Notes under the pieces: model-generated
Told to the model about the DNA's origin: nothing
Seen by the model: the letters and a program-made list of their open reading frames with translations, nothing else
The model's database searches: none
Shown: positions 1-64,000 of the stretch, piece after piece
Position numbering within the stretch: the first letter of the stretch is position 1
Layout: every line of letters begins with the position of its first letter
Translations under genes and position numbers: made by a program
From: an uncultured Nitrospiraceae bacterium
GTDB taxonomy: Bacteria; Nitrospirota; Thermodesulfovibrionia; Thermodesulfovibrionales; Dissulfurispiraceae
Length of the DNA stretch: 64,000 nt
Assembly (NCBI GenBank): GCA_963727805.1
Contig: CAVSHF010000005.1
Span: 800,001-864,000 of the forward strand
Direction: 5' to 3'

Positions 1-2617
1 GCGTTTCCACGGGAATTTGTCGGCCCGTCAGCCTGGAAAGGGCATCTTCAAACGATGAGCCATACCCAAGATTTTCACCTAGTGACACAACCACCCTTTT
101 CAATTCAGGCATCTTTCCAACCGTCGCCTGCAGGTAGATTGGCTGCACATAGAGCAGTTTGTAGTCTGCAAGCGGGATTATGATCAGATTGCCTAGCACT
201 ACTTGGCTCCCCTGCTGGTTCCAGAGAGAAAAATCCTTCGATATGACGTCATCTTGGTTCATGCGCGCGCTGATCTGCAAAGGTCCGTAGACAAGTCTAT
301 CCTTGGGGAATTTGAATAATAGCAGCTTGCCATAGTTCTCTCCATCGCAACGAGCTGCTATCCAGCTCACCATATTGTTGCGGGGCTGTGCCTGATTGGT
401 GGTAAGAGGCGAGAAAGGCCTGACAAGCGCAAACTCTTCTTTGGTCTCACCAGGAATGGTCATGACCACATAATATGGCATGATCGACTCAACCTTACCA
501 TGAGAAAGCTCCCCTGCCGGCTGCCATGCATCTTCCCTATTGTAAAAAACACTTGGGTCGGACATATGATAAGTACTGAAGATATCACCCTGTATCCGCA
601 ATAGGTCCTCAGCGTATCGTATATGCGCCCTCAATTCTGTGGGCATATTGGTTGCACTTTTAAACATTCCGGGGAATATCCTCTGATAGGTCTTGATTAT
701 GGGATCATCCTGATCGAATACGTAGAAATCCACTTTGCCGGTAAAAGCATTCATCACCACTTTGACGGAATTCCTTATATAATTCAATGATCCTCTTCCA
801 TGTGACGGCTCTGAATAGGGAAAATCCGTGCTTGCGGTATAGGCGTCCCATAGATAGAACAGATTGCCATTTGCCACTACCTGGTATCTGTCGGAATCGT
901 ATGCGAGAAAAGGAGCGAGGGTTTTAACGCGGGTCTGAATATCCCTTCTCCAGAGAAGCCTCGTTTGCGGAGTTATTTCGGCAGCCGTTAGAAGCCTCAA
1001 TCCGTCAATCCTGAGGGCGAATGCAAGCTTCTTTAAAAAAGAGTCAAGCTCTATGCCGCTGTTGGCTTCATAACGATAAGTGGCATTTGCGTCCCCGAGA
1101 GGGTAGTCGAACTCCTGATGAGCGGTATGAACATACACATGTTCTGTCGTCACCTCCCCGAAGTATATCCGGGGCTGCGTTATCTGAAGCTCGGGATATT
1201 TAGAGACCGGCGGAATGTCCCTGATCCAATAGTCTGGGGATCCTTCAGGCAGAACCCTATTGACGGGGTTGGCAACGGCGCCATACCCGTGAGTGTAGAC
1301 AAGATGCTCATTCTGCCATGTTTTGGACTGGGCGGCCAGTTTATCAGGATCCAGTTCCCTGGCCGAATACATCAACTGCTGGAGCCTTCCGTTTATGACA
1401 TAACGGACAACATTCACACTGGGGAAGGTGTAGTAAAGCCTGAAGCCCTGGTACTGACTGTTATTACTCTGCTGAACCCTCCAGTCCCAGACGCGTACAT
1501 TGTCGAACGTAACCCTATTCTTGGATATAATATCGGGTGTCATCCCGGAGAAATTGACCGGGAATTCCACCTGCTTCATTTTGTCATCCGTAAGCCCATA
1601 GGCGATTTTAGTATATCTAATATTGTGTTTGATATATTCACTTTCCATTGACAGTTCGTTTGGTGATACCTTGTAGCGCTGCAGTAATGAAGGGACGGCC
1701 TCGACTCCCACTACCCAGGAGAGTATGCATATCAAAAGGCCTAAAGATGCAGCTTGGGCGGTACGCTTGAAGTCATTCGAAAAGATAGAGATCCCGAGCA
1801 ATACGGCGGACACCACAAGCGCCACCATAAAGAAGTTGTATGCGCCAATTTGCACATGTACGTCGGTCCATCCCGGTCCAAAGACAGCGCCCCGGGGAGA
1901 ATACATAAGGTCCCATTTGGCTATTTGAGTCCAAAACATAAAAATACCGATCATCACAACACCCAAGCCTGAAAGATGCGTGATAATGCGGTGGTGATCT
2001 GTTGTGCCGACGTTGATCAAAGTGCTATTCTTCACAAAAATTTGTTTTACCCGTTCACGACTGACAAAACCAATGTAGAGTCCCATAGAACCAAGCATAG
2101 TGGCAAGCACTAAGACAAATAGGGCACTCCGTAGGGTCTTCAGAAAAGGCAGTGTGAAAATATAAAATCCGATATCCCTGTTAAAGATAGGCTCCGTCAG
2201 GTTGAATGATACTTGATGGCTGAAACGGAGGTACTCGTATACTACGTCTGTCATTCCAAAAGCAAATATCGACGCGAATAATAAACAACCGACCGTTGCC
2301 AGATATTTAAGGAATGAGATCATCGAGGTGGTTTTGAAGATATAGAGAAAGTTGGCCATGATGAAAACCAATGCAATTATGAATGACACCGCAAAGATGC
2401 CTATCTCGGGAAGAAGGATATTCCAGTATCTCTGCTCATAACCAAGATCGGCATACCAAAGCGATTCAGTTACAACCTCAATGCCTATCCGGGCTCCCAC
2501 GAAAATGATCGCCACCAGCAATGCCCATGCGATACGGCCTTTGAAGCTATATTTGTTCAAAACGAAGGGCAGTGCGCTTATGCCAATATAAAGCAGAAAT
2601 AATATCCATCCAAGCAT
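1..2617 (-). CDS. UPF0182 (COG1615) membrane protein, 3' end runs off the window
   Basis: Not in the ORF track. Hand translation from ATG at 2617 (GAGGGG RBS upstream) gives a hydrophobic N-terminus MLGWILFLLYIG; spot-translated downstream stretches give the family motifs NYIRNSVKVV, WNQQGSQVVLGNLIIIP and YVQPIYLQA..PELKRVVV. Confidence 0.9.
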   Translation of the reverse strand, partial: MLGWILFLLYIGISALPFVLNKYSFKGRIAWALLVAIIFVGARIGIEVVTESLWYADLGYEQRYWNILLPEIGIFAVSFIIALVFIMANFLYIFKTTSMISFLKYLATVGCLLFASIFAFGMTDVVYEYLRFSHQVSFNLTEPIFNRDIGFYIFTLPFLKTLRSALFVLVLATMLGSMGLYIGFVSRERVKQIFVKNSTLINVGTTDHHRIITHLSGLGVVMIGIFMFWTQIAKWDLMYSPRGAVFGPGWTDVHVQIGAYNFFMVALVVSAVLLGISIFSNDFKRTAQAASLGLLICILSWVVGVEAVPSLLQRYKVSPNELSMESEYIKHNIRYTKIAYGLTDDKMKQVEFPVNFSGMTPDIISKNRVTFDNVRVWDWRVQQSNNSQYQGFRLYYTFPSVNVVRYVINGRLQQLMYSARELDPDKLAAQSKTWQNEHLVYTHGYGAVANPVNRVLPEGSPDYWIRDIPPVSKYPELQITQPRIYFGEVTTEHVYVHTAHQEFDYPLGDANATYRYEANSGIELDSFLKKLAFALRIDGLRLLTAAEITPQTRLLWRRDIQTRVKTLAPFLAYDSDRYQVVANGNLFYLWDAYTASTDFPYSEPSHGRGSLNYIRNSVKVVMNAFTGKVDFYVFDQDDPIIKTYQRIFPGMFKSATNMPTELRAHIRYAEDLLRIQGDIFSTYHMSDPSVFYNREDAWQPAGELSHGKVESIMPYYVVMTIPGETKEEFALVRPFSPLTTNQAQPRNNMVSWIAARCDGENYGKLLLFKFPKDRLVYGPLQISARMNQDDVISKDFSLWNQQGSQVVLGNLIIIPLADYKLLYVQPIYLQATVGKMPELKRVVVSLGENLGYGSSFEDALSRLTGRQIPVET

Positions 2618-2778
2618 TGAATACCCCCTCAAAGGCTTGTCATCATCCCCATTATATCAGATTTATCAGGATACAGACTTCGGGAAGAGGGCAGCGCTAG
2701 CCAACCTCGAACTGGAAAACTCCATATGATAATATAAGGCGGCATGCTGCTAGCATGGGGAACGGCGTCTCTCTAAGC

Positions 2779-4041
2779 CTAACTTTGATTTGCACCCCTC
2801 ATCATGCCGATGAAAAGTTTGATGAGGACAGGATCGTAATTATCAGCTTCTTTCGTGAGCAGTGCCATGGCCTCAAAAGATGAGATCGGCTCTTTAAACG
2901 GTTTTTTAGTTGTGATCGAGTCGTAGCAGTCGCATATGGCGGTAATCCGGCCATAAAGCTTGATCTTGTCGGCCGAAAGCCTGAATGGATAACCGCGCTT
3001 GGAAAGTTTTTCATGATGCTGAACAGCAGCCGTTATGACATCCTCCGGCATGTTCTTATCGGCCTTCAGCAATCTTTCGCCTTCCATAACATGATTTTTA
3101 TAGACCTGAAATTCGTTATCGGAGAGATTGCCCATTTTGTTAATAATTGCCGCGGGTACAATGCTCATTCCTATATCATGAAGCAGTGCCCCAAGGGCAA
3201 GGTTTTGCGTCTCCTTCGGCTTGATCCCTATTTTGAGTCCGAGCCCGGTTGCCATGATTGCAACATTGACGGAATGAACGTTTACAAAGTAATTATGCAG
3301 CCCCTTGGACAGAAATTCGGGTATCTGATCGAGGTTCTCAGAAACCATATTCACAAATGAACTCATTACAGCTCTGATGCGCAATATGATCTCCTTGTTC
3401 GCGGGCTCATTCAGCAGAAAGTCTATCATCAGTTTCAGATTCTCTATGATGGCCCAGTTCTTTATGGTGATTTTTTCAGTCGGCAAGATGCTCTCCGATT
3501 TAATCAGACTGTTGATAAACTGATGGTAAAGCTTAATGTCCGATTTCTTTATCACGATATCTCCGACAATATGAGCGTTATCGATGTGCTCGTCCTTTAG
3601 TTCCGCAGGGTTAGCTTCATCAGCTTTCAGCAGATCCTGCATTTCCAGATTTCTAATAACGAAGAGGCTAAATTTTATTTTTTCTCCGACAATAAGCAGT
3701 TTTCTGCCGGTATAATAGACCTTCTCTTTGTCGGCAGTGTATTTCTCGAACTTTTTTTCAGGGCTGAGGGGGGCGGCTGATTCCTGATTTTTCTTCTTAT
3801 ATTTATTCACTTCATCCATAACTTCGTAGTCCACGTATACTTCAGAAATACCCTTGCCCTGCAGAGCACCTCTGTCTATATGGTTATACTTATGACCCTT
3901 TGGAAAAGATAGCTTGAAAGTGCTTTTATCCTTGGTATAAACATCGCAGGGGAGCTCGGTCCCCACAACAAGGTAGTCCATCTTTATCGGCGTGAAGTCT
4001 ATTACAAAGGTGCGTCTTTTAACTGTTACATAGTCACCCAT
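2779..4041 (-). CDS. HD-GYP domain protein (putative c-di-GMP phosphodiesterase) with uncharacterised N-terminus
   Basis: LLHDIG, HHEKL..RGYP and ICDCYDS motifs. Confidence 0.85.
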   Translation of the reverse strand: MGDYVTVKRRTFVIDFTPIKMDYLVVGTELPCDVYTKDKSTFKLSFPKGHKYNHIDRGALQGKGISEVYVDYEVMDEVNKYKKKNQESAAPLSPEKKFEKYTADKEKVYYTGRKLLIVGEKIKFSLFVIRNLEMQDLLKADEANPAELKDEHIDNAHIVGDIVIKKSDIKLYHQFINSLIKSESILPTEKITIKNWAIIENLKLMIDFLLNEPANKEIILRIRAVMSSFVNMVSENLDQIPEFLSKGLHNYFVNVHSVNVAIMATGLGLKIGIKPKETQNLALGALLHDIGMSIVPAAIINKMGNLSDNEFQVYKNHVMEGERLLKADKNMPEDVITAAVQHHEKLSKRGYPFRLSADKIKLYGRITAICDCYDSITTKKPFKEPISSFEAMALLTKEADNYDPVLIKLFIGMMRGANQS

Positions 4042-4131
4042 GTGTGTTTAATCTACAATATAATCGCAATAAAATCAATAGCGGACACAAGTATTTTATC
4101 CTACCCCTCCCCCACTAGCCGCGCTCGTCAA

Positions 4132-4512
4132 TTATATGATGCTCAGAACGGTAAATATGATGAACATAAGAAGCAGCGATATTCCAACAAGCGTTGCCTT
4201 TAATCGACCGTTTTTGCCCTTGTCGATTGAGGGGATTAGTAGCAGAAGCACTACATAACTCATGGGTACCAGCACCGTGCCTATGATTGCGGTTTTCCCG
4301 GGAAAGTAGCCAACGAGTTCAAAGAGCCAGAGAAAATACCATTCAGGCCTCGGCTGGAAGGGTTTCAGAAAATCGATCTGTCGACCGATCGCGGGGGGGA
4401 AAAGCAGAGCAAGGATCACCAGGATCTCAAAACAGATGACGATAGTTGTGACGATCTCCGAGAGGTAGTCGGGATAGAATCTCTTATCGTTTTTTCCCTT
4501 CTGTTCCGCCAT
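4132..4512 (-). CDS. Cytochrome b C-terminal subunit (subunit IV-like) of a Rieske/cyt b complex
   Basis: RFYPD, PEWYFL motif, about three TM helices, follows the split cyt b. Confidence 0.85.
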   Translation of the reverse strand: MAEQKGKNDKRFYPDYLSEIVTTIVICFEILVILALLFPPAIGRQIDFLKPFQPRPEWYFLWLFELVGYFPGKTAIIGTVLVPMSYVVLLLLIPSIDKGKNGRLKATLVGISLLLMFIIFTVLSII

Positions 4513-4524
4513 TATATTGTCCCG

Positions 4525-5172
4525 CTACAATCCTTTTGAAATCCCCTGTCTCTTGACCATGTGAAAGTGTGCCCAGAGGAGAATTGAAATTGACAGAGGT
4601 AGATGGAGTATATGTAGACTGTAAAACCTTACGAGAGTTGCCCCGCTCACTTCGAGGCCTCCTCTGAAGGCATATACGATGTAGTCACCGATGAAAGGAA
4701 CGTTCTGCGCCATCGAAGTCCCCACCTCAGTTGCCCAGTAGGCCTTCTGGTCCCACGGCAGCAGATATCCTGTGAAGCCCGAGAACATCGCCAGAACAAA
4801 GGTCATGACGCCGACCATCCAGTTCAGATCGCGCGGAGGCCTGTACGCCTTTGACAAAAACACCCGCACCGTATGAAGCATAATCGAAATAATAAAGAGA
4901 GAGGCAGACCATTTGTGTAAGCCCCTTATGATCCAGCCCAGGGTCACTTCGTTCGTAATCATGACGATGCTGTGATAGGCCTCCTTCTCGGAGGGGACAT
5001 AGTATAGCGACAGGAGAAAGCCTGAAAAAGCAAGCGTGAGAAAGAAGGTAAAGGCCAAGCCGCCAAAACAGTAGGTATAGCCGATATTTGACGGTATACG
5101 GCGTTCGAGGAACCTGCCATGAGGCCGCTTAATCCCAAAACGGAAATCAAGCCAGTCAAAGACTTTGCCCAT
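4525..5172 (-). CDS. petB: Cytochrome b6-type (N-terminal) subunit
   Basis: YCFGG, heme ligands in RGLHKW/MLHTVR/SLHILH/WAHF, GYLLPWDQKAYWA. Confidence 0.9.
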   Translation of the reverse strand: MGKVFDWLDFRFGIKRPHGRFLERRIPSNIGYTYCFGGLAFTFFLTLAFSGFLLSLYYVPSEKEAYHSIVMITNEVTLGWIIRGLHKWSASLFIISIMLHTVRVFLSKAYRPPRDLNWMVGVMTFVLAMFSGFTGYLLPWDQKAYWATEVGTSMAQNVPFIGDYIVYAFRGGLEVSGATLVRFYSLHILHLPLSISILLWAHFHMVKRQGISKGL

Positions 5173-5615
5173 CAGACTGTGATACCCAAATAAATTTTGC
5201 CCGCCTCGATCTTGTAGGGCAACATGGCGAGCGACTTTGGCGGTGGGCCTGCAATCACCTGACCTTCGCTGTTATACCTGCCGCCGTGGCACGGGCAGAG
5301 GAATTCCTTTCTGTTATTGTCCCAGTTGACATAACAACCGAGGTGCGTACAAACAGGAGAAAATGCAATAAGCCCTTTTTCGTTAACAGAAAGAAAGGCC
5401 CTGTTCAGTATTTCACTCTCAGCAACCGTATATTTGAACTCCACCTTGCGGACCCCTCTCTTGGGCAGATCATCCACATCAAGAACATAGACGAACTGGA
5501 GAAGCCGTTTATTCACCTTAGATGGATAAATGTACCATACAGCGGTGAAGACCCCAGTTGAGAGAAGCACGAAGAAAGATTTGATTATGCCCTTAAGAAA
5601 CTTTCTCCGTGTCAT
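5172..5615 (-). CDS. petC: Rieske [2Fe-2S] subunit with Tat anchor
   Basis: TRRKFLK Tat motif, CTHLGC and CPCHGG boxes; ATG at 5615 preferred over TTG at 5627. Confidence 0.9.
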   Translation of the reverse strand: MTRRKFLKGIIKSFFVLLSTGVFTAVWYIYPSKVNKRLLQFVYVLDVDDLPKRGVRKVEFKYTVAESEILNRAFLSVNEKGLIAFSPVCTHLGCYVNWDNNRKEFLCPCHGGRYNSEGQVIAGPPPKSLAMLPYKIEAGKIYLGITV

Positions 5616-5666
5616 AAATGCTAGCAATTAGGCAGGGAAAAGCGGTCCATGCCGCCTCCTTAAGCC

Positions 5667-5951
5667 CTATTCTCCGCGGTTGAGGGCGTTATGGAAGGGC
5701 TTGCCGATTTTAAAGTGGAGGGCCTTCTTGGCCGGCACCTGGACTTTTTCTCCGGTCTTGGGGTTTCTCGCCACCTTGCCTTCTCTCTGTTTCAGCCGGA
5801 AGTTGCCGAAACCCCTAATCTCTATCTTTTCGCCACGGGCAAGCGCTTCTTTCATACCGTCGAAGACTGTGTTGATGATCGCTTCAACCTGTTTCTTTGT
5901 CAGCCCTTCGACCTTTTCAGTAACCTTTTCGATGAGCACCGATTTTGTCAT
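5667..5951 (-). CDS. HU/IHF family DNA-binding protein (IHF-beta-like position downstream of rpsA-sppA)
   Basis: MTKS.LI, IRGFGNF, ARNPKTGE motifs. Confidence 0.92.
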   Translation of the reverse strand: MTKSVLIEKVTEKVEGLTKKQVEAIINTVFDGMKEALARGEKIEIRGFGNFRLKQREGKVARNPKTGEKVQVPAKKALHFKIGKPFHNALNRGE

Positions 5952-6047
5952 TCTCTCCCTCCAAGTGAGCTTAAAATAGGATGCATGTCGTAATCACTTA
6001 TATTTTGAGTCATTATTTACTGTCTTTACTACTGATTGATGTTTTTC

Positions 6048-6905
6048 TCAGGGCATGTACATATAATACATGTACTTCAGACTGATATCGGGCAACACCC
6101 GGGAAAGTTCTTCAGGCACCTTTCCTTCGAGCAGCCTCGACAGAACGCCCTTTTCGGCTTTCGAGACAACTTCGGGCTCTCCTTCGATGCCTGCAAGTTT
6201 TGCAGCATACTTGACGGCATATTCAAGATCGCCCACCTCATCGACAAGGCCAACATTGATGGCCTGACGGCCGGAAAATATCCTTCCATCAGCTATCGCG
6301 CGGGTCTTTTCGATGGGCATCTTCCGCCCTTCTGAAACAGCCTCAATGAATTGCTCATGAACATCATCCATAACACCCTGGATAATCGTGCGCTCCTCCG
6401 GGCCTATGCCCCTAAAAACTGAAGCAAGATCCTTGTTCTTACCGCTCTTGACAACCTCGGTCTTTATCCCGACCTTATCGAGGAGCCCCTTCAGATTCGG
6501 TACCACCATAATGACGCCGATGGACCCGGTGATGGTGCCCTGATTTGCGATGATACGGTCAGCTGGCGCCGATATATAGTAACCACCCGATGCGGCGACC
6601 GATCCCATTGACACGACAACCTTTTTAACCATCTTGGCCTTTTTTACCTGTTCATAAATCTCTTGGGACGGGACAACACCTCCGCCCGGACTGTCGATCC
6701 GAAGCACGATCGCTCTAATAGATGAGTCCTTCACATACCCCTTGATCTCGTCCACCACCGACTTTGCCTCGATGATCGGCCCTTCGACACGAACGAGTGC
6801 AACTTTCTCCCTTGCACCCCAGTTAATTGCCGTATAGATGAGGCTTATAAGGATCAGAAATAGTATAAACAGGAGTGAATAAAGCAATACTTTATTGACT
6901 TTCAT
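6048..6905 (-). CDS. sppA: Signal peptide peptidase SppA (36K type)
   Basis: IDSPGG, AASGGYY, TGSIGV, KSGKNKD. Confidence 0.92.
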   Translation of the reverse strand: MKVNKVLLYSLLFILFLILISLIYTAINWGAREKVALVRVEGPIIEAKSVVDEIKGYVKDSSIRAIVLRIDSPGGGVVPSQEIYEQVKKAKMVKKVVVSMGSVAASGGYYISAPADRIIANQGTITGSIGVIMVVPNLKGLLDKVGIKTEVVKSGKNKDLASVFRGIGPEERTIIQGVMDDVHEQFIEAVSEGRKMPIEKTRAIADGRIFSGRQAINVGLVDEVGDLEYAVKYAAKLAGIEGEPEVVSKAEKGVLSRLLEGKVPEELSRVLPDISLKYMYYMYMP

Positions 6906-8505
6906 GAGCCCTCACGTTTTTCATGCTGAGTCCAATCTTGCGCTCTTCCACATTCAATTTTATAATCCTGACCCATAAGTCGTCACCTTCATTGATCTCT
7001 CTTGTTGTATCGACCTCGGATGTATAAATCAGACCTTCTACGCTGTTTTCAAGTTCCACAAAAATGCCGAAGTCGCTTTTCCTCAGGACCTTCCCCCTGA
7101 ACTCTTCGCCAAGCCTGAATTTCGCGGGAATCTCGGTCTCCCATGGATCGTGAGTGAGTTGCTTGATCCCGAGGGCCATCCTCTCGCGTTCAGCATCAAG
7201 ATTGAGAACAACTGCATCGATCTTTTGCCCTTTCTTCAAGACCTCCGACGGATGCTTGATATGCTTCGTCCATGAAAGGTCAGCGATATGGATCAGGCCG
7301 TCCACTCCTTCAGGCAACCGCACAAAGGCCCCAAAATCGGTAATGGTCTTGATCTTGCCCGTAATCGTCTGTCCCACCTGATAATGGTCTGCAATCAGTT
7401 CCCATGGTTTTGGTTTGAGCTGCTTCAGGCTCAGGGAAAGCCTCTTTTCGTCCTTATTCACATTGATGACTTTCGACTCAATCATATCTCCGACAGAAAC
7501 ATACTTGGAAGGATGTTTCTGTCGGGGTGACCAATCGAGCTCTGATATATGAATGAGACCTTCGAGCCCTTCCTCGACCTCAACAAACACCCCATAGTCA
7601 GTAACGTTCACCACTTTCCCGGTGATGTTCATTCCCGATTGATATCTCTCATCTACTGAAAGCCAGGGGTTCGGCTTCTTCTGCTTGTATCCAAGAGTGA
7701 CTTTTTGTGTTGCTTCGTCGAACTTGAGGACGAGAAATTCCTTTTCGTCTCCCACGGAAAAAAATTCCGAAGGATGGTTGACTCTTCCCCATGATATATC
7801 GGAAATATGGAGGAGCCCGTCAATACCGCCAAGATCTACAAAAACACCATAATCCGTTATGTTTTTGACCGTTCCCTGCAGTAGTGCTCCTTCCTTAAGA
7901 AACTTGAGGGTCTCCTCTCGCAATGTCTTTGTCTCTTCTTCGATGATGGACCGTCGCGAAACAATAAGAGTCATGCCCGCCGACGCCCCCTGGCCAGCAC
8001 CATACCCTCTTGCAGGGCTCATCTTCAATATCCTAAGCGGGATAGTCTGTCCAACATAAGCATCGAGGTTCTTTACTGGTTTCACATCGATCTGCGAACC
8101 CGGAAGGAACGCTTTGATGCCTACAACATTGACAATCAGACCTCCTTTTGTCTTCTCGATCACCTTTCCTTCCACCTTAGTATTGCCCTCGAGGGCGGAT
8201 GTCAAGGACTCCCATGCCTTTATCTTGGATGCCCGCTCCCTTGAAAGATAGACAACACCTTCTTGGTCATTGATTCGTTCGATGAAGACAAAGAGTTCAT
8301 CGTCAGCCTTCATGTTCTTAATTTCGTCACTACTAAATTCCGTCGCCGGAATGGTCCCCTCCGATTTATACCCGATATCGACAACGATGCCGTCAGGTTT
8401 CACTGCGATGACCCTCCCCTTTACTACTTCTCCACTGTGAATTCGCTGAAGGGTATCAGCATACATTTGTTCAAGTTCTCTTTCCTCTTCGTTCTGCATG
8501 TTCAT
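6892..8505 (-). CDS. rpsA: 30S ribosomal protein S1
   Basis: Six S1 repeats (YKSEG, AFLPGSQ, DYGVFVDLGGIDGLLHISDISW). Confidence 0.97.
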   Translation of the reverse strand: MNMQNEEERELEQMYADTLQRIHSGEVVKGRVIAVKPDGIVVDIGYKSEGTIPATEFSSDEIKNMKADDELFVFIERINDQEGVVYLSRERASKIKAWESLTSALEGNTKVEGKVIEKTKGGLIVNVVGIKAFLPGSQIDVKPVKNLDAYVGQTIPLRILKMSPARGYGAGQGASAGMTLIVSRRSIIEEETKTLREETLKFLKEGALLQGTVKNITDYGVFVDLGGIDGLLHISDISWGRVNHPSEFFSVGDEKEFLVLKFDEATQKVTLGYKQKKPNPWLSVDERYQSGMNITGKVVNVTDYGVFVEVEEGLEGLIHISELDWSPRQKHPSKYVSVGDMIESKVINVNKDEKRLSLSLKQLKPKPWELIADHYQVGQTITGKIKTITDFGAFVRLPEGVDGLIHIADLSWTKHIKHPSEVLKKGQKIDAVVLNLDAERERMALGIKQLTHDPWETEIPAKFRLGEEFRGKVLRKSDFGIFVELENSVEGLIYTSEVDTTREINEGDDLWVRIIKLNVEERKIGLSMKNVRAHESQ

Positions 8506-8509
8506 ACTA

Positions 8510-9355
8510 TCACCTTCCTCCTATATGTCTAATTCTATCCGCCACTTCCTCTATGATCCAGTCGGGTGTCGAGGCGCCCGCGGTGATGCCGACTTTGTCG
8601 ACATTTGCAAACCAACCCACCTTAATCTCTGAGGCCGTTTCAATGTGGTATGTCGGGACGGACATGGATATACAGAAATTAGCAAGTTGAGTTGTATTGG
8701 CGCTGTTCTTACCTCCGACAACGATAACCACATCCACCTTTTCAGCAATGCTTTTTGTCTCTTTCAGCCTCAATGCCGTCGAATTGCATATAGTGTTAAA
8801 AACCTTAAGCTCCTTTACACGGTCCACAGAATCGCTAAGAAAGTCTTTAAGGACGCTCACCGGCTGGGTTGTCTGGACCACAACGCCTACTCTGCTCTTA
8901 AGATTTGGAGGAGAATCATCCTTATTGACCACGACCGCATCCGGTCCTGCATAGCTCATCAACCCCTTCACTTCGGGATGCTCTTTATCACCGATGATAA
9001 CTACCTGGTAGTCTTCTGCTCTGAGAAGTCTCGCATAATTCTGGGCCTTTTTAACAAAGGGACAGGTTGCGTCAATGACTTCGTATTTCTTCTTATTGAG
9101 CTTCTCGGATATCTCTTTCGAAACGCCATGGGTCCTGACGATAAGGGTCTTAATCTTGCGACTGTCAATCGACTCGATGGGTTGTACCCCCTCTGATTTG
9201 AGTTTCTCGATGACCTGGGGATTATGTATTATAGGCCCCAGCGTATACACCCGTTCGCCCTGCCTCGCCACAGCAAAGGCCATGTCTACTGCCCTTTTCA
9301 CTCCGAAACAGAAGCCAGCCCGTTTCGCCGTGATTACGTTTATGCTGCCCGCCAA
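8510..9355 (-). CDS. ispH: 4-hydroxy-3-methylbut-2-enyl diphosphate reductase
   Basis: GFCFGVKRA, IIHN, DATCPFV, NTICN, TAGASTP. Confidence 0.96.
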   Translation of the reverse strand: MAGSINVITAKRAGFCFGVKRAVDMAFAVARQGERVYTLGPIIHNPQVIEKLKSEGVQPIESIDSRKIKTLIVRTHGVSKEISEKLNKKKYEVIDATCPFVKKAQNYARLLRAEDYQVVIIGDKEHPEVKGLMSYAGPDAVVVNKDDSPPNLKSRVGVVVQTTQPVSVLKDFLSDSVDRVKELKVFNTICNSTALRLKETKSIAEKVDVVIVVGGKNSANTTQLANFCISMSVPTYHIETASEIKVGWFANVDKVGITAGASTPDWIIEEVADRIRHIGGR

Positions 9356-9447
9356 AAAACACCTCCAAAAATAACCATTACATGAGACTTGTTGTGGTGG
9401 ACTAACCTATAAGATACAGAATAATGCATTTATATTTCAAGGATATA

Positions 9448-10095
9448 TCACTGCGCCTTTTTTAAAATAACATCAATAACTGCATTGAGTGACATATCAC
9501 TGGTATCGATATAGATGGCGTCTTCAGCCTTTCTTAGTGGAGCGATGTCACGGTTCTTGTCCCTGAAATCCCTGTCTCTGACATCCCGCAAGGCTTCCTC
9601 CATCGTGATCGGGAGCCCCTTTTCCTTGAGCTGGAGATAGCGCCTTTCTGCACGGCCCTCTTCAGAAGCGTCAAGATATATCTTAACCTGAGCTTCTGGG
9701 AACACTATCGTGGTCATGTCCCTGCCCTCGGCAACAATATCGCAGTTCCGGCCTGCGGCTTTCTGAATCATCAAGAGATGGTCCCTTACGCTCTTCCTGG
9801 CAGAAAAGACCGAAGCGAAATGTCCGGCCTCAGGCGTCCTAATCACATCCGAGATATCCTCGCCATTTAGAAATACCTTCTCACCATCGAGACTTATCTC
9901 CGCATCTCTTACAGCATCAATGATTTGTTCATCTGGACTTTCGGGGCTCGCCCCCTTCCTGGTCAAATGGAAGGCCAGCGCCCGATAAAAGGCCCCTGTA
10001 TCAAGATACTGAAATCCAAGCCGCTGCGCTACCAGCCTGGAAACAGAACTCTTTCCGGCCCCCGATGGGCCGTCTATGGCGATAACCTTTGCCAA
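9448..10095 (-). CDS. cmk: Cytidylate kinase
   Basis: IDGPSGAGKS, LDTGA.YR, EGRD. Confidence 0.96.
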   Translation of the reverse strand: MAKVIAIDGPSGAGKSSVSRLVAQRLGFQYLDTGAFYRALAFHLTRKGASPESPDEQIIDAVRDAEISLDGEKVFLNGEDISDVIRTPEAGHFASVFSARKSVRDHLLMIQKAAGRNCDIVAEGRDMTTIVFPEAQVKIYLDASEEGRAERRYLQLKEKGLPITMEEALRDVRDRDFRDKNRDIAPLRKAEDAIYIDTSDMSLNAVIDVILKKAQ

Positions 10096-10096
10096 T

Positions 10097-11389
10097 CTAT
10101 ACCTCCAGGTCCTGTAATTGTGCGTAAAAGCCCGGGAAGGAGATGTCTACACACGAAGCGTCATTGATCGTAATTTTTTGGGTAGCAATCAGCGCTGCAA
10201 TCGAAAACGACATCGCGATCCTGTGGTCGCCATAACTATCGACAATGCCGCCCCTTAATTCGCTTGTACCTCTAATATCTATTCCGTCAGGATACTCCCG
10301 GACTTCGACGCCGAGCTTGGAAAGCTCTGTGGCCATCGCCTTGATTCTGTCAGATTCCTTGACTCTCAACTCCTGAGCACCCCTAATTTCAGTGACTCCC
10401 TCGGCCTGCGTCGCCAGGATACAGAGTATGGGGAATTCATCGATAAGAGAAGGCACTATTTCGCTTCCTATCTTCACGGCTTTCAGCCTCTTGGTCGTGG
10501 AACAGACCACATCGGCAACCGGCTCCCCCGATATCTCTCTCGCATTTTCCAGCCTCACATCTGCCCCCATGTCCCCGAGCAGCTTCAGGAGACCGGTTCT
10601 CGTGGGGTTCATACCAACGTCCTTGATCATGACTTGAGAGTTGGGCACCACGAGTGCGCCCGCTATAAAAAAAGCTGCTGATGAAAAATCGGCTGGCACG
10701 GTTACATCAGCCGCATGGAGTCTTGAGCCACCTTTTATAGAGACTGATAGTCCCTGCACTTGCAGGTCCGCTCCCATTGCCGCAAGCATTCTCTCGGTGT
10801 GGTCCCGTGATTTTTGGGGTTCGGTAATAGTCGTAGTCCCATCGGCATACAGTCCCGCCAAAATCAGGCAAGACTTCACCTGAGCGGATGCCATGGGCAT
10901 TGCATAATCGATGGACTTCAGTGCCGTTCCTTTGATCGCCAGCGGAGGATAGCGGTCTGCATTCCTCGCTGCGATCAGTGCTCCCATCTGTTTAAGGGGA
11001 TTGATCACTCTGGCCATAGGTCTCTGCTTCAGAGAATCGTCTCCGGTGAGAATAGAGAAAAACGGATTTCCTGATAACATACCCGATATGAGTCGTATGG
11101 TGGTCCCCGAGTTGCCGCAATCGATGACATCAAAGGGTTCGATGAAGCCTTGAAGCCCCTTCCCTTCAATTGTCACTTCACCCGTTTCTTCGGCATGGAT
11201 CGGAATGCCGAGCATGCGCATAGCCTTTATGGTACTAAGCGGGTCTTCGGCCCCAAGGAAATTCCTGACTACGCTCTTTCCCTCGGCCATGGAGGCAAAC
11301 ATAATAGCTCTATGGGAAATCGACTTGTCGGGTGGCGGAATGACCTCACCCCTCAGTCCCCTTGATCTTGTCATTTCAACTTTTTTCAC
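10097..11389 (-). CDS. aroA: EPSP synthase
   Basis: DKSISHRA, GNSGTT, SAQVKS, KESDRI, DHRIAM. Confidence 0.97.
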   Translation of the reverse strand: MKKVEMTRSRGLRGEVIPPPDKSISHRAIMFASMAEGKSVVRNFLGAEDPLSTIKAMRMLGIPIHAEETGEVTIEGKGLQGFIEPFDVIDCGNSGTTIRLISGMLSGNPFFSILTGDDSLKQRPMARVINPLKQMGALIAARNADRYPPLAIKGTALKSIDYAMPMASAQVKSCLILAGLYADGTTTITEPQKSRDHTERMLAAMGADLQVQGLSVSIKGGSRLHAADVTVPADFSSAAFFIAGALVVPNSQVMIKDVGMNPTRTGLLKLLGDMGADVRLENAREISGEPVADVVCSTTKRLKAVKIGSEIVPSLIDEFPILCILATQAEGVTEIRGAQELRVKESDRIKAMATELSKLGVEVREYPDGIDIRGTSELRGGIVDSYGDHRIAMSFSIAALIATQKITINDASCVDISFPGFYAQLQDLEV

Positions 11390-11392
11390 GTG

Positions 11393-12262
11393 TTATGTCT
11401 CGATGCTCATTCTCAATTGCTGCGCCCTGAGGAATTCCTTTTCGATCCCTTCCCCGTCATTCTCCTCAAGGCAGCGTTCAATACGGTGCAGATTTTCCTT
11501 AAAGCTATCGAGCACCTTAATCAGATTATGCCTGTTCATCGTCGCGATGTCCCTCCATAATTCGGGAGAACTTGCAGCGATCCTCGTAGTGTCCCTGAAG
11601 CCGCCGCCGCTGTACTCGACGCATCCGGGATCGAGGCTCTCGACGGCGTTTACTATCGCATAAGCGATGATGTGGGGCAGATGGCTGATAAGAGCGAAAA
11701 TCTCGTCATGCCTGAGTGGGTCCATGCATTCGACAAGACCGCCTACCGTTTCCCAGAGAGCAATCACTTTATCAATGGCGTCTACGTTTGAGCGTTGCGT
11801 CGGCGTGACGATGCATCGTGCCCCGCTGAACAGGTTGCCCCGTGCATCATCGATTCCTGATTTATCACTGCCCGCGATAGGGTGGGAACCTATGTAATGA
11901 ACCCTATCGGGCATGAGGGTTTCTAGTTCGGGAACAAGGGCACCTTTCACGCTTCCCACGTCTGTAACGAGGGCGTCTTTTTTTAGCGCCGTACGCATCC
12001 CGGCAGCAATGGTGCTTAACATACCTACCGGCGTAGCGAGGACTATGAGATCAGCACCGTCAACCGCAGCAGCGGCATCCATTCGGTAATCGTCGATAAT
12101 TCCACGCTCTTTCGCCCGCCTGAGATTATCCTCTTTCCTACCGCAGCCGATGACTGAATTGGATAGCCCCGTTTCGTGCAACGCGAGGGCAACCGATGCA
12201 CCGATCAGCCCGACTCCTATTATAGCCGTTCTGGTGAAACATACGTTCTTGCCGTAAATCAT
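11393..12262 (-). CDS. tyrA: Prephenate/arogenate dehydrogenase
   Basis: GVGLIGAS, TDVGSVK, HPIAG, SHLPH, GFRDTTRIA. Confidence 0.95.
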   Translation of the reverse strand: MIYGKNVCFTRTAIIGVGLIGASVALALHETGLSNSVIGCGRKEDNLRRAKERGIIDDYRMDAAAAVDGADLIVLATPVGMLSTIAAGMRTALKKDALVTDVGSVKGALVPELETLMPDRVHYIGSHPIAGSDKSGIDDARGNLFSGARCIVTPTQRSNVDAIDKVIALWETVGGLVECMDPLRHDEIFALISHLPHIIAYAIVNAVESLDPGCVEYSGGGFRDTTRIAASSPELWRDIATMNRHNLIKVLDSFKENLHRIERCLEENDGEGIEKEFLRAQQLRMSIET

Positions 12263-12280
12263 TTCGACTCTCTTCGTCCC

Positions 12281-13306
12281 TTATATGTCTCTTCCCACGG
12301 CCTGGGCCACGGGTTTCAGGTCTTTCATTAATTGCGCGAAAATATCGGGTTTGAGAGACTGCTCACCGTCAGAAAGCGCCTCTTCAGGATTAGTATGCAC
12401 CTCTATAATCAACGCGTCAGCACCTGCGGCAACGGCCGCCTTGGACATTGGCGCCACAAGGTCCCACTTGCCGACGCCGTGGCTCGGATCGACCACAACC
12501 GGAAGATGTGTTAGCTGTTTAAGGACCGGAATGGCGCTCAGGTCAAGAGTGTTCCTCGTTGCCGTTTCGAAAGTCCTTATACCACGCTCGCAGAGCATCA
12601 CTCTCTGATTGCCCTTCGACATGATGTATTCCGCCGACATGAGCCATTCCTTTATCGTAGCCGATAAGCCCCGCTTGAGAAGGACCGGCTTGTCGACCAT
12701 GCCAACCTCAAGGAGGAGCCTGAAATTTTGCATATTCCTCGTTCCAATCTGGATGATGTCCGTGTATTTAACAATGATATCGAGATCACGGGGATCCATA
12801 AGCTCCGTGATGACACGGAGCCCGGTCTTCTTCTTTGCCTCGACAAGGTATTGCAACCCTTCTTCACCAAGACCCTGAAAGGAATAGGGAGAGGTTCTCG
12901 GTTTAAAGGCGCCACCTCTCAGGAATGTCGCACCAGCTTCTTTCACTTTTTCGGCAATGTTCAGAAGGCTGACCCTGTTTTCAACCGAGCAGGGACCTGC
13001 CATCACCTGGATCTTTGTGCCACCGATCAGGATGCCGTCGACATTGATTTCCGTCGCATCTTTTTTGAATTCCCGGCTCGCCAGCTTATAAGGTTTAAGT
13101 ATACGCAGTACGTTCTCGATGCCAGTCATCGCCCGGATTGCATCTTCCTCTTCCTCGGTCACCTTGGATGTATCGCCGATTACACCGATAATCGTCCTTT
13201 CGGTCCCGCGCGAAACGTTCGCTTTTAATCCCTTACTCTCGAGTTTCTTCAGTATATGCCTGACATTCTCTTCAGGTGTGTCGGGCCGAATGACGATGAT
13301 ATCCAT
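12281..13306 (-). CDS. aroF: DAHP synthase type I-beta with N-terminal regulatory domain
   Basis: [36 protein letters not shown]. Confidence 0.95.
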
Positions 13307-13316
13307 AGAACCTCCG

Positions 13317-14411
13317 TTAAATGACTGACTTTAGGGCATCTATAAAACGCCAGTTCTCCTCAGGCAGGCCGACGGTGACCCTGATCTCCTTGGGTCCTAC
13401 GGGCCTCACGATAATACCCATCTTCAGAAGGGCATCGAATACTTCCTTGGATTCCCTGTCGAGGACCATGTAAATGAAATTGGCTTCCGTCGGGATGTAC
13501 TCTATTTTAAGCGCGTCGAATTGTCCATAGAGGAACTGCTTGCCCTCTTCGTTGATCTCTATCGTTCGTTTCAGATGGGCCTCATCTCCAAGGGCAGCCA
13601 TGGCCGCTTCCTGCGCTAATACATTGGTATTGAAGGGCTCCCTGATCTTGTTCATTTCTTCAAGGATTTCCTTCTTTGCAATACCATATCCGATTCTAAG
13701 TGAAGCAAGACCGTACACCTTCGAAAAGGTCCTAAGGATCAGGATGTCTCTGCCCTGGCCAAAAAACCTGAGGGTATCAGTATATTCAGGATCGCGCACA
13801 TATTCATAATATGCCTCATCCATGACGACAAGAACGCCGTCGGGAACACGCTTCATGAAGGCATCAAACTCATCTTTCTTGTTTATGGTTCCGGTAGGAT
13901 TATTCGGATTCGCGATAAAAACCATCTTCGTTTTTAGCGTGATCGCATCAGCCATTGCCGAGAGATCATGCGTGTAATTCCTGAGCCTCGTCTCCCGCGC
14001 CACACCACCAACGGATTGAACCGACATGGAATATACGACAAATGATGGCGATGCCATGACTGCTTCGTCGCCCGGTCCGACGAAGGTACGGACCGCGATG
14101 TCAAGGAGCTCGTTCGAGCCGTTACCGAGTATGATTTCTTCAGGACGCACTTTTGTGCCGTCGTTGAAGAGCTTTTCGGATAAAGCGTTTTTCAGATAAA
14201 ATCCGCTTCCGTCAGGATAACGACAGAGTTCTCCACTCTTTCTTATAAAAGCCTTAATGGCCTTCACCGCCTTTGGAGATGGCCCAACTGGATTTTCATT
14301 CGAAGCGAGCTTGATGCATTCCCTGAGTCCTAGCTCCCTCTCAACCTCCCTCAGGGGCTTGCCGGGCATGTACGGTTTGATCTGTGAGACGTATTCAAGT
14401 GGTTTAATCAT
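13317..14411 (-). CDS. hisC: Histidinol-phosphate aminotransferase
   Basis: [35 protein letters not shown]. Confidence 0.94.
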
Positions 14412-14466
14412 GGCGCACTCCTTGTGGACTCTCTTTTGCCAAACTGCCTTGGGGCTTCTTTATAAT

Positions 14467-15555
14467 CTATCTCTCGTCGATGGGATAAGAACCCAGATGT
14501 GTCAGATAAAGACAGTGTTCTTTCACCCTTTCTATGGCACTTCTCACCTTCCCTTCCTCGATATGGCCGTCCATATCGACAAAAAATATGTATTCCCAAG
14601 CCCTCCTTTTCGAAGGTCTCGATTCTATCTTGGAGAGATTGATCTTTGTTTCTTTGAAAGGATAAAGCACATCGTAAAGAGCACCGGGCCGGTTCTTCAG
14701 TGAAAACATTATCGATGTTTTGTCCGAACCCGTTCTGGCGGGCGATTCCTTTGCGATCACAAGAAATCGGGTGAAGTTATTTTTCTTGTCCTCGATATGC
14801 CTCTTGATGAACTTCAAGTCGTAGAGCTTTGCAGCAAGCTCACTCGCAATGGCCGCCGCATCTTCGTCGCTCGCAACCATCTCGGCCGCCTTTGCCGTGC
14901 TGACCGACGCGAGAACGGGGACCCCTGGCATGTTGGTTTCGAGCCATCCCCTGCACTGCGCCAATGCCTGCGGATGGGAATAGATTTTTTTAACTCTGCT
15001 CTTATCGCCACTTTTGGACAGAAGATTATGGGAAACCTCGAGCATCACTTCAGCGGATATTTTTAGGTCATAATCCATGAACATATCAAGCGTATGACTC
15101 ACCACACCCTCACTTGAATTCTCGATAGGGACGAGACCGTAATTGGTCTCTCCGTATTCGACTGCATCAAAAACAGCCTTGATGCTTTCTACAGGGATAT
15201 ATCTTGCAAATGAGCCGAAATGACGTATCGACGCAAGATGGGTAAAAGTGCCCTCAGGCCCGAAATAGGCGACCTTAAGTGGTTCTTCAAGGGAAAGGGA
15301 AGCTGAAATAATCTCTCTGAAGATGACCCGGAGGGCATCATTGGGAAACGGCCCCTTGTTCATGGCAGTGAGGCGTTCCAGAATCGCCCTCTCACGTTCC
15401 GGAGAATGGAATTTAAGGCTCTTCCTGCGCTTGATGCCGGCGATCTCGATAGCGATTGAGGCTCGTTTATTGAGCAGTGCGAGCATCGCCGTATCGATGT
15501 CATCGATCTCTTTCCTCATCCCCCCCAGATCAAGGCCTTTACCTTTCTTCTCCAT
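14467..15555 (-). CDS. pheA: Chorismate mutase/prephenate dehydratase
   Basis: N-terminal CM domain, GPEGTF, PIENS, SHPQA, TRF, IESRP. Confidence 0.96.
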   Translation of the reverse strand: MEKKGKGLDLGGMRKEIDDIDTAMLALLNKRASIAIEIAGIKRRKSLKFHSPERERAILERLTAMNKGPFPNDALRVIFREIISASLSLEEPLKVAYFGPEGTFTHLASIRHFGSFARYIPVESIKAVFDAVEYGETNYGLVPIENSSEGVVSHTLDMFMDYDLKISAEVMLEVSHNLLSKSGDKSRVKKIYSHPQALAQCRGWLETNMPGVPVLASVSTAKAAEMVASDEDAAAIASELAAKLYDLKFIKRHIEDKKNNFTRFLVIAKESPARTGSDKTSIMFSLKNRPGALYDVLYPFKETKINLSKIESRPSKRRAWEYIFFVDMDGHIEEGKVRSAIERVKEHCLYLTHLGSYPIDER

Positions 15556-15563
15556 AGTGATTT

Positions 15564-15592
15564 AATATACAGGAATTCCCTTATTTAATCAA
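15564..15592 (-). promoter_or_regulatory. Sigma70-type promoter of the pheA operon
   Basis: TTGATT-17 nt-TATATT, 8 nt before the ATG. Confidence 0.5.
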
Positions 15593-15838
15593 TATTTACA
15601 GCTCACTGTTTTCGCTGTGGAGATGGTATGCACAATAGGAAACCTCGATGCAAACTTGAATTTCGACAGCTTCACCACTACATTTAAAATTAGATAACGA
15701 AGAGTTTATTTTTGCAGAGTTCAAATGGTAAACTTATGGCATAATATCATGTTTATTTATGTACGCCGGGCAGGAATGTAATGTGTGAACTCTTACAATA
15801 TTACGTAACATAAATCTCATTCCCGATCTTGGCGTGAA

Positions 15839-16933
15839 ATGGAAGAAATCTCGAATAACTCCGATCATCATAAAATAGCTACAGTCCTCATTGTAGATGA
15901 CGATCCTTATGTACTCGAATATGTTTCCTCGCTGCTTAACGAATACGGGTATTCTTATATTGCCTGTAGAAATGCTGAAGAGGCATTCCTCAGGTTTCAG
16001 GATGGAGCCATCGATGCAGTCCTGACGGATATTAAAATGCCGGTATTCACAGGGATCGATCTCCTCGAAAAGATTTACCTCGCTAAGCCTGATGTCCCGG
16101 TGATCCTCATGACTGCCCATGCAGAAGTTGATGTCGCAGTCGATGCGATCAAGAAAGGGGCTTTCGATTTCATCATCAAGCCTTACCGGTCTGAGCAGCT
16201 GATCCATTCCGTCGAAAAGGCGGTGAAGTACCGGCGGCTCAGCCAAAAAGAAGAAGAATACAAGAAAACCCTCGAAGAGACGGTCGAAAGGAGAACGCGT
16301 GAACTACGGGAAGCCCTTACGATGCTCAAAAATATGAGCGCCGAGCTCATCGACCGTCTAACGGTAGTCGCGGAATTTAGGGATACGGGCACAGGGTTCC
16401 ACAACTCACGCATGGGGCGTTACTCCAAAGTGATCGCGCAAGCCCTGTCCTTACCCCCTCACTTTGTAGAGGCAATTTCCTTCTCCAGTCCCCTGCACGA
16501 TATCGGGAAGGTAGGCATCCCTGACACGATCCTTCTGAAACCAGGAGAACTCTCCGACTATGAGATTGAAATCATACAAACACACAGCCAAATAGGGGAA
16601 CGCATCCTTGCTGGATCATCGTATCCGTTTATCCAGATGGCGGCATCCATAGCGTTGAATCATCATGAGAGATGGGATGGCAGCGGGTATCCGAGAGGAT
16701 TAAAAAAGGATAAAACCCCGATCGAAGGCAGGATCGTAATGCTCTGTGACCAATATGATGCCTTAAGAAGCAGCAGGCCGTATAAACGCCCACTACCGCA
16801 TGATGATGCATTTAGGATCATTATGGAAGGTGACGGGAGGACCATGCCCCACCATTTCGACCCCGACATCCTTGAAATCTTCAAAATATCAGCCCGCTCG
16901 CTTGATGATATCTTTAACAATTTTAAAGAGTAA
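15839..16933 (+). CDS. Response regulator with HD-GYP output (RpfG-like)
   Basis: REC (VDDD, TDIKMP, IKP) plus LHDIGK and HHERWDGSGYP. Confidence 0.93.
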   Translation: MEEISNNSDHHKIATVLIVDDDPYVLEYVSSLLNEYGYSYIACRNAEEAFLRFQDGAIDAVLTDIKMPVFTGIDLLEKIYLAKPDVPVILMTAHAEVDVAVDAIKKGAFDFIIKPYRSEQLIHSVEKAVKYRRLSQKEEEYKKTLEETVERRTRELREALTMLKNMSAELIDRLTVVAEFRDTGTGFHNSRMGRYSKVIAQALSLPPHFVEAISFSSPLHDIGKVGIPDTILLKPGELSDYEIEIIQTHSQIGERILAGSSYPFIQMAASIALNHHERWDGSGYPRGLKKDKTPIEGRIVMLCDQYDALRSSRPYKRPLPHDDAFRIIMEGDGRTMPHHFDPDILEIFKISARSLDDIFNNFKE

Positions 16934-16943
16934 TCAGATTTAA

Positions 16944-18353
16944 CTATGTAACCTTGTGCAGTCTGATAATGTTGGGTTTGCCCAGGAAAGGCGAGCTTGC
17001 GACAAAAACCATGCTATTCCCTTTCTTAATCAAACCTTCTTCGACAAGTGACCTTTCTATCTCACTCATCAGGTCGGCTTCCAGAATGATATCCTTCCGC
17101 CCTATCAGCTTTGCGATCGTCCCCCAGTAGAGAGGGATCCTGTGCAAAGTCTCCTCAGTGGGCGTAAAGGCTACCACTGGAACAGCAGGTCTCAGCTTGG
17201 ACAGAAGTATAGCAGCGAATCCTGAATGGGTGAAGACGACGATCAGCTTCGCCCCTATGCTCTGCGCCGCCATGCAGGCGCCGACGGCGATCGACTCGGG
17301 GAACTTGTTTCCTGTCTTGTATAGGGATTTTATTCTGTCAGAAAAATTCGCCTCAGTATTTCTGATAATCAGGTCCATCATCCTGACTGCTTCGACAGGA
17401 TACTTCCCCGAAGCAGTTTCCGCGGAGAGCATCACGGCGTCAGTGCCGTCGAGAATGGCATTGGCCACATCCGAGGCCTCGGCCCTAGTAGGACGTGTAT
17501 GATGGGTCATGGATTCGAGCATCTGCGTTGCCGTGATGACCAGCTTCCCTTTCATATTCGCAAGATCGATGAGCATCTTCTGAATAACCGGCACCTGCTC
17601 CGTGGACATCTCAACCCCGAGGTCTCCCCTTGCCACCATAATCCCATCGGTGACTTCCATGATCTCCTCTATTTTTTCGAGGGCCTCGGGCTTCTCTATC
17701 TTTGCGATGAGCGGGGGCAAATGAACCTTATTCCTGTTGGCCCAATCAATAATACGCACGATATCATCGGCCCTTCTCACAAAGGAGACGGCGACATAGT
17801 CGACCCCTAACTGAAGACCGAACTGAAGGTCCCGCCTGTCCTTTTCCGTAAAAGCCTCGAGCGTGGTCCTTGTTGCCGGCAGGTTCGCTCCCTTTCTGGA
17901 CTTCAGCACACCACCTTCAACAACCTTGGCAAGCAGAGAGTCTTTTCTTTTCTCCATCACCGTCAGCTTGATAAGGCCGTCATCTATCAGAATGCTCTCA
18001 CCCTCATTCATATCCTTGATCAGGGCCGGGTATGAGATGTAAAGGTTCTTCGCCGTGCCGATTTCGCTCCCTGGATAGAGAGAGACTTCGGCCCCTGTCC
18101 TGAGATGAACGCTCCCCCCTTCGACTTCGCCAACGCGGATCTTGATTCCCTGAAGGTCTTGAAGAACCGATACCATCCTGTTCTGCCGTGCGCTCTCATT
18201 TCTGATCACGTGAAACATCTTTTCATGAAATTTGAAATCTCCGTGTGAGAAGTTCAACCGGGCGACATCCATGCCACTTCGAACCAGCGAGGCTATGATT
18301 TTCTGGCTGCTCGATGAGGGGCCTAAAGTACAAACAATTTTCGCCTTCCTCAT
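16944..18353 (-). CDS. pyk: Pyruvate kinase
   Basis: KIVCTLGP, RLNFSHG, ARGDLGVE, TQMLESM, PTRAE; start set at the ATGA overlap with the nadB stop. Confidence 0.96.
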   Translation of the reverse strand: MRKAKIVCTLGPSSSSQKIIASLVRSGMDVARLNFSHGDFKFHEKMFHVIRNESARQNRMVSVLQDLQGIKIRVGEVEGGSVHLRTGAEVSLYPGSEIGTAKNLYISYPALIKDMNEGESILIDDGLIKLTVMEKRKDSLLAKVVEGGVLKSRKGANLPATRTTLEAFTEKDRRDLQFGLQLGVDYVAVSFVRRADDIVRIIDWANRNKVHLPPLIAKIEKPEALEKIEEIMEVTDGIMVARGDLGVEMSTEQVPVIQKMLIDLANMKGKLVITATQMLESMTHHTRPTRAEASDVANAILDGTDAVMLSAETASGKYPVEAVRMMDLIIRNTEANFSDRIKSLYKTGNKFPESIAVGACMAAQSIGAKLIVVFTHSGFAAILLSKLRPAVPVVAFTPTEETLHRIPLYWGTIAKLIGRKDIILEADLMSEIERSLVEEGLIKKGNSMVFVASSPFLGKPNIIRLHKVT

Positions 18354-19921
18354 GCCCATGTCACCTCCATATTGTCGCCAGATTTCCGTATATTTGAATG
18401 ATGTTTCCATTGATCGTCTTTCAGGGGAAAATCGGATCGGTAATGTCCTCCGACACTCCCTTTTCTGTGGATTGCCGCTTCGGTGATCATCAGTGCTACC
18501 GTGAGCATATTCTTTACCTCAAGCCCGGCTCTTGTACTGAAGTCCTTATCGAGTATTTCCTTGAATGCCTCAAGCCTTTTTTTAGCAGTACTGAGAGATT
18601 CCTTGCTCCGTATAATCCCCACACACTCCCACATGGTCCTTCGTATAATGGTCCTTATCTCGCCTAGATTCGGCGAATCCGGTATTATGCCGCGCACTGC
18701 TTCAATCTTGTTTGATGTCCGATCTGCCTGCAGACATGCACCATAGCGTGCTGCAGCAATCCCCGCTCTGTATCCGAAAACAAGCCCCTCAAGAAGACTG
18801 TTGCTTGCGAGCCTGTTGGCACCATGCACACCAGTGCAGGCCACCTCTCCGGCGGCAAAGAGGCCGGCAATTCCAGACATTCCTTCAAGGTCAGTCTTGA
18901 CGCCGCCCATCATATAATGCGCAGCCGGAGAAACAGGAATCAGATCTTTAGTGATATCAAGATCGTATTTCAGGCAGGTCTCATATATCCGTGGAAATCG
19001 TTTCTTCACAAATTCCGCATCGAGGTGTGTGAGATCGAGTGAGACGTGACTGCTCCTCGTCTCGATGATCTGCGATATTATCGCCCTCGAAACCACATCT
19101 CGCGGCGCCAATTCTGCATCAGAATGATAGCGCTGCATGAAAAGCTCTCCTTTTGCATCTCTCAACAGAGCGCCTTCTCCCCTCATCGCCTCACTCAGGA
19201 GAAACTGAGGGGCCGTCGGAATAAAGAGTGCTGTTGGATGGAACTGAACAAACTCCATGTCTTGCAGGACCGCTCCAGCCCTGTAGGCAAGTGCCACGCC
19301 ATCACCCGTAGCAACACTCGGATTAGTCGTCCTCGAAAAGATCTGACCAGCCCCACCGGTGGCGAGCACCGTTGCCTTCGCATACGCAGTGATGAAATCA
19401 GTTCCACGGAGAATAGAAGCTCCTTTGCACATACCGTCTTGGATAACAAGGTCCACTGCGGTGCTGAAGCGCGATGCCGTCACACTGCTCAAGAACTTAA
19501 CCTTGCTTATCAGGACACGCTCCATCTCTTTCCCGGTCGAGTCGCCTCCGGCGTGAACAACTCTCCTCCGGGAGTGGGCAGCCTCCCTCGTGAAAGCAAG
19601 TTTTGCGCCTTCCCTATCGAACTCAGCACCCCATTCGATGAGTTCGAGGATCCTGGCCGGACCTTCTTCAACTAGGACTGCCACCGCCTCCTCCCTGCAG
19701 AGTCCTGCGCCAGCCTTGATCGTATCTTCAAAGTGGATGCCGACCTCGTCCTCATCGCTCAGGGCAACTGCCACCCCGCCCTGTGCATATTCTGTAGAGC
19801 TTTCGGTCGGGATGTCTTTGGTCACGATGAGCACACGCCCGTGGCGAGAAAGCTCAATCGCCGCCCTAAGCCCGGCAACGCCACTACCGATAACGAGGAA
19901 GTCAGTATAAATACTTCGCAT
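18350..19921 (-). CDS. nadB: L-aspartate oxidase
   Basis: GSGVAGL, AQGG, QFHPT, LSEAMRGEG, PAAHYMMGG, HGANRLASNSL. Confidence 0.95.
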   Translation of the reverse strand: MRSIYTDFLVIGSGVAGLRAAIELSRHGRVLIVTKDIPTESSTEYAQGGVAVALSDEDEVGIHFEDTIKAGAGLCREEAVAVLVEEGPARILELIEWGAEFDREGAKLAFTREAAHSRRRVVHAGGDSTGKEMERVLISKVKFLSSVTASRFSTAVDLVIQDGMCKGASILRGTDFITAYAKATVLATGGAGQIFSRTTNPSVATGDGVALAYRAGAVLQDMEFVQFHPTALFIPTAPQFLLSEAMRGEGALLRDAKGELFMQRYHSDAELAPRDVVSRAIISQIIETRSSHVSLDLTHLDAEFVKKRFPRIYETCLKYDLDITKDLIPVSPAAHYMMGGVKTDLEGMSGIAGLFAAGEVACTGVHGANRLASNSLLEGLVFGYRAGIAAARYGACLQADRTSNKIEAVRGIIPDSPNLGEIRTIIRRTMWECVGIIRSKESLSTAKKRLEAFKEILDKDFSTRAGLEVKNMLTVALMITEAAIHRKGSVGGHYRSDFPLKDDQWKHHSNIRKSGDNMEVTWA

Positions 19922-20102
19922 TACTGCACCAGTCCTTAGTCCAATTTTCTGTCAGTTTACCACAGATCGCGATCGAATCATAAGCGCATGATACAGAACA
20001 CGCGTGACTCACCAAGCTAATTATAATTAATGGAGGGGATAATTGGATTCCCTCTAACGTTGGGGATAAGGAGTATGGGGGAAATCCTTCCTGTCAACTC
20101 AT

Positions 20103-20176
20103 AAAGAAAAAGGGCGCTCAGGGGAAGCCGTTTGGGAGGGGGGCAGCTTGTCGGCTGGCAAGCCTATCCCCTGAGC
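20103..20176 (-). terminator. Large stem-loop followed by a U-tract (terminator or 3' end of an sRNA)
   Basis: Perfect 10-bp IR GCTCAGGGGA (20116-20125) / TCCCCTGAGC (20167-20176), then CCCTTTTTCTTT on the minus strand. Confidence 0.55.
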
Positions 20177-20291
20177 AACTTTACATTCCGAACAAACTTG
20201 TCAGTACCTTTCACAAAATCAGGACTTACTCATCAATCACTCGCTCTTCGATGTTCTTCTCAGACGGGAAGAAGAAGCTCGCCGATCGTCC

Positions 20292-20625
20292 TAATTGAGT
20301 TCGCTTATGTCGCTCTTAATCTTGTGGATGCGATCCCCGCATAGGAGCCAACGCTGCTCGATAAGTGTACGGCTTTTCCGAAGCTCCTCAAGCGACTTGA
20401 GCGCCCCATAAAAACCCCTTCGTGTCCCTGCTATACCATAATGAACCCTTCGGCAAGATAAGCCGGGATAGAGAGAGTTGTTTTACGCATAGAGCCTAAA
20501 CTATCGTCGGAATCCCAGGCCGACAGATTGTCAATCATTTTCTGCACTTCCTCGGCAAGCCCAAGTCCTCTCCGCCAAATACTATAATCATCGAGACACT
20601 TCATCTGCTCGTGCATAGTGCACAA
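20292..20625 (-). pseudogene. Degraded four-helix-bundle (23S rRNA IVP-like) gene
   Basis: ..IWRRGLGLAEEV..MRKTTLSIPAYLAEGF resembles the family motif SIPxNIAEG; TAG at 20431, with a plausible remainder (GALKSLEELR..) only in another frame. Confidence 0.55.
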
Positions 20626-20631
20626 TATACA

Positions 20632-21012
20632 CTAAACATGTGCTTTAGCGCCCAAAAAGCCTTTCAGGAGTTGAGGCAACTTCCTTGTATCAAAGGGTTT
20701 CGCTATGTAATCGTCGAATCCCGATGCAAGTATCTGTTCCCTGTCTCCTTTCATGGCGAAGGAAGTTAGTGCGACAATGAAAATGCCCGCCGTTTCAGGG
20801 TCGCTTCTCAACTCCCTAAGGACTGCAAAGCCGTCCTTGCCGGGCAAATGTATGTCCATAAGCACAAGGTCAGGTTTCTGTTCTTTTGCCTTGATCACGC
20901 CTTCAATCCCGTCGGAAGCTTCGATTGTCTCATATCCGTGAACGCCGAGAATATGACGGACAAGAACCCTATTTTTCGAATTGTCTTCCACAATCAATAT
21001 TTTTTTAGTCAT
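20632..21012 (-). CDS. Single-domain response regulator (DivK/CheY-like)
   Basis: IVEDN, LMDIHLP, ALTSFAMKGD, IAKP; ATG 21012 preferred. Confidence 0.9.
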   Translation of the reverse strand: MTKKILIVEDNSKNRVLVRHILGVHGYETIEASDGIEGVIKAKEQKPDLVLMDIHLPGKDGFAVLRELRSDPETAGIFIVALTSFAMKGDREQILASGFDDYIAKPFDTRKLPQLLKGFLGAKAHV

Positions 21013-21049
21013 AAAATATCCTTTGTCGAGTATGTAGTTGATATACAAA

Positions 21050-21679
21050 TCAAGCTACATTAAGCACCCTGTCGCTGCCGGACATCAGCAGTGCATAGAG
21101 TCCTGGCTTTTCGCTCCGGAGCCTGTCTTCGAGTACAATGAGATTCGTAATAGCCGGAACGGTCTTTGATCCCATATACATTTTCGGCTCTCCTATCGGG
21201 ACAAAGTTGAATCCCATCATTATCAGGAGCCTAAAAAACCGGTGATCAGCAGAGATGAAAGCATGACTGGCTCCCGCGATCAGTAGCTTACCAAGCAAGG
21301 CCATGCAGAGTGCCTGGGTGATCTCATGCTTCTTGTACTTCTGATGTTGAGGCACGATAAAGCGCGATACTTCCGCACCAAGAACAATCTTTCCATGAAC
21401 AGACTCAACCAGTTCTTTCGGGTAAAGCTCAAAATGCTTCTCTATCGGCAACGGAATACCCCCTGGCATTATAATCCTTGTGGTTCCCACAGGATTGTCG
21501 TCATCGTCAAAGGCCAGGAAAATAATGCTCTGGCCTGCATCATATTCGTCTTTTTCTTCTGGGACAGCGTAATCCTGAGCAGGAAGCCAGCCGAGATCTC
21601 GGCACATTGTCTCAAACCGTAACCGGTAACTGGACCTCCTCTCTTCCTCTGTCCCTGCAACTGCTACTTTCACAGACAT
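21050..21679 (-). CDS. LuxI/FeeM-like GNAT acyltransferase (N-acyl amino acid or acyl-homoserine lactone synthase superfamily)
   Basis: YRLR.....LGW, EKDEYD, VGTTRI, EVSRF; ATG 21679 has a GAAAGGAAGG RBS. Confidence 0.75.
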   Translation of the reverse strand: MSVKVAVAGTEEERRSSYRLRFETMCRDLGWLPAQDYAVPEEKDEYDAGQSIIFLAFDDDDNPVGTTRIIMPGGIPLPIEKHFELYPKELVESVHGKIVLGAEVSRFIVPQHQKYKKHEITQALCMALLGKLLIAGASHAFISADHRFFRLLIMMGFNFVPIGEPKMYMGSKTVPAITNLIVLEDRLRSEKPGLYALLMSGSDRVLNVA

Positions 21680-22961
21680 ATCGCACCTTCCTTTCGAAAT
21701 CGAGAGCATGTGGGAAACTTTCAAAAGGATGCAAACTCACGCAAACAGGCATTCCGCTGAAGACTTGGCTGAAAAGACGCTGCAAATGAATGTGCGGAGT
21801 GATACTCTCAGCACACTGGATTTCGAGCGACACCGTTTCGCAATTTCTGCTGATAAAGAAATTGCCAGTGGTGCTCGATGCGATCTCAGCGGAAGAAAAA
21901 AGGAGCTCCTTAATTCTCTCAGGATAAATGCCAGCTACGTTCCTGCCCCTCCCAAACTGCGCAAGCACCGGTAATCCGGTGTCATCCACGGGCCTGTACC
22001 CGAGGCTGATCAAGACTGTATTGATGTCACGCCACAATAACTTCTTCCCTTTGTCGCCACTCTTATATCTGATCAGTGGCAGGACCCTATCGGAATCTAT
22101 CGTCGTCAGAAGAATCGAATCGAAGGTTTCCCCCATCTCTTTTACCGTCTCTACAACGAGCGACCGCTCATCATAAGAAAACAGCATCGGGCAGAATGCT
22201 GCCTCCCCGAAAAGGGCCTTCATCAGGCGTCTGTCTTTCACAAGCATTTTTCTCAAGAGGAGCGTCTCGTCGGTCTCGAAAAAATAATTCAGGCCGAGTT
22301 CGGCCATTCCCATCGACGAATAGAGCCGGTTTTGACCTATTATGCCTTCGATATAACGGCGGTATGATTCAGAGATCCATTCACCTCCTGCGACGATAGA
22401 GAGTGGTAAATACTTCCATACAATGGACTGCTCGATGCCGTATTCAATGAGTTTCTTTATGAATAGCGGCTCGCCTGCCAGGATAATCTGCTCAAAGCTG
22501 CTGCCGAGGGATTCGATCGCAGATATCGCAGTGTCCGTCCTTACCCCTATCGATGCGACAGTAACCGATGATGAATGCAGCGATATCGCTCCCGGCAGCA
22601 GGTTGAGGAGAAGCGTCTTTTTGGTATCGGTCTGAAATTTTTTTCTCAGGAACGCCTCTATTGCCACCGATGACTTTCTCATCTCGTCAATCCCAAAAAG
22701 GCCGAAAGAAAACTCGCATCCGGTGGAACCTGAACTCGGTACGATATTCCTGACTTTCAGGAGCGGCACAGTATGGATGGCTTGCGCTATGAAATCTTTA
22801 TCGATGATGGGGAGTTCGCTCAGGTTCTCGAATTTAAGGGGATTGGGCAGCAACCCCTCGACATATTTCCGATAGGCGGGCCACTTCTTTATAACTTTCT
22901 TTACCTGCAAAACAGTCCTGACGTCCACGTCTTCTGTCTTGATATCAATATTCATGACCAA
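21612..22961 (-). CDS. Phenylacetate-CoA ligase-like adenylate-forming enzyme
   Basis: LPIIDK, SSGSTG P-loop, GGEW, YSSMG.AE, PLIRYKSGD. Confidence 0.8.
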   Translation of the reverse strand: MVMNIDIKTEDVDVRTVLQVKKVIKKWPAYRKYVEGLLPNPLKFENLSELPIIDKDFIAQAIHTVPLLKVRNIVPSSGSTGCEFSFGLFGIDEMRKSSVAIEAFLRKKFQTDTKKTLLLNLLPGAISLHSSSVTVASIGVRTDTAISAIESLGSSFEQIILAGEPLFIKKLIEYGIEQSIVWKYLPLSIVAGGEWISESYRRYIEGIIGQNRLYSSMGMAELGLNYFFETDETLLLRKMLVKDRRLMKALFGEAAFCPMLFSYDERSLVVETVKEMGETFDSILLTTIDSDRVLPLIRYKSGDKGKKLLWRDINTVLISLGYRPVDDTGLPVLAQFGRGRNVAGIYPERIKELLFSSAEIASSTTGNFFISRNCETVSLEIQCAESITPHIHLQRLFSQVFSGMPVCVSLHPFESFPHALDFERKVRYVCESSSCRDRGREEVQLPVTV

Positions 22962-22987
22962 ATCTTAGCGGAAAGACGACAGGATTA

Positions 22988-23050
22988 ATACCGCCGTTTG
23001 GAGGATAGGCTGAACTTTTCTGGCAAATGATATCCTCTTTTCGGAGGAGA
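22988..23050. promoter_or_regulatory. Two imperfect 20-bp palindromes (TATCCTC-N6-GAGGATA-like) upstream of the ligase gene
   Basis: ATACCGCCGTTTGGAGGATA (22988-23007) and TATCCTCTTTTCGGAGGAGA (23031-23050). Confidence 0.5.
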
Positions 23051-23064
23051 AAAGGCCGTTTCTG

Positions 23065-23664
23065 CTATTTTCTGAGTGCCATAAAGACCGACGATATCAG
23101 AGAAGCCTTGCTGTTGACATCGAATTTCCCATAAAGGTTTTCAAGGTGCTGCTTGACCGTTGCGGGCTTGATCTGTAGTCTTTCGGCAATGTCGCTGTTT
23201 TCGGTAATCCCTTCCTCAACCATTAGCTTGAGCATATCTTCCTCACGCTTTGTGATGCCTACGGCGATGAGTTTTTCCCATAATATCGGTATGTCTTTTT
23301 GACGTTCCAGCGACTTCGCGACAGCCTTGAGGATCTCTTCTGTCTTGAAAGGTTTGGTGAAATAGTCGATAACGCCTTTCTTTACAGCATCGATCGCACT
23401 GTCGGCACTCGGGTAAGCTGTAATGACAATGATGGCCGTATCAGGACAATTCTCCGAGACATATTTTATGAGTTCTCCCCCTCCCTGACCGGGCATAAGG
23501 AGATCAGTAATCACGACATTATAAAGCCTCTTCTTGAGCAGAGCGATGGCCTCGACGCTGCTTCTCACAGGAGTAGCGGAATAGCCCGAGCTATTGAGGA
23601 TAAACGTGAGGTTCCTTCTTAATACATCTTCGTCTTCGGCAACAAGTATACTGGCCACCATCAC
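23065..23664 (-). CDS. Response regulator with LuxR/GerE-type HTH
   Basis: REC (AEDE, TDLLMP, TKP) plus ITKRE..IAERLQIKPATVKQHLENLYGK. Confidence 0.9.
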   Translation of the reverse strand: MMVASILVAEDEDVLRRNLTFILNSSGYSATPVRSSVEAIALLKKRLYNVVITDLLMPGQGGGELIKYVSENCPDTAIIVITAYPSADSAIDAVKKGVIDYFTKPFKTEEILKAVAKSLERQKDIPILWEKLIAVGITKREEDMLKLMVEEGITENSDIAERLQIKPATVKQHLENLYGKFDVNSKASLISSVFMALRK

Positions 23665-25505
23665 TCCTTTTTCAAGAGGACAGTTACTCTCGTCCCCTTG
23701 TCTTCTTCATTGCTGATTGAGATATCTCCGCCGTACTTCTTGACTATCTCTCTGCTGACGGAGAGGCCAAGTCCCGTACCCTCTGCTTTTGACGTATAGA
23801 GCGGCGAACCAATCAGGGGCAGCCTGTCTGGCGGCACACCACAGCCCGAATCGACAACGTCGATTCTGATATAATCTCCCATCTCACCTGTTATGATCTC
23901 GATAGTGTTCGAGGTGGAGAGTTCCATCGACTCCTCAGCATTCTTCATGAGATTCAGCAGGACCTGCTTTATATGTCCGGGATAGCAGGGGATAGAAGGC
24001 AGACCGGGCGATAGACTAGCGGTAACAAGGATACCCTTTCCGTTCAGCCGCCGCCTGGCTATGGAGATGATCTTCATGATTTCGGTGTTGATATCGACCG
24101 ACTGGAGCACGGCATTGTCAGCTCGATAAACCTCCAAGATCCCCTTCACGATACCCGACATCCTGTCGATCTCTTCATGGACGTCCTTGAGCACATCATG
24201 CCGATACTGGCGGTCGATCTTTATCCTGTCCAGAATAAAGAGGGCAGTTTCGATATTGGCGAGGGAATTGTTGATCTCATGCGCGATCTCTGCGGCAACT
24301 ATCCCCTTGGCGGCAAAACGCTCAGCTTCGAGCAGACGTGTCGCCATTTCCTTTTCGGCGGTAATATCTCGTGCGATAACCATAAGACCCTTTACTTCGC
24401 CGTCTTCCTTGATGGTGGTTTGGTTGGTTGAGAGAAGAAGGCGACCCGAGTCCTTTTTGATGACCTCAAGTTCAAAAACCGTTGCGGTACCTAGAAGGCT
24501 TTCGCTGAATATCTTCTCCGCTTCCTTTCGATACGCCTCATCAACAAAACAAAGAAAGTGTTTGCCCCTGATCTCTTCATGAGAATATCCTGTCAGTTCC
24601 AAACCTGTTCTGTTCATCAATACAATGATCCCATCAGTATCAACAAAGCAGATCATGTCTGATGCGCTCTCCAGCAAATTGCGGTATTGCTCCTCCGACT
24701 TATATATCCGCTCGTAGGCTTCCTCGAGTTTTGCGTGGTTCTCCTCAAGATGGGCTAGCGCCTCCTGCAGGACCTTTTCCTTTCCTGGAAGTCTGCTGAA
24801 CAATCTTCTTTTTGACTCCTGCCACTGCAGGCGAAAAATACAGCTGTGTGCCCCGAAACCTGTCCTGCCGAGAGTGAACACCCCCGATTCAGGAATTCTG
24901 CCCAGCGGCGTCCAATCGCCTTTATCAGCTCCTGTTTCGACTACCGTTCCCGAATCGTTTATGGAATAATATTTCCCCTTATGCTTTCCGAGCTGATCCA
25001 CGGGTACAACACACTGCATTTCTATAACCGATGTCGGCCCCATACCGAACAACTCTGAGGTGAGACTGAAGAGTCCCTGATTGAAGAGACACGCCCCCCT
25101 CGTCTGCTTACCCCGGATTTTAAGCTCTACGGTTGCATGGCATGTCCCCACATCGATGACAGCAATGTTGACAATATCCTTGGTGAGAAAACGCGCGATC
25201 TTCGGGGCATACCTGATAAGACGTTCTGGCGTCATGAACATGTTGAAAACAATATTGACCATGCCAAGAGATTTGAGGGAGATTACGCTCCTGCCGATCT
25301 CAAACATAATGCGCTCATCGTCAAAGAGCCGTACCAGTCTCTCTTCAAGGATACGCTCAGTATCCCATGGGACCCAGTTATTAGGATCGGAAAGAAATCC
25401 TTCGTCGTAGGGCAAGCCTGCAAGGAGCGGCGAAAGGAATTCGGGTCTAGTGTGTTTTACGTACTCGAGAAAACTACTCGTTATCTTGCAGCTGATCTCG
25501 TTCAC
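23661..25505 (-). CDS. Cytoplasmic PAS sensor histidine kinase with an uncharacterised N-terminal domain of about 230 aa
   Basis: PAS, AHEINNSL H-box, NLMKNA, DSGCG, GTGLGL; no TM helix seen. Confidence 0.9.
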   Translation of the reverse strand: MNEISCKITSSFLEYVKHTRPEFLSPLLAGLPYDEGFLSDPNNWVPWDTERILEERLVRLFDDERIMFEIGRSVISLKSLGMVNIVFNMFMTPERLIRYAPKIARFLTKDIVNIAVIDVGTCHATVELKIRGKQTRGACLFNQGLFSLTSELFGMGPTSVIEMQCVVPVDQLGKHKGKYYSINDSGTVVETGADKGDWTPLGRIPESGVFTLGRTGFGAHSCIFRLQWQESKRRLFSRLPGKEKVLQEALAHLEENHAKLEEAYERIYKSEEQYRNLLESASDMICFVDTDGIIVLMNRTGLELTGYSHEEIRGKHFLCFVDEAYRKEAEKIFSESLLGTATVFELEVIKKDSGRLLLSTNQTTIKEDGEVKGLMVIARDITAEKEMATRLLEAERFAAKGIVAAEIAHEINNSLANIETALFILDRIKIDRQYRHDVLKDVHEEIDRMSGIVKGILEVYRADNAVLQSVDINTEIMKIISIARRRLNGKGILVTASLSPGLPSIPCYPGHIKQVLLNLMKNAEESMELSTSNTIEIITGEMGDYIRIDVVDSGCGVPPDRLPLIGSPLYTSKAEGTGLGLSVSREIVKKYGGDISISNEEDKGTRVTVLLKKE

Positions 25506-25711
25506 ACCAGAACACAGCTCAAATGAATAATTTCAGACAATACGATTTCTGCATATGGATGTCGCAAACGGCTGTCCCTTCTCAAAGACTTTTATTAAAA
25601 TTATAAAGGTTTTCAATCCCAAATTGATATGCCCTTGACTCACGGAAAAGGTATTGAATACAATCAAGACCAAAGAAATATAAAAATAGGAGCCGAAAGG
25701 AGGAGTCCGCA

Positions 25712-26206
25712 ATGAGCGAAAAGGAAAAGGAATCTCTGGAAGAGTCGCTAGGAGGATACAAGGAAAAAATCTTACCCATTAATAAGGCAACTCTGACATG
25801 GGATAAGGACCTTATCTTCGTGGGCAGGACGCAGGAGGGGTATGAAATCGATTTCGACGCCCATGTCCAGTGGGGATGCAAGCCGACGGATGCTCTACTC
25901 CTTGCTCTCGCCGGCTGCATGGCTATCGACATCGTCATGTTCCTGCAAAAGATGCGAATGAAACTCGCCACTTTTAAGATCGATATCATGGGAGAGAGAA
26001 ATCCGACACCGCCGCAGTTCTACAAAGCCATCGAGATGGTACTTAATATAGCCGGGAAAGACCTCGAAGCCAAAAAAATAGAGCGGGCCATCTCACTCTC
26101 TCACGAGAAATATTGCTCCGTTTACAATTCTTTGAGGAAAGATATGGAGGTCAGAGTGCGGTACGTGCTTGAAGAAAAGGAGCCAGAGGAAAAGAGCGAC
26201 CATTGA
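25712..26206 (+). CDS. OsmC/YhfA family protein
   Basis: LLLALAGC..IDIV and EKYCSV. Confidence 0.88.
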   Translation: MSEKEKESLEESLGGYKEKILPINKATLTWDKDLIFVGRTQEGYEIDFDAHVQWGCKPTDALLLALAGCMAIDIVMFLQKMRMKLATFKIDIMGERNPTPPQFYKAIEMVLNIAGKDLEAKKIERAISLSHEKYCSVYNSLRKDMEVRVRYVLEEKEPEEKSDH

Positions 26207-26898
26207 GGCCATACGGGATCATGGTCCCCACCTTGGTGGAGGCCGAAATTCTTATCCGCAGCATAGCGGAAAGGGAAGAAGTCGTCATTCAAGGCAAGCC
26301 ATTTCATAAAGGGCTGCTGAAAGACAGGCCCTTAGTCATCTGTCTCTGCGGTATTGGAAAAACCAATGCCGCCCACGGCGCCACTCTACTGCTCGAAAGA
26401 TTTCACCCCACGTTTATCTGCGTAATCGGCGTAGCCGGGGCTTACCCCTCGGCTGGCTTGACAATCGGCGACATCGTCGTTGGTGAGAAAGAGATTTACG
26501 GGGATGAGGGTCTTCTGCTCGAAACAGGGCTTGAGACGATGAACGCAATCGGGCTGCCCCTTGTTGACATTGGAACCGTCCACTGCTTCAATGAGTTTCC
26601 GCTCCATATGCCGGAGGAGTTAAGAGGTCACCGACACAAAGGCGTTTTTGTCACCGTATCAGCATGCACAGGTACATTGAAACGAGGCAGGGAGATTGAG
26701 ACAAGGTTCGGGGCTCTCTGCGAAAACATGGAAGGCGCTGCAGTCGCCCACGTATGCCTGCTAAACAATGTCCGCGCCACCGAAATAAGAGGCATCAGCA
26801 ATGTCATCGAAAACCGCGCAGGAAAGCCGCTTGACAAGTCCGCAATTGTTGAGGCTGCGCACAAGGTCCAGACATTTTTTCTGAAGAGAATGCTTTAA
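26203..26898 (+). CDS. mqnB: Futalosine hydrolase
   Basis: GIGKTNAA, GVAGAY, TVSACTG, ENMEGAAVAHV, RGISN. Confidence 0.85.
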   Translation: MRPYGIMVPTLVEAEILIRSIAEREEVVIQGKPFHKGLLKDRPLVICLCGIGKTNAAHGATLLLERFHPTFICVIGVAGAYPSAGLTIGDIVVGEKEIYGDEGLLLETGLETMNAIGLPLVDIGTVHCFNEFPLHMPEELRGHRHKGVFVTVSACTGTLKRGREIETRFGALCENMEGAAVAHVCLLNNVRATEIRGISNVIENRAGKPLDKSAIVEAAHKVQTFFLKRML

Positions 26899-27408
26899 TT
26901 AAGCCTGAGACGATATTGGGGGACTTGCCTGTCCCTTGAGCTGAGATACGATCTTCTGCACACCCTCGACGTAGTTGCGATAATTTTCCCCAGCATGCTG
27001 CATGAAGCCTTCATAGGCCTTGATAGTTTCATCAACGAGGCCCTTTTTGTTATACGCTATGCCGAGATTATAGTAGGCTTCTGCAATTTCGGGATTCAGA
27101 TTGACAGCCTTCGTTAGTTCCTCGATCGCCTCATCCACGAGTCCCTTGTTCAGCAGCACTAGGCCAAGATTGGCATGGGCAAGGGGAAAGTTTTGTTCGA
27201 TGTGCAGGGCATTCCTGAATTCCTCAATCGCCTCATCAAAGCGACTCTGATTAAAAAGCGCAAGCCCCATATTATTGTAGGCTTCCGCAAACTCAGCGTT
27301 GTTCTTCAGTGCTTCCTTAAACTCCGCGATCGCGGCATCGAGACGGTTATCCTGCATGGCGATATTACCGAGTTCGAAGTGGTCGACTTCATTATTCTGA
27401 TCGGTCAT
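26899..27408 (-). CDS. TPR repeat protein
   Basis: Repeats of AY.NLG.A....G..DEAI. Confidence 0.88.
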   Translation of the reverse strand: MTDQNNEVDHFELGNIAMQDNRLDAAIAEFKEALKNNAEFAEAYNNMGLALFNQSRFDEAIEEFRNALHIEQNFPLAHANLGLVLLNKGLVDEAIEELTKAVNLNPEIAEAYYNLGIAYNKKGLVDETIKAYEGFMQHAGENYRNYVEGVQKIVSQLKGQASPPISSQA

Positions 27409-27498
27409 TAAACGCTCCTCTCAACTTGGAAATGATTTGTCATTGCATTATATCATCAATGCCTAGCGAATGCGTAGTCTCTTCAGGGATCAAGCAGC

Positions 27499-29046
27499 TC
27501 AGGAGGAGACAATCTTTTCTTCCCAACGCACCGGGAAATAGATACGTACCGTCGTACCTTTACCAGGCTCACTATCGACGGTGATCTCGCCGAGGTGCTC
27601 GGTGACAATCTGGCGCACAAGCGGCAGGCCCATGCCAAAGCCGTACTGTTTGGTGCTAAACAAGGGGTTGAATATTTGCTTGGCCACATCAGATGGGATA
27701 CCCTTGCCGTTATCTGTCACGGTAACAAGGATATGCTCTTTTTTCCTTTCCGCCAGCACAGAAATAGTGCCACCCGGTGGAGTCGATTCGAGGGCATTTC
27801 TGAGAACATGAAAGAAGGCAGCCTTAATGAGGTTCTTCTGCATATTGATTGGAAGCTGTCCCTCCGGCAATAAAACTCGTATCGTAACGCGCCGTTCACG
27901 CGTTTCGTATTCCATAGCATCTACAACTGTACTGATGACGGCCTTCAGATCCTCGAATTTGAACATGCCACGCTTGGCCTTGAAGAATGCTTCGAATTGT
28001 TCTACGATGGCTTCGAGCTTCTTGCACTCATCTGCCATGTCCCGAACTGTCTCTTCGGCCTTACCCGTGACCTGACCCTTCTCGATCATACGGCGGCAAG
28101 CGCCGCCCATAAAGAAGGCTGGATTACGCACTCTGTCAGCTACAGTCAGTCCCATAAGGGCCATAGTCCTCTCCGCCACGAGAGTGCCGATATCCTCATT
28201 GAGTTCCGTAAGTGTTGAGTTTATCCTCTGGATTTCTCGACGTTGCTCAGCCATTTTCAGATAGATTTGATAGGCTCGGATAAAGAAGAGGCTGACGCAT
28301 CCAACACCAAGAATGGCAACAGTGTTAAGACTTCCACTGTAAGGCTGGATAAACAGCCAGATATCATTATGCTCCGTAGAAATGAGGACATGCTGTACTA
28401 TATGCCCGAAGGACCTGGATATCGAATAAATGAGATACGATGTTGAGAGCCAGATCATATAGCTCCAAAGGGCGTTATCCTTGTCCCTCCGAAAAAGTCT
28501 GCTGCTCTCCAGAAGACTCAGCGAGGCAAGAACCATAAAGATAACTGTACCGGCGATATCTGAAATGAGAATAGGAAGAAACGGAATATAGGCTGGGGAG
28601 ACCGGCGCCTCGTGTTCCTCACGCCTATGCTCCCTAAGCCCGAGATAAAAAAGGAGCATGGCGATATCGAGAAGAATCTGGTCCATGCGCGATGCATACA
28701 AAAAATAATCCCATCCCTCAATAACTGCGATCCGTTGAAAATAGTTCCATCCCTCCGTTTCACCGATAATCCAGAGATCTGAGAACCGACCCAGAAAGAC
28801 GAGCACATCCCACAGGATGAAGACGATCACCGAATAGAAGGAATAGCGCCAGCCCTTCTGCAGGTATAGGCGATTCTTTACCATGAGACTCAAAACTGCA
28901 ACAAAAGCGACAAGGAGAAAAAAACGCCCAATCTGATGCGTATAAAGGGCCGGATACTCCTGTGGAACATAGCCCCATGCATTCATTGGCAGAAAAATAA
29001 GAAAGAAGACAATAATGGCTCGTTTCATGATCTTTGGCGCTGACAA
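27499..29046 (-). CDS. Multi-pass membrane histidine-kinase-like protein lacking the phosphoacceptor His
   Basis: About 7-8 hydrophobic helices; HATPase boxes RNALES, DNGKGI, FSTK, GMGL; H-box reads ADRVRNP. Confidence 0.85.
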   Translation of the reverse strand: MSAPKIMKRAIIVFFLIFLPMNAWGYVPQEYPALYTHQIGRFFLLVAFVAVLSLMVKNRLYLQKGWRYSFYSVIVFILWDVLVFLGRFSDLWIIGETEGWNYFQRIAVIEGWDYFLYASRMDQILLDIAMLLFYLGLREHRREEHEAPVSPAYIPFLPILISDIAGTVIFMVLASLSLLESSRLFRRDKDNALWSYMIWLSTSYLIYSISRSFGHIVQHVLISTEHNDIWLFIQPYSGSLNTVAILGVGCVSLFFIRAYQIYLKMAEQRREIQRINSTLTELNEDIGTLVAERTMALMGLTVADRVRNPAFFMGGACRRMIEKGQVTGKAEETVRDMADECKKLEAIVEQFEAFFKAKRGMFKFEDLKAVISTVVDAMEYETRERRVTIRVLLPEGQLPINMQKNLIKAAFFHVLRNALESTPPGGTISVLAERKKEHILVTVTDNGKGIPSDVAKQIFNPLFSTKQYGFGMGLPLVRQIVTEHLGEITVDSEPGKGTTVRIYFPVRWEEKIVSS

Positions 29047-29228
29047 ACCTCAAGAATATTTTTTCTCGAGAAGTCGTTCCTTCATAAACCTTTTTTTCAG
29101 CATATAAATATTTTCACTATTATACCACTATCTCTTAACCCTCATTATACAAACGCCATATATATGAATGTCAGACTGGCATCAGCCCTCCTCTTGACAG
29201 GGGGCGAAACAATCATTATTGTAGATTA

Positions 29229-29918
29229 ATGCAGCTTATCCTTTTCGATATTGACGGCACACTCGTAGACTCAGGGGGTGCCGGCGTCCGTTCTCTCGAT
29301 CACGCTTTTAAAGAAATACTCTCGATTGAAAACGCCTTTAGAGAAATCAGCATGGCAGGCAAGACAGACCTCCAGATCGTGAAGGAAGGTCTATCAGCAC
29401 ATGGATTATGTTCAGCTAACGGCTTGGTCCCTCGCATAACCGATGCTTATATTCGTCACCTTGAGAGAGAGATACAGAGCAGCGACAAGCACCTAAAGCC
29501 CGGAATCATAGATGCCCTCGAGGCGGTAAAGAACCGGGGCGACCGTTATCAACTCGGTCTTCTCACAGGGAACCTCGAGCAGGGAGCGCGGATAAAACTC
29601 AGTGTTTTCGACCTTAATGAATATTTTCTGACAGGAGCTTTCGGCAGTGATCATGAGGACAGAAACAAGCTTCTCCCGATTGCCATCCACCGTTTCAACA
29701 CCGTTTCCGGAAGGCACTTCGCTTTTTCGGATTGTATCGTCATTGGCGACACGCCGCTCGATGTCATGTGTGCAAGACCTTATGACGCTGTGTGCATCGC
29801 TGTTGCGACCGGCCCTTATGGAGCAGGTAGCCTCGTTGAGGCAGGTGCTGATGTTGTCGTGGAAGACCTCTCCGACACTGAGCATTTTCTGAATATCCTC
29901 CATTTCCTCGAAAATTAA
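29229..29918 (+). CDS. HAD family hydrolase
   Basis: LFDIDGTL, LTGN, IGDTPLD. Confidence 0.9.
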   Translation: MQLILFDIDGTLVDSGGAGVRSLDHAFKEILSIENAFREISMAGKTDLQIVKEGLSAHGLCSANGLVPRITDAYIRHLEREIQSSDKHLKPGIIDALEAVKNRGDRYQLGLLTGNLEQGARIKLSVFDLNEYFLTGAFGSDHEDRNKLLPIAIHRFNTVSGRHFAFSDCIVIGDTPLDVMCARPYDAVCIAVATGPYGAGSLVEAGADVVVEDLSDTEHFLNILHFLEN

Positions 29919-30169
29919 CAGATGCAATTCCACGCCAAACAGGACGTATATCTTGAAAATTAATCATTAATCCTTTTACGACCGATTCACAATTCTTTGC
30001 AATGCTTAAAACAAGGTTACTCACAAGCAGAAAGGAGAACGACCATGACATGCCTCTTAATGATATGCGTGGGAAGGAAACTCAGGCAAGAGCGCTAAGA
30101 TTACTGGCGTTTAAGAGGAAGGCCTTGCAAGTGTACGATAAAACAGTTCGGCCTCATTATTAGCAAGCA

Positions 30170-31207
30170 TTACTCAATCCTTTTAACTCCCTTGAGATCA
30201 ACTGTGCGATGTGGGAAGGGGATTTCGATCCCCTCTTCCCGGAACCTTTTGACAATCCTCTTGCGCATCTCATGCTGGACTGATTGCTGAACCGAATATT
30301 CCTGAATCGGGCAAGCCAGGGTGAAGTCGAGAGAACTCTCACCAAAACCGACCAGTCGGACAGTCACTTCGCAATCTGCCAGTAATCCGTCCACATTCCC
30401 TTTCGCTTTTTCTGTCTCATCGACGAGAATCGCTTCGACTTGGTTAGGATCGGAGTCGTAACTGACACTCACGGGTAATGTAAGCATCATCTTTTTTTCA
30501 GGCAGCGAATAGTTGGTGATGACACTCCGCGAAAGCTTGTTATTCGGGATGACCACCATATTGTTCGGCAACATCTTTATCCTCGTCGTCCTCCAGGTGA
30601 TGTCCTCCACCCTACCCTCTTGTCCTGTTTCGAGCCTTATGAAATCACCTACCCGAATCGATTTTTCAACAAGTATATGGATCCCAGCAAACAGGTTGGC
30701 GAGGGTATCCTGAAGTGCCAGGGCGACCGCCAGGCCTCCCACGCCAAGGGCGGTTATTAATGGCGTAATAGAGATGCCGAGCAAAGCCAGAATAATCAGA
30801 ATCCCGATAATGTAAATCGTCCCCTTAAGCATGCCATAGGCGAGCCCTGTTGTCGGAAGAGGGAGGTCAGAATTCTGGATGTAGTCCCTGAATATCTTCC
30901 CCGCAAGATTGGCGATAGCCATGGTAACGGAGAATATCACTAACACATAGAGCCCCGCATTAAAATAAGAAACATATTTCTCAGGCAGCTCGGAGATGAT
31001 GATCCCCGCATAGAGGCCGACCGCAGTGCACCAATATATCGAAGGGATACGGACAGAATCTGTTATGATATCGCCGATCCGAGTTTCAGCCCTTCGGTCC
31101 CACTTACGCAAGAGGCCGAAGGCAATACCCCTCGCGATAACTGCGGCAACAGTCGCAGCGGCGGCTATGAAAACCGGCAGAATCAGTTTATGAACCGTTA
31201 TGTCCAT
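30170..31207 (-). CDS. mscS: Small-conductance mechanosensitive channel family protein
   Basis: LGVGGLAVALALQDTLANLFAG, GD.I, IPN, GIEIPFP. Confidence 0.92.
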   Translation of the reverse strand: MDITVHKLILPVFIAAAATVAAVIARGIAFGLLRKWDRRAETRIGDIITDSVRIPSIYWCTAVGLYAGIIISELPEKYVSYFNAGLYVLVIFSVTMAIANLAGKIFRDYIQNSDLPLPTTGLAYGMLKGTIYIIGILIILALLGISITPLITALGVGGLAVALALQDTLANLFAGIHILVEKSIRVGDFIRLETGQEGRVEDITWRTTRIKMLPNNMVVIPNNKLSRSVITNYSLPEKKMMLTLPVSVSYDSDPNQVEAILVDETEKAKGNVDGLLADCEVTVRLVGFGESSLDFTLACPIQEYSVQQSVQHEMRKRIVKRFREEGIEIPFPHRTVDLKGVKRIE

Positions 31208-31234
31208 GATGCCTCCCTATGTCGAAAATAATGG

Positions 31235-31486
31235 TCACTCTTTAGCAGGCGTCTTCGGCGCCATTTCAGCCGACACCTTCTTTGCTGAAAGTGCCTTCTT
31301 GACCGCCCGCGACGAGTAGATGATAACTGTTACCAACATTCCTGCAAGTACTGATAGAAACATGACTATCGCCAGTGAGGCCTCGAACCTCCAGAAGAGA
31401 AACGAAATCGCGACCGGGGATGCGTTCTGGACTGAAAAAAGAGCTACTAGAAATACTACAAGCAAAACTACTATCAGACTCACCAT
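31235..31486 (-). CDS. LapA/DUF1049 small membrane protein
   Basis: LFSVQN..V.I.FLFW, two TM helices. Confidence 0.8.
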   Translation of the reverse strand: MVSLIVVLLVVFLVALFSVQNASPVAISFLFWRFEASLAIVMFLSVLAGMLVTVIIYSSRAVKKALSAKKVSAEMAPKTPAKE

Positions 31487-31771
31487 TGTTACCCCTCCTG
31501 TTTTGACGGCATAGGGAACATAGTAGATTAAAAAGCTTTATATTTTACACTATCGTTCTGCACTTCATTCAGCTTCGCTTTACCGGGGTTCACACCGCCA
31601 TGCAGAGCATGCCCGACAATCCATATTTTACTCTGCCGTTGGCATAAGCTCAAGCCGTCATCCGGCTCTCGCCTCTTGCATTCATACTTCCAGATTTAGA
31701 AACGCTGATAGTATGATTGGTGGGGCTGAACGTTTGCACTGACAACATGTAATCAAGTATTATGTAAACTT

Positions 31772-31869
31772 GGGAGCGCATAGGGTTCTGGTGTCCCTCC
31801 CGGACTTCAAATCCGGTGTTGCCGGCTACAACCCGGCAGGGTGTGTTCGATTCGCACGCGCTCCCGCCA
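31772..31869 (+). tRNA. selC: tRNA-Sec (UCA)
   Basis: GGGAGCGC/GCGCTCCC 8-bp acceptor stem, anticodon arm CCGGA-CTTCAAA-TCCGG, long variable arm, GTTCGATTC T-loop, encoded GCCA end, 98 nt. Confidence 0.95.
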
Positions 31870-31942
31870 TAGACGCCTCAATATTTCCGTTGAAGGCTAT
31901 GCTATAATTTGACAGACATCAAATAGCTTATGGAGTAAAGCC

Positions 31943-32551
31943 ATGATCAATCGATACATCGTTGTGCTGCTGGCATGCAGCCTGTTCTCTCTCTTTTTGC
32001 ATACAAAGACCGACGCCATGGATGCGCAGGCATATCTCGAAAAAGGGAATGCTTACTTCAACGAGAAACAATATGATGAGGCCATCCAGAACTATGGAAA
32101 GGCTTTATCGATGAAATCGGACTTCCCCGACGCGTACTATAACCGTGGCCTCGCCTATTACAAGAGGGGCCGATACTCAGAGGCAGTCGCCGACTTTACT
32201 AAGGTCCTTGAAGTGAACCCTAACTATACCGAGGTGTATTATAACCGAGGTCTTGCCCACTACAAAAAAGGACATCATGAGAAGGCTATTGAAGACTACA
32301 CAAAGGCCATATCCCTGAACCCTAACCTTGCAGAGGTCTATCTTGATCGAGGCATCGCTTACGCATATAATAAGCAATATGAAGAGGCCATCGATGACTA
32401 CAACAAGGCGATTCTGCTAAGACCCAATTATGAGTCCGCCTATTTTAACAGGGGCGTGGCCTATACGCGTAAGGCCGCAGCTGATTTCAGGAAGGTCTGC
32501 GACATGGGGAATAAGTTGGCGTGCGATAACTTCAAGCAGATTTCTGATTGA
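31943..32551 (+). CDS. Secreted TPR repeat protein
   Basis: Signal peptide followed by AYYNRG repeats. Confidence 0.88.
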   Translation: MINRYIVVLLACSLFSLFLHTKTDAMDAQAYLEKGNAYFNEKQYDEAIQNYGKALSMKSDFPDAYYNRGLAYYKRGRYSEAVADFTKVLEVNPNYTEVYYNRGLAHYKKGHHEKAIEDYTKAISLNPNLAEVYLDRGIAYAYNKQYEEAIDDYNKAILLRPNYESAYFNRGVAYTRKAAADFRKVCDMGNKLACDNFKQISD

Positions 32552-32566
32552 AAACTTAACGGGTTT

Positions 32567-33193
32567 ATGAGCGACGAATTATTCAATCACAGCTTACCTC
32601 TGCTGTTACAGGTGCCGAAGCTCGATCGGCGCGTCAACATCTCCGTGATCGGCTGGCAAAAGGACCTTTTCCTGCTTACAAACCTGCCTTACATTAACGA
32701 AAAACCGGTGAAGCTCAAAGTCGAAGACAACTGCATTATACGGTTTTTGCGAGGTGATGATGCTTATGGTTTTCAAACATCTATCATCTCAGTACAATTC
32801 TTCCCTGCGCCTCTTATATTTTTTAAATATCCTCTTAACATCGACAAGACACCATTCCGGAAGTCGAAGAGGTTTAGGCTGAATATCGCGGCAAAACTTC
32901 TCAATCCTCAGGATGTTCACAACTACGACGTCGAAATTGCCGATATCAGCGAGACAGGATGCAGGGTTAAGGTCAATAATGGGGAAGAAGTAGCCCCACC
33001 AGCAGGCACACGTTTTTATCTCACCTTCAATATTCTCGAAAAAGGAATCGAGGCGGACTGCATTCTCCGTAATGTCCGAAGCCTGGACGATGCCCTTTTC
33101 CTCGGCATGGAATTCACCTCGATATCAAAGACAAACAGGGAAACCATCGCTGCCTTCATAGAGATGCTGTCCCGGGTTATTAGCAATCCTTAA
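32567..33193 (+). CDS. YcgR/PilZ flagellar-brake-like c-di-GMP receptor
   Basis: RKSKR (RxxxR) and DISETG (DxSxxG). Confidence 0.85.
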   Translation: MSDELFNHSLPLLLQVPKLDRRVNISVIGWQKDLFLLTNLPYINEKPVKLKVEDNCIIRFLRGDDAYGFQTSIISVQFFPAPLIFFKYPLNIDKTPFRKSKRFRLNIAAKLLNPQDVHNYDVEIADISETGCRVKVNNGEEVAPPAGTRFYLTFNILEKGIEADCILRNVRSLDDALFLGMEFTSISKTNRETIAAFIEMLSRVISNP

Positions 33194-33346
33194 CCGCCTA
33201 TCTTCTATTTTCTTTGTCATTCTTTATTTGTCTGCCTGCCATGTTAAACTATCCTGTCTGTCACTTCTCTGATAGGAATTTAGTGGGTCAGGAACATCCG
33301 TCGGAATTGAAAAGGAAATTTACCGAAATCCTTAGGAGATGAAAGC

Positions 33347-34519
33347 GTGATAAAAACAGGACTCGACTGGTTCGATAAAAGATGGCCCAGAACACTCGCC
33401 GGCTCAAAAGTGGCCCTACTCATCCACCCCGCCTCGATAAATAGCACGCTTGAACACGCATCATCCCTCTTTCTCCAGTCGCCAAAGTTCGAGGTGATGG
33501 CATTCTTCGGTCCGCAGCACGGCATTCGTGGAGAGACGCAGGATAACATGATCGAGTGGAAAGGGTTTCGGGACCGGAGGAGTGGCCTTCCTGTATACAG
33601 TCTTTACAGCGAAACCAGAAAACCGAGTGCGGCCATGCTTAAAGACATCGACGCAGTCGTCGTGGACCTGCAGGACGTTGGTGCCCGTTATTACACGTTT
33701 ATCTGGACCATGGAGCTCTGTATGCAGGCGTGTGCCGAAATGGGCAAATCGGTTGTCATCCTCGATAGGCCTAATCCACTGAGCGGATCAATTATTGACG
33801 GTACCGTTTTATCGTCGTCTTTCGCATCATTTGTCGGACTTCGCCCTCTTCCGATTCTCCACGGAATGACCTTAGCAGAAATCGCCCTCTACATCAAACA
33901 CGAATATTATCCTTCTCTTGATCTACACATTATTCCGGTAACAGGATGGATGCGGTCCCAGTGGTTTGATGCAACGGGACTTCAATGGGTATTGCCCTCT
34001 CCCAACATGCCGACCCTCGATACAGCAACTGTTTATCCTGGGATGTGCCTTCTCGAGGGGACTGTGCTAAGCGAAGGGCGCGGTACAACACGCCCATTCG
34101 AAATCTTCGGCGCACCTTTCATCGACCCTGATAGGCTAGTCGCGAGGCTTGACGAATTCAAGCTTCCCGGTGTCGTGTTCAGACCTCTCTATTTCCAGCC
34201 TACTTTCCAGAAGCACGTGGACAGGATTTGCGGAGGCGCGCAAATCCATGTTATCGATAGAAGGAGATTCAAGTCCTTCAAAACAGGCGTAGCAGTGCTC
34301 AAGGCCATCCATGATCTTCATCACAGACAGCCCCTCTGGAAATCGCCTCCTTATGAGTATGAAGCTGAGAAGATGCCGATCGACATCCTTGCAGGAAATG
34401 ACTGGTTGAGAACTTCTCTCGAACAAGGAGAAGAACTCGATCAAATGGAGGCGCGATGGAGCACGGAATGCGCCTCTTTCGGGAAGAAGGTCAGAAGTAA
34501 ATACCTTATCTATGAGTAA
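33347..34519 (+). CDS. namZ: DUF1343 exo-beta-N-acetylmuramidase (NamZ family)
   Basis: FGPQHG, DLQDVGARYYT, DRPNP, PSPNMP, SEGRGTTRPFE. Confidence 0.88.
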   Translation: MIKTGLDWFDKRWPRTLAGSKVALLIHPASINSTLEHASSLFLQSPKFEVMAFFGPQHGIRGETQDNMIEWKGFRDRRSGLPVYSLYSETRKPSAAMLKDIDAVVVDLQDVGARYYTFIWTMELCMQACAEMGKSVVILDRPNPLSGSIIDGTVLSSSFASFVGLRPLPILHGMTLAEIALYIKHEYYPSLDLHIIPVTGWMRSQWFDATGLQWVLPSPNMPTLDTATVYPGMCLLEGTVLSEGRGTTRPFEIFGAPFIDPDRLVARLDEFKLPGVVFRPLYFQPTFQKHVDRICGGAQIHVIDRRRFKSFKTGVAVLKAIHDLHHRQPLWKSPPYEYEAEKMPIDILAGNDWLRTSLEQGEELDQMEARWSTECASFGKKVRSKYLIYE

Positions 34520-36392
34520 AAGTTTTAATTGCTTTATCCTCGCCGCAGGGTACGGCGAACGTCTGCAACCTATCACTAATTATATCCCCAAGCCGCTTCT
34601 TCCCATCCTTGGGAAGCCCCTGCTCGAATCGATCATCGAGAAGATCATTGCCCTTCCCTCCGACAAAATTAGGATCGACAAAATCGGGATAAACCTTCAC
34701 CACAAGAAAGAGGCCATTCAAGAATGGACCGAAAAATCGCCCTTTAATGCCCGGATTGTCCTATTCCCTGAAAACTCAATACTCAACACCGGAGGGGCGC
34801 TGAAGAATGCGGAGTCGTTTCTGGCTGGTAGCGATTTCATCGTGCATAACGGCGATATCATCTCCGATATCGATATACTCGCTTTGGCAGAATACCACCA
34901 TTGTGAAAAAAACCTCGTGACCCTTGCGGTCCACGACTATCCGCAGTTTAATAATGTGGTAATAGACAGGGATGGGTTGCTCAAAAGAGTCGTAAAGACG
35001 AATGTACTGCGTGATGGATATAAGCGCGCAGTTGCCTTTACCGGCATTGCAGCTTACTCCGAAGAGTTCCTCAGTTTCCTTCCGAAGCACGCATCCAGCA
35101 TTATCGATGCATGGATGAAAGCTACGGCGTCCGGTCATCGCATCGGCACTTTCGATGTCACCGGATGCTCATGGAGCGACATTGGCAGTCCCTCCTCTTA
35201 TGTTTCTGCGGTTATTCTCGCACTGAGGAATGACGGAGAAGCTGCCCATATCGCCCCCTCCACTCTAGGCTGTGAAGATGTCCACCTTGATGGCAATATT
35301 GTGATAGAGAATGGCTGCACTCTAGGCAAGGGCTCTTCATTGGAGAACTGCATCGTCCTTCCCAACGGCTGTGTAGAGAAGGGGGCCACCTATTCAAACT
35401 GCATCGTCGGGCCTGATTATGTCATCCCTATCGATGAATCAGCATTCTTACTGGTGACCGACAAAGGAACACTCATTGGCACCGGAGGCTCTGACAGAAG
35501 CTATTTCAGGACACGAAACGAGAGCGGTACCGTGATTTTTATGCAATGCCGACATGAAGACCCTGACTTTTCACGCCACATAGAATATACAGCTTTTTTT
35601 AGAAAATACAGCATACCCGTACCCGAGATGTTCGGTGCAGACTTAGAAAATAGATCTGTCTATTTTGAAGATCTGGGAGACCTTTCTCTTTATACGTGGC
35701 TTAAATGCCCTCGCTGCGACAGGACGATTGAAGAAGCATATCGGCGTGTCATAGACATCCTTGTCCAGCTCCATTGCGAAGCTTCGGAGCACGTATCTGA
35801 GTGCCCTGCACTTGCAGACCGCATCTTCGATTATGCTTATCTAAGATGGGAAACTGACTACTTTACAGAAAGATTTGTTAGGGGACTTAAAAACATAGAA
35901 ATCGGCGATGCTTCCTCTCTTGCTGATGAATTTCACCGGCTCGCGCTTAGAACAGGTGCCTTCACCAAAAGAATCATCCATCGCGATTTCCAGTCGCAGA
36001 ATATCATGATGACAAAAGGGGGCATCCCGCGCATCATTGATTATCAAGGGGCTCGGATGGCACCTCCCGCCTATGATGTCGCCTCAATTCTCTGGGACCC
36101 ATACGCGCCCCTGAGAGATGATCTCAGAGGAAGGCTGCTCGTTTATTATAAAGACAGAATGACTGAAAAGGCCGGGTCATGGTTTAAAACAGAGGAGTTT
36201 ACTGAATCACTGCTTTATTGCAGGCTCCAGCGGCATATGCAGGCCCTTGGCGCCTATGGTTTTCTTTCAACATTAAAAGGCAAAACCTACTTCCTCAAGC
36301 ACGTTCCCGAAGGACTGCGGCTCTTAAAAGAAGAAACAGATATGGTGAAGGAAGAATATCCCGTTCTTCATAATCTTGTTGCGCATTTGTGA
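34512..36392 (+). CDS. Fused MurU-like nucleotidyltransferase, hexapeptide linker and AmgK-like phosphotransferase
   Basis: LAAGYGERL..PKPL, TGGAL, HNGD; then GSDRSYFR, HRDFQSQN, IDYQ, YDVAS. Confidence 0.82.
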   Translation: MSKSFNCFILAAGYGERLQPITNYIPKPLLPILGKPLLESIIEKIIALPSDKIRIDKIGINLHHKKEAIQEWTEKSPFNARIVLFPENSILNTGGALKNAESFLAGSDFIVHNGDIISDIDILALAEYHHCEKNLVTLAVHDYPQFNNVVIDRDGLLKRVVKTNVLRDGYKRAVAFTGIAAYSEEFLSFLPKHASSIIDAWMKATASGHRIGTFDVTGCSWSDIGSPSSYVSAVILALRNDGEAAHIAPSTLGCEDVHLDGNIVIENGCTLGKGSSLENCIVLPNGCVEKGATYSNCIVGPDYVIPIDESAFLLVTDKGTLIGTGGSDRSYFRTRNESGTVIFMQCRHEDPDFSRHIEYTAFFRKYSIPVPEMFGADLENRSVYFEDLGDLSLYTWLKCPRCDRTIEEAYRRVIDILVQLHCEASEHVSECPALADRIFDYAYLRWETDYFTERFVRGLKNIEIGDASSLADEFHRLALRTGAFTKRIIHRDFQSQNIMMTKGGIPRIIDYQGARMAPPAYDVASILWDPYAPLRDDLRGRLLVYYKDRMTEKAGSWFKTEEFTESLLYCRLQRHMQALGAYGFLSTLKGKTYFLKHVPEGLRLLKEETDMVKEEYPVLHNLVAHL

Positions 36393-36458
36393 TCCTTTTG
36401 TCCGATACAATTAACTTTCGATTCTATCTCTGAAGCAGACTTAGCACAAGCTTTCACT

Positions 36459-37934
36459 TCAGTTATTCGCATAGTCATTATAACTCATAAGAGTCAGGAT
36501 AGTAGAAACCCTTACCCGTTTGTCAAATAATACCTTTGGCAGAATCTTGATTATAAAATGCGATCGTTTCAGATTCGTAGAAAACAGAAATGTACACAGA
36601 CGTAAGGTAAAAAGAAGACGGTACCTGAATTTTATGGGGTCTATAATGTTCGAATGCTTCCAGAAGTTACTACCCCAGTAATAATTGAGCTTTCTGAGAA
36701 TTGCATCAAAGGAATAGACACTCCGAACGACTTTCCAGTAACCTTCAAGGAGCTCTTCCCGACTTAATAATGCCGGTTTGAACACTACATGTTTGGTATC
36801 GTACCCGCTCCAGTCCTTATGAACGATCCTGCCTTCTTCTTCGAGACGTTTAAAGAGCTTGGTGCCTGGGAATGGAGTGAGAATATTTATGACTGGCATC
36901 AAAAGATTCGTATTTTCTATGAAATTAATCAGTTCGTCAAAACTAGACTTAGTCTCGAAGTCATACCCGACTATGAAGGAACTGTGGACTAGAATTCCGT
37001 GAGACTGAATATTCTTAATCGCTGCAGCATAGTCATGCCTCAGGTTGACACCCTTATCCATGCGCGAAAGATTCTCTTTTGAAACGGACTCAAATCCTAT
37101 AAAAATCGAGCCGCAACCGCTCTCCTTCATCAAGGTCAGCGTTTCGTCATCCTCCCCAATATTGATTGAAGCCTGACATGACCAGTTTAGATTATAAGGC
37201 TTCAGCGCCTTAAAAAGCTCCCGGGCGAAATTCCTGTTAGCAATAATATTATCATCAGCAATAAAGATTGATTTCTTCTTGAAACGGGTAGGGTTGCTCT
37301 GCAAATGCAGGATCTCAGATACAACCTGATCGACCGTTTTATTCCTGATGCGTGTTCCATCAAAAGCATGCACGGAGCAAAATTCACAGTGAAAGGGGCA
37401 TCCCTTTGTCGTCTGAACGATGTCGACAAAATATTTTTCTCTGGAAAGTGCGTCCCATGCCGGAATAGGCGCTTTTGTGAGGTCTGAGTGGTCTTCTGCT
37501 TTATATATTCTCTTCAGCTCGCCCCTTTCCGCGTCTTCCAAGAGGGCATGCCACACATATTCAGCCTCGCCGATAACCACAGTATTGCAATATTGCAGGG
37601 CCTCTTCAGTGCACATTGAAGGATGAATGCCGCCCAACACGGTCTTTACCCCTCTTTCTCTAAACTGTCCCGATATCGAGTATGCTCTGTTTGCGCTCAT
37701 CGTCCTTACGCTGATGCCGGCAATATCCGCTCCCCAGTCATAATCTATCTGTTCGATGTTCTCATCAAAAACTCTGATCTGATGCCGTGAAGGTGTCAGT
37801 GAAACTAGGGTGGGGATGGCTAAATAATAGGTATAATAGTTCTTAGAAAATAGGAAGCGCGAAATAAAGTTGTGGTCGTAAAAACTCTTTTCGACTCGGT
37901 TACTGTTGAGTGGAATAATCAATGCTATCTTCAC
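36459..37934 (-). CDS. B12-binding radical SAM protein
   Basis: GGIHPS, VIGEAE, GCPFHCEFC, DDN, IGFES, TPFPGT. Confidence 0.9.
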   Translation of the reverse strand: MKIALIIPLNSNRVEKSFYDHNFISRFLFSKNYYTYYLAIPTLVSLTPSRHQIRVFDENIEQIDYDWGADIAGISVRTMSANRAYSISGQFRERGVKTVLGGIHPSMCTEEALQYCNTVVIGEAEYVWHALLEDAERGELKRIYKAEDHSDLTKAPIPAWDALSREKYFVDIVQTTKGCPFHCEFCSVHAFDGTRIRNKTVDQVVSEILHLQSNPTRFKKKSIFIADDNIIANRNFARELFKALKPYNLNWSCQASINIGEDDETLTLMKESGCGSIFIGFESVSKENLSRMDKGVNLRHDYAAAIKNIQSHGILVHSSFIVGYDFETKSSFDELINFIENTNLLMPVINILTPFPGTKLFKRLEEEGRIVHKDWSGYDTKHVVFKPALLSREELLEGYWKVVRSVYSFDAILRKLNYYWGSNFWKHSNIIDPIKFRYRLLFTLRLCTFLFSTNLKRSHFIIKILPKVLFDKRVRVSTILTLMSYNDYANN

Positions 37935-38743
37935 AGATTATTATACGCCTTCTGGAGCTATAATTACTTCCTCCCTCTGATAAGCTGAGAAGTATCTTTA
38001 GCGTAGCGACCGACGGTTTCCGGATATCATCGCGGACCGGTTACATGCGGGATTGCAGCTAATGCTGACTGGACACTGCCAGTGGCTGCAGCTTGATGCT
38101 GGCATCAAAGTAGCGTCCTTCGGCTATGAGAGTCCTAGATAGGGGGAAATGGATGGGAAGATATGATTCGACAGCAGATCACGGCTTCAAAATGAAGAAT
38201 TTTAGTGCGACAGACGAACGATAAACGGTGTTATGTTTGCCTAAAACCTGATGAGCCCGTTAGTAAGATGTTTTGGTGTTAAGAGACGGTCGTAATTGGA
38301 GACGACGCAACACAAAGTTTTTGCTGTTGGCCGATGTCTGACTAGGGAAGGGGATGCCCGTATTTTGAAGTTCTTTATAGCAATGTGATGGTGAGAGCGG
38401 TTACTGGATCTTTAGAGCAAATCAAAGTCCTTTGGCCTTTCCGCGGCTTTGTCTGCGCAACTCTTATGGCCAATCTGCTTTTAAGTTTACAATCGACAAA
38501 ATATTTAGGAATGAGTGCTTGTCATATCATATGGACTGGCACTCGAAATGGCCCTTCATGCATAATGGATAAAGGAGTCTTTTTGTGGGGAGCAGACATT
38601 TGAGATATCTGGCTCGGGGTTGCAAGGCGACATTAACAGGGCCTTGACTTGCCTCAAAATCCAGTAGAATACAGTATCCCAATCAATGAAATCTGTTTCC
38701 GCTTAACTTTCCTTGAGAGGGATGCGAGACAAAGGAGGACTGC

Positions 38744-41116
38744 ATGAAAAATGAGCTTAACAGGAAAGATCATCTTTCTGCGGTCAAAGTCGTTGGAGTT
38801 TATGCCACAGTTGCCGTTCTATGGATCTACTTTATCGATAATATATTTGACTCCATCATACTGGATAGCGCCTTCTTTGTTAACAGTTCAGTTTTAAAAA
38901 CATTACTCTTTCTCATCGTGACGTCCGCGCTCCTCTATCGACTAATTATTCAGCATTTAGAGAAATCAAAACATATAGAGGAGAAACTGCGCGTGGACTT
39001 GAATCTCATAAATATCGCGCTAAAAGGCACTACAGACGTGATTTATATAAAAGACCGGGATGGGCGTTATCGACTGTTCAATTCTGCTGCGGGACACATG
39101 ATAGGCAAAACCGCTGAGGAAGTAATCGGCAAGGACGACACCAAAATATTTCAGGATGAACAGGCCATGCGCGTCATGGAACATGATCGTCAAGTCATGG
39201 ATGCACGCTGTGCTATTACCTATGAGGAATTTATCACCACAATCGATGGTATGGACCGTACTTTTCTCTCTACCAAGGGGCCGATCTTTGATGAAAAAAG
39301 GGAACTTTGTGGGCTGTTCGTTATCTCGCGGGACATTACCAGACGCAAGCAGGCGGAGAAAATGTTAATTGACAGTGAGGAACGATATCGACGTCTCTTC
39401 GAAGTCGAGTCCGATGCTGTTTTGCTGGTGGATCGCGAGACCGAACAGATTATTGACGCGAATGAGGCTGCACTGAAACTTTATGGATACAGTAAATTTG
39501 AATTCCTGCTTCTCAAAAATACCGATGTATCAGCAGAACCGGACAAAACCAGGCAGGCGATAGCTACGCTACAAACTAGAATTCCGTTGCGCTGGCACCG
39601 TAAAAAAGATGGCACCATATTTCCAGTAGAAATAGCTGCCAGTTATTTTGAATACCAAGGACACAAGATTCATGTAGCGGCAATACGAGACATCACGGAA
39701 CACAAGGAACTGCAGAACAGATTGAACGCAATTATGCTTGAACAAAGCGTTATCCTGGAAAACGCAAGTGTTGGCATTTCCTTGGTGAAAGACAGAAAGC
39801 AAATGTGGGCAAACCGGAAACTATCAGAGATTTTCGGCTATCCCATTGCGGCCATGGAGGGCCAAAGCACTCAAATGTTTTTCGCATCTTGTGGAGACCA
39901 TGAAAAACTGGGGCAGGAGGCATATCCTACAATCGCTCAGGGTGGTGTATACAGTACTGAACTGGAGCTGAAGCGAAGCGATGGAACTATTTTTTGGGGA
40001 AAGGTGCGAGGCAAAGCAATTAATACTTCGGATCCTTTAGCCGGCAGCATTTGGATCGTCGAGGACATCACGGAACGTAAGCGGATAGAGGCCGCCCTAG
40101 TTGAGAGTGAAATAAAATATCGCGCACTCGTTGAAAGTCTGCACGAAGGTGTTTGGATGATCGACAGTGATGAGAGTACAGTGTTCGTAAATTCACGTAT
40201 GGCAGAGATGCTAGGCTATACTGTGGAAGAGATGTTTGGGAAAAACATCATCTCTTTCATTGACCGATTCAGCTGGGAAACAGCAGAGAGATATTTCCAG
40301 AGACACAAGTGGGGCATAAAGGAGCGCCGCCGTTTTGACTTACGGCGAAAGGATGGAACGATACTAAATACTTCGGTGAGCACCTCTTCCCGTATTGACA
40401 GCAACGGCAAATATGCCGGGGCGATAGTCGGCGTAATAGATACTACTGAACAGCTACAATTGGAGCAGAAGATTCAACAGATCGGCATCACTGAGCGACA
40501 GCGACTAGGGCGTGATCTGCACGATGATCTCGGACAGCATCTCACAGGGATCGCCTTTATGTCCAAAGTGTTGGCTCAAAAACTCACACTGAAATTGTCT
40601 GAAGAGGCAACCGATGCCGGGACTGTATTAACCCTCATCAATGAGGCAATAAACAAGACGAGAAGTCTGGCACGAGGGTTCTGCCCTGTGGGACCAGGAG
40701 CTGAAAACATTATTTCGGGATTGAAGGCACTAGCGACAAAGGCCGAAACCATGTATGGAATATCCTGCAGTTTGGACGTAGACAACACGATAAGGATAAG
40801 AGACAACAATAAGTCAATGCAGCTTTGTTATATCGCCAAGGAAGCGATCAATAATGCAATCAGGCACGGTAGGGCAAAGAAAATATCGATTTCCCTGACT
40901 GCGGCAGATGATAAAATCTCACTCACGATAAGCGACGATGGGGTGGGGCTCCCGAAGCAATTGAGCTTCGATAAGGGTATGGGATTGGATATAATGATGT
41001 ATAGGGCTGGAATAATGAATGCTTTGCTGAATATACATGGTGGATCATCTGGGGGTACTGTGATCAGCTGTTCATTTAAAGAAAGCGATGGGGGGGCTGG
41101 GAGCATCGATCAATGA
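38744..41116 (+). CDS. Membrane-anchored multi-PAS histidine kinase (HisKA_3 type)
   Basis: Two TM helices, four PAS domains, ERQRLGRDLHDDLGQ, EAINNAIRH, DDGVG, GMGL. Confidence 0.92.
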   Translation: MKNELNRKDHLSAVKVVGVYATVAVLWIYFIDNIFDSIILDSAFFVNSSVLKTLLFLIVTSALLYRLIIQHLEKSKHIEEKLRVDLNLINIALKGTTDVIYIKDRDGRYRLFNSAAGHMIGKTAEEVIGKDDTKIFQDEQAMRVMEHDRQVMDARCAITYEEFITTIDGMDRTFLSTKGPIFDEKRELCGLFVISRDITRRKQAEKMLIDSEERYRRLFEVESDAVLLVDRETEQIIDANEAALKLYGYSKFEFLLLKNTDVSAEPDKTRQAIATLQTRIPLRWHRKKDGTIFPVEIAASYFEYQGHKIHVAAIRDITEHKELQNRLNAIMLEQSVILENASVGISLVKDRKQMWANRKLSEIFGYPIAAMEGQSTQMFFASCGDHEKLGQEAYPTIAQGGVYSTELELKRSDGTIFWGKVRGKAINTSDPLAGSIWIVEDITERKRIEAALVESEIKYRALVESLHEGVWMIDSDESTVFVNSRMAEMLGYTVEEMFGKNIISFIDRFSWETAERYFQRHKWGIKERRRFDLRRKDGTILNTSVSTSSRIDSNGKYAGAIVGVIDTTEQLQLEQKIQQIGITERQRLGRDLHDDLGQHLTGIAFMSKVLAQKLTLKLSEEATDAGTVLTLINEAINKTRSLARGFCPVGPGAENIISGLKALATKAETMYGISCSLDVDNTIRIRDNNKSMQLCYIAKEAINNAIRHGRAKKISISLTAADDKISLTISDDGVGLPKQLSFDKGMGLDIMMYRAGIMNALLNIHGGSSGGTVISCSFKESDGGAGSIDQ

Positions 41117-41808
41117 TGAAGACGGAGAATCAGGAACTTACAGCAAAAAGCACAACGCGTATATTTCTGGTTGATGATCACCCCATTGTACGCATGGGCC
41201 TTGCGCAGCTCATCAATCAGGAGGCGGGCTTTACAGTCTGTGGCGAAGCCGAGAACAGCGAGAAGGCTGTCATTGGCATAGCTGAGCAGATCCCTGATAT
41301 CATCATTATCGATCTCAGCTTGGGTGAAGGTAACGGTCTCGAGCTCATTAAAAGTTTAAGGGACACCAATCTGGAAGTAAAAATGCTCGTTCTATCTATA
41401 CACGATGAGGAAGTTTATGCGGAACGAGCATTGAGGGCGGGAGCTGGGGGATATATCATGAAACATGAGGCTGCTGAAACAGTCATCGCCGCGATCCGCA
41501 AAGTAATGAAAGGCGACATTTATTTAAGTGAAAGGATGTCTGGAAGGCTACTGAGCAAAATTTTCCATGGAAAGCTGACCCCATGTGCTCTGTCTCTCGA
41601 TCATCTCAGCGCCCGCGAACTGGAAGTCTTTCAACTGATTGGTGATGGCTGGAGTACGAAACAGATTGCGGAACGACTCGGCCTGAGCATTAAAACAATA
41701 GAAACGTACCGCGAGAAGATTAAGATCAAATTGACTCTGAAGGATTCATCCGAACTCCTAAGACAGGCGATTCGCTGGCGACAATATGAGTGTTCAACTA
41801 TTAAATAA
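41113..41808 (+). CDS. NarL/FixJ family response regulator
   Basis: VDDHP, IDLSL, LSARELEV..SIKTIETYR. Confidence 0.93.
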   Translation: MMKTENQELTAKSTTRIFLVDDHPIVRMGLAQLINQEAGFTVCGEAENSEKAVIGIAEQIPDIIIIDLSLGEGNGLELIKSLRDTNLEVKMLVLSIHDEEVYAERALRAGAGGYIMKHEAAETVIAAIRKVMKGDIYLSERMSGRLLSKIFHGKLTPCALSLDHLSARELEVFQLIGDGWSTKQIAERLGLSIKTIETYREKIKIKLTLKDSSELLRQAIRWRQYECSTIK

Positions 41809-41897
41809 ACTCAGGCAACTGGAAGCCTGCTGCACCTCCTTGTCATATCGTATCAAGAGATTTCTCATAGCCTTCAAAATCCCCCCCCCCTATACTG

Positions 41898-41940
41898 TAT
41901 AGGTGATATCCCCTATATAGTATAGGGGGGAACCCCCCAT
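41898..41940. promoter_or_regulatory. Tandem palindromic operator-like sites upstream of the MCP gene
   Basis: TATAGGTGAT-ATCCCCTATA (41898-41917) and ATAGGGGGGAACCCCCCAT (41922-41940). Confidence 0.55.
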
Positions 41941-42137
41941 CTTTGCTTCTAATTTCCCATGATAGACAATACTATCAGTTTTATGAACAATTAAAGACAG
42001 AAGACCCTGATAATGCAACGGCTTGGTTGAGACAATATGTGCGGATATTTAGAGCGAAGTTTATTCGGTCCGTCAAACTCCGATAGGCGAGACTGATTTG
42101 ACGTCATTATCTATATAAACTCTGCAGAGGTGAGAAT

Positions 42138-43760
42138 ATGTTGAAGAATCTCTCTATCAAGGCGCGGTTGCTGGTGGGTTTTGGTGCCATAATGTTTCTT
42201 TCCGTGCTGCTTTCCGTTGTTGCATTGTTTGCTATCCGTACCATTAATGGGGAAATCGACAGAATAGTTAGCGAACGCTGGCCGAAGACCGTCCAAGCAA
42301 ATGATATCATCGATAATATCAATGTTGTTGCCCGGGCTCTCAGAAATGCCATTATCCTTGAAGATGCACACATGGGACAAAGGGAACTCGACCGCATCCC
42401 TGAAGCGATCAAAGGCGTAACTGGAAATATCGAAAAACTCGAGAAGTCGATCAGCAGCGACAAAGGCAAACAACTGTTGAATGACCTCAAAGGCAAGAGA
42501 TCGGCTTATCAGGACGATTTAACAAAGACGTTGCAGCTTATCAAAGAAGGCAAGAGGAAAGAGGCGGGTCTCTATCTAGTGACGACCCTGCGGAAGACAC
42601 AAAGTGCTTATTTCGCGTCAGCCGAAGAACTCATCAAATATCAGAGCCAACTTATGGAAGAAGCGGGTAAAGATGCCGGAAACAAAGCTAGGCAGACACA
42701 GATCCTGGTGATTGTGCTTATCCTTGCGGCTACGGTTCTGTCAGTAGTGGGATCCCTCTTCATCATCCGGAGCATAACCGTGCCTCTGTCAGAAGGGGTT
42801 GGGGTGGCCAACAGACTTGCAGCAGGTGATCTGACGGCGTCGGTGACGATTAGGAGTAATGATGAGATAGGCACACTGATGAGTGCCATGGATAATATGG
42901 TGAAAAGCCTACGGGATTTGATAGGCAAGATCCAGTATGCTTCAGTGAATATGGCCTCTGGCAGTGAGCAGCTCAGCGCCAGCGCAGAGGAGATATCGCG
43001 GGGCATGGAAGGTCAGGCTGCCCGCTCGAACCAGATTGCCACCTCTACTGAACAAATGTCCCAGACCGTTATTGACGTGGCAAAAAATACAGCCAACATC
43101 GCTCAGATATCCACACAAACTTATAGTCATGCCCAGGATGGCGCGAGCATTGTCAATCGATCAGTCGATGAGGTGCAGGCCATCGCCACGACTGTTGCCG
43201 AATCGTCTCAGGTCATGCAGCGCCTCAGCGAGAGCTCAAAACAGATTGGCAATATAGTGGGCGTCATCAACGACATTGCCGACCAGACCAATCTGCTGGC
43301 CCTTAATGCAGCCATCGAAGCCGCTCGAGCAGGGGAGCAGGGCCGGGGTTTCTCGGTTGTTGCCGATGAAGTCAGGAAACTCGCTGAAAAGACCACTCAG
43401 GCCACCTCTCAAATCAGCACGATGATATCCTCCATCCAGGTTGAGGTTGCCCATGCTAATACCTCATTAGACAACGCCACTTTGCGCGTTGAGAGTGGAA
43501 TGGAGTTCAGCCGGAAAGCCGGAGATTCACTCAATAATATTGTAAACAGTTCCAACAACCTTCAGTCCATGGTGCAACAGATCGCTTCAGCCACAGAGGA
43601 GATGTCAACTGTCTCCGAGACTATCAGCTCTGACATCCAGAGCAACGCTGAAGGACAGAAGGAGATATCGGCCGGTTCCGGTCAGATCGCGCAAGCCTCA
43701 TCGGATCTTGCCCGGCTTGCAACGGAACTGAAGAGTGTAGCGAGTCAGTTCAAAGTGTGA
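42138..43760 (+). CDS. Methyl-accepting chemotaxis protein (4HB sensor, HAMP)
   Basis: [37 protein letters not shown]. Confidence 0.96.
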
Positions 43761-43908
43761 GCCCAGACCCATTTAGGCTCTCAATCCATGCAACTCAACT
43801 TAACCTCGATATCACTCCTGCTGTGACAGCACCGGTTGTGGTAGGCAGAACGATTGGAATTTCGCCTATTCGTACTGTGATCGAGACAAATTTCTATGAC
43901 CTGAGAAT

Positions 43909-46900
43909 ATGATTTATTACCTTCGAGTCTCTATGGCCGTTATACGTGAAAACCTCAATTATATTACGGTGAGTTTGAGTGTTGTTCCCCTGCTCCTGAT
44001 CTTAATAATTAATACCGGATGCTGCGATGTAATCAAGATTGGAGTGCTTGCCAATCGCGGCGATGAAAAATGCAGGCAGATGTGGGACCCAACCGCAGAA
44101 TATTTGTCAAATAAATTACCCGGGTATATATTTAAAATCATTCCTTTATCATTTGATAAAATTTCCTCTGCCGTCAAGAATGAAGAGGTAGATTTTTTAC
44201 TCACCAACCCTTCTATTTACGTAGACTTGGAAGTGCAATACAGCATTTCCCGCATAGCCACCTTAAAAAGTCAGTATACCAAAGTCTACCCGTGTTTTGG
44301 CGGGGTCATTTTTACCAGATCGGACAATCCCAATATATATGTTTTGCGAGATTTAATCGGCAAGAAATTCATAGCGGTAAATCAAACGTCACTGGGCGGG
44401 TGGCAAGTTGCATTAAGGGAATTTAAAAAAGCTGGAATAGACCCCTATAGAGACTTTGAGATCGTACAATTTTCCGGTAATCACGAATCAGCAATCCAAG
44501 CTGTGGTTGACGGCAAGGCTGATGCTGGAACGGCCAACACAGACGTATTTGCAGATCTCCTGCAAAACGGCAGCATTAATCTGAATGACTTTCGCATATT
44601 GATGCCTGAAGGGTTGGATATAAATAAAAATGATTTCCCTTATCCCGTCAGCACAAGACTCTACCCTGGATGGCCCTTGTCAAAGTTGCAAAAGACTCCT
44701 GAGAACTTAGCGACTAACGTAGCAATCACCTTGCTCGATATGAAGGTAGATAATGAGGCGGCACGAGCAGCGGATTCCAAAGGGTGGTCCTATCCTCTCA
44801 ATTATCAAGAAGTCCACGAACTGAAAAAAGAACTTAAATTGGGTGTCTATAAGGATTTTGAGAAGGCAACAATGATGATTATTTTACACAAATACAAGGG
44901 CGAGATTCTCCTGGGCTTTCTCATATTCCTGATTTCGTTAACAGCGTCGATCGTTCTGGCATATCTGTACCGGCATTCTAAACTGACCGAGAAGGCCTTG
45001 AGACTGTCGGAGGAAAAATTTTCCAAGGCCTTTCGTTCCGTACCTGCCGGTCTTAGTATAAGTAGTCTTTCAGATGGTCATTACATAGAAGTAAATGACA
45101 CTTTCCTTCGCGATAGAGGGTATACAGGGGAAGACATCATCGGGCAAAGGGCAACAGAGTTGAATATGTGGGTCGAACCGGAGCAGAGGGTCGAAATGTT
45201 GAGTAAACTACAGGAAAGTGGGAAGATGGTTACCAACAGGGAAGTAAAGTTCAGGACGAAGACCGATGAGATTCGAACGATGTTATGGTCTGCTGAACTC
45301 ATGGAATTCGGCGGAGAACGAAACGTAATCGCAATAAGCCAAGACATTACCCAATTAAGAGAAGTGCAGGAGGCATTAAGAAGATCCGAGGAATGGTACC
45401 GCAGCGTAATAGACTATACATACAATTGGGAATATTGGATAGACGACAACGGCAATTTCTTATATGTTTCTCCATCATGCAAGCGAATCACCGGATACAA
45501 TCCGGTAGATTTTATGATGGATAAAGAGTTGCTGCGTAAAATCATTCATCCCGACGATATGCAACTTTTCATGGACCACCTCCATACAATATCCGGGTGT
45601 GGTGAAGTCGTCCCCATCGACTTCAGGATAATCGATGCTGAAGGCAAGGAGAAGTGGATAGGACACGTATGTCAGGGCGTTATGGGCAGTGGTGGAGAAA
45701 TCCGCGGAAGAAGGGTTAGCAACCGTGATATAACCGACAGGAAAAGGCTTGAAGAAGAAAGAGAGCTCCTGCAGACCCAACTTTTACAAGCCCAGAAGAT
45801 GGAGGCAGTGGGACAGCTTGCCGGTGGCATTGCTCACGATTTTAACAATATTATTTATGCGATATCAGGCTATGCCCACCTGCTGATGGACAAAGTGAGC
45901 GTTGATAATCCTGCTAGAGACTACGTCGTAGAGATACTCGAATCGGCGGACAGGGCAGCTGAAGTCACCCACGGCCTTCTTGCATTCAGCCGCAAACAGG
46001 TGATGAATGTCAAATCATTGGATGTGAATGACATTCTTGGAAGGTTTAAAAAATTAGTACCCAGGATAATCGGTGAGGATATAGAAGTAATCATTACGTT
46101 GTCAAGCAGTAAAGTAATCTGTATGGCCGATGCAGGTCAGATAGAGCAGGTCTTGTTGAATTTAGTGAACAATGCCAGAGATGCCATGTCTAAGGGCGGA
46201 AGGCTGATATTAAGTGGCCAACTTGTTGAACTTGACGACACTTTTATTAAAATACATGGGTACGGAAAGTCCGGCACCTATGTTCTTGTTTCTGTGTCAG
46301 ACACAGGCATTGGCATGAATAAAGAGACTCTAGCAAAAATATTTGAACCTTTTTTTACAACGAAAGAGTTTGGAAAAGGAACAGGTCTCGGACTTGCAAT
46401 GGTATACGGCATAATAAAGCAGCACGAAGGCTATATAACTGTTTACAGCGAGCCTGGGGAAGGATCAACTTTCCAAATTTATCTTCCGTCAGCTCAGTCA
46501 AATGCAGAAGTCCCTGCAAGACCTGTTGTACACCTTCCGGTAGGCGGGACAGAGGTCATACTCGTGGCGGAGGATGATGATAGATTGCGAAAACTCTCCA
46601 AAATCGTCCTGACACAGCATGGGTATGAAATAATACTGGCTCGGGATGGTCAAGAGGCGTTAGATAAATTTATCGAGAACAAAGACAGAATTCAGCTGGT
46701 TCTCCTTGACATGGGGATGCCTCAAAAAAGCGGGAAAGAAGCTCTTAATGAGATCAGAAGAATTAAGCCGGACATGAAAAGCATTTTTTTAAGTGGTTAC
46801 ACTGCTGACAGGCTGAATAAAGACAGTCTGCATGACGAAGATATAAACTTATTATTTAAGCCGGTATCACCCAAAGATCTATTAAGAAAGGTAAGAGAAA

Positions 46901-46914
46901 TCCTAGACAAATAA
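43909..46914 (+). CDS. Hybrid histidine kinase with PhnD-like periplasmic domain, two PAS domains and REC
   Basis: Phosphonate-binding-like N-terminus (W.PTAEYL, TNP..Y, SLGG), AGGIAHDFNN, NARDAM, GTGLGL, C-terminal REC. Confidence 0.9.
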   Translation: MIYYLRVSMAVIRENLNYITVSLSVVPLLLILIINTGCCDVIKIGVLANRGDEKCRQMWDPTAEYLSNKLPGYIFKIIPLSFDKISSAVKNEEVDFLLTNPSIYVDLEVQYSISRIATLKSQYTKVYPCFGGVIFTRSDNPNIYVLRDLIGKKFIAVNQTSLGGWQVALREFKKAGIDPYRDFEIVQFSGNHESAIQAVVDGKADAGTANTDVFADLLQNGSINLNDFRILMPEGLDINKNDFPYPVSTRLYPGWPLSKLQKTPENLATNVAITLLDMKVDNEAARAADSKGWSYPLNYQEVHELKKELKLGVYKDFEKATMMIILHKYKGEILLGFLIFLISLTASIVLAYLYRHSKLTEKALRLSEEKFSKAFRSVPAGLSISSLSDGHYIEVNDTFLRDRGYTGEDIIGQRATELNMWVEPEQRVEMLSKLQESGKMVTNREVKFRTKTDEIRTMLWSAELMEFGGERNVIAISQDITQLREVQEALRRSEEWYRSVIDYTYNWEYWIDDNGNFLYVSPSCKRITGYNPVDFMMDKELLRKIIHPDDMQLFMDHLHTISGCGEVVPIDFRIIDAEGKEKWIGHVCQGVMGSGGEIRGRRVSNRDITDRKRLEEERELLQTQLLQAQKMEAVGQLAGGIAHDFNNIIYAISGYAHLLMDKVSVDNPARDYVVEILESADRAAEVTHGLLAFSRKQVMNVKSLDVNDILGRFKKLVPRIIGEDIEVIITLSSSKVICMADAGQIEQVLLNLVNNARDAMSKGGRLILSGQLVELDDTFIKIHGYGKSGTYVLVSVSDTGIGMNKETLAKIFEPFFTTKEFGKGTGLGLAMVYGIIKQHEGYITVYSEPGEGSTFQIYLPSAQSNAEVPARPVVHLPVGGTEVILVAEDDDRLRKLSKIVLTQHGYEIILARDGQEALDKFIENKDRIQLVLLDMGMPQKSGKEALNEIRRIKPDMKSIFLSGYTADRLNKDSLHDEDINLLFKPVSPKDLLRKVREILDK

Positions 46915-47834
46915 TAGAGTATGAGCTTACTTATCTGAGAAAGGTCCGCGCATTCGCGTCATCGACTATGATTTGCATGCATGTTCAAGGATATAAATAC
47001 CCGTTCGAAATCCCCAAGAGTCATAGATCGTAAGGTTATGAAAGGGCGAGTCGGTCGCACTGCGGCTTTCACGCTATACTTAATATTTTAACCACCGCAT
47101 TTCATGTATTCAGAATGCTCTGCGACATTATCCGCTAAACATTGGACTGCTTGTGCCTGATAAAATAGTATCTCTTTCCATGCGAGTCCAAAATATGCAT
47201 TAAATACACTTTTGTGATATATTGCGGACAATTATGACAATCATATACAAACGTAGTGGTAATACCCAGTCTCTTGGGATAACCCGTTCGACGTCACGCG
47301 CGACCTTGTATAGCGGCATAGATGGCACCCTTCTTATCGATCCCAAAGGCATTCGCCACGCAATTAGCGCAATACTAGATAGCATGACAACGAACAATGG
47401 TAACATCTCACGGGGTGCACGACAACTCAGCAAGCCAGTACATCTCATTTGCAAGATCACCAACTAGGTGTCTCGTTGTGTCGGAAGGGGAGCTACGTCA
47501 ACTTGTTGCTGAGACTTCGCCCGTAAACTCGCAAATCTGAAATTGACAATCGAATCGCCTCATTGAAGACTCAAGATGCAACAATCACCATAAGACGTTA
47601 CCTTGGCTCGAAGGACATAGATTTTACCTCACCTCAGAGCGGCGCGAAATCATCGACAAGGAACTCGCCCGTATCAATAGTTCCCCTTGGGCAGTCGGAG
47701 AAATAAGATTGGAAACGTTCATTTTTGTTGTGGATCCGGCTATGAATGATATTACTCTGCGGAATCGGAACTAGACATGGGAACAGACAGCTGACAGAAC
47801 TCCCCAGCGAAGTCTAAACACAAGGGCATCATGA

Positions 47835-47867
47835 ATGAAAAAAAGGGCCTATGACGGCCCCTTTCAT
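47835..47867 (-). terminator. Intrinsic terminator after ahcY
   Basis: GGGCC-6 nt-GGCCC stem followed by T7 on the minus strand. Confidence 0.6.
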
Positions 47868-47885
47868 TTCTTAAAAAATATTCTG

Positions 47886-49145
<1,260 letters not shown>

Positions 49146-49167
49146 TTATCCTCCATTTTCAGGACTT

Positions 49168-50322
49168 TTATAGTCCCGCTCCTTTCCTTAAAATTTCAGC
49201 CTTGTCGGTACGTTCCCACGTAAACTCGGGTTCGGTCCTGCCGAAGTGTCCGTAGGCTGCAGTCTTCTTGTAAATAGGCCTTCTGAGATCCAGGGCATCG
49301 ATGATCGCTTTGGGGGTAAGGGCGAAGTGTGCCCTTATCAGTGAGACAATTTTTTCATCGGATATCTTGCCGGTACCGAAAGTATCGATGAATATCGAAA
49401 CAGGATCGGGGACGCCTATGGCGTAGGCAATCTGGACTTCGAGCCTTTCGGCAACGCCTGCAGCAACGAGATTCTTGGCGATATATCGGCCCATATACGA
49501 GCCTGAGCGGTCGACCTTCGTTCCATCCTTGCCGGAGAAGCAGCCTCCCCCATGGCTACCAACGCCCCCGTAAGTATCGACGATGATCTTCCTGCCGGTC
49601 AGTCCAGTATCTCCCATCGGGCCTCCGACCACGAACCTGCCGGTGGGATTGATGTGATAGGTGATGTGCTCTTCATCGAGCAACTCCGGAGGAATTACCG
49701 GCTTGATGACCTTTTCGATGATGTCTTCACGCATCTCCTTAAGTGTGATGTCGGGACTGTGTTGAGAGGATACGACAATGGTATCGACCCGCATAGGTTT
49801 GTAATCCTCGTATTCAATGGTCACCTGGGTCTTCCCATCTGGCCTCAGATAACTCAGGATGTCCTCTTTCCTGCACTCGGAAAGCCTCCTTGCAAGCTTG
49901 TGAGCAAGCATAATTGACATCGGCATGAGCTCGGGCGTTTCGTTGCAAGCAAAGCCGAACATGAGTCCCTGATCTCCAGCGCCTCCGGGATCAACGCCCA
50001 TCTTGATGTCGGGCGATTGTTCATGGATTGATGTAATTACTGCGCATGTTTCATAATCAAAACCGTATTTCGCCCTGGTATATCCGATATCCTTTATAGT
50101 CTCGCGTACGATCATCGGGATGTCAACATACGTGGTCGTAGTGATCTCACCCGCCACAAAGGCAAGACCTGTTGTGACCAGTGTCTCACATGCAACCCTC
50201 GAATAAGGGTCTTTGCTCAGAATGGCGTCGAGAATGGAATCCGATATCTGATCGGCAATCTTATCGGGATGACCCTCCGTTACCGATTCCGAAGTAAAAA
50301 AGTATCTTTTGTCAGCCGCCAT
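49168..50322 (-). CDS. metK: S-adenosylmethionine synthetase
   Basis: [33 protein letters not shown]. Confidence 0.98.
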
Positions 50323-50372
50323 CGCTCACCTCCATGTGCGTAGGTTCTAGATTAATGATGTGAAACACCCTA

Positions 50373-51389
50373 TTACTCTTTTATCAAATACTCTGCAATC
50401 TGGACTGCATTCAATGCCGCCCCTTTTCTCAGGTTATCGGATACGATCCACATATTGATTCCGTTGTCTGTTGACTCGTCCTCGCGAATCCTTCCGACAA
50501 AAACCTCATCCTTGCCGTCGCAGTGGATCGGCAGTGGATAAATGCTCTTTTCTGGCGCATCGAAGACTATCACACCCGGAGCCCTGGATAGTAACTCCCT
50601 CACAGCATTGGCCGTAATTTTTCGCTCTGTCTCGATATTCAGCGCTTCGGAATGGCCTCTAAAAACAGGAACACGTACCGTTGTAGCCGTGACCCTGATC
50701 GAATTATCTCCCATGATCTTTCTCGTCTCATTGACCATTTTCATCTCTTCCTTCGTATATCCATTGTCAAGAAATTTGTCGATCTGAGGCAACACGTTGA
50801 AAGCGATTTGGTGTGGGTAAACGTTGCACTGAACGCCTCTGAAGCTAAGTAAGTCTGAAGTCTGCTGCATAAGCTCGTCCATCGCTTTCTTGCCAGTGCC
50901 CGAGACGGCCTGGAATGTTGTTACCACTACGCGCTTGATCTTTGCAGCATCATGTATCGGCTTCAGGGCAACCACCATCTGTATAGTAGAACAATTAGGA
51001 TTGGCTATAATTCCCTTATGCCAGTTGAGGTCATGGGGATTGACTTCAGGAACGACAAGCGGGACCTCTGGGTCCATCCTCCAATAGCTCGAATTATCGA
51101 TAACCACACATCCCGACTGAGCGGCGATAGGCGCCCATATCCTGGACCTCTCTGCTCCCGCTGAAAAAAGCGCGATGTCGATACCCTTGAAAGAATCTTC
51201 ATTGATGACCTCGACAGGAAGCTTCTCACGCCGGAACTCAAGGGTCTTATCCGCAGAACGCTCCGAGGCAAAGAGTCTCAGTTTTCCAACAGGAAACTCG
51301 CGCTGTTCAAGTGTCGCGATCATCTCATTGCCGACGGCCCCTGTTGCACCCACAACGGCAACAATATATTTTTCTTTTTTCCGCAGCAC
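50373..51389 (-). CDS. asd: Aspartate-semialdehyde dehydrogenase
   Basis: GATGAVG, NPNCST, QAVSG, DNLRKGAALN. Confidence 0.97.
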   Translation of the reverse strand: MLRKKEKYIVAVVGATGAVGNEMIATLEQREFPVGKLRLFASERSADKTLEFRREKLPVEVINEDSFKGIDIALFSAGAERSRIWAPIAAQSGCVVIDNSSYWRMDPEVPLVVPEVNPHDLNWHKGIIANPNCSTIQMVVALKPIHDAAKIKRVVVTTFQAVSGTGKKAMDELMQQTSDLLSFRGVQCNVYPHQIAFNVLPQIDKFLDNGYTKEEMKMVNETRKIMGDNSIRVTATTVRVPVFRGHSEALNIETERKITANAVRELLSRAPGVIVFDAPEKSIYPLPIHCDGKDEVFVGRIREDESTDNGINMWIVSDNLRKGAALNAVQIAEYLIKE

Positions 51390-51393
51390 GGTC

Positions 51394-52467
51394 TTACTCC
51401 TTTATTTCCGTCACATATTTGGCTGCAAGATCCCCGACCTCTGTCGTGGAATATCCCATCTTGCCTGCGGCAAGGCTCTTCAAATGCTTGCCTGTCACCT
51501 CCATAGCCGCCCTCTCGATCACCTTGCCAGCAGTATTCTCGCCGAGGCATTCGAGCATCATCCCTCCCGCGCAGATCGCCGCCAGTGGATTGATGATATT
51601 CTGCCCTGTATATTTCGGGGCCGAACCGCCGATCGGTTCGAACATCGAAACACCCTCAGGGTTAATGTTGCCGCCGGCTGCGATACCCATACCGCCCTGG
51701 ATCATCGCGCCGAGATCGGTGATGATGTCGCCGAACATGTTGTCAGTGACAATCACATCGAACCATTCTGGATTCTTCACAAACCACATCGTGGTCGCAT
51801 CGACATGCGCATAATCAGGCTTGATCATCGGGTATTCTTTAGCGACTTCATAAAACGCCCGTTCCCAAAGGTCGAATGCGAAGGTGAGAACGTTCGTCTT
51901 GCCGCAAAGCGTCAACTTGTTCCTCTTATTTCTCTTCTTGCAGTATTCGAAGGCGTATCTGATACAGCGCTCCACGCCTTTGCGAGTATTGATCGATTCT
52001 TGGATAGCGACCTCATCAGGCGTGCCTTTCTTCAAGACACCGCCCGCGCCAGCATAGAGGCCCTCTGTGTTCTCACGGACGACAACAAAGTCGATATGCT
52101 CAGGGCCTTTGTCTTTTAGCGGACACTCAACGCCGGGATAAAGCTTAACCGGTCTCAGGTTGATGTACTGATCGAGCTCGAACCTGAGGCGAAGCAATAT
52201 GCCTTTTTCGAGGATGCCGGGCTTCACATCCGGATGTCCTATTGCGCCGAGATAAATTGCATGGTATTTTCTGAGATCGTCGGCTGCGCCGTTCGGCAGC
52301 ACTTCACCGGTTCTCAGGTAGCGATCGCCTCCATAATCATAGTAGTGGTAATCGAGCTTAAATCCAAACCGTGCAGATGCGGTATTGAGGACCTTAATCC
52401 CTTCGGCAACCACCTCGGGACCGGTGCCATCGCCACCTATGACTGCAATATTATATGTCTTGCTCAT
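51394..52467 (-). CDS. leuB: 3-isopropylmalate dehydrogenase
   Basis: GDGTGPEV, RENTEG, DNMFGDIITD, EPIGGSAP; ATG 52467 has an AAGGAG RBS. Confidence 0.88.
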   Translation of the reverse strand: MSKTYNIAVIGGDGTGPEVVAEGIKVLNTASARFGFKLDYHYYDYGGDRYLRTGEVLPNGAADDLRKYHAIYLGAIGHPDVKPGILEKGILLRLRFELDQYINLRPVKLYPGVECPLKDKGPEHIDFVVVRENTEGLYAGAGGVLKKGTPDEVAIQESINTRKGVERCIRYAFEYCKKRNKRNKLTLCGKTNVLTFAFDLWERAFYEVAKEYPMIKPDYAHVDATTMWFVKNPEWFDVIVTDNMFGDIITDLGAMIQGGMGIAAGGNINPEGVSMFEPIGGSAPKYTGQNIINPLAAICAGGMMLECLGENTAGKVIERAAMEVTGKHLKSLAAGKMGYSTTEVGDLAAKYVTEIKE

Positions 52468-52690
52468 AAGTGCTTCTCCTTTGTTTAATTTAATCTTAGG
52501 CTGCTCGATCAGTCCCCCTTGCTGTTTTAATATAACAGTCGGGGCTGACAGCGTCAGCATCTGAAACTTTGCTGAGACTCAACACCTTGCCCGCAAGCAA
52601 TATCGCTTCTATCTTCATGCCATGCTTTGGCAAAGCTGTTATTCTGTTATAATGAACAGATATTATAAATCTTTATCAAACAATTTTCCA

Positions 52691-53629
52691 ATGAAAAAAG
52701 TCATCGTCCTTCTCGGACCAACTGGCGTCGGGAAAACCGCAGCCTCGCTCATTCTGGCCCAAGCCATCGGGACAGAGATCATCAGCGCCGATTCAATGCA
52801 GATATACCGTCATATGGACATTGGGACCGCAAAGCCGACTCCGGAAGAACAGTCAGCAGTAAGACATCACATGATCGATGTCGCAGATCCCTGGGATTCC
52901 TTCAGCACCGGCAGGTATATCAAACAGGTCCAACCCGTCATTGCCGCTCTCCACGAGAGACACACCGTGCCAGTGATAGTCGGAGGCACAGGGCTTTATA
53001 TAAAAGCTATGACACGAGGCATATTTCACGGTCCGTCCGCCAATAAGGATTTGAGGGAAGAATTATTGACGAAAGAGAGTGCTGAGCCCGGTTCTCTTTA
53101 TAGGCAACTCCAGTCTGTTGACCCTGTGTCAGCAGCCGCGATAATGCCTGCTGATGTGAGAAGGACTGTCCGCTCCCTTGAGGTTTACCTCACAGGAGAA
53201 AAATCGATGTCCGAGATGCAGGCCAGATATACCGAGCGGCTTCCCTATTTTTTTATCAAGATCGGCCTGACGAGAGACAGACAAGAACTATACGAAATGA
53301 TACAAAAGCGCGTAGACATAATGATCGAACGGGGACTGGTGGATGAGGTCAAGCAGATAATCGCTCGAATCTGCGAGCACTACAAAGGCCCAGTTGCTAA
53401 TTTGTCATCCTTGCAGGCCATCGGGTATAAGGAACTTATACCCCATATTGATGGGAATCTGTCCTTGCCTGACGCAGTCGAGCTTATTAAAAAACACTCT
53501 CGCAACTACGCCAAACGACAGTTCACCTGGTTCAGGAAAGAAGAAGGAATCAACTGGGTCGATATAACTGGTATTTATGAATCTGCAGCGATCGGTAAAA
53601 AATTGCTTGAGCTGGTCGGGGCGGCATGA
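52691..53629 (+). CDS. miaA: tRNA dimethylallyltransferase
   Basis: GPTGVGKT, SADSMQIY..MDIGTAKP, GGTGLY, AIGYKE, YAKRQFTWF; ATG 52691 preferred. Confidence 0.96.
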   Translation: MKKVIVLLGPTGVGKTAASLILAQAIGTEIISADSMQIYRHMDIGTAKPTPEEQSAVRHHMIDVADPWDSFSTGRYIKQVQPVIAALHERHTVPVIVGGTGLYIKAMTRGIFHGPSANKDLREELLTKESAEPGSLYRQLQSVDPVSAAAIMPADVRRTVRSLEVYLTGEKSMSEMQARYTERLPYFFIKIGLTRDRQELYEMIQKRVDIMIERGLVDEVKQIIARICEHYKGPVANLSSLQAIGYKELIPHIDGNLSLPDAVELIKKHSRNYAKRQFTWFRKEEGINWVDITGIYESAAIGKKLLELVGAA

Positions 53630-53670
53630 TAATGAACCGACACACACCATTATGCTTCTGATATTGCCTT

Positions 53671-53949
53671 CTATCTCCGCCCCTCAATCAAAAATATGGA
53701 AAACTCTTTGTTCCCTGCTCCTGCCACATCTCTGACAACCGTCGCGGCCGTTGTGTTGCTGACATCATGGAAGCCCGATTCCTGAAGCAGCTTTTTTAGC
53801 TCTTCACGGTCGAACCCGAAGTGGAACACGCCTGTATTATCGCTGTGGAATAAACCTCCCTCCGCATCGAGATCGGCGAAGCATAGCCGACCTTCCGGCT
53901 TGAGGAGTTGATGCCACATCCTGAACAGCATGCCGGTATCAGGAACATG
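53671..53949 (-). pseudogene. 3' half of a class I SAM methyltransferase, truncated by the transposon end
   Basis: HVPDT..LLKPEGRLCFADLD.EGG.FH..GVFHFGFDR is a typical C-terminal half; the SAM-binding motif I is absent and similarity starts exactly at the junction. Confidence 0.75.
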
Positions 53950-54015
53950 TGTCATTTCCAAAAGATAACTTAACCTAACAACAAATAACTTAACTGATAT
54001 ACAAGATAACTTAAC
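53950..54015 (+). repeat. Three direct repeats of ATAACTTAAC (putative TnsB/TniA binding sites)
   Basis: Exact copies at 53965-53974, 53985-53994 and 54006-54015. Confidence 0.85.
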
Positions 54016-54150
54016 TCACCTAGCCCTTATTCCCTACTAAAGTCGGTCATTATTGCTTATAGGAGGACTTTCTTAATCTCGTTAAGTGCCTCGTTCGGCT
54101 CCGAACACAGGACTTCGAGGCCGGACACTGTTATTTCCTTGCAATATAAG

Positions 54151-54333
54151 TCAAAGTCGACGTCCTGCCTCCCTTTGCCTATAAAAGTTCGGTTCATATG
54201 CGACCGGCTTGCTACCTGACGCTCCAAAAGTCATCCTGGAATCAATTCCAGGGTACCAATTGTTGTTCCCGTTGGTGTCTACACACCATGTGCCATTTCT
54301 AAAAAGGCCGATTTCCGAATTGTTCCACGGCAT
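54151..54333 (-). pseudogene. Stray copy of the propeller repeat unit of the upstream gene
   Basis: IGLFRNGTWCVDTNGNNNW..ID...FG matches the IGVFRNGTWY.D.NG repeats of 54377-55951. Confidence 0.55.
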
Positions 54334-54376
54334 AATGGCTAAGGCCCTACCTGCTTATTAGCTTGTAAGAATCTGT

Positions 54377-55951
54377 TTATTTTACGATCGGCTTGTCACC
54401 GGGCAGCCCACCGAATACCGTTAGAGAATCAAGATTGGGATCCCACTGATCGTTGTTGTTCATATCCAGGTACCAATTGCCGAAGCTAGGTCTGAAAACA
54501 CCGATCTTGGTGAAGCCATTACTATTCCAGTCGCCAACAACGGGGATATCACCGGTCGTTCCAAAGGTTAAGCAAGCGTCTTTAGTCGGATCTGCGGGCG
54601 CTCCGCACCCCGCCCATATGCCAGTAGCAACGAATGCCCCAGAATAGTCAAGATACCATGTCCCATTCCTGAATACCCCTATTTTAATTCTGCCGTCTCC
54701 ATTCCAGTCGCCAACAACGGGGATATCACCGGCTATCCCAAGGGATAAGCAAGCGTCTTTAGACGGATCCGCGGGAGCTCCGCACCCCGACCATATGCCA
54801 GTAGTAGCTAATATCCCGGAATAATCAAGATACCATGTCCCATTCCTAAATACGCCTATCTTATCCTTTCCATCGGTACTGCCGTTCCAGTTACCTACAA
54901 CTGGAATATCACCAGCCTGGCCCAAGGCGATCGTTTTATCAATACCCGGATCCCATGCATTGTTACCGTTCATATCGAGCAACCATGAACCGCTTCTGAA
55001 AACACCTAATTTTATTGTGCCGCTACCGGTCCAATCGCCTGCGACCGGGATATCACCTGCAGTGCCAAAACTGATCGTAATATCGCTGGACTCCCAATAA
55101 TGGTCACCGTTGGCGTCTATATACCATGTGCCATTTCTAAAGACACCTATATTTGATGCAATGATAGATATAAATACATTTCGACCCATACCCACCGAAA
55201 CATTGCCGGCGGCGTCTTTTGCGTAAGCGTAAAGTGTATGCGCACCTCCAGTTACGGCCGTATAAGATGCGGGTGCCATTGACGACCATCCCGCGGCTCC
55301 AGCACTTGGGGCAGCGGGGTTTTCAGTAATAATATATCCTGTTACCGCTACGTTGTCCGAGGCAGTCAAAAGGGTAACTGGAACCTGGAGGGTGTGTACA
55401 ACTGCAGGAATAGTGAACCCGTTCACTGTCGGCGCCTGGTTATCAATTATGGAAACTGTTGCGCTTACGCCTACTGAAACATTGTTGGCAGCGTCTTTTG
55501 CATAAGCGTAAAGAGTATGCACACCTGTAGTAGCAGCCGTATACGATGTGGGTGCCGTTGACGACCATCCCACGGCTCCGGCACTAGGGGCAGTCGCGCT
55601 TTCAGTAATAATATATCCTACTACCGCTACGTTGTCCGAGGCAGTAAATACGGTAACCGGAACCTGGAGGGTGTTGAACACCACTGCGGGAACAGTGAAC
55701 CCGGTTACTGTCGGAGCTATGGTATCAAGGCCGGAGGCACCTGAAACCGTCTTGGACAACCGATTGCCCATCGCGTCATAGTTATAAACTATAGCGGTCC
55801 CATCTGAATTCGTAACCTGTGCCAGCTGGTTTAAACCGTCATAGCCATAAACACTTGTTGTTGTTGTGGCGAAAGTTGTAGTGGTGTGTGCACAGAAGCA
55901 CAGAATCATCACAGTAAAGACAATATATAGAAACTTAGAAAAACTCTTCAT
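54377..55951 (-). CDS. Secreted protein: signal peptide, short YD repeat, two Ig-like repeats, FG-GAP/VCBS-like repeats
   Basis: YGYDGLNQL...YNYDAMGNR; two D..APTV..F..AKDAA.NVS units; repeated GDIPV.GDW..IGVFR..WYLD. Confidence 0.8.
   Translation of the reverse strand: MKSFSKFLYIVFTVMILCFCAHTTTTFATTTTSVYGYDGLNQLAQVTNSDGTAIVYNYDAMGNRLSKTVSGASGLDTIAPTVTGFTVPAVVFNTLQVPVTVFTASDNVAVVGYIITESATAPSAGAVGWSSTAPTSYTAATTGVHTLYAYAKDAANNVSVGVSATVSIIDNQAPTVNGFTIPAVVHTLQVPVTLLTASDNVAVTGYIITENPAAPSAGAAGWSSMAPASYTAVTGGAHTLYAYAKDAAGNVSVGMGRNVFISIIASNIGVFRNGTWYIDANGDHYWESSDITISFGTAGDIPVAGDWTGSGTIKLGVFRSGSWLLDMNGNNAWDPGIDKTIALGQAGDIPVVGNWNGSTDGKDKIGVFRNGTWYLDYSGILATTGIWSGCGAPADPSKDACLSLGIAGDIPVVGDWNGDGRIKIGVFRNGTWYLDYSGAFVATGIWAGCGAPADPTKDACLTFGTTGDIPVVGDWNSNGFTKIGVFRPSFGNWYLDMNNNDQWDPNLDSLTVFGGLPGDKPIVK
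54524..54877. repeat. Intragenic tandem duplication, 177-bp period
   Basis: ATTCCAGTCGCCAACAACGGGGATATCACCGG begins at both 54524 and 54701; it encodes two GIW.GCGAPADP.KDACL units. Confidence 0.85.
55165..55723. repeat. Intragenic tandem duplication of an Ig-like domain, period about 279 bp
   Basis: Near-identical blocks such as TACCGCTACGTTGTCCGAGGCAGT occur twice; boundaries approximate. Confidence 0.8.
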
Positions 55952-56386
55952 TGAACCCTCCTAATTTATCTATTAATCTTTAATTCCCATATTGATGCTC
56001 ATCAGCCTGCATCGAACAATCACAGACGTTACGTTCCCCTTGCCGTCGCAAAGGTAGTTGATGCTATCTCCTTACAGCGAAAAATAATAGAAAATACCGA
56101 TGATTTTAAATACCACCCCTAAATTTCTTACAAAAAAGTTCGGCTTGTAAATTGTTTTTTGCCAGCATATCGGATAATAGTATATGTGCTATAAAACAAT
56201 TTTATTTTTTTCAGCAATCGTATCCGGTTTAGCACACCTGTTGATTCTCTTCCCGCCAAAACAAAAGGATTGCCCCCCCCTTTGCAATATCGTATGTGTA
56301 CTTATATCCAGGACTAAGTATGGTATCCCTCGAACTAACTGCTCAACCGTCCCATTTAGACATTCGCCCAAGCGTAGCGACTCCCG

Positions 56387-56782
56387 TCAATTGATAGATC
56401 TGCAAATCACCGCTCCCTCAGCTCCCCATGAAGGCTCCATGACAAACAAAATCAATTCATTGTTCTTTATCTGCTTCAAATATTTACCTATAGCGTCGCT
56501 GGTTATTACAGGTTGTGTCTCATTTGAGCTATGAATCCATTTGACCCACTGAATGATTTCCTTATCATCCAGAGGAATTTCGGTAGAAACAATAAGTCTG
56601 GAAACAACATTCTGAAAATTTAAATCATTGATTCGGAACGAAACAACATCGCTAAAACTCAAATGCGCGGCTATTCCATTTACCCGAATGAAACCAAGCA
56701 ATATTTTTTTCTCTAATCGCTTAATCTCGACAGAGACCAATTCCGCATCATGGAACCCAGACGACAATTCTTCTTTCAGCAT
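56387..56782 (-). CDS. Putative immunity protein
   Basis: Directly downstream of the Rhs gene, small, N-terminal FHDAE motif as in Imm50-like proteins. Confidence 0.6.
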   Translation of the reverse strand: MLKEELSSGFHDAELVSVEIKRLEKKILLGFIRVNGIAAHLSFSDVVSFRINDLNFQNVVSRLIVSTEIPLDDKEIIQWVKWIHSSNETQPVITSDAIGKYLKQIKNNELILFVMEPSWGAEGAVICRSIN

Positions 56783-56830
56783 ATCTTTAGCTCCCCAAGC
56801 ATTTAATGAGTTTTGAATCTTATGTTGCCG

Positions 56831-59800
56831 TTATCTCCCTTGAGGCCATGGTGACACTGGATAACCTTGACCTCGTACAGGGTTGCCATTAGCATCACGA
56901 TCCCAGTTATGTGCATGTGGATCGTCATGATGATCATAATCGATATCAGTTTCCGGTTGACCATCAGCTCCGTACTGCCTCTCTTGACCACTTCCAGGAT
57001 TCTTACAGCGACTTCCCGGATCGCCAGTATTTGGTGTTTTAGCGTAAGAATTCCACCAATCTTTTGCCATATTGATCATATCTGAAATGGCGTCTCCTGC
57101 GTTTTGAAAGCCTTGCCAGATATCATTAGCCAACTGCTGATTAGCCGCTTGCTGCTGTGGTGTAGGTGGTAATATTAAAGGTAACGGAATTGGACCGGGT
57201 AACACCATTGCTTGAAGTCCAAACGGATCCACCCAGTTCACGGGACTATTGCCAACGAAACGATATAGGTTGACATCGCCGTATTCTCTCAGAGGGTCTC
57301 TATTAATCCATCTCCCCAGTGCGGCATCATAGAACCTGAACCCGTAGTACGAAAGTCCCGTGTCAGCGTCGTATTCCTTCGTCGAAAACATATACGGCTG
57401 GTCGACGGTGGCTGATTTCTTCATGAGGACACCGAAGGAATCATAGGCATAGGTGTCGACCGGTGTTTGCGTCGAGTCAATCACTGTGACCACGTTGCCC
57501 TTGCCATCGTAGAGGTAATTATAGTCCTGGCTGTTCTGCCTGAGGTTAAGCAGTCCGCCGATTCCGCCGGCACGGTTCTTACCCCACAAGTATTCTCTTT
57601 TCACAATCCAGCTATTTAGTCCGTCTTTTTCCTGCACAGAGAGGAGCCTGTCTCTAACGTAACGGATGTCACTCGCGGTTGTCCAAATCCCGTTCCCGTT
57701 CGTCTCTAATGTCTTTATCATCTCAGTAAGTACGCCATCCCCACTGTAAGAATAGCTAGTCTGGTGAGTTACGTTTTGGTTGTCGGTAAACGACGCTGAA
57801 GTAAGTCTGTTTGCAGCATCGTAACCCAGCGTCATTGGGTAGCCAGATGGTGTGTACGCCCGAGTCATGTTCCCGTCATTATCATAAATAAGCGCTGCCC
57901 CGTTAACCTTTTGCACCTGGTTAACCTTGTTTTGAGTGCTATCGGCATTTATGTAGCTGTAAGTTGTAGTGCCGTTAATGAAGTTGTCAATTACCGCTCC
58001 GTTGGTAACCGTCTCAGTGCTAATCATATCTGGATGGGTCGCATCGGCGTAAGCATACGCATAACTGCTGATGATACTGTCGCTGCCCGTATTTGGATGG
58101 TAATAATTATACAAGCCCATAAGTTTATTCAAAGGATCGTTATACTGATGTTGATATTGGGTATTACCGCCATTTGGACGCGTGAGCTTCTGCACAATTG
58201 GGCTGCTCGGACTGATTGTCGTGTCGTAGCTGTAGACATACGGAGCGTCGCTTCCCCTCTGAATGGTTGAAAGTCGGCCAATCCCATCATACCCATAAGT
58301 TATAAGTTGACTCCCCAGTGCCTGCATTGTGCTCAATTGCCCGAGAGAGTTATAGGTGTACGTAATAGTTGGCTGCGTGTCCCCGGGATATGTCACCGTC
58401 AGCAGCCGCCTGTTGTTATCATAGCCGTAGTAGAACGTCCCAATGCCATCAATCCTGTAATCAAGCCTGTTGTTAGGATCATAATGAAGCGTGACGTTCG
58501 GCGTTGCTGTTACTCCTGTTCCTGTCGTATAGTTTATATTCGTCAGGTTGTTAATGGGATCATAAAGGTACGTTGTCGTTGTCTGGGGACGCGCGGATGT
58601 AGTCAAACGGAGCAGTCCGTTGGGCCAATAGGTATAAGAGATGGAATTGCCGTCCGCATAAGTTTTCAGATTGAGCCTGTTATCATGGTCATAGCCAAAT
58701 GTCGTTACTCTGCTGTTAGCGTCGGTAAAGGAAGTCAGGTTGCTGTTGGCGTCATACCCGTATTGAAATGTTTGCAACAATGCTCCAGAAGGTCCGACGG
58801 TCTTGTAGTAGAGTCTCCTTAGTGCATCATAGGAATAGGTTGTCGTGAGCCCCGATCTATCTGTCGTGCTGTTGACCATAAAAGGACACGAGGTATTGTT
58901 AGATATCACTTCCGTCCTATTATCAGGATAGTTAATCTGTGACAGTTGATCCAACCCCATATATTGATAGGTCACATATACGCCGTCCGCATAGGTAGCA
59001 TCGGATAATCTCCCGATGTTATCAAAGTCGAAAGTGCCCATTAGCGTGTCAGATTGCGATCCCTGGTGCTTTAATATCTTATGCAAAGTGTTATTGGGCG
59101 CATCATAGACAAAACTCGTGGTCGTCTTCAATGCCGACACATTATTAGCCTCTATTGCCGAAGTAAGACGGCCATAACTGTCATATTCATACTTTGTCTC
59201 TACACTTACACTCATCCTGTCTAAAATATCAGTGACATCATGCGTGCTGTAGGAATTGTAAGTACCGTATTGATAAGTGACCGTACCAAGTCCATCAGTG
59301 ATGGTATGGACATCGACACCATTGGAATAGTAAGCATATGAAATGGTGGCATTACTGGTAGTCGGGGTGGTAATTGTGGCATCCCAGAAGTAGGTGATCC
59401 GGCCATTTGAATTATACTGATAATGCGTGGTGTGGTTGTTGGCGTCTGTAATGGAGGCTGGACGTCCGGTGACCGGATCATAGGTGTATCTCGTAAAGTT
59501 TTGCTCAGGGGTAACGATGTTCGCAAGCTTAACCTTGGGAAGGCTCGACCGGTCAAAAAAGTATGAAGTCTTCGGTGCCGCTGAAGTCAAGTTATTAGAG
59601 ATTGCACCGGTCACTGGATCCTTAAAGTAAGTAACATAGTCCCTCGGGCTAACATACCAGGTATTGGCACCATTGTAAAAATATTCTTCCGCATGATTAT
59701 TTGGGTCAGTAATGGTTATGCGGTAGTTCTTGCCCATACCCAACGGATCGTCCGGCGCAGGATAGGCGACGGCCGTTGATGAGCCGTCATTCGGCTCGAT

Positions 59801-61036
59801 TTTGAAAACCCATGTGCTACTCGACGTGCCATTGGACTTTGTGATACCTGTAAGATAACTGTCTGCATTGTAGGTATAAGTCGTGATGTAAGTTCCCATG
59901 TCGGATGCTGACACAAGATTGCCCGAGGTATCGAACAGAAAGGTCGCATGACGCGGAGAGAGAGAGGGGTCGGTGACAGTGAGGCTATCTTGGGCATACT
60001 GGAAAGAGGTTGTTTGTCCGCCGGCATCTGTGATGGTCGACAGTTTTCCCCCGACATAGCTAAGGGTAAGAGGTAACCCGTGCGGGTCTATTATTTGGAC
60101 TAAGGATGGCTTTGTAAGTCCCGACGATTGCGGGATATCGTACACATAGACGGTGTCGTCCAAAAACCTCAACTGGTATTGAGAGCCAGAGGTATGTGTC
60201 AGAGTGTTGAATACCCCAAATGGTTTTGTATAAATGCCCCCGCTAAGAGTATATGCGTCCTGTCTACCGTCAGGCATATTTACCGTTACGTTTCCGCTTC
60301 CATCCACTGCTAGGGAACTCCCATAGTTAAAAGTCCATTTGTTTCCAAAAGGAGCTGTGGCATCAATAGATGCTAGAGAGTTATAACTCAACTGAAGTTT
60401 GACCTGTGGCCCATATGCAGGCTTATACCAGATAGGAGTATCTGATATGTTCAGATTCATGTTGATCTTATTCACAGACCAGACAGGTGAACCTTGACCA
60501 CTACACGGGTCGTCGGGATTTGTATCAGTACCTAAATCATCAGCTGGCGGTGGCGAGGGATCCTTCTGTTCATATACAGCAAAAGTTGTTGTATTCCATG
60601 CGGGGGGGATATCTGGCATGGGACCCACTGTTATTTCAGCTGTAACTACGACAGGCATATTAAGAGGATTATAGGGCGCATAAGGATCACAAGATGATGA
60701 AAAACTATGCCCATACTGATCGACGCCAACCTCTTGACAATTAGCCGTGGCGAAATAATAGCCGTCCTCCGGAAAGGTATAAGTTATTCCGTACCCATAA
60801 TTGTAAATGGATCCTTTTGTTTGGTGTGTAAACCACATCGGTAAAACTTCGCAGTATAAGTCTGCTTCAACATTCATAGATAGAATCGATAGTAACAGCG
60901 TCAATACAATAGTGATCATGATCAAAAAGAATTGCATTCTCCTTTTCATTTTCACTGTCAGTAGTGAGGATGCACATTTCTTACCTTTTCCTTGCCCCAT
61001 TTCAAAAAGCGACAACAAATCACTATTATTCTTCAT
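56831..61036 (-). CDS. Rhs/YD repeat polymorphic toxin with hydrophobic signal-like N-terminus and His-rich C-terminal toxin
   Basis: YD repeats, core FSTKEYD..GLSYYGFRFYD..GRWINRDP, PVNWVDPFG; tip ..YGADGQPETDIDYDHHDDPHAHNW; alternative start 60949. Confidence 0.92.
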   Translation of the reverse strand: MKNNSDLLSLFEMGQGKGKKCASSLLTVKMKRRMQFFLIMITIVLTLLLSILSMNVEADLYCEVLPMWFTHQTKGSIYNYGYGITYTFPEDGYYFATANCQEVGVDQYGHSFSSSCDPYAPYNPLNMPVVVTAEITVGPMPDIPPAWNTTTFAVYEQKDPSPPPADDLGTDTNPDDPCSGQGSPVWSVNKINMNLNISDTPIWYKPAYGPQVKLQLSYNSLASIDATAPFGNKWTFNYGSSLAVDGSGNVTVNMPDGRQDAYTLSGGIYTKPFGVFNTLTHTSGSQYQLRFLDDTVYVYDIPQSSGLTKPSLVQIIDPHGLPLTLSYVGGKLSTITDAGGQTTSFQYAQDSLTVTDPSLSPRHATFLFDTSGNLVSASDMGTYITTYTYNADSYLTGITKSNGTSSSTWVFKIEPNDGSSTAVAYPAPDDPLGMGKNYRITITDPNNHAEEYFYNGANTWYVSPRDYVTYFKDPVTGAISNNLTSAAPKTSYFFDRSSLPKVKLANIVTPEQNFTRYTYDPVTGRPASITDANNHTTHYQYNSNGRITYFWDATITTPTTSNATISYAYYSNGVDVHTITDGLGTVTYQYGTYNSYSTHDVTDILDRMSVSVETKYEYDSYGRLTSAIEANNVSALKTTTSFVYDAPNNTLHKILKHQGSQSDTLMGTFDFDNIGRLSDATYADGVYVTYQYMGLDQLSQINYPDNRTEVISNNTSCPFMVNSTTDRSGLTTTYSYDALRRLYYKTVGPSGALLQTFQYGYDANSNLTSFTDANSRVTTFGYDHDNRLNLKTYADGNSISYTYWPNGLLRLTTSARPQTTTTYLYDPINNLTNINYTTGTGVTATPNVTLHYDPNNRLDYRIDGIGTFYYGYDNNRRLLTVTYPGDTQPTITYTYNSLGQLSTMQALGSQLITYGYDGIGRLSTIQRGSDAPYVYSYDTTISPSSPIVQKLTRPNGGNTQYQHQYNDPLNKLMGLYNYYHPNTGSDSIISSYAYAYADATHPDMISTETVTNGAVIDNFINGTTTYSYINADSTQNKVNQVQKVNGAALIYDNDGNMTRAYTPSGYPMTLGYDAANRLTSASFTDNQNVTHQTSYSYSGDGVLTEMIKTLETNGNGIWTTASDIRYVRDRLLSVQEKDGLNSWIVKREYLWGKNRAGGIGGLLNLRQNSQDYNYLYDGKGNVVTVIDSTQTPVDTYAYDSFGVLMKKSATVDQPYMFSTKEYDADTGLSYYGFRFYDAALGRWINRDPLREYGDVNLYRFVGNSPVNWVDPFGLQAMVLPGPIPLPLILPPTPQQQAANQQLANDIWQGFQNAGDAISDMINMAKDWWNSYAKTPNTGDPGSRCKNPGSGQERQYGADGQPETDIDYDHHDDPHAHNWDRDANGNPVRGQGYPVSPWPQGR

Positions 61037-61328
61037 CAGCCCCTCTTTGCATCCAGGTTATTTTTGCATATCCTTGCGCTATTGTTATGTGAGTTAGTTA
61101 GTGGAATGTCGGCTGCAGTTAGATGTGCGGGGATAGCCCCCTTAGATAAAACAGAAGAAAAAAGAATGGAAATAATGAATGATGGAGTCGGGAGTGGAAG
61201 TGCGGCAACGCTTTCGTACAACAGAAACCTCCATAAAAGAAGTTCTTGTTGTCACGCGCCTCTTGAGTCCCTCCCAGATACCCAGGCAACGCCTGACGAA
61301 GATAAAAAATATCTATAGAAACTGTCAG

Positions 61329-61357
61329 AGTCTACCACTTAACAAAATTAATGTCAA
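61329..61357 (-). promoter_or_regulatory. Sigma70-type promoter for the Rhs operon
   Basis: TTGACA (61352-61357)-17 nt-TAGACT (61329-61334). Confidence 0.6.
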
Positions 61358-61687
61358 GGAATTGGGCCCTTTTGTCAAGGAATTTTTCATTACTTGTACG
61401 TACTAGACATCTGATGATTACTGGATGGCCCCAGAAATCTTTTCTTGTCTGCTTCTTCCTGTACCTCACATCGATGCATATGTGACGGAAATTACGATTC
61501 TTCTTTGATATGAGACATATATTCTATAGAATACACTTATATGGTTCGTATCACTGAAACGAGTCCAGCAAACTGCACTTCTTATTGAAATAATGCAAAG
61601 CTGTTTGGTAATATTTTCACAGCTGAACAGAAACTCTATAATCATTAGTTAGATAGTACAGATGACTTTGTGAAAGGTCCTAAGAAG

Positions 61688-62431
61688 ATGTCTATTCTAA
61701 GCGAGATGACCTATAGTGTGCTGAGGGTGACAACGGTTATTTCTGATCACCTTTTCTGGCCGGCGATGGAAACTTCCGGGCAGCGAGCGGCTCGAGAGCT
61801 ACAACTGCCTCCGTCTTTTATTCAACAACTATTAGCAGTCGAAGATAAACGTTTTTTCTACCACCTTGGCGTGGATTTCCTATCTGTACTGAGGGCATTG
61901 TTATTCAATATGGGGACAGCAGTGACTCGCCGGCACGGTGCAAGCACGATAACCCAACAAATATACTCCAATACTACCCGTCGCAACGGAACTTACCGAT
62001 CCACTGTCGGTTTCAAGATTGCTCAGTCGACCTGGGCAGTTAAGAGAACATTGACACACTCAAAGCTATATGTCCTTAGGGATTACTTAGATTCGGTATA
62101 TTTCGGCAAGTCTTTCTATGGGCTTAAGCAGGCTTCCGAGGGATATTTCGGACGGATCCCGCGTGACCTCTCTATAGCCGAGAGTTTCTTTTTAGTTGAG
62201 CGCATCGCAAGACCTAACAAAGTCTGCGTCAGACGGATAGAAATTCTCGCCGCCAGGAGACCCCTTGCCATCCTCCTCAAAGCTGATCTCACCATCATCT
62301 GTCAACTGGCAGCACTGTACGAACGGTATTTTAATTGTGGGGAGGTAATAGCACAATGCCTGGAGAGGTCTCTCAGGAAACAGGTCGTGCATACGTCTAC
62401 GTATTCGGAGGCTGTCTCGAGAGAGCGGTAA
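61688..62431 (+). CDS. Stand-alone GT51 transglycosylase-domain protein, divergent, no obvious TM anchor
   Basis: EDKRFFYHLGVD (motif I), GASTITQQ (motif II), YLDSVYFG; start could be GTG at 61670. Confidence 0.8.
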   Translation: MSILSEMTYSVLRVTTVISDHLFWPAMETSGQRAARELQLPPSFIQQLLAVEDKRFFYHLGVDFLSVLRALLFNMGTAVTRRHGASTITQQIYSNTTRRNGTYRSTVGFKIAQSTWAVKRTLTHSKLYVLRDYLDSVYFGKSFYGLKQASEGYFGRIPRDLSIAESFFLVERIARPNKVCVRRIEILAARRPLAILLKADLTIICQLAALYERYFNCGEVIAQCLERSLRKQVVHTSTYSEAVSRER

Positions 62432-63072
62432 AAGGGTTCCAACAGGTTTTTAACGTGTATCAGAACCCGGAGAAATTGACCTTCGCAGGATTCTCTGGAG
62501 CCGAATACTCCTTCGATCTTTCTGGCCTTTACGAAGGGGCTGAAGTGTTTGTGGAGTCAAAAGGGTATCGCGATGGCTCAGGCATTCTGGACGGATACAA
62601 AGAGTTTTTGGCCAAGGCATATTGTACCTCTGTTCAGAACATGAGACACCGGAACGATCATTTCTGGTTTGTCACAAACGTGTCGTTTGGCTCTTCGATT
62701 GGTCGCCGCTTATGGTCTCCTGAATTCATTGCTGACTCACTTGGTGGATCGAAGTCGCCAAAGGCCGCGATGATTATCGGCAGTGCACCGATCGATGAAG
62801 GACATGTCCGATCCCTCAGCCAAAGAATTGCCATTGGTATCTTTACCGACTCCTTTATTAAGGTGATGGGCGTACTGTATCACTTTCAGCCGGGAGATAC
62901 GCTGTGGAGCGCAACGAAACTGATACACGGGGGCCGCATGCCACTTCCTTATTTCGACCCAATTGTGACAAGCGTGCAGCGCATGAACAATAATCAAGAT
63001 CCGAATCGAATTCGCTACGGACAGCGGCTGCATTTGCCCTGGTTCGGTATCCGCGATGCCGATAATAACTAA
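62356..63072 (+). CDS. PD-(D/E)xK nuclease-like domain fused to a C-terminal LysM domain
   Basis: SFDLSG...VFVESKGY, FWFVTN; YHFQPGDTLWSA...MN..QDPNRIRYGQRLHLP; GGAGG RBS at 62341. Confidence 0.7.
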   Translation: MPGEVSQETGRAYVYVFGGCLERAVKGFQQVFNVYQNPEKLTFAGFSGAEYSFDLSGLYEGAEVFVESKGYRDGSGILDGYKEFLAKAYCTSVQNMRHRNDHFWFVTNVSFGSSIGRRLWSPEFIADSLGGSKSPKAAMIIGSAPIDEGHVRSLSQRIAIGIFTDSFIKVMGVLYHFQPGDTLWSATKLIHGGRMPLPYFDPIVTSVQRMNNNQDPNRIRYGQRLHLPWFGIRDADNN

Positions 63073-63261
63073 CAGATAAAAGATACCAAAGAGCGTGTAA
63101 ATGTCACGGGTATTATGCTGAAACATACCCCTTATTCAACATCACGACCATTAAACGAATTGAATATGATGATGAAGCTGTTATTGACGGTGCAGGTAAG
63201 GTAGTAGATATGAGTGGTGTTGATCCGCGTAGAATATCCAGAATCGTTGTGAGAGGTACCG

Positions 63262-64000
63262 ATGCCGTCGTCTAATATGATTATCATTCCTGCGGAGAAA
63301 CTTGTTGAAGGTTACGAATACGCAGTTGAGAACGGAAGTCGTCTGTTTAATGCTGCTCTTTTGCTATTGGATAAATATCCTGATAAAGCCCTTGCACTAG
63401 CACAACTTGGGCAGGAAGAAATTGGGAAATCGCTGACTATACTGGCTGCTTTTCACCTACCTGAAATTCCCACTGCTTGGACTTGGTTCTGGAAAGGCTG
63501 GAAAAGCCACACACTAAAAGCTCATAGAGCTTACCTTTATGAAATCATCTATCCATTGCGAATTGAGATGAAAGCTCCGGATGGGACAAAATACGCTGGC
63601 CACCCGTTACGAACCCCAATATCAAAAGAAAAGGAGTCAGGGCTATATGTAAATTTCGATGTAGCCTCAAGTTGCTTTGTCAATCCCATTAGTGATGTAT
63701 CAAATTTTGACGCTTTAGCACGCATCTCTACGCTATTGTATCTTAGCACAACAGCTGATGCCGTTCGGCGCGTGTTGCTCCATACAGACATACCGTTCCG
63801 GACGAAAGAATTCGGCGCTGTCGCGTTCAAAATTTGTAGCGAAGAGGTCTACCAACAGGATATGCCACAGATCCTCGAGCAGTTCGGAGCATCATCGGTA
63901 AGGCACGCCAAGATACTGCATGACCTGAACATGGCCTTGAGAAGTGTACCTCCAGGCTTCGAACATGCGACAGGACAACCTGTTGTTAACCAGTCTGATG
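63262..64000 (+). CDS. AbiV family abortive-infection-like protein, runs off the window
   Basis: Not in the ORF track. Open from ATG 63262 to the end of the window: ENGSRLFNAALLL..ALALAQLGQEEIGK, SHTLK, KESGLYVNF. Confidence 0.75.
   Translation, partial: MPSSNMIIIPAEKLVEGYEYAVENGSRLFNAALLLLDKYPDKALALAQLGQEEIGKSLTILAAFHLPEIPTAWTWFWKGWKSHTLKAHRAYLYEIIYPLRIEMKAPDGTKYAGHPLRTPISKEKESGLYVNFDVASSCFVNPISDVSNFDALARISTLLYLSTTADAVRRVLLHTDIPFRTKEFGAVAFKICSEEVYQQDMPQILEQFGASSVRHAKILHDLNMALRSVPPGFEHATGQPVVNQSD

Follow-up and report, generated by a model that had tools for sequence, protein, structure and literature searches.

An overlapping GT51-fold and nuclease-LysM gene pair suggests an undescribed bacterial defence in which cell wall sugars may be the alarm signal

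To our knowledge, the known signal-gated defence nucleases answer nucleotide messengers, phage proteins or DNA. GT51 proteins are known as exported wall polymerases and as the target of moenomycin. Here, we report a pair of overlapping genes from a 64,000-nucleotide stretch of DNA (the window), the first encoding a GT51-fold protein and the second a nuclease ending in a LysM domain. The cassette suggests an undescribed bacterial defence in which cell wall sugars may be the alarm signal. In our leading reading (probability, roughly 0.4), the two genes form a self-contained conflict module that is mobile and acts in the cytoplasm, most likely as an anti-phage suicide system in which peptidoglycan-type glycan chemistry would gate a DNase.

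CBASS (Cap4/NucC) and Can2/Card1 resemble this proposal in their logic of a synthase and a ligand-gated PD-(D/E)xK nuclease, and the gene 2 nuclease fold compares with those of Cap4, Can2, Card1 and NucC at Z scores of 5.7 to 7.7. In contrast, the cassette lacks CD-NTase, SAVED and CARF; its sensor domain is a LysM, its partner has a GT51 fold, and neither gene matched the PADLOC CBASS models. The Mrr-family, Avs3, Lamassu LmuA and Shedu effectors have the PD-(D/E)xK core in common with gene 2 (top Foldseek matches, Avs3 and LmuA), but the cassette has no STAND, SMC or other ATPase, identity is 10 to 16%, and the nuclease carries a C-terminal LysM. A distant homologue (P0076) matched the DzbA model of Dazbog (E = 8.3e-5, 91 residues). 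Identity with Dazbog was rejected, as just 1 of 22 family members had this match; Dazbog contains a DUF262 domain (PMC10952713, available portion), which the cassette lacks. Two actinobacterial nuclease pairs (L046 and L048) carry a nuclease domain homologous to that of gene 2 (against profile A4, E = 5e-38 and 2e-35) and likewise consist of two overlapping genes adjoining transposases or a restriction-modification gene. Unlike the cassette, they have no GT51 or LysM nearby, and their partner is a different protein of ~480 to 500 aa that appears to be undescribed.

In PADLOC 2.0, gene 1 had no match and gene 2 reached E = 0.02 at best. NCBIfam returned nothing for gene 2 and only sub-cut-off PBP/MtgA matches for gene 1 (MtgA, 56 versus 183 bits, far under the cut-off), and in PHROGs only gene 1 had a match, a weak one. 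Our literature search did not find the pair described; the available portions of PMC12419801 and PMC10952713 were not relevant to it. A first-pass annotation, made from the sequence alone, had known of no system with this architecture, and within these libraries and the accessible literature that assessment stands.

The same annotation described two co-oriented, overlapping genes in transposon cargo just upstream of an AbiV-like gene, all of which was confirmed (Table 1). By open reading frame coordinates, the genes share 76 nt, covering the last ~25 codons of gene 1, a low-confidence tail; an alternative GTG start of gene 1 lies at 61670. Purine-rich sites similar to the one preceding gene 2 are found before its start in most of 20 listed loci, and translational coupling from gene 1 to gene 2 is likely on this sequence evidence. 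The candidate promoter has 10 of 12 consensus matches and a 17-nt spacer. Among 28 other loci, only L013 has an AbiV relative next to the pair; the HEPN_AbiV gene is a neighbour outside the conserved cassette. The pair sits inside a Tn7-like transposon of 44,716 bp (44.7 kb), with its left end at window position 53950 and its right end at G000 contig C5:898665. Both ends are flanked by an identical 5-bp duplication, and three TnsB-site-like repeats at the left end match the right end, which carries tnsA/B/C/tniQ-like genes (including a TnsA-like match, E = 3.4e-19, and a DDE transposase close by). Repeats at 61324 to 61409, considered earlier as a transposon end, were dropped after the true ends were located.

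Table 1. Features of the cassette and its surroundings, in window coordinates
Feature	Coordinates	Strand	Details
Gene 1 (GT51-fold protein)	61688..62431	+	247 aa
Gene 2 (nuclease + LysM)	62356..63072	+	238 aa
Gene 2 nuclease domain, residues 1-171	62356..62868	+	Mrr-like PD-(D/E)xK fold (predicted); E4, D54, E67, K69
Gene 2 single C-terminal LysM, residues 172-230, and short tail	62869..63072	+	Pfam, profile, fold
Gene 2 ribosome-binding site GGAGG	62341..62345	+	Sequence; inside gene 1, 5' of gene 2 ATG
Sigma-70-like promoter candidate, 5' of gene 1	61614..61642	+	Consensus match only
HEPN_AbiV gene	63262..64000	+	Pfam E = 1.7e-10; 248 aa; end 8 nt past window
5-bp target duplication and transposon left end	53945..54020	+	Repeats matching right end

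Gene 1 matched Pfam Transgly (E = 1e-35; 123 bits against a cut-off of 27), and its AF2 model (pLDDT, 87.7; residues 232 to 247, <50) has the fold of MtgA/MGT and class A PBP GT51 domains (2oqo, VIA Z 16.3, rmsd 3.0, 162 residues aligned; MtgA 3vmq, VIA Z 15.3). It was first described as a lone GT51 domain with neither TM anchor nor transpeptidase domain, and so it proved. The top hydrophobicity was 1.74, under the TM helix cut (Kyte-Doolittle 19-residue window, ≥1.9), and a TM-grade helix was present in 0 of 46 proteins of the gene 1 clade versus 72 of 75 outgroup GT51 proteins (ordinary relatives). Sequence and model together indicate that the gene 1 product has a GT51 transglycosylase fold and lacks a membrane anchor. 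Unlike MtgA and class A PBPs, it is mobile, tied to a nuclease and strongly basic (net charge per residue, +0.057 in the clade versus −0.007 in the outgroup), and its relatives form their own long-branch clade (54 rows under a single branch with SH-aLRT 99 in a quick tree).

Common to gene 1 and the described enzymes are GxSTxxQQ (here GASTITQQ), the motif-4 K/Y/Y/G residues and the motif-1 Glu (Glu52 in EDKRFFYHLG; codon 61841-61843), which is the catalytic base of GT51 (PMC3608906, available portion). This Glu is conserved in 53 of 54 clade rows, the remaining one being a gap. The reported change of RKxxE to FKIAQ was also verified: across the clade the motif-3 Arg persists in only 4 of 54 rows and the motif-3 Glu is Gln in 52 of 54. 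Beyond that change, the motif-2 Lys (74 of 75 outgroup proteins) is replaced, mostly by S, N, D or T, and the motif-4 Asn is mostly D, E or S; motif 5 is rewritten, so that the five conserved motifs of MtgA and class A PBPs are not all intact. A segment new to the clade, FFLxERxxxPN, is invariant. Because the clade lacks conserved basic and acidic GT51 residues, ordinary lipid II polymerisation is doubtful; with the motif-2 Lys, the motif-3 Arg and Glu and mostly the motif-4 Asn lost, glycosyl transfer may therefore be absent, leaving binding only. The lost charges would suit a guard or toxin-antitoxin arrangement, which we consider unlikely, in which the GT51 protein is a non-polymerising decoy that binds lipid II or another glycan and keeps the nuclease off through direct contact. 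The nuclease would be released once the ligand disappeared or a phage PBP inhibitor bound the decoy, and the pair could also serve the mobile element as an addiction module. FFLxERxxxPN could then be the partner surface, and the overlapping gene order with an internal ribosome-binding site is in the style of toxin-antitoxin operons; the near-universal retention of the catalytic Glu argues against a mere decoy.

The gene 2 model (AF2; pLDDT, 92.8) places the nuclease domain close to 1y88 (VIA Z 10.1, rmsd 2.8, 117 residues aligned) and 2vld (Z 9.3), in agreement with the restriction-endonuclease fold proposed for it. In the fold search, the top 50 rows were mostly PD-(D/E)xK-type nucleases and the remainder LysM domains. 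The closest nuclease folds were defence effectors (Avs3, LmuA, Cap4, Can2/Card1 and Shedu), with Avs3 the best Foldseek match (E = 1.8e-4). The D...ExK pattern seen at first pass is conserved among gene 2 homologues (D54, 68 of 69; E67, 69 of 69; K69, 69 of 69), as is E4 in all 47 rows reaching that position, and the four columns are invariant in profile A4, LysM-less relatives included. From alignment and model, the nuclease site is intact and gene 2 is a candidate DNase. The nuclease profile had no match among PDB sequences; an ESM Atlas cluster in which 16% of members carry Mrr_cat (score, 0.77) is a lead only.

Most LysM domains work outside the cytoplasm, which is a point for reading the pair as an exported wall-remodelling enzyme with a wall-anchored nuclease for DNA scavenging or transfer, with no part in defence. 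All characterised GT51 proteins likewise work outside the cytoplasm, as far as the available portion of PMC3608906 goes. That reading is highly improbable here: besides the anchor-less gene 1 clade, a TM-grade helix was found by hydropathy in 0 of 54 gene 2 proteins, cassette proteins had no Tat or lipobox pattern, and a signal peptide has no room in gene 2 because the conserved Glu4 lies at the extreme N terminus. The flanks of the pair had no recurrent secretion genes. As judged by hydropathy and Tat/lipobox patterns, the means by which export was assessed, the earlier view that neither protein is exported holds.

A LysM domain at the gene 2 C terminus had also been called. On the single sequence its Pfam match falls slightly below the cut-off (E = 5.6e-4; 20.2 versus 20.9 bits), and the call is sustained by family profile and fold. 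The signature residues are retained, and the model superposes on 4uz2 (VIA Z 5.9, rmsd 1.8, 48 residues aligned) with a beta-alpha-alpha-beta fold (DSSP, E173-176, H183-190, H201-211, E224-227) and an insert of ~10 residues between the helices. The family profile matched Ecp6, LytE, SafA, CEBiP and Kbp, the best matches being the glycan binders Ecp6, LytE and CEBiP. The profile also matches the K+ binder Kbp (E = 7e-4) and gives a weak match to a tail-tube initiator (E = 0.35), so the ligand may be something other than a glycan. Glycan binding by one LysM on its own is weak. These matches, the insert and a gene 1 clade far more basic than ordinary GT51 would accord with a protein-level nuclease sensor with no glycan signal, in which the LysM binds a protein or ion and the basic GT51 fold a nucleic acid or phage protein. 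We rate such a sensor as distinctly unlikely: the top LysM matches are glycan binders, glycan-cleft motifs 1, 2 and 4 remain near-invariant, and GT51 and LysM are gained and lost jointly.

Conservation of the pair was borne out. A gene 1 relative lies immediately upstream in 26 of 28 gene 2 loci, the other two having no upstream DNA, and among distinct loci with upstream DNA the pairing is 19 of 19. The loci come from several phyla, and their flanking regions are unrelated. Across 17 loci, gene 1 distances track gene 2 distances (Mantel rho, 0.78; none of 2,000 permutations reached this value), and in three pairs with computable dS, dN/dS was ~0.13 to 0.19 for gene 1 and 0.08 to 0.15 for both domains of gene 2 (LysM, ~0.11 to 0.15). 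By these sequence comparisons, the pairing is obligate, co-inherited and mobile. A three-gene variant (G238 and G1485) has the LysM on a separate third protein, still within the cassette. Since all three LysM-less nuclease relatives are without a GT51 or LysM within 12 to 16 kb, GT51 and LysM travel together, although this co-occurrence counts as two linked lineages versus three LysM-less loci, not many independent events. A glycan link is favoured because GT51 and LysM co-occur even where the LysM is on a third gene. The separate LysM protein also gives that domain a role beyond nuclease docking, contrary to the guard arrangement. Broken copies of gene 1 (5'-truncated in L011/L026, frameshifted in L021) are in keeping with a guard, but L011, with a broken gene 1 beside an apparently intact gene 2, suits an activator over an antitoxin; an assembly error there is possible. 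By eye, the N-terminal part of the third protein resembled a degenerate nuclease and the actinobacterial partner; we make no such claim, profile comparisons being non-significant (best P = 0.087).

Within the leading reading of a glycan-gated DNase, we can sketch a pathway. The basic, anchor-less GT51 protein would act at the inner membrane face, where lipid II forms before it is flipped. The available portion of PMC10229422 reports that locked MurJ leads to lipid II build-up in the inner leaflet and that MurJ is the target of two phage lysis proteins. Once infection stalled or diverted wall synthesis, for example by a block of the MurJ flippase, or a phage product activated the enzyme, the GT51 protein would employ its catalytic Glu to link together or set free a small number of GlcNAc-MurNAc units; with the donor-side residues altered, a short product would be likelier than a long chain. 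The cytoplasm does not normally contain such an oligomer; LysM domains on several nuclease monomers would bind it, which would cluster the monomers and switch on non-specific DNA cutting. The logic of synthase, signal and ligand-gated PD-(D/E)xK nuclease would be CBASS-like, with a glycan in place of the cyclic nucleotide. A small amount of lipid II is always found in the inner leaflet. The model therefore calls for an additional off-switch, and none was found. An immune pathway in which a re-purposed GT51 makes a cytoplasmic peptidoglycan-type oligosaccharide messenger read by a LysM-gated nuclease is put forward tentatively and is itself somewhat doubtful; it would do with a glycan what CBASS does with cyclic nucleotides, and would be a bacterial analogue of plant LysM pattern receptors.

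The glycan-sensing defence reading of the first-pass annotation was upheld in part. The pairing, the nuclease fold, the lack of export signals and the GT51-LysM co-occurrence favour it; doubtful lipid II polymerisation, several loci among housekeeping genes and a LysM resembling Kbp and a tail-tube initiator do not. If true, a wall-glycan-gated nuclease would bring in a new class of immune signal and show that bacteria can watch over wall synthesis from within the cell, and GT51 would gain a role in the cytoplasm that is not structural. Its changed active site offers a natural experiment on the residues required for processive polymerisation, and with two small genes predicted to fold well the idea is directly testable in laboratory strains.

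Proximity to defence genes was seen at a share of the loci. In raw counts, defence genes flank 5 of 15 distinct two-gene loci scanned, plus the window and L045: AbiV and a PRTase/CARF operon in the window, PDC-M48B (L003), PDC-S15 (L009), IetAS and TIR (L012), SLATT and AbiV (L013), Lit (L024) and QatABC (L045). The other 10 of 15 have no clear defence neighbour, and L007, L023 and L028 lie among housekeeping genes. No CD-NTase or cyclic-nucleotide sensor family recurred in the flanks. Two loci adjoin peptidoglycan-related genes (L002, a peptidoglycan-binding protein; L004, a GH108 hydrolase with an integrase), an RHS gene and an Imm50-like gene lie upstream of the pair in the window, and viral contigs held no gene 2 relatives. 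Such surroundings would fit a different enemy, with the pair as a suicide or dormancy switch against wall attack by competitors (secreted lysozymes, lipid II-targeting toxins, antibiotics) or against the lysis genes of a resident prophage. This seems to us a rather slim prospect beside phage defence, given the known or candidate anti-phage neighbours at six loci plus the window; killing self-DNA after a competitor's attack would presumably also bring little kin benefit.

Distribution is very patchy. Gene 2 was full length in 1 of 401 genomes of its own phylum, and no further two-gene copies were found in the phylum and order of G403, in the class to which the window belongs or in 20 relatives searched by DNA. 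The third protein of the three-gene form was found in 0 of 135 genomes and had no usable match in the ESM Atlas. Plasmids held only distant LysM-less gene 2 relatives and lacked the three-gene form, and nothing in the viral fold library matched at E ≤ 0.001. Searching phages with gene 1 yielded 51 records, and none of these spanned 80% of the query; among the matches listed, those with an annotation were ordinary PBPs/MtgA. The host genome itself has three further, ordinary GT51 matches.

Both genes of the pair lie on one strand at the positions given by the first-pass annotation, with the 76-nt overlap that it claimed. The ATG of gene 2 is preceded by a GGAGG site, and the AbiV-like gene predicted downstream proved to be HEPN_AbiV, the next gene after gene 2. 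The most likely reading of this cassette (probability about 0.4), which we infer from folds, motifs, and gene context, is a cytoplasmic synthase or sensor coupled to a ligand-gated nuclease.

Coordinates and content of the gene pair, related cassettes, and neighboring genes (L, extracted locus with its own coordinates; G, genome)
Feature	Coordinates	Strand	Content
Gene 1	window 61688-62431	+	247 aa; Pfam Transgly, E = 1e-35
Gene 2	window 62356-63072	+	238 aa; borderline C-terminal Pfam LysM, E = 5.6e-4
One operon	L001:12086-19991		NADAR, HAD-containing 650-aa protein, PRTase-CE, ORC-CDC6-like ATPase, CARF6-type protein, PfkB kinase
Three-gene variant	L045:9198-11473 (G238); L058:450-2866 (G1485)		Third protein 316-330 aa, N-terminal domain of no known family plus LysM
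Actinobacterial plasmid pair	L046:7938-9964; L048:5917-8060		Nuclease plus overlapping 474-497-aa partner of no known family; transposases adjoin
Defense neighbors			L003 PDC-M48B; L009 PDC-S15; L012 IetAS, TIR; L013 SLATT, AbiV; L024 Lit

The nuclease pattern and terminal LysM domain noted in gene 2 were both supported by its two-domain AlphaFold model (pLDDT 92.8). Residues 1-172 match PD-(D/E)xK nucleases (1y88, Z 10.1, rmsd 2.8, 117 aligned; 2vld, Z 9.3; then AspBHI, Card1, MspJI, Can2, Shedu, Avs3, LmuA, and Cap4 at Z 6-8; Foldseek top match Avs3, E = 1.8e-4), and residues 172-231 match LysM domains (Z 5.9, rmsd 1.8). The LysM family profile matches Ecp6, LytE, SafA, Kbp, and CEBiP, and a tail-tube initiator weakly. 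A homologue search gave 54 gene-2 proteins including the query, to which the others are 45-84% identical; a representative search gave 58 matches, including distant full-length and LysM-less (~180-195 aa) proteins. E4, D54, E67, and K69 are invariant in both groups, and LysM-type homologues keep D54 in 68/69 (one gap) and E67 and K69 in 69/69. None of the 54 gene-2 proteins has a TM-grade helix, and the conserved Glu4 lies too close to the N-terminus to allow a signal peptide.

Gene 1, correctly named as GT51, has the GT51 fold in its model (pLDDT 87.7; Z 16.3 to 2oqo), yet it is not an ordinary MtgA because it has no anchor and motifs 2 to 5 are altered; on motifs and anchor alike it falls outside that family. 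Forty-five relatives were found at E ≤ 5e-30, followed by a gap before ordinary MtgA-like proteins at ~1e-20 (best 120 of 288). In a quick tree that took in 25 of the 75 outgroup proteins (ordinary GT51/MtgA-like) and 3 host GT51 domains, 54 rows (the 45 relatives, 8 translated loci, and the query) formed one branch (SH-aLRT 99). This clade retains motif 1 (Glu in 53/54), GxSTxxQQ, and K/Y/Y/G of motif 4. It has replaced the motif-2 Lys (present in 74/75 outgroup proteins) and, mostly by D/E/S, the motif-4 Asn; motif 3 has become xKxxQ (Gln in 52/54) and motif 5 FFLxERxxxPN. The Lys and Arg that the clade lacks presumably line the donor-site pyrophosphate pocket. In GT51 enzymes, the Glu of motif 1 acts as catalytic base, and processivity probably depends on the positively charged pocket that the donor site offers the pyrophosphate (PMC3608906). 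Reuse of both folds without a glycan appears unlikely.

The predicted lack of a TM anchor extends to the whole clade, with a TM-grade segment in 0/46 members versus 72/75 outgroup proteins. At the place of the anchor in other GT51 proteins, the model has a long, modestly amphipathic N-terminal helix (median moment, 0.54; shuffled median, 0.37; 95th percentile, 0.56). The clade is basic (net charge per residue, +0.057 versus -0.007 in the outgroup), and none of its 46 proteins carries a Tat or lipobox pattern. Export of the pair is very improbable.

GTDB genomes and metagenomes were scanned for gene-2 relatives, giving 28 loci (taxa on record: Hydrogenedentota, a proteobacterium, and Acidobacteriota). 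Pair conservation, a check proposed in the first-pass annotation, was evident: 26/28 have a gene-1 relative immediately upstream, L015 and L025 being without upstream DNA, as do 19/19 assessable distinct loci once near-copies were merged (L005/6, L011/26, L017/18/19, L022/23/27, L024/25, and L028/29). No third gene recurs in the flanks of the 28 loci except AbiV, once. Gene-1 and gene-2 distances co-vary (rho 0.78, 17 loci, 0/2000 permutations as high), which shows co-inheritance, not interaction. In the three pairs with unsaturated dS, dN/dS was ~0.13-0.19 for gene 1 and ~0.08-0.15 for both gene-2 domains; the overlapping gene-1 tail has almost no synonymous change and is therefore a by-product of gene 2. 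Gene 1 is damaged in two distinct loci (5'-truncated in L011/L026, with an IS-type transposase fragment upstream in L026; frameshifted in L021), where gene 2 is seemingly intact as far as the contigs reach. That gene 1 is a guard or antitoxin seems unlikely. Protein P0074 (290 aa) joins the first part of GT51 in frame to the second part of nuclease-LysM, by internal deletion, assembly artefact, or natural fusion.

In G238, GT51 comes first, followed by a LysM-less nuclease and then a 326-aa protein with a C-terminal LysM; QatABC, radC, and DUF932 adjoin. G1485, which belongs to the family of G238, carries all three genes with a frameshift in each, through decay or sequencing error. The third protein gave 13 matches, its own copy included; its N-terminal 250 residues had no family match, and profile comparison did not link them to the nuclease. 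Two actinobacterial plasmids and G1084 carry more distantly related nucleases alongside a different partner; GT51 and LysM are both absent within 12-16 kb (3/3). GT51 and LysM thus occur together or not at all, in a small sample of few lineages. The actinobacterial nuclease and its partner may together form a distinct two-gene system not described so far.

In its phylum, 1/401 genomes carried gene 2 at full length; 45 others matched, G238 via the nuclease part and 44 via LysM only. The nuclease profile matched 3/390 genomes in its own class, 1/401 in the G403 phylum, and 2/401 in the G403 order. For neighborhoods, a composition filter chose 84 ORFs within ~6.5 kb, of which 75, plus 5 added by hand, were scanned with Pfam, and 50 non-housekeeping ORFs, plus 5 from L045, with PADLOC; four short loci (L014, L016, L020, and L021) had no neighbor to scan. 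Clear defense neighbors stood at 5/15 distinct loci, leaving out generic ankyrin, TPR, methyltransferase, and REase_III matches and 8xMP at L010. Mobility markers were seen at L003, L004, L005, and L026, a tRNA just upstream of the cassette at L020, and housekeeping surroundings at L007, L023, and L028. As a raw count, these neighborhoods fit a defense-type cassette. At L002:8071-11209, the cassette has a peptidoglycan-binding protein gene on one side and, on the other, a 5'-truncated lysozyme-like fragment (by eye, without family match), as if inserted into, or replacing part of, a gene. At L004:5731-8817, a GH108 hydrolase gene points away from the cassette and a phage integrase lies close by, which puts the cassette at the border of a prophage-like remnant.

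Cells make lipid II internally before flipping it (PMC3608906); it accumulates in the inner leaflet when MurJ, the target of two unrelated phage lysis proteins, is locked (PMC10229422). An anchor-less, basic GT51 at the inner face could build a short GlcNAc-MurNAc oligomer from accumulated lipid II, and on this oligomer the LysM domains could cluster the nuclease. A less probable use of this wiring is against competitors or prophage lysis. This glycan-messenger mechanism is plausible but unproven; its working logic is like that of CBASS, but the cassette falls outside CBASS. PADLOC gave no meaningful match for either gene, and no model in Pfam, NCBIfam, PHROGs, or PADLOC describes the nuclease family or cassette; the ESM Atlas holds one anonymous 56-member cluster (71% LysM). 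The claim that no such architecture had been described agrees with the libraries and literature searched, including passages of PMC12419801, PMC10952713, and PMC4810414. Some large prediction tables may already include these families as anonymous candidates, most subscription papers and all bioRxiv supplements being outside the search scope.

The proposed location in transposon cargo was borne out by matching repeats and an identical 5-bp flanking duplication at both ends of a complete 44,716-bp Tn7-like element (left end, window 53950; right end, C5:898665; with duplication, window 53945 to G000 C5:898670). The window itself corresponds to C5:800001-864000 of genome G000. It splits a methyltransferase-like gene (labeled by eye) and has tnsA/B/C/tniQ-like genes at its right end, tnsC and tniQ being our reading without family match. 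Beyond short fragments, its DNA is absent from the 20 related genomes compared. Conflict genes abound in the cargo (an RHS gene together with an Imm50-like gene, AbiV, a Dcm-Vsr block, and several proteins of no known family), which also includes the NADAR-to-PfkB operon. The 566-aa gene following AbiV (L001:4338-6038) had no match in Pfam, NCBIfam, PHROGs, or PADLOC. Upstream of the RHS gene, a non-coding stretch (window 61145-61410) without an Rfam match recurs at 80% identity at G000 C3:50694-50907. It contains a pair of 12-nt direct repeats overlying a -35 box and may be a regulatory leader.
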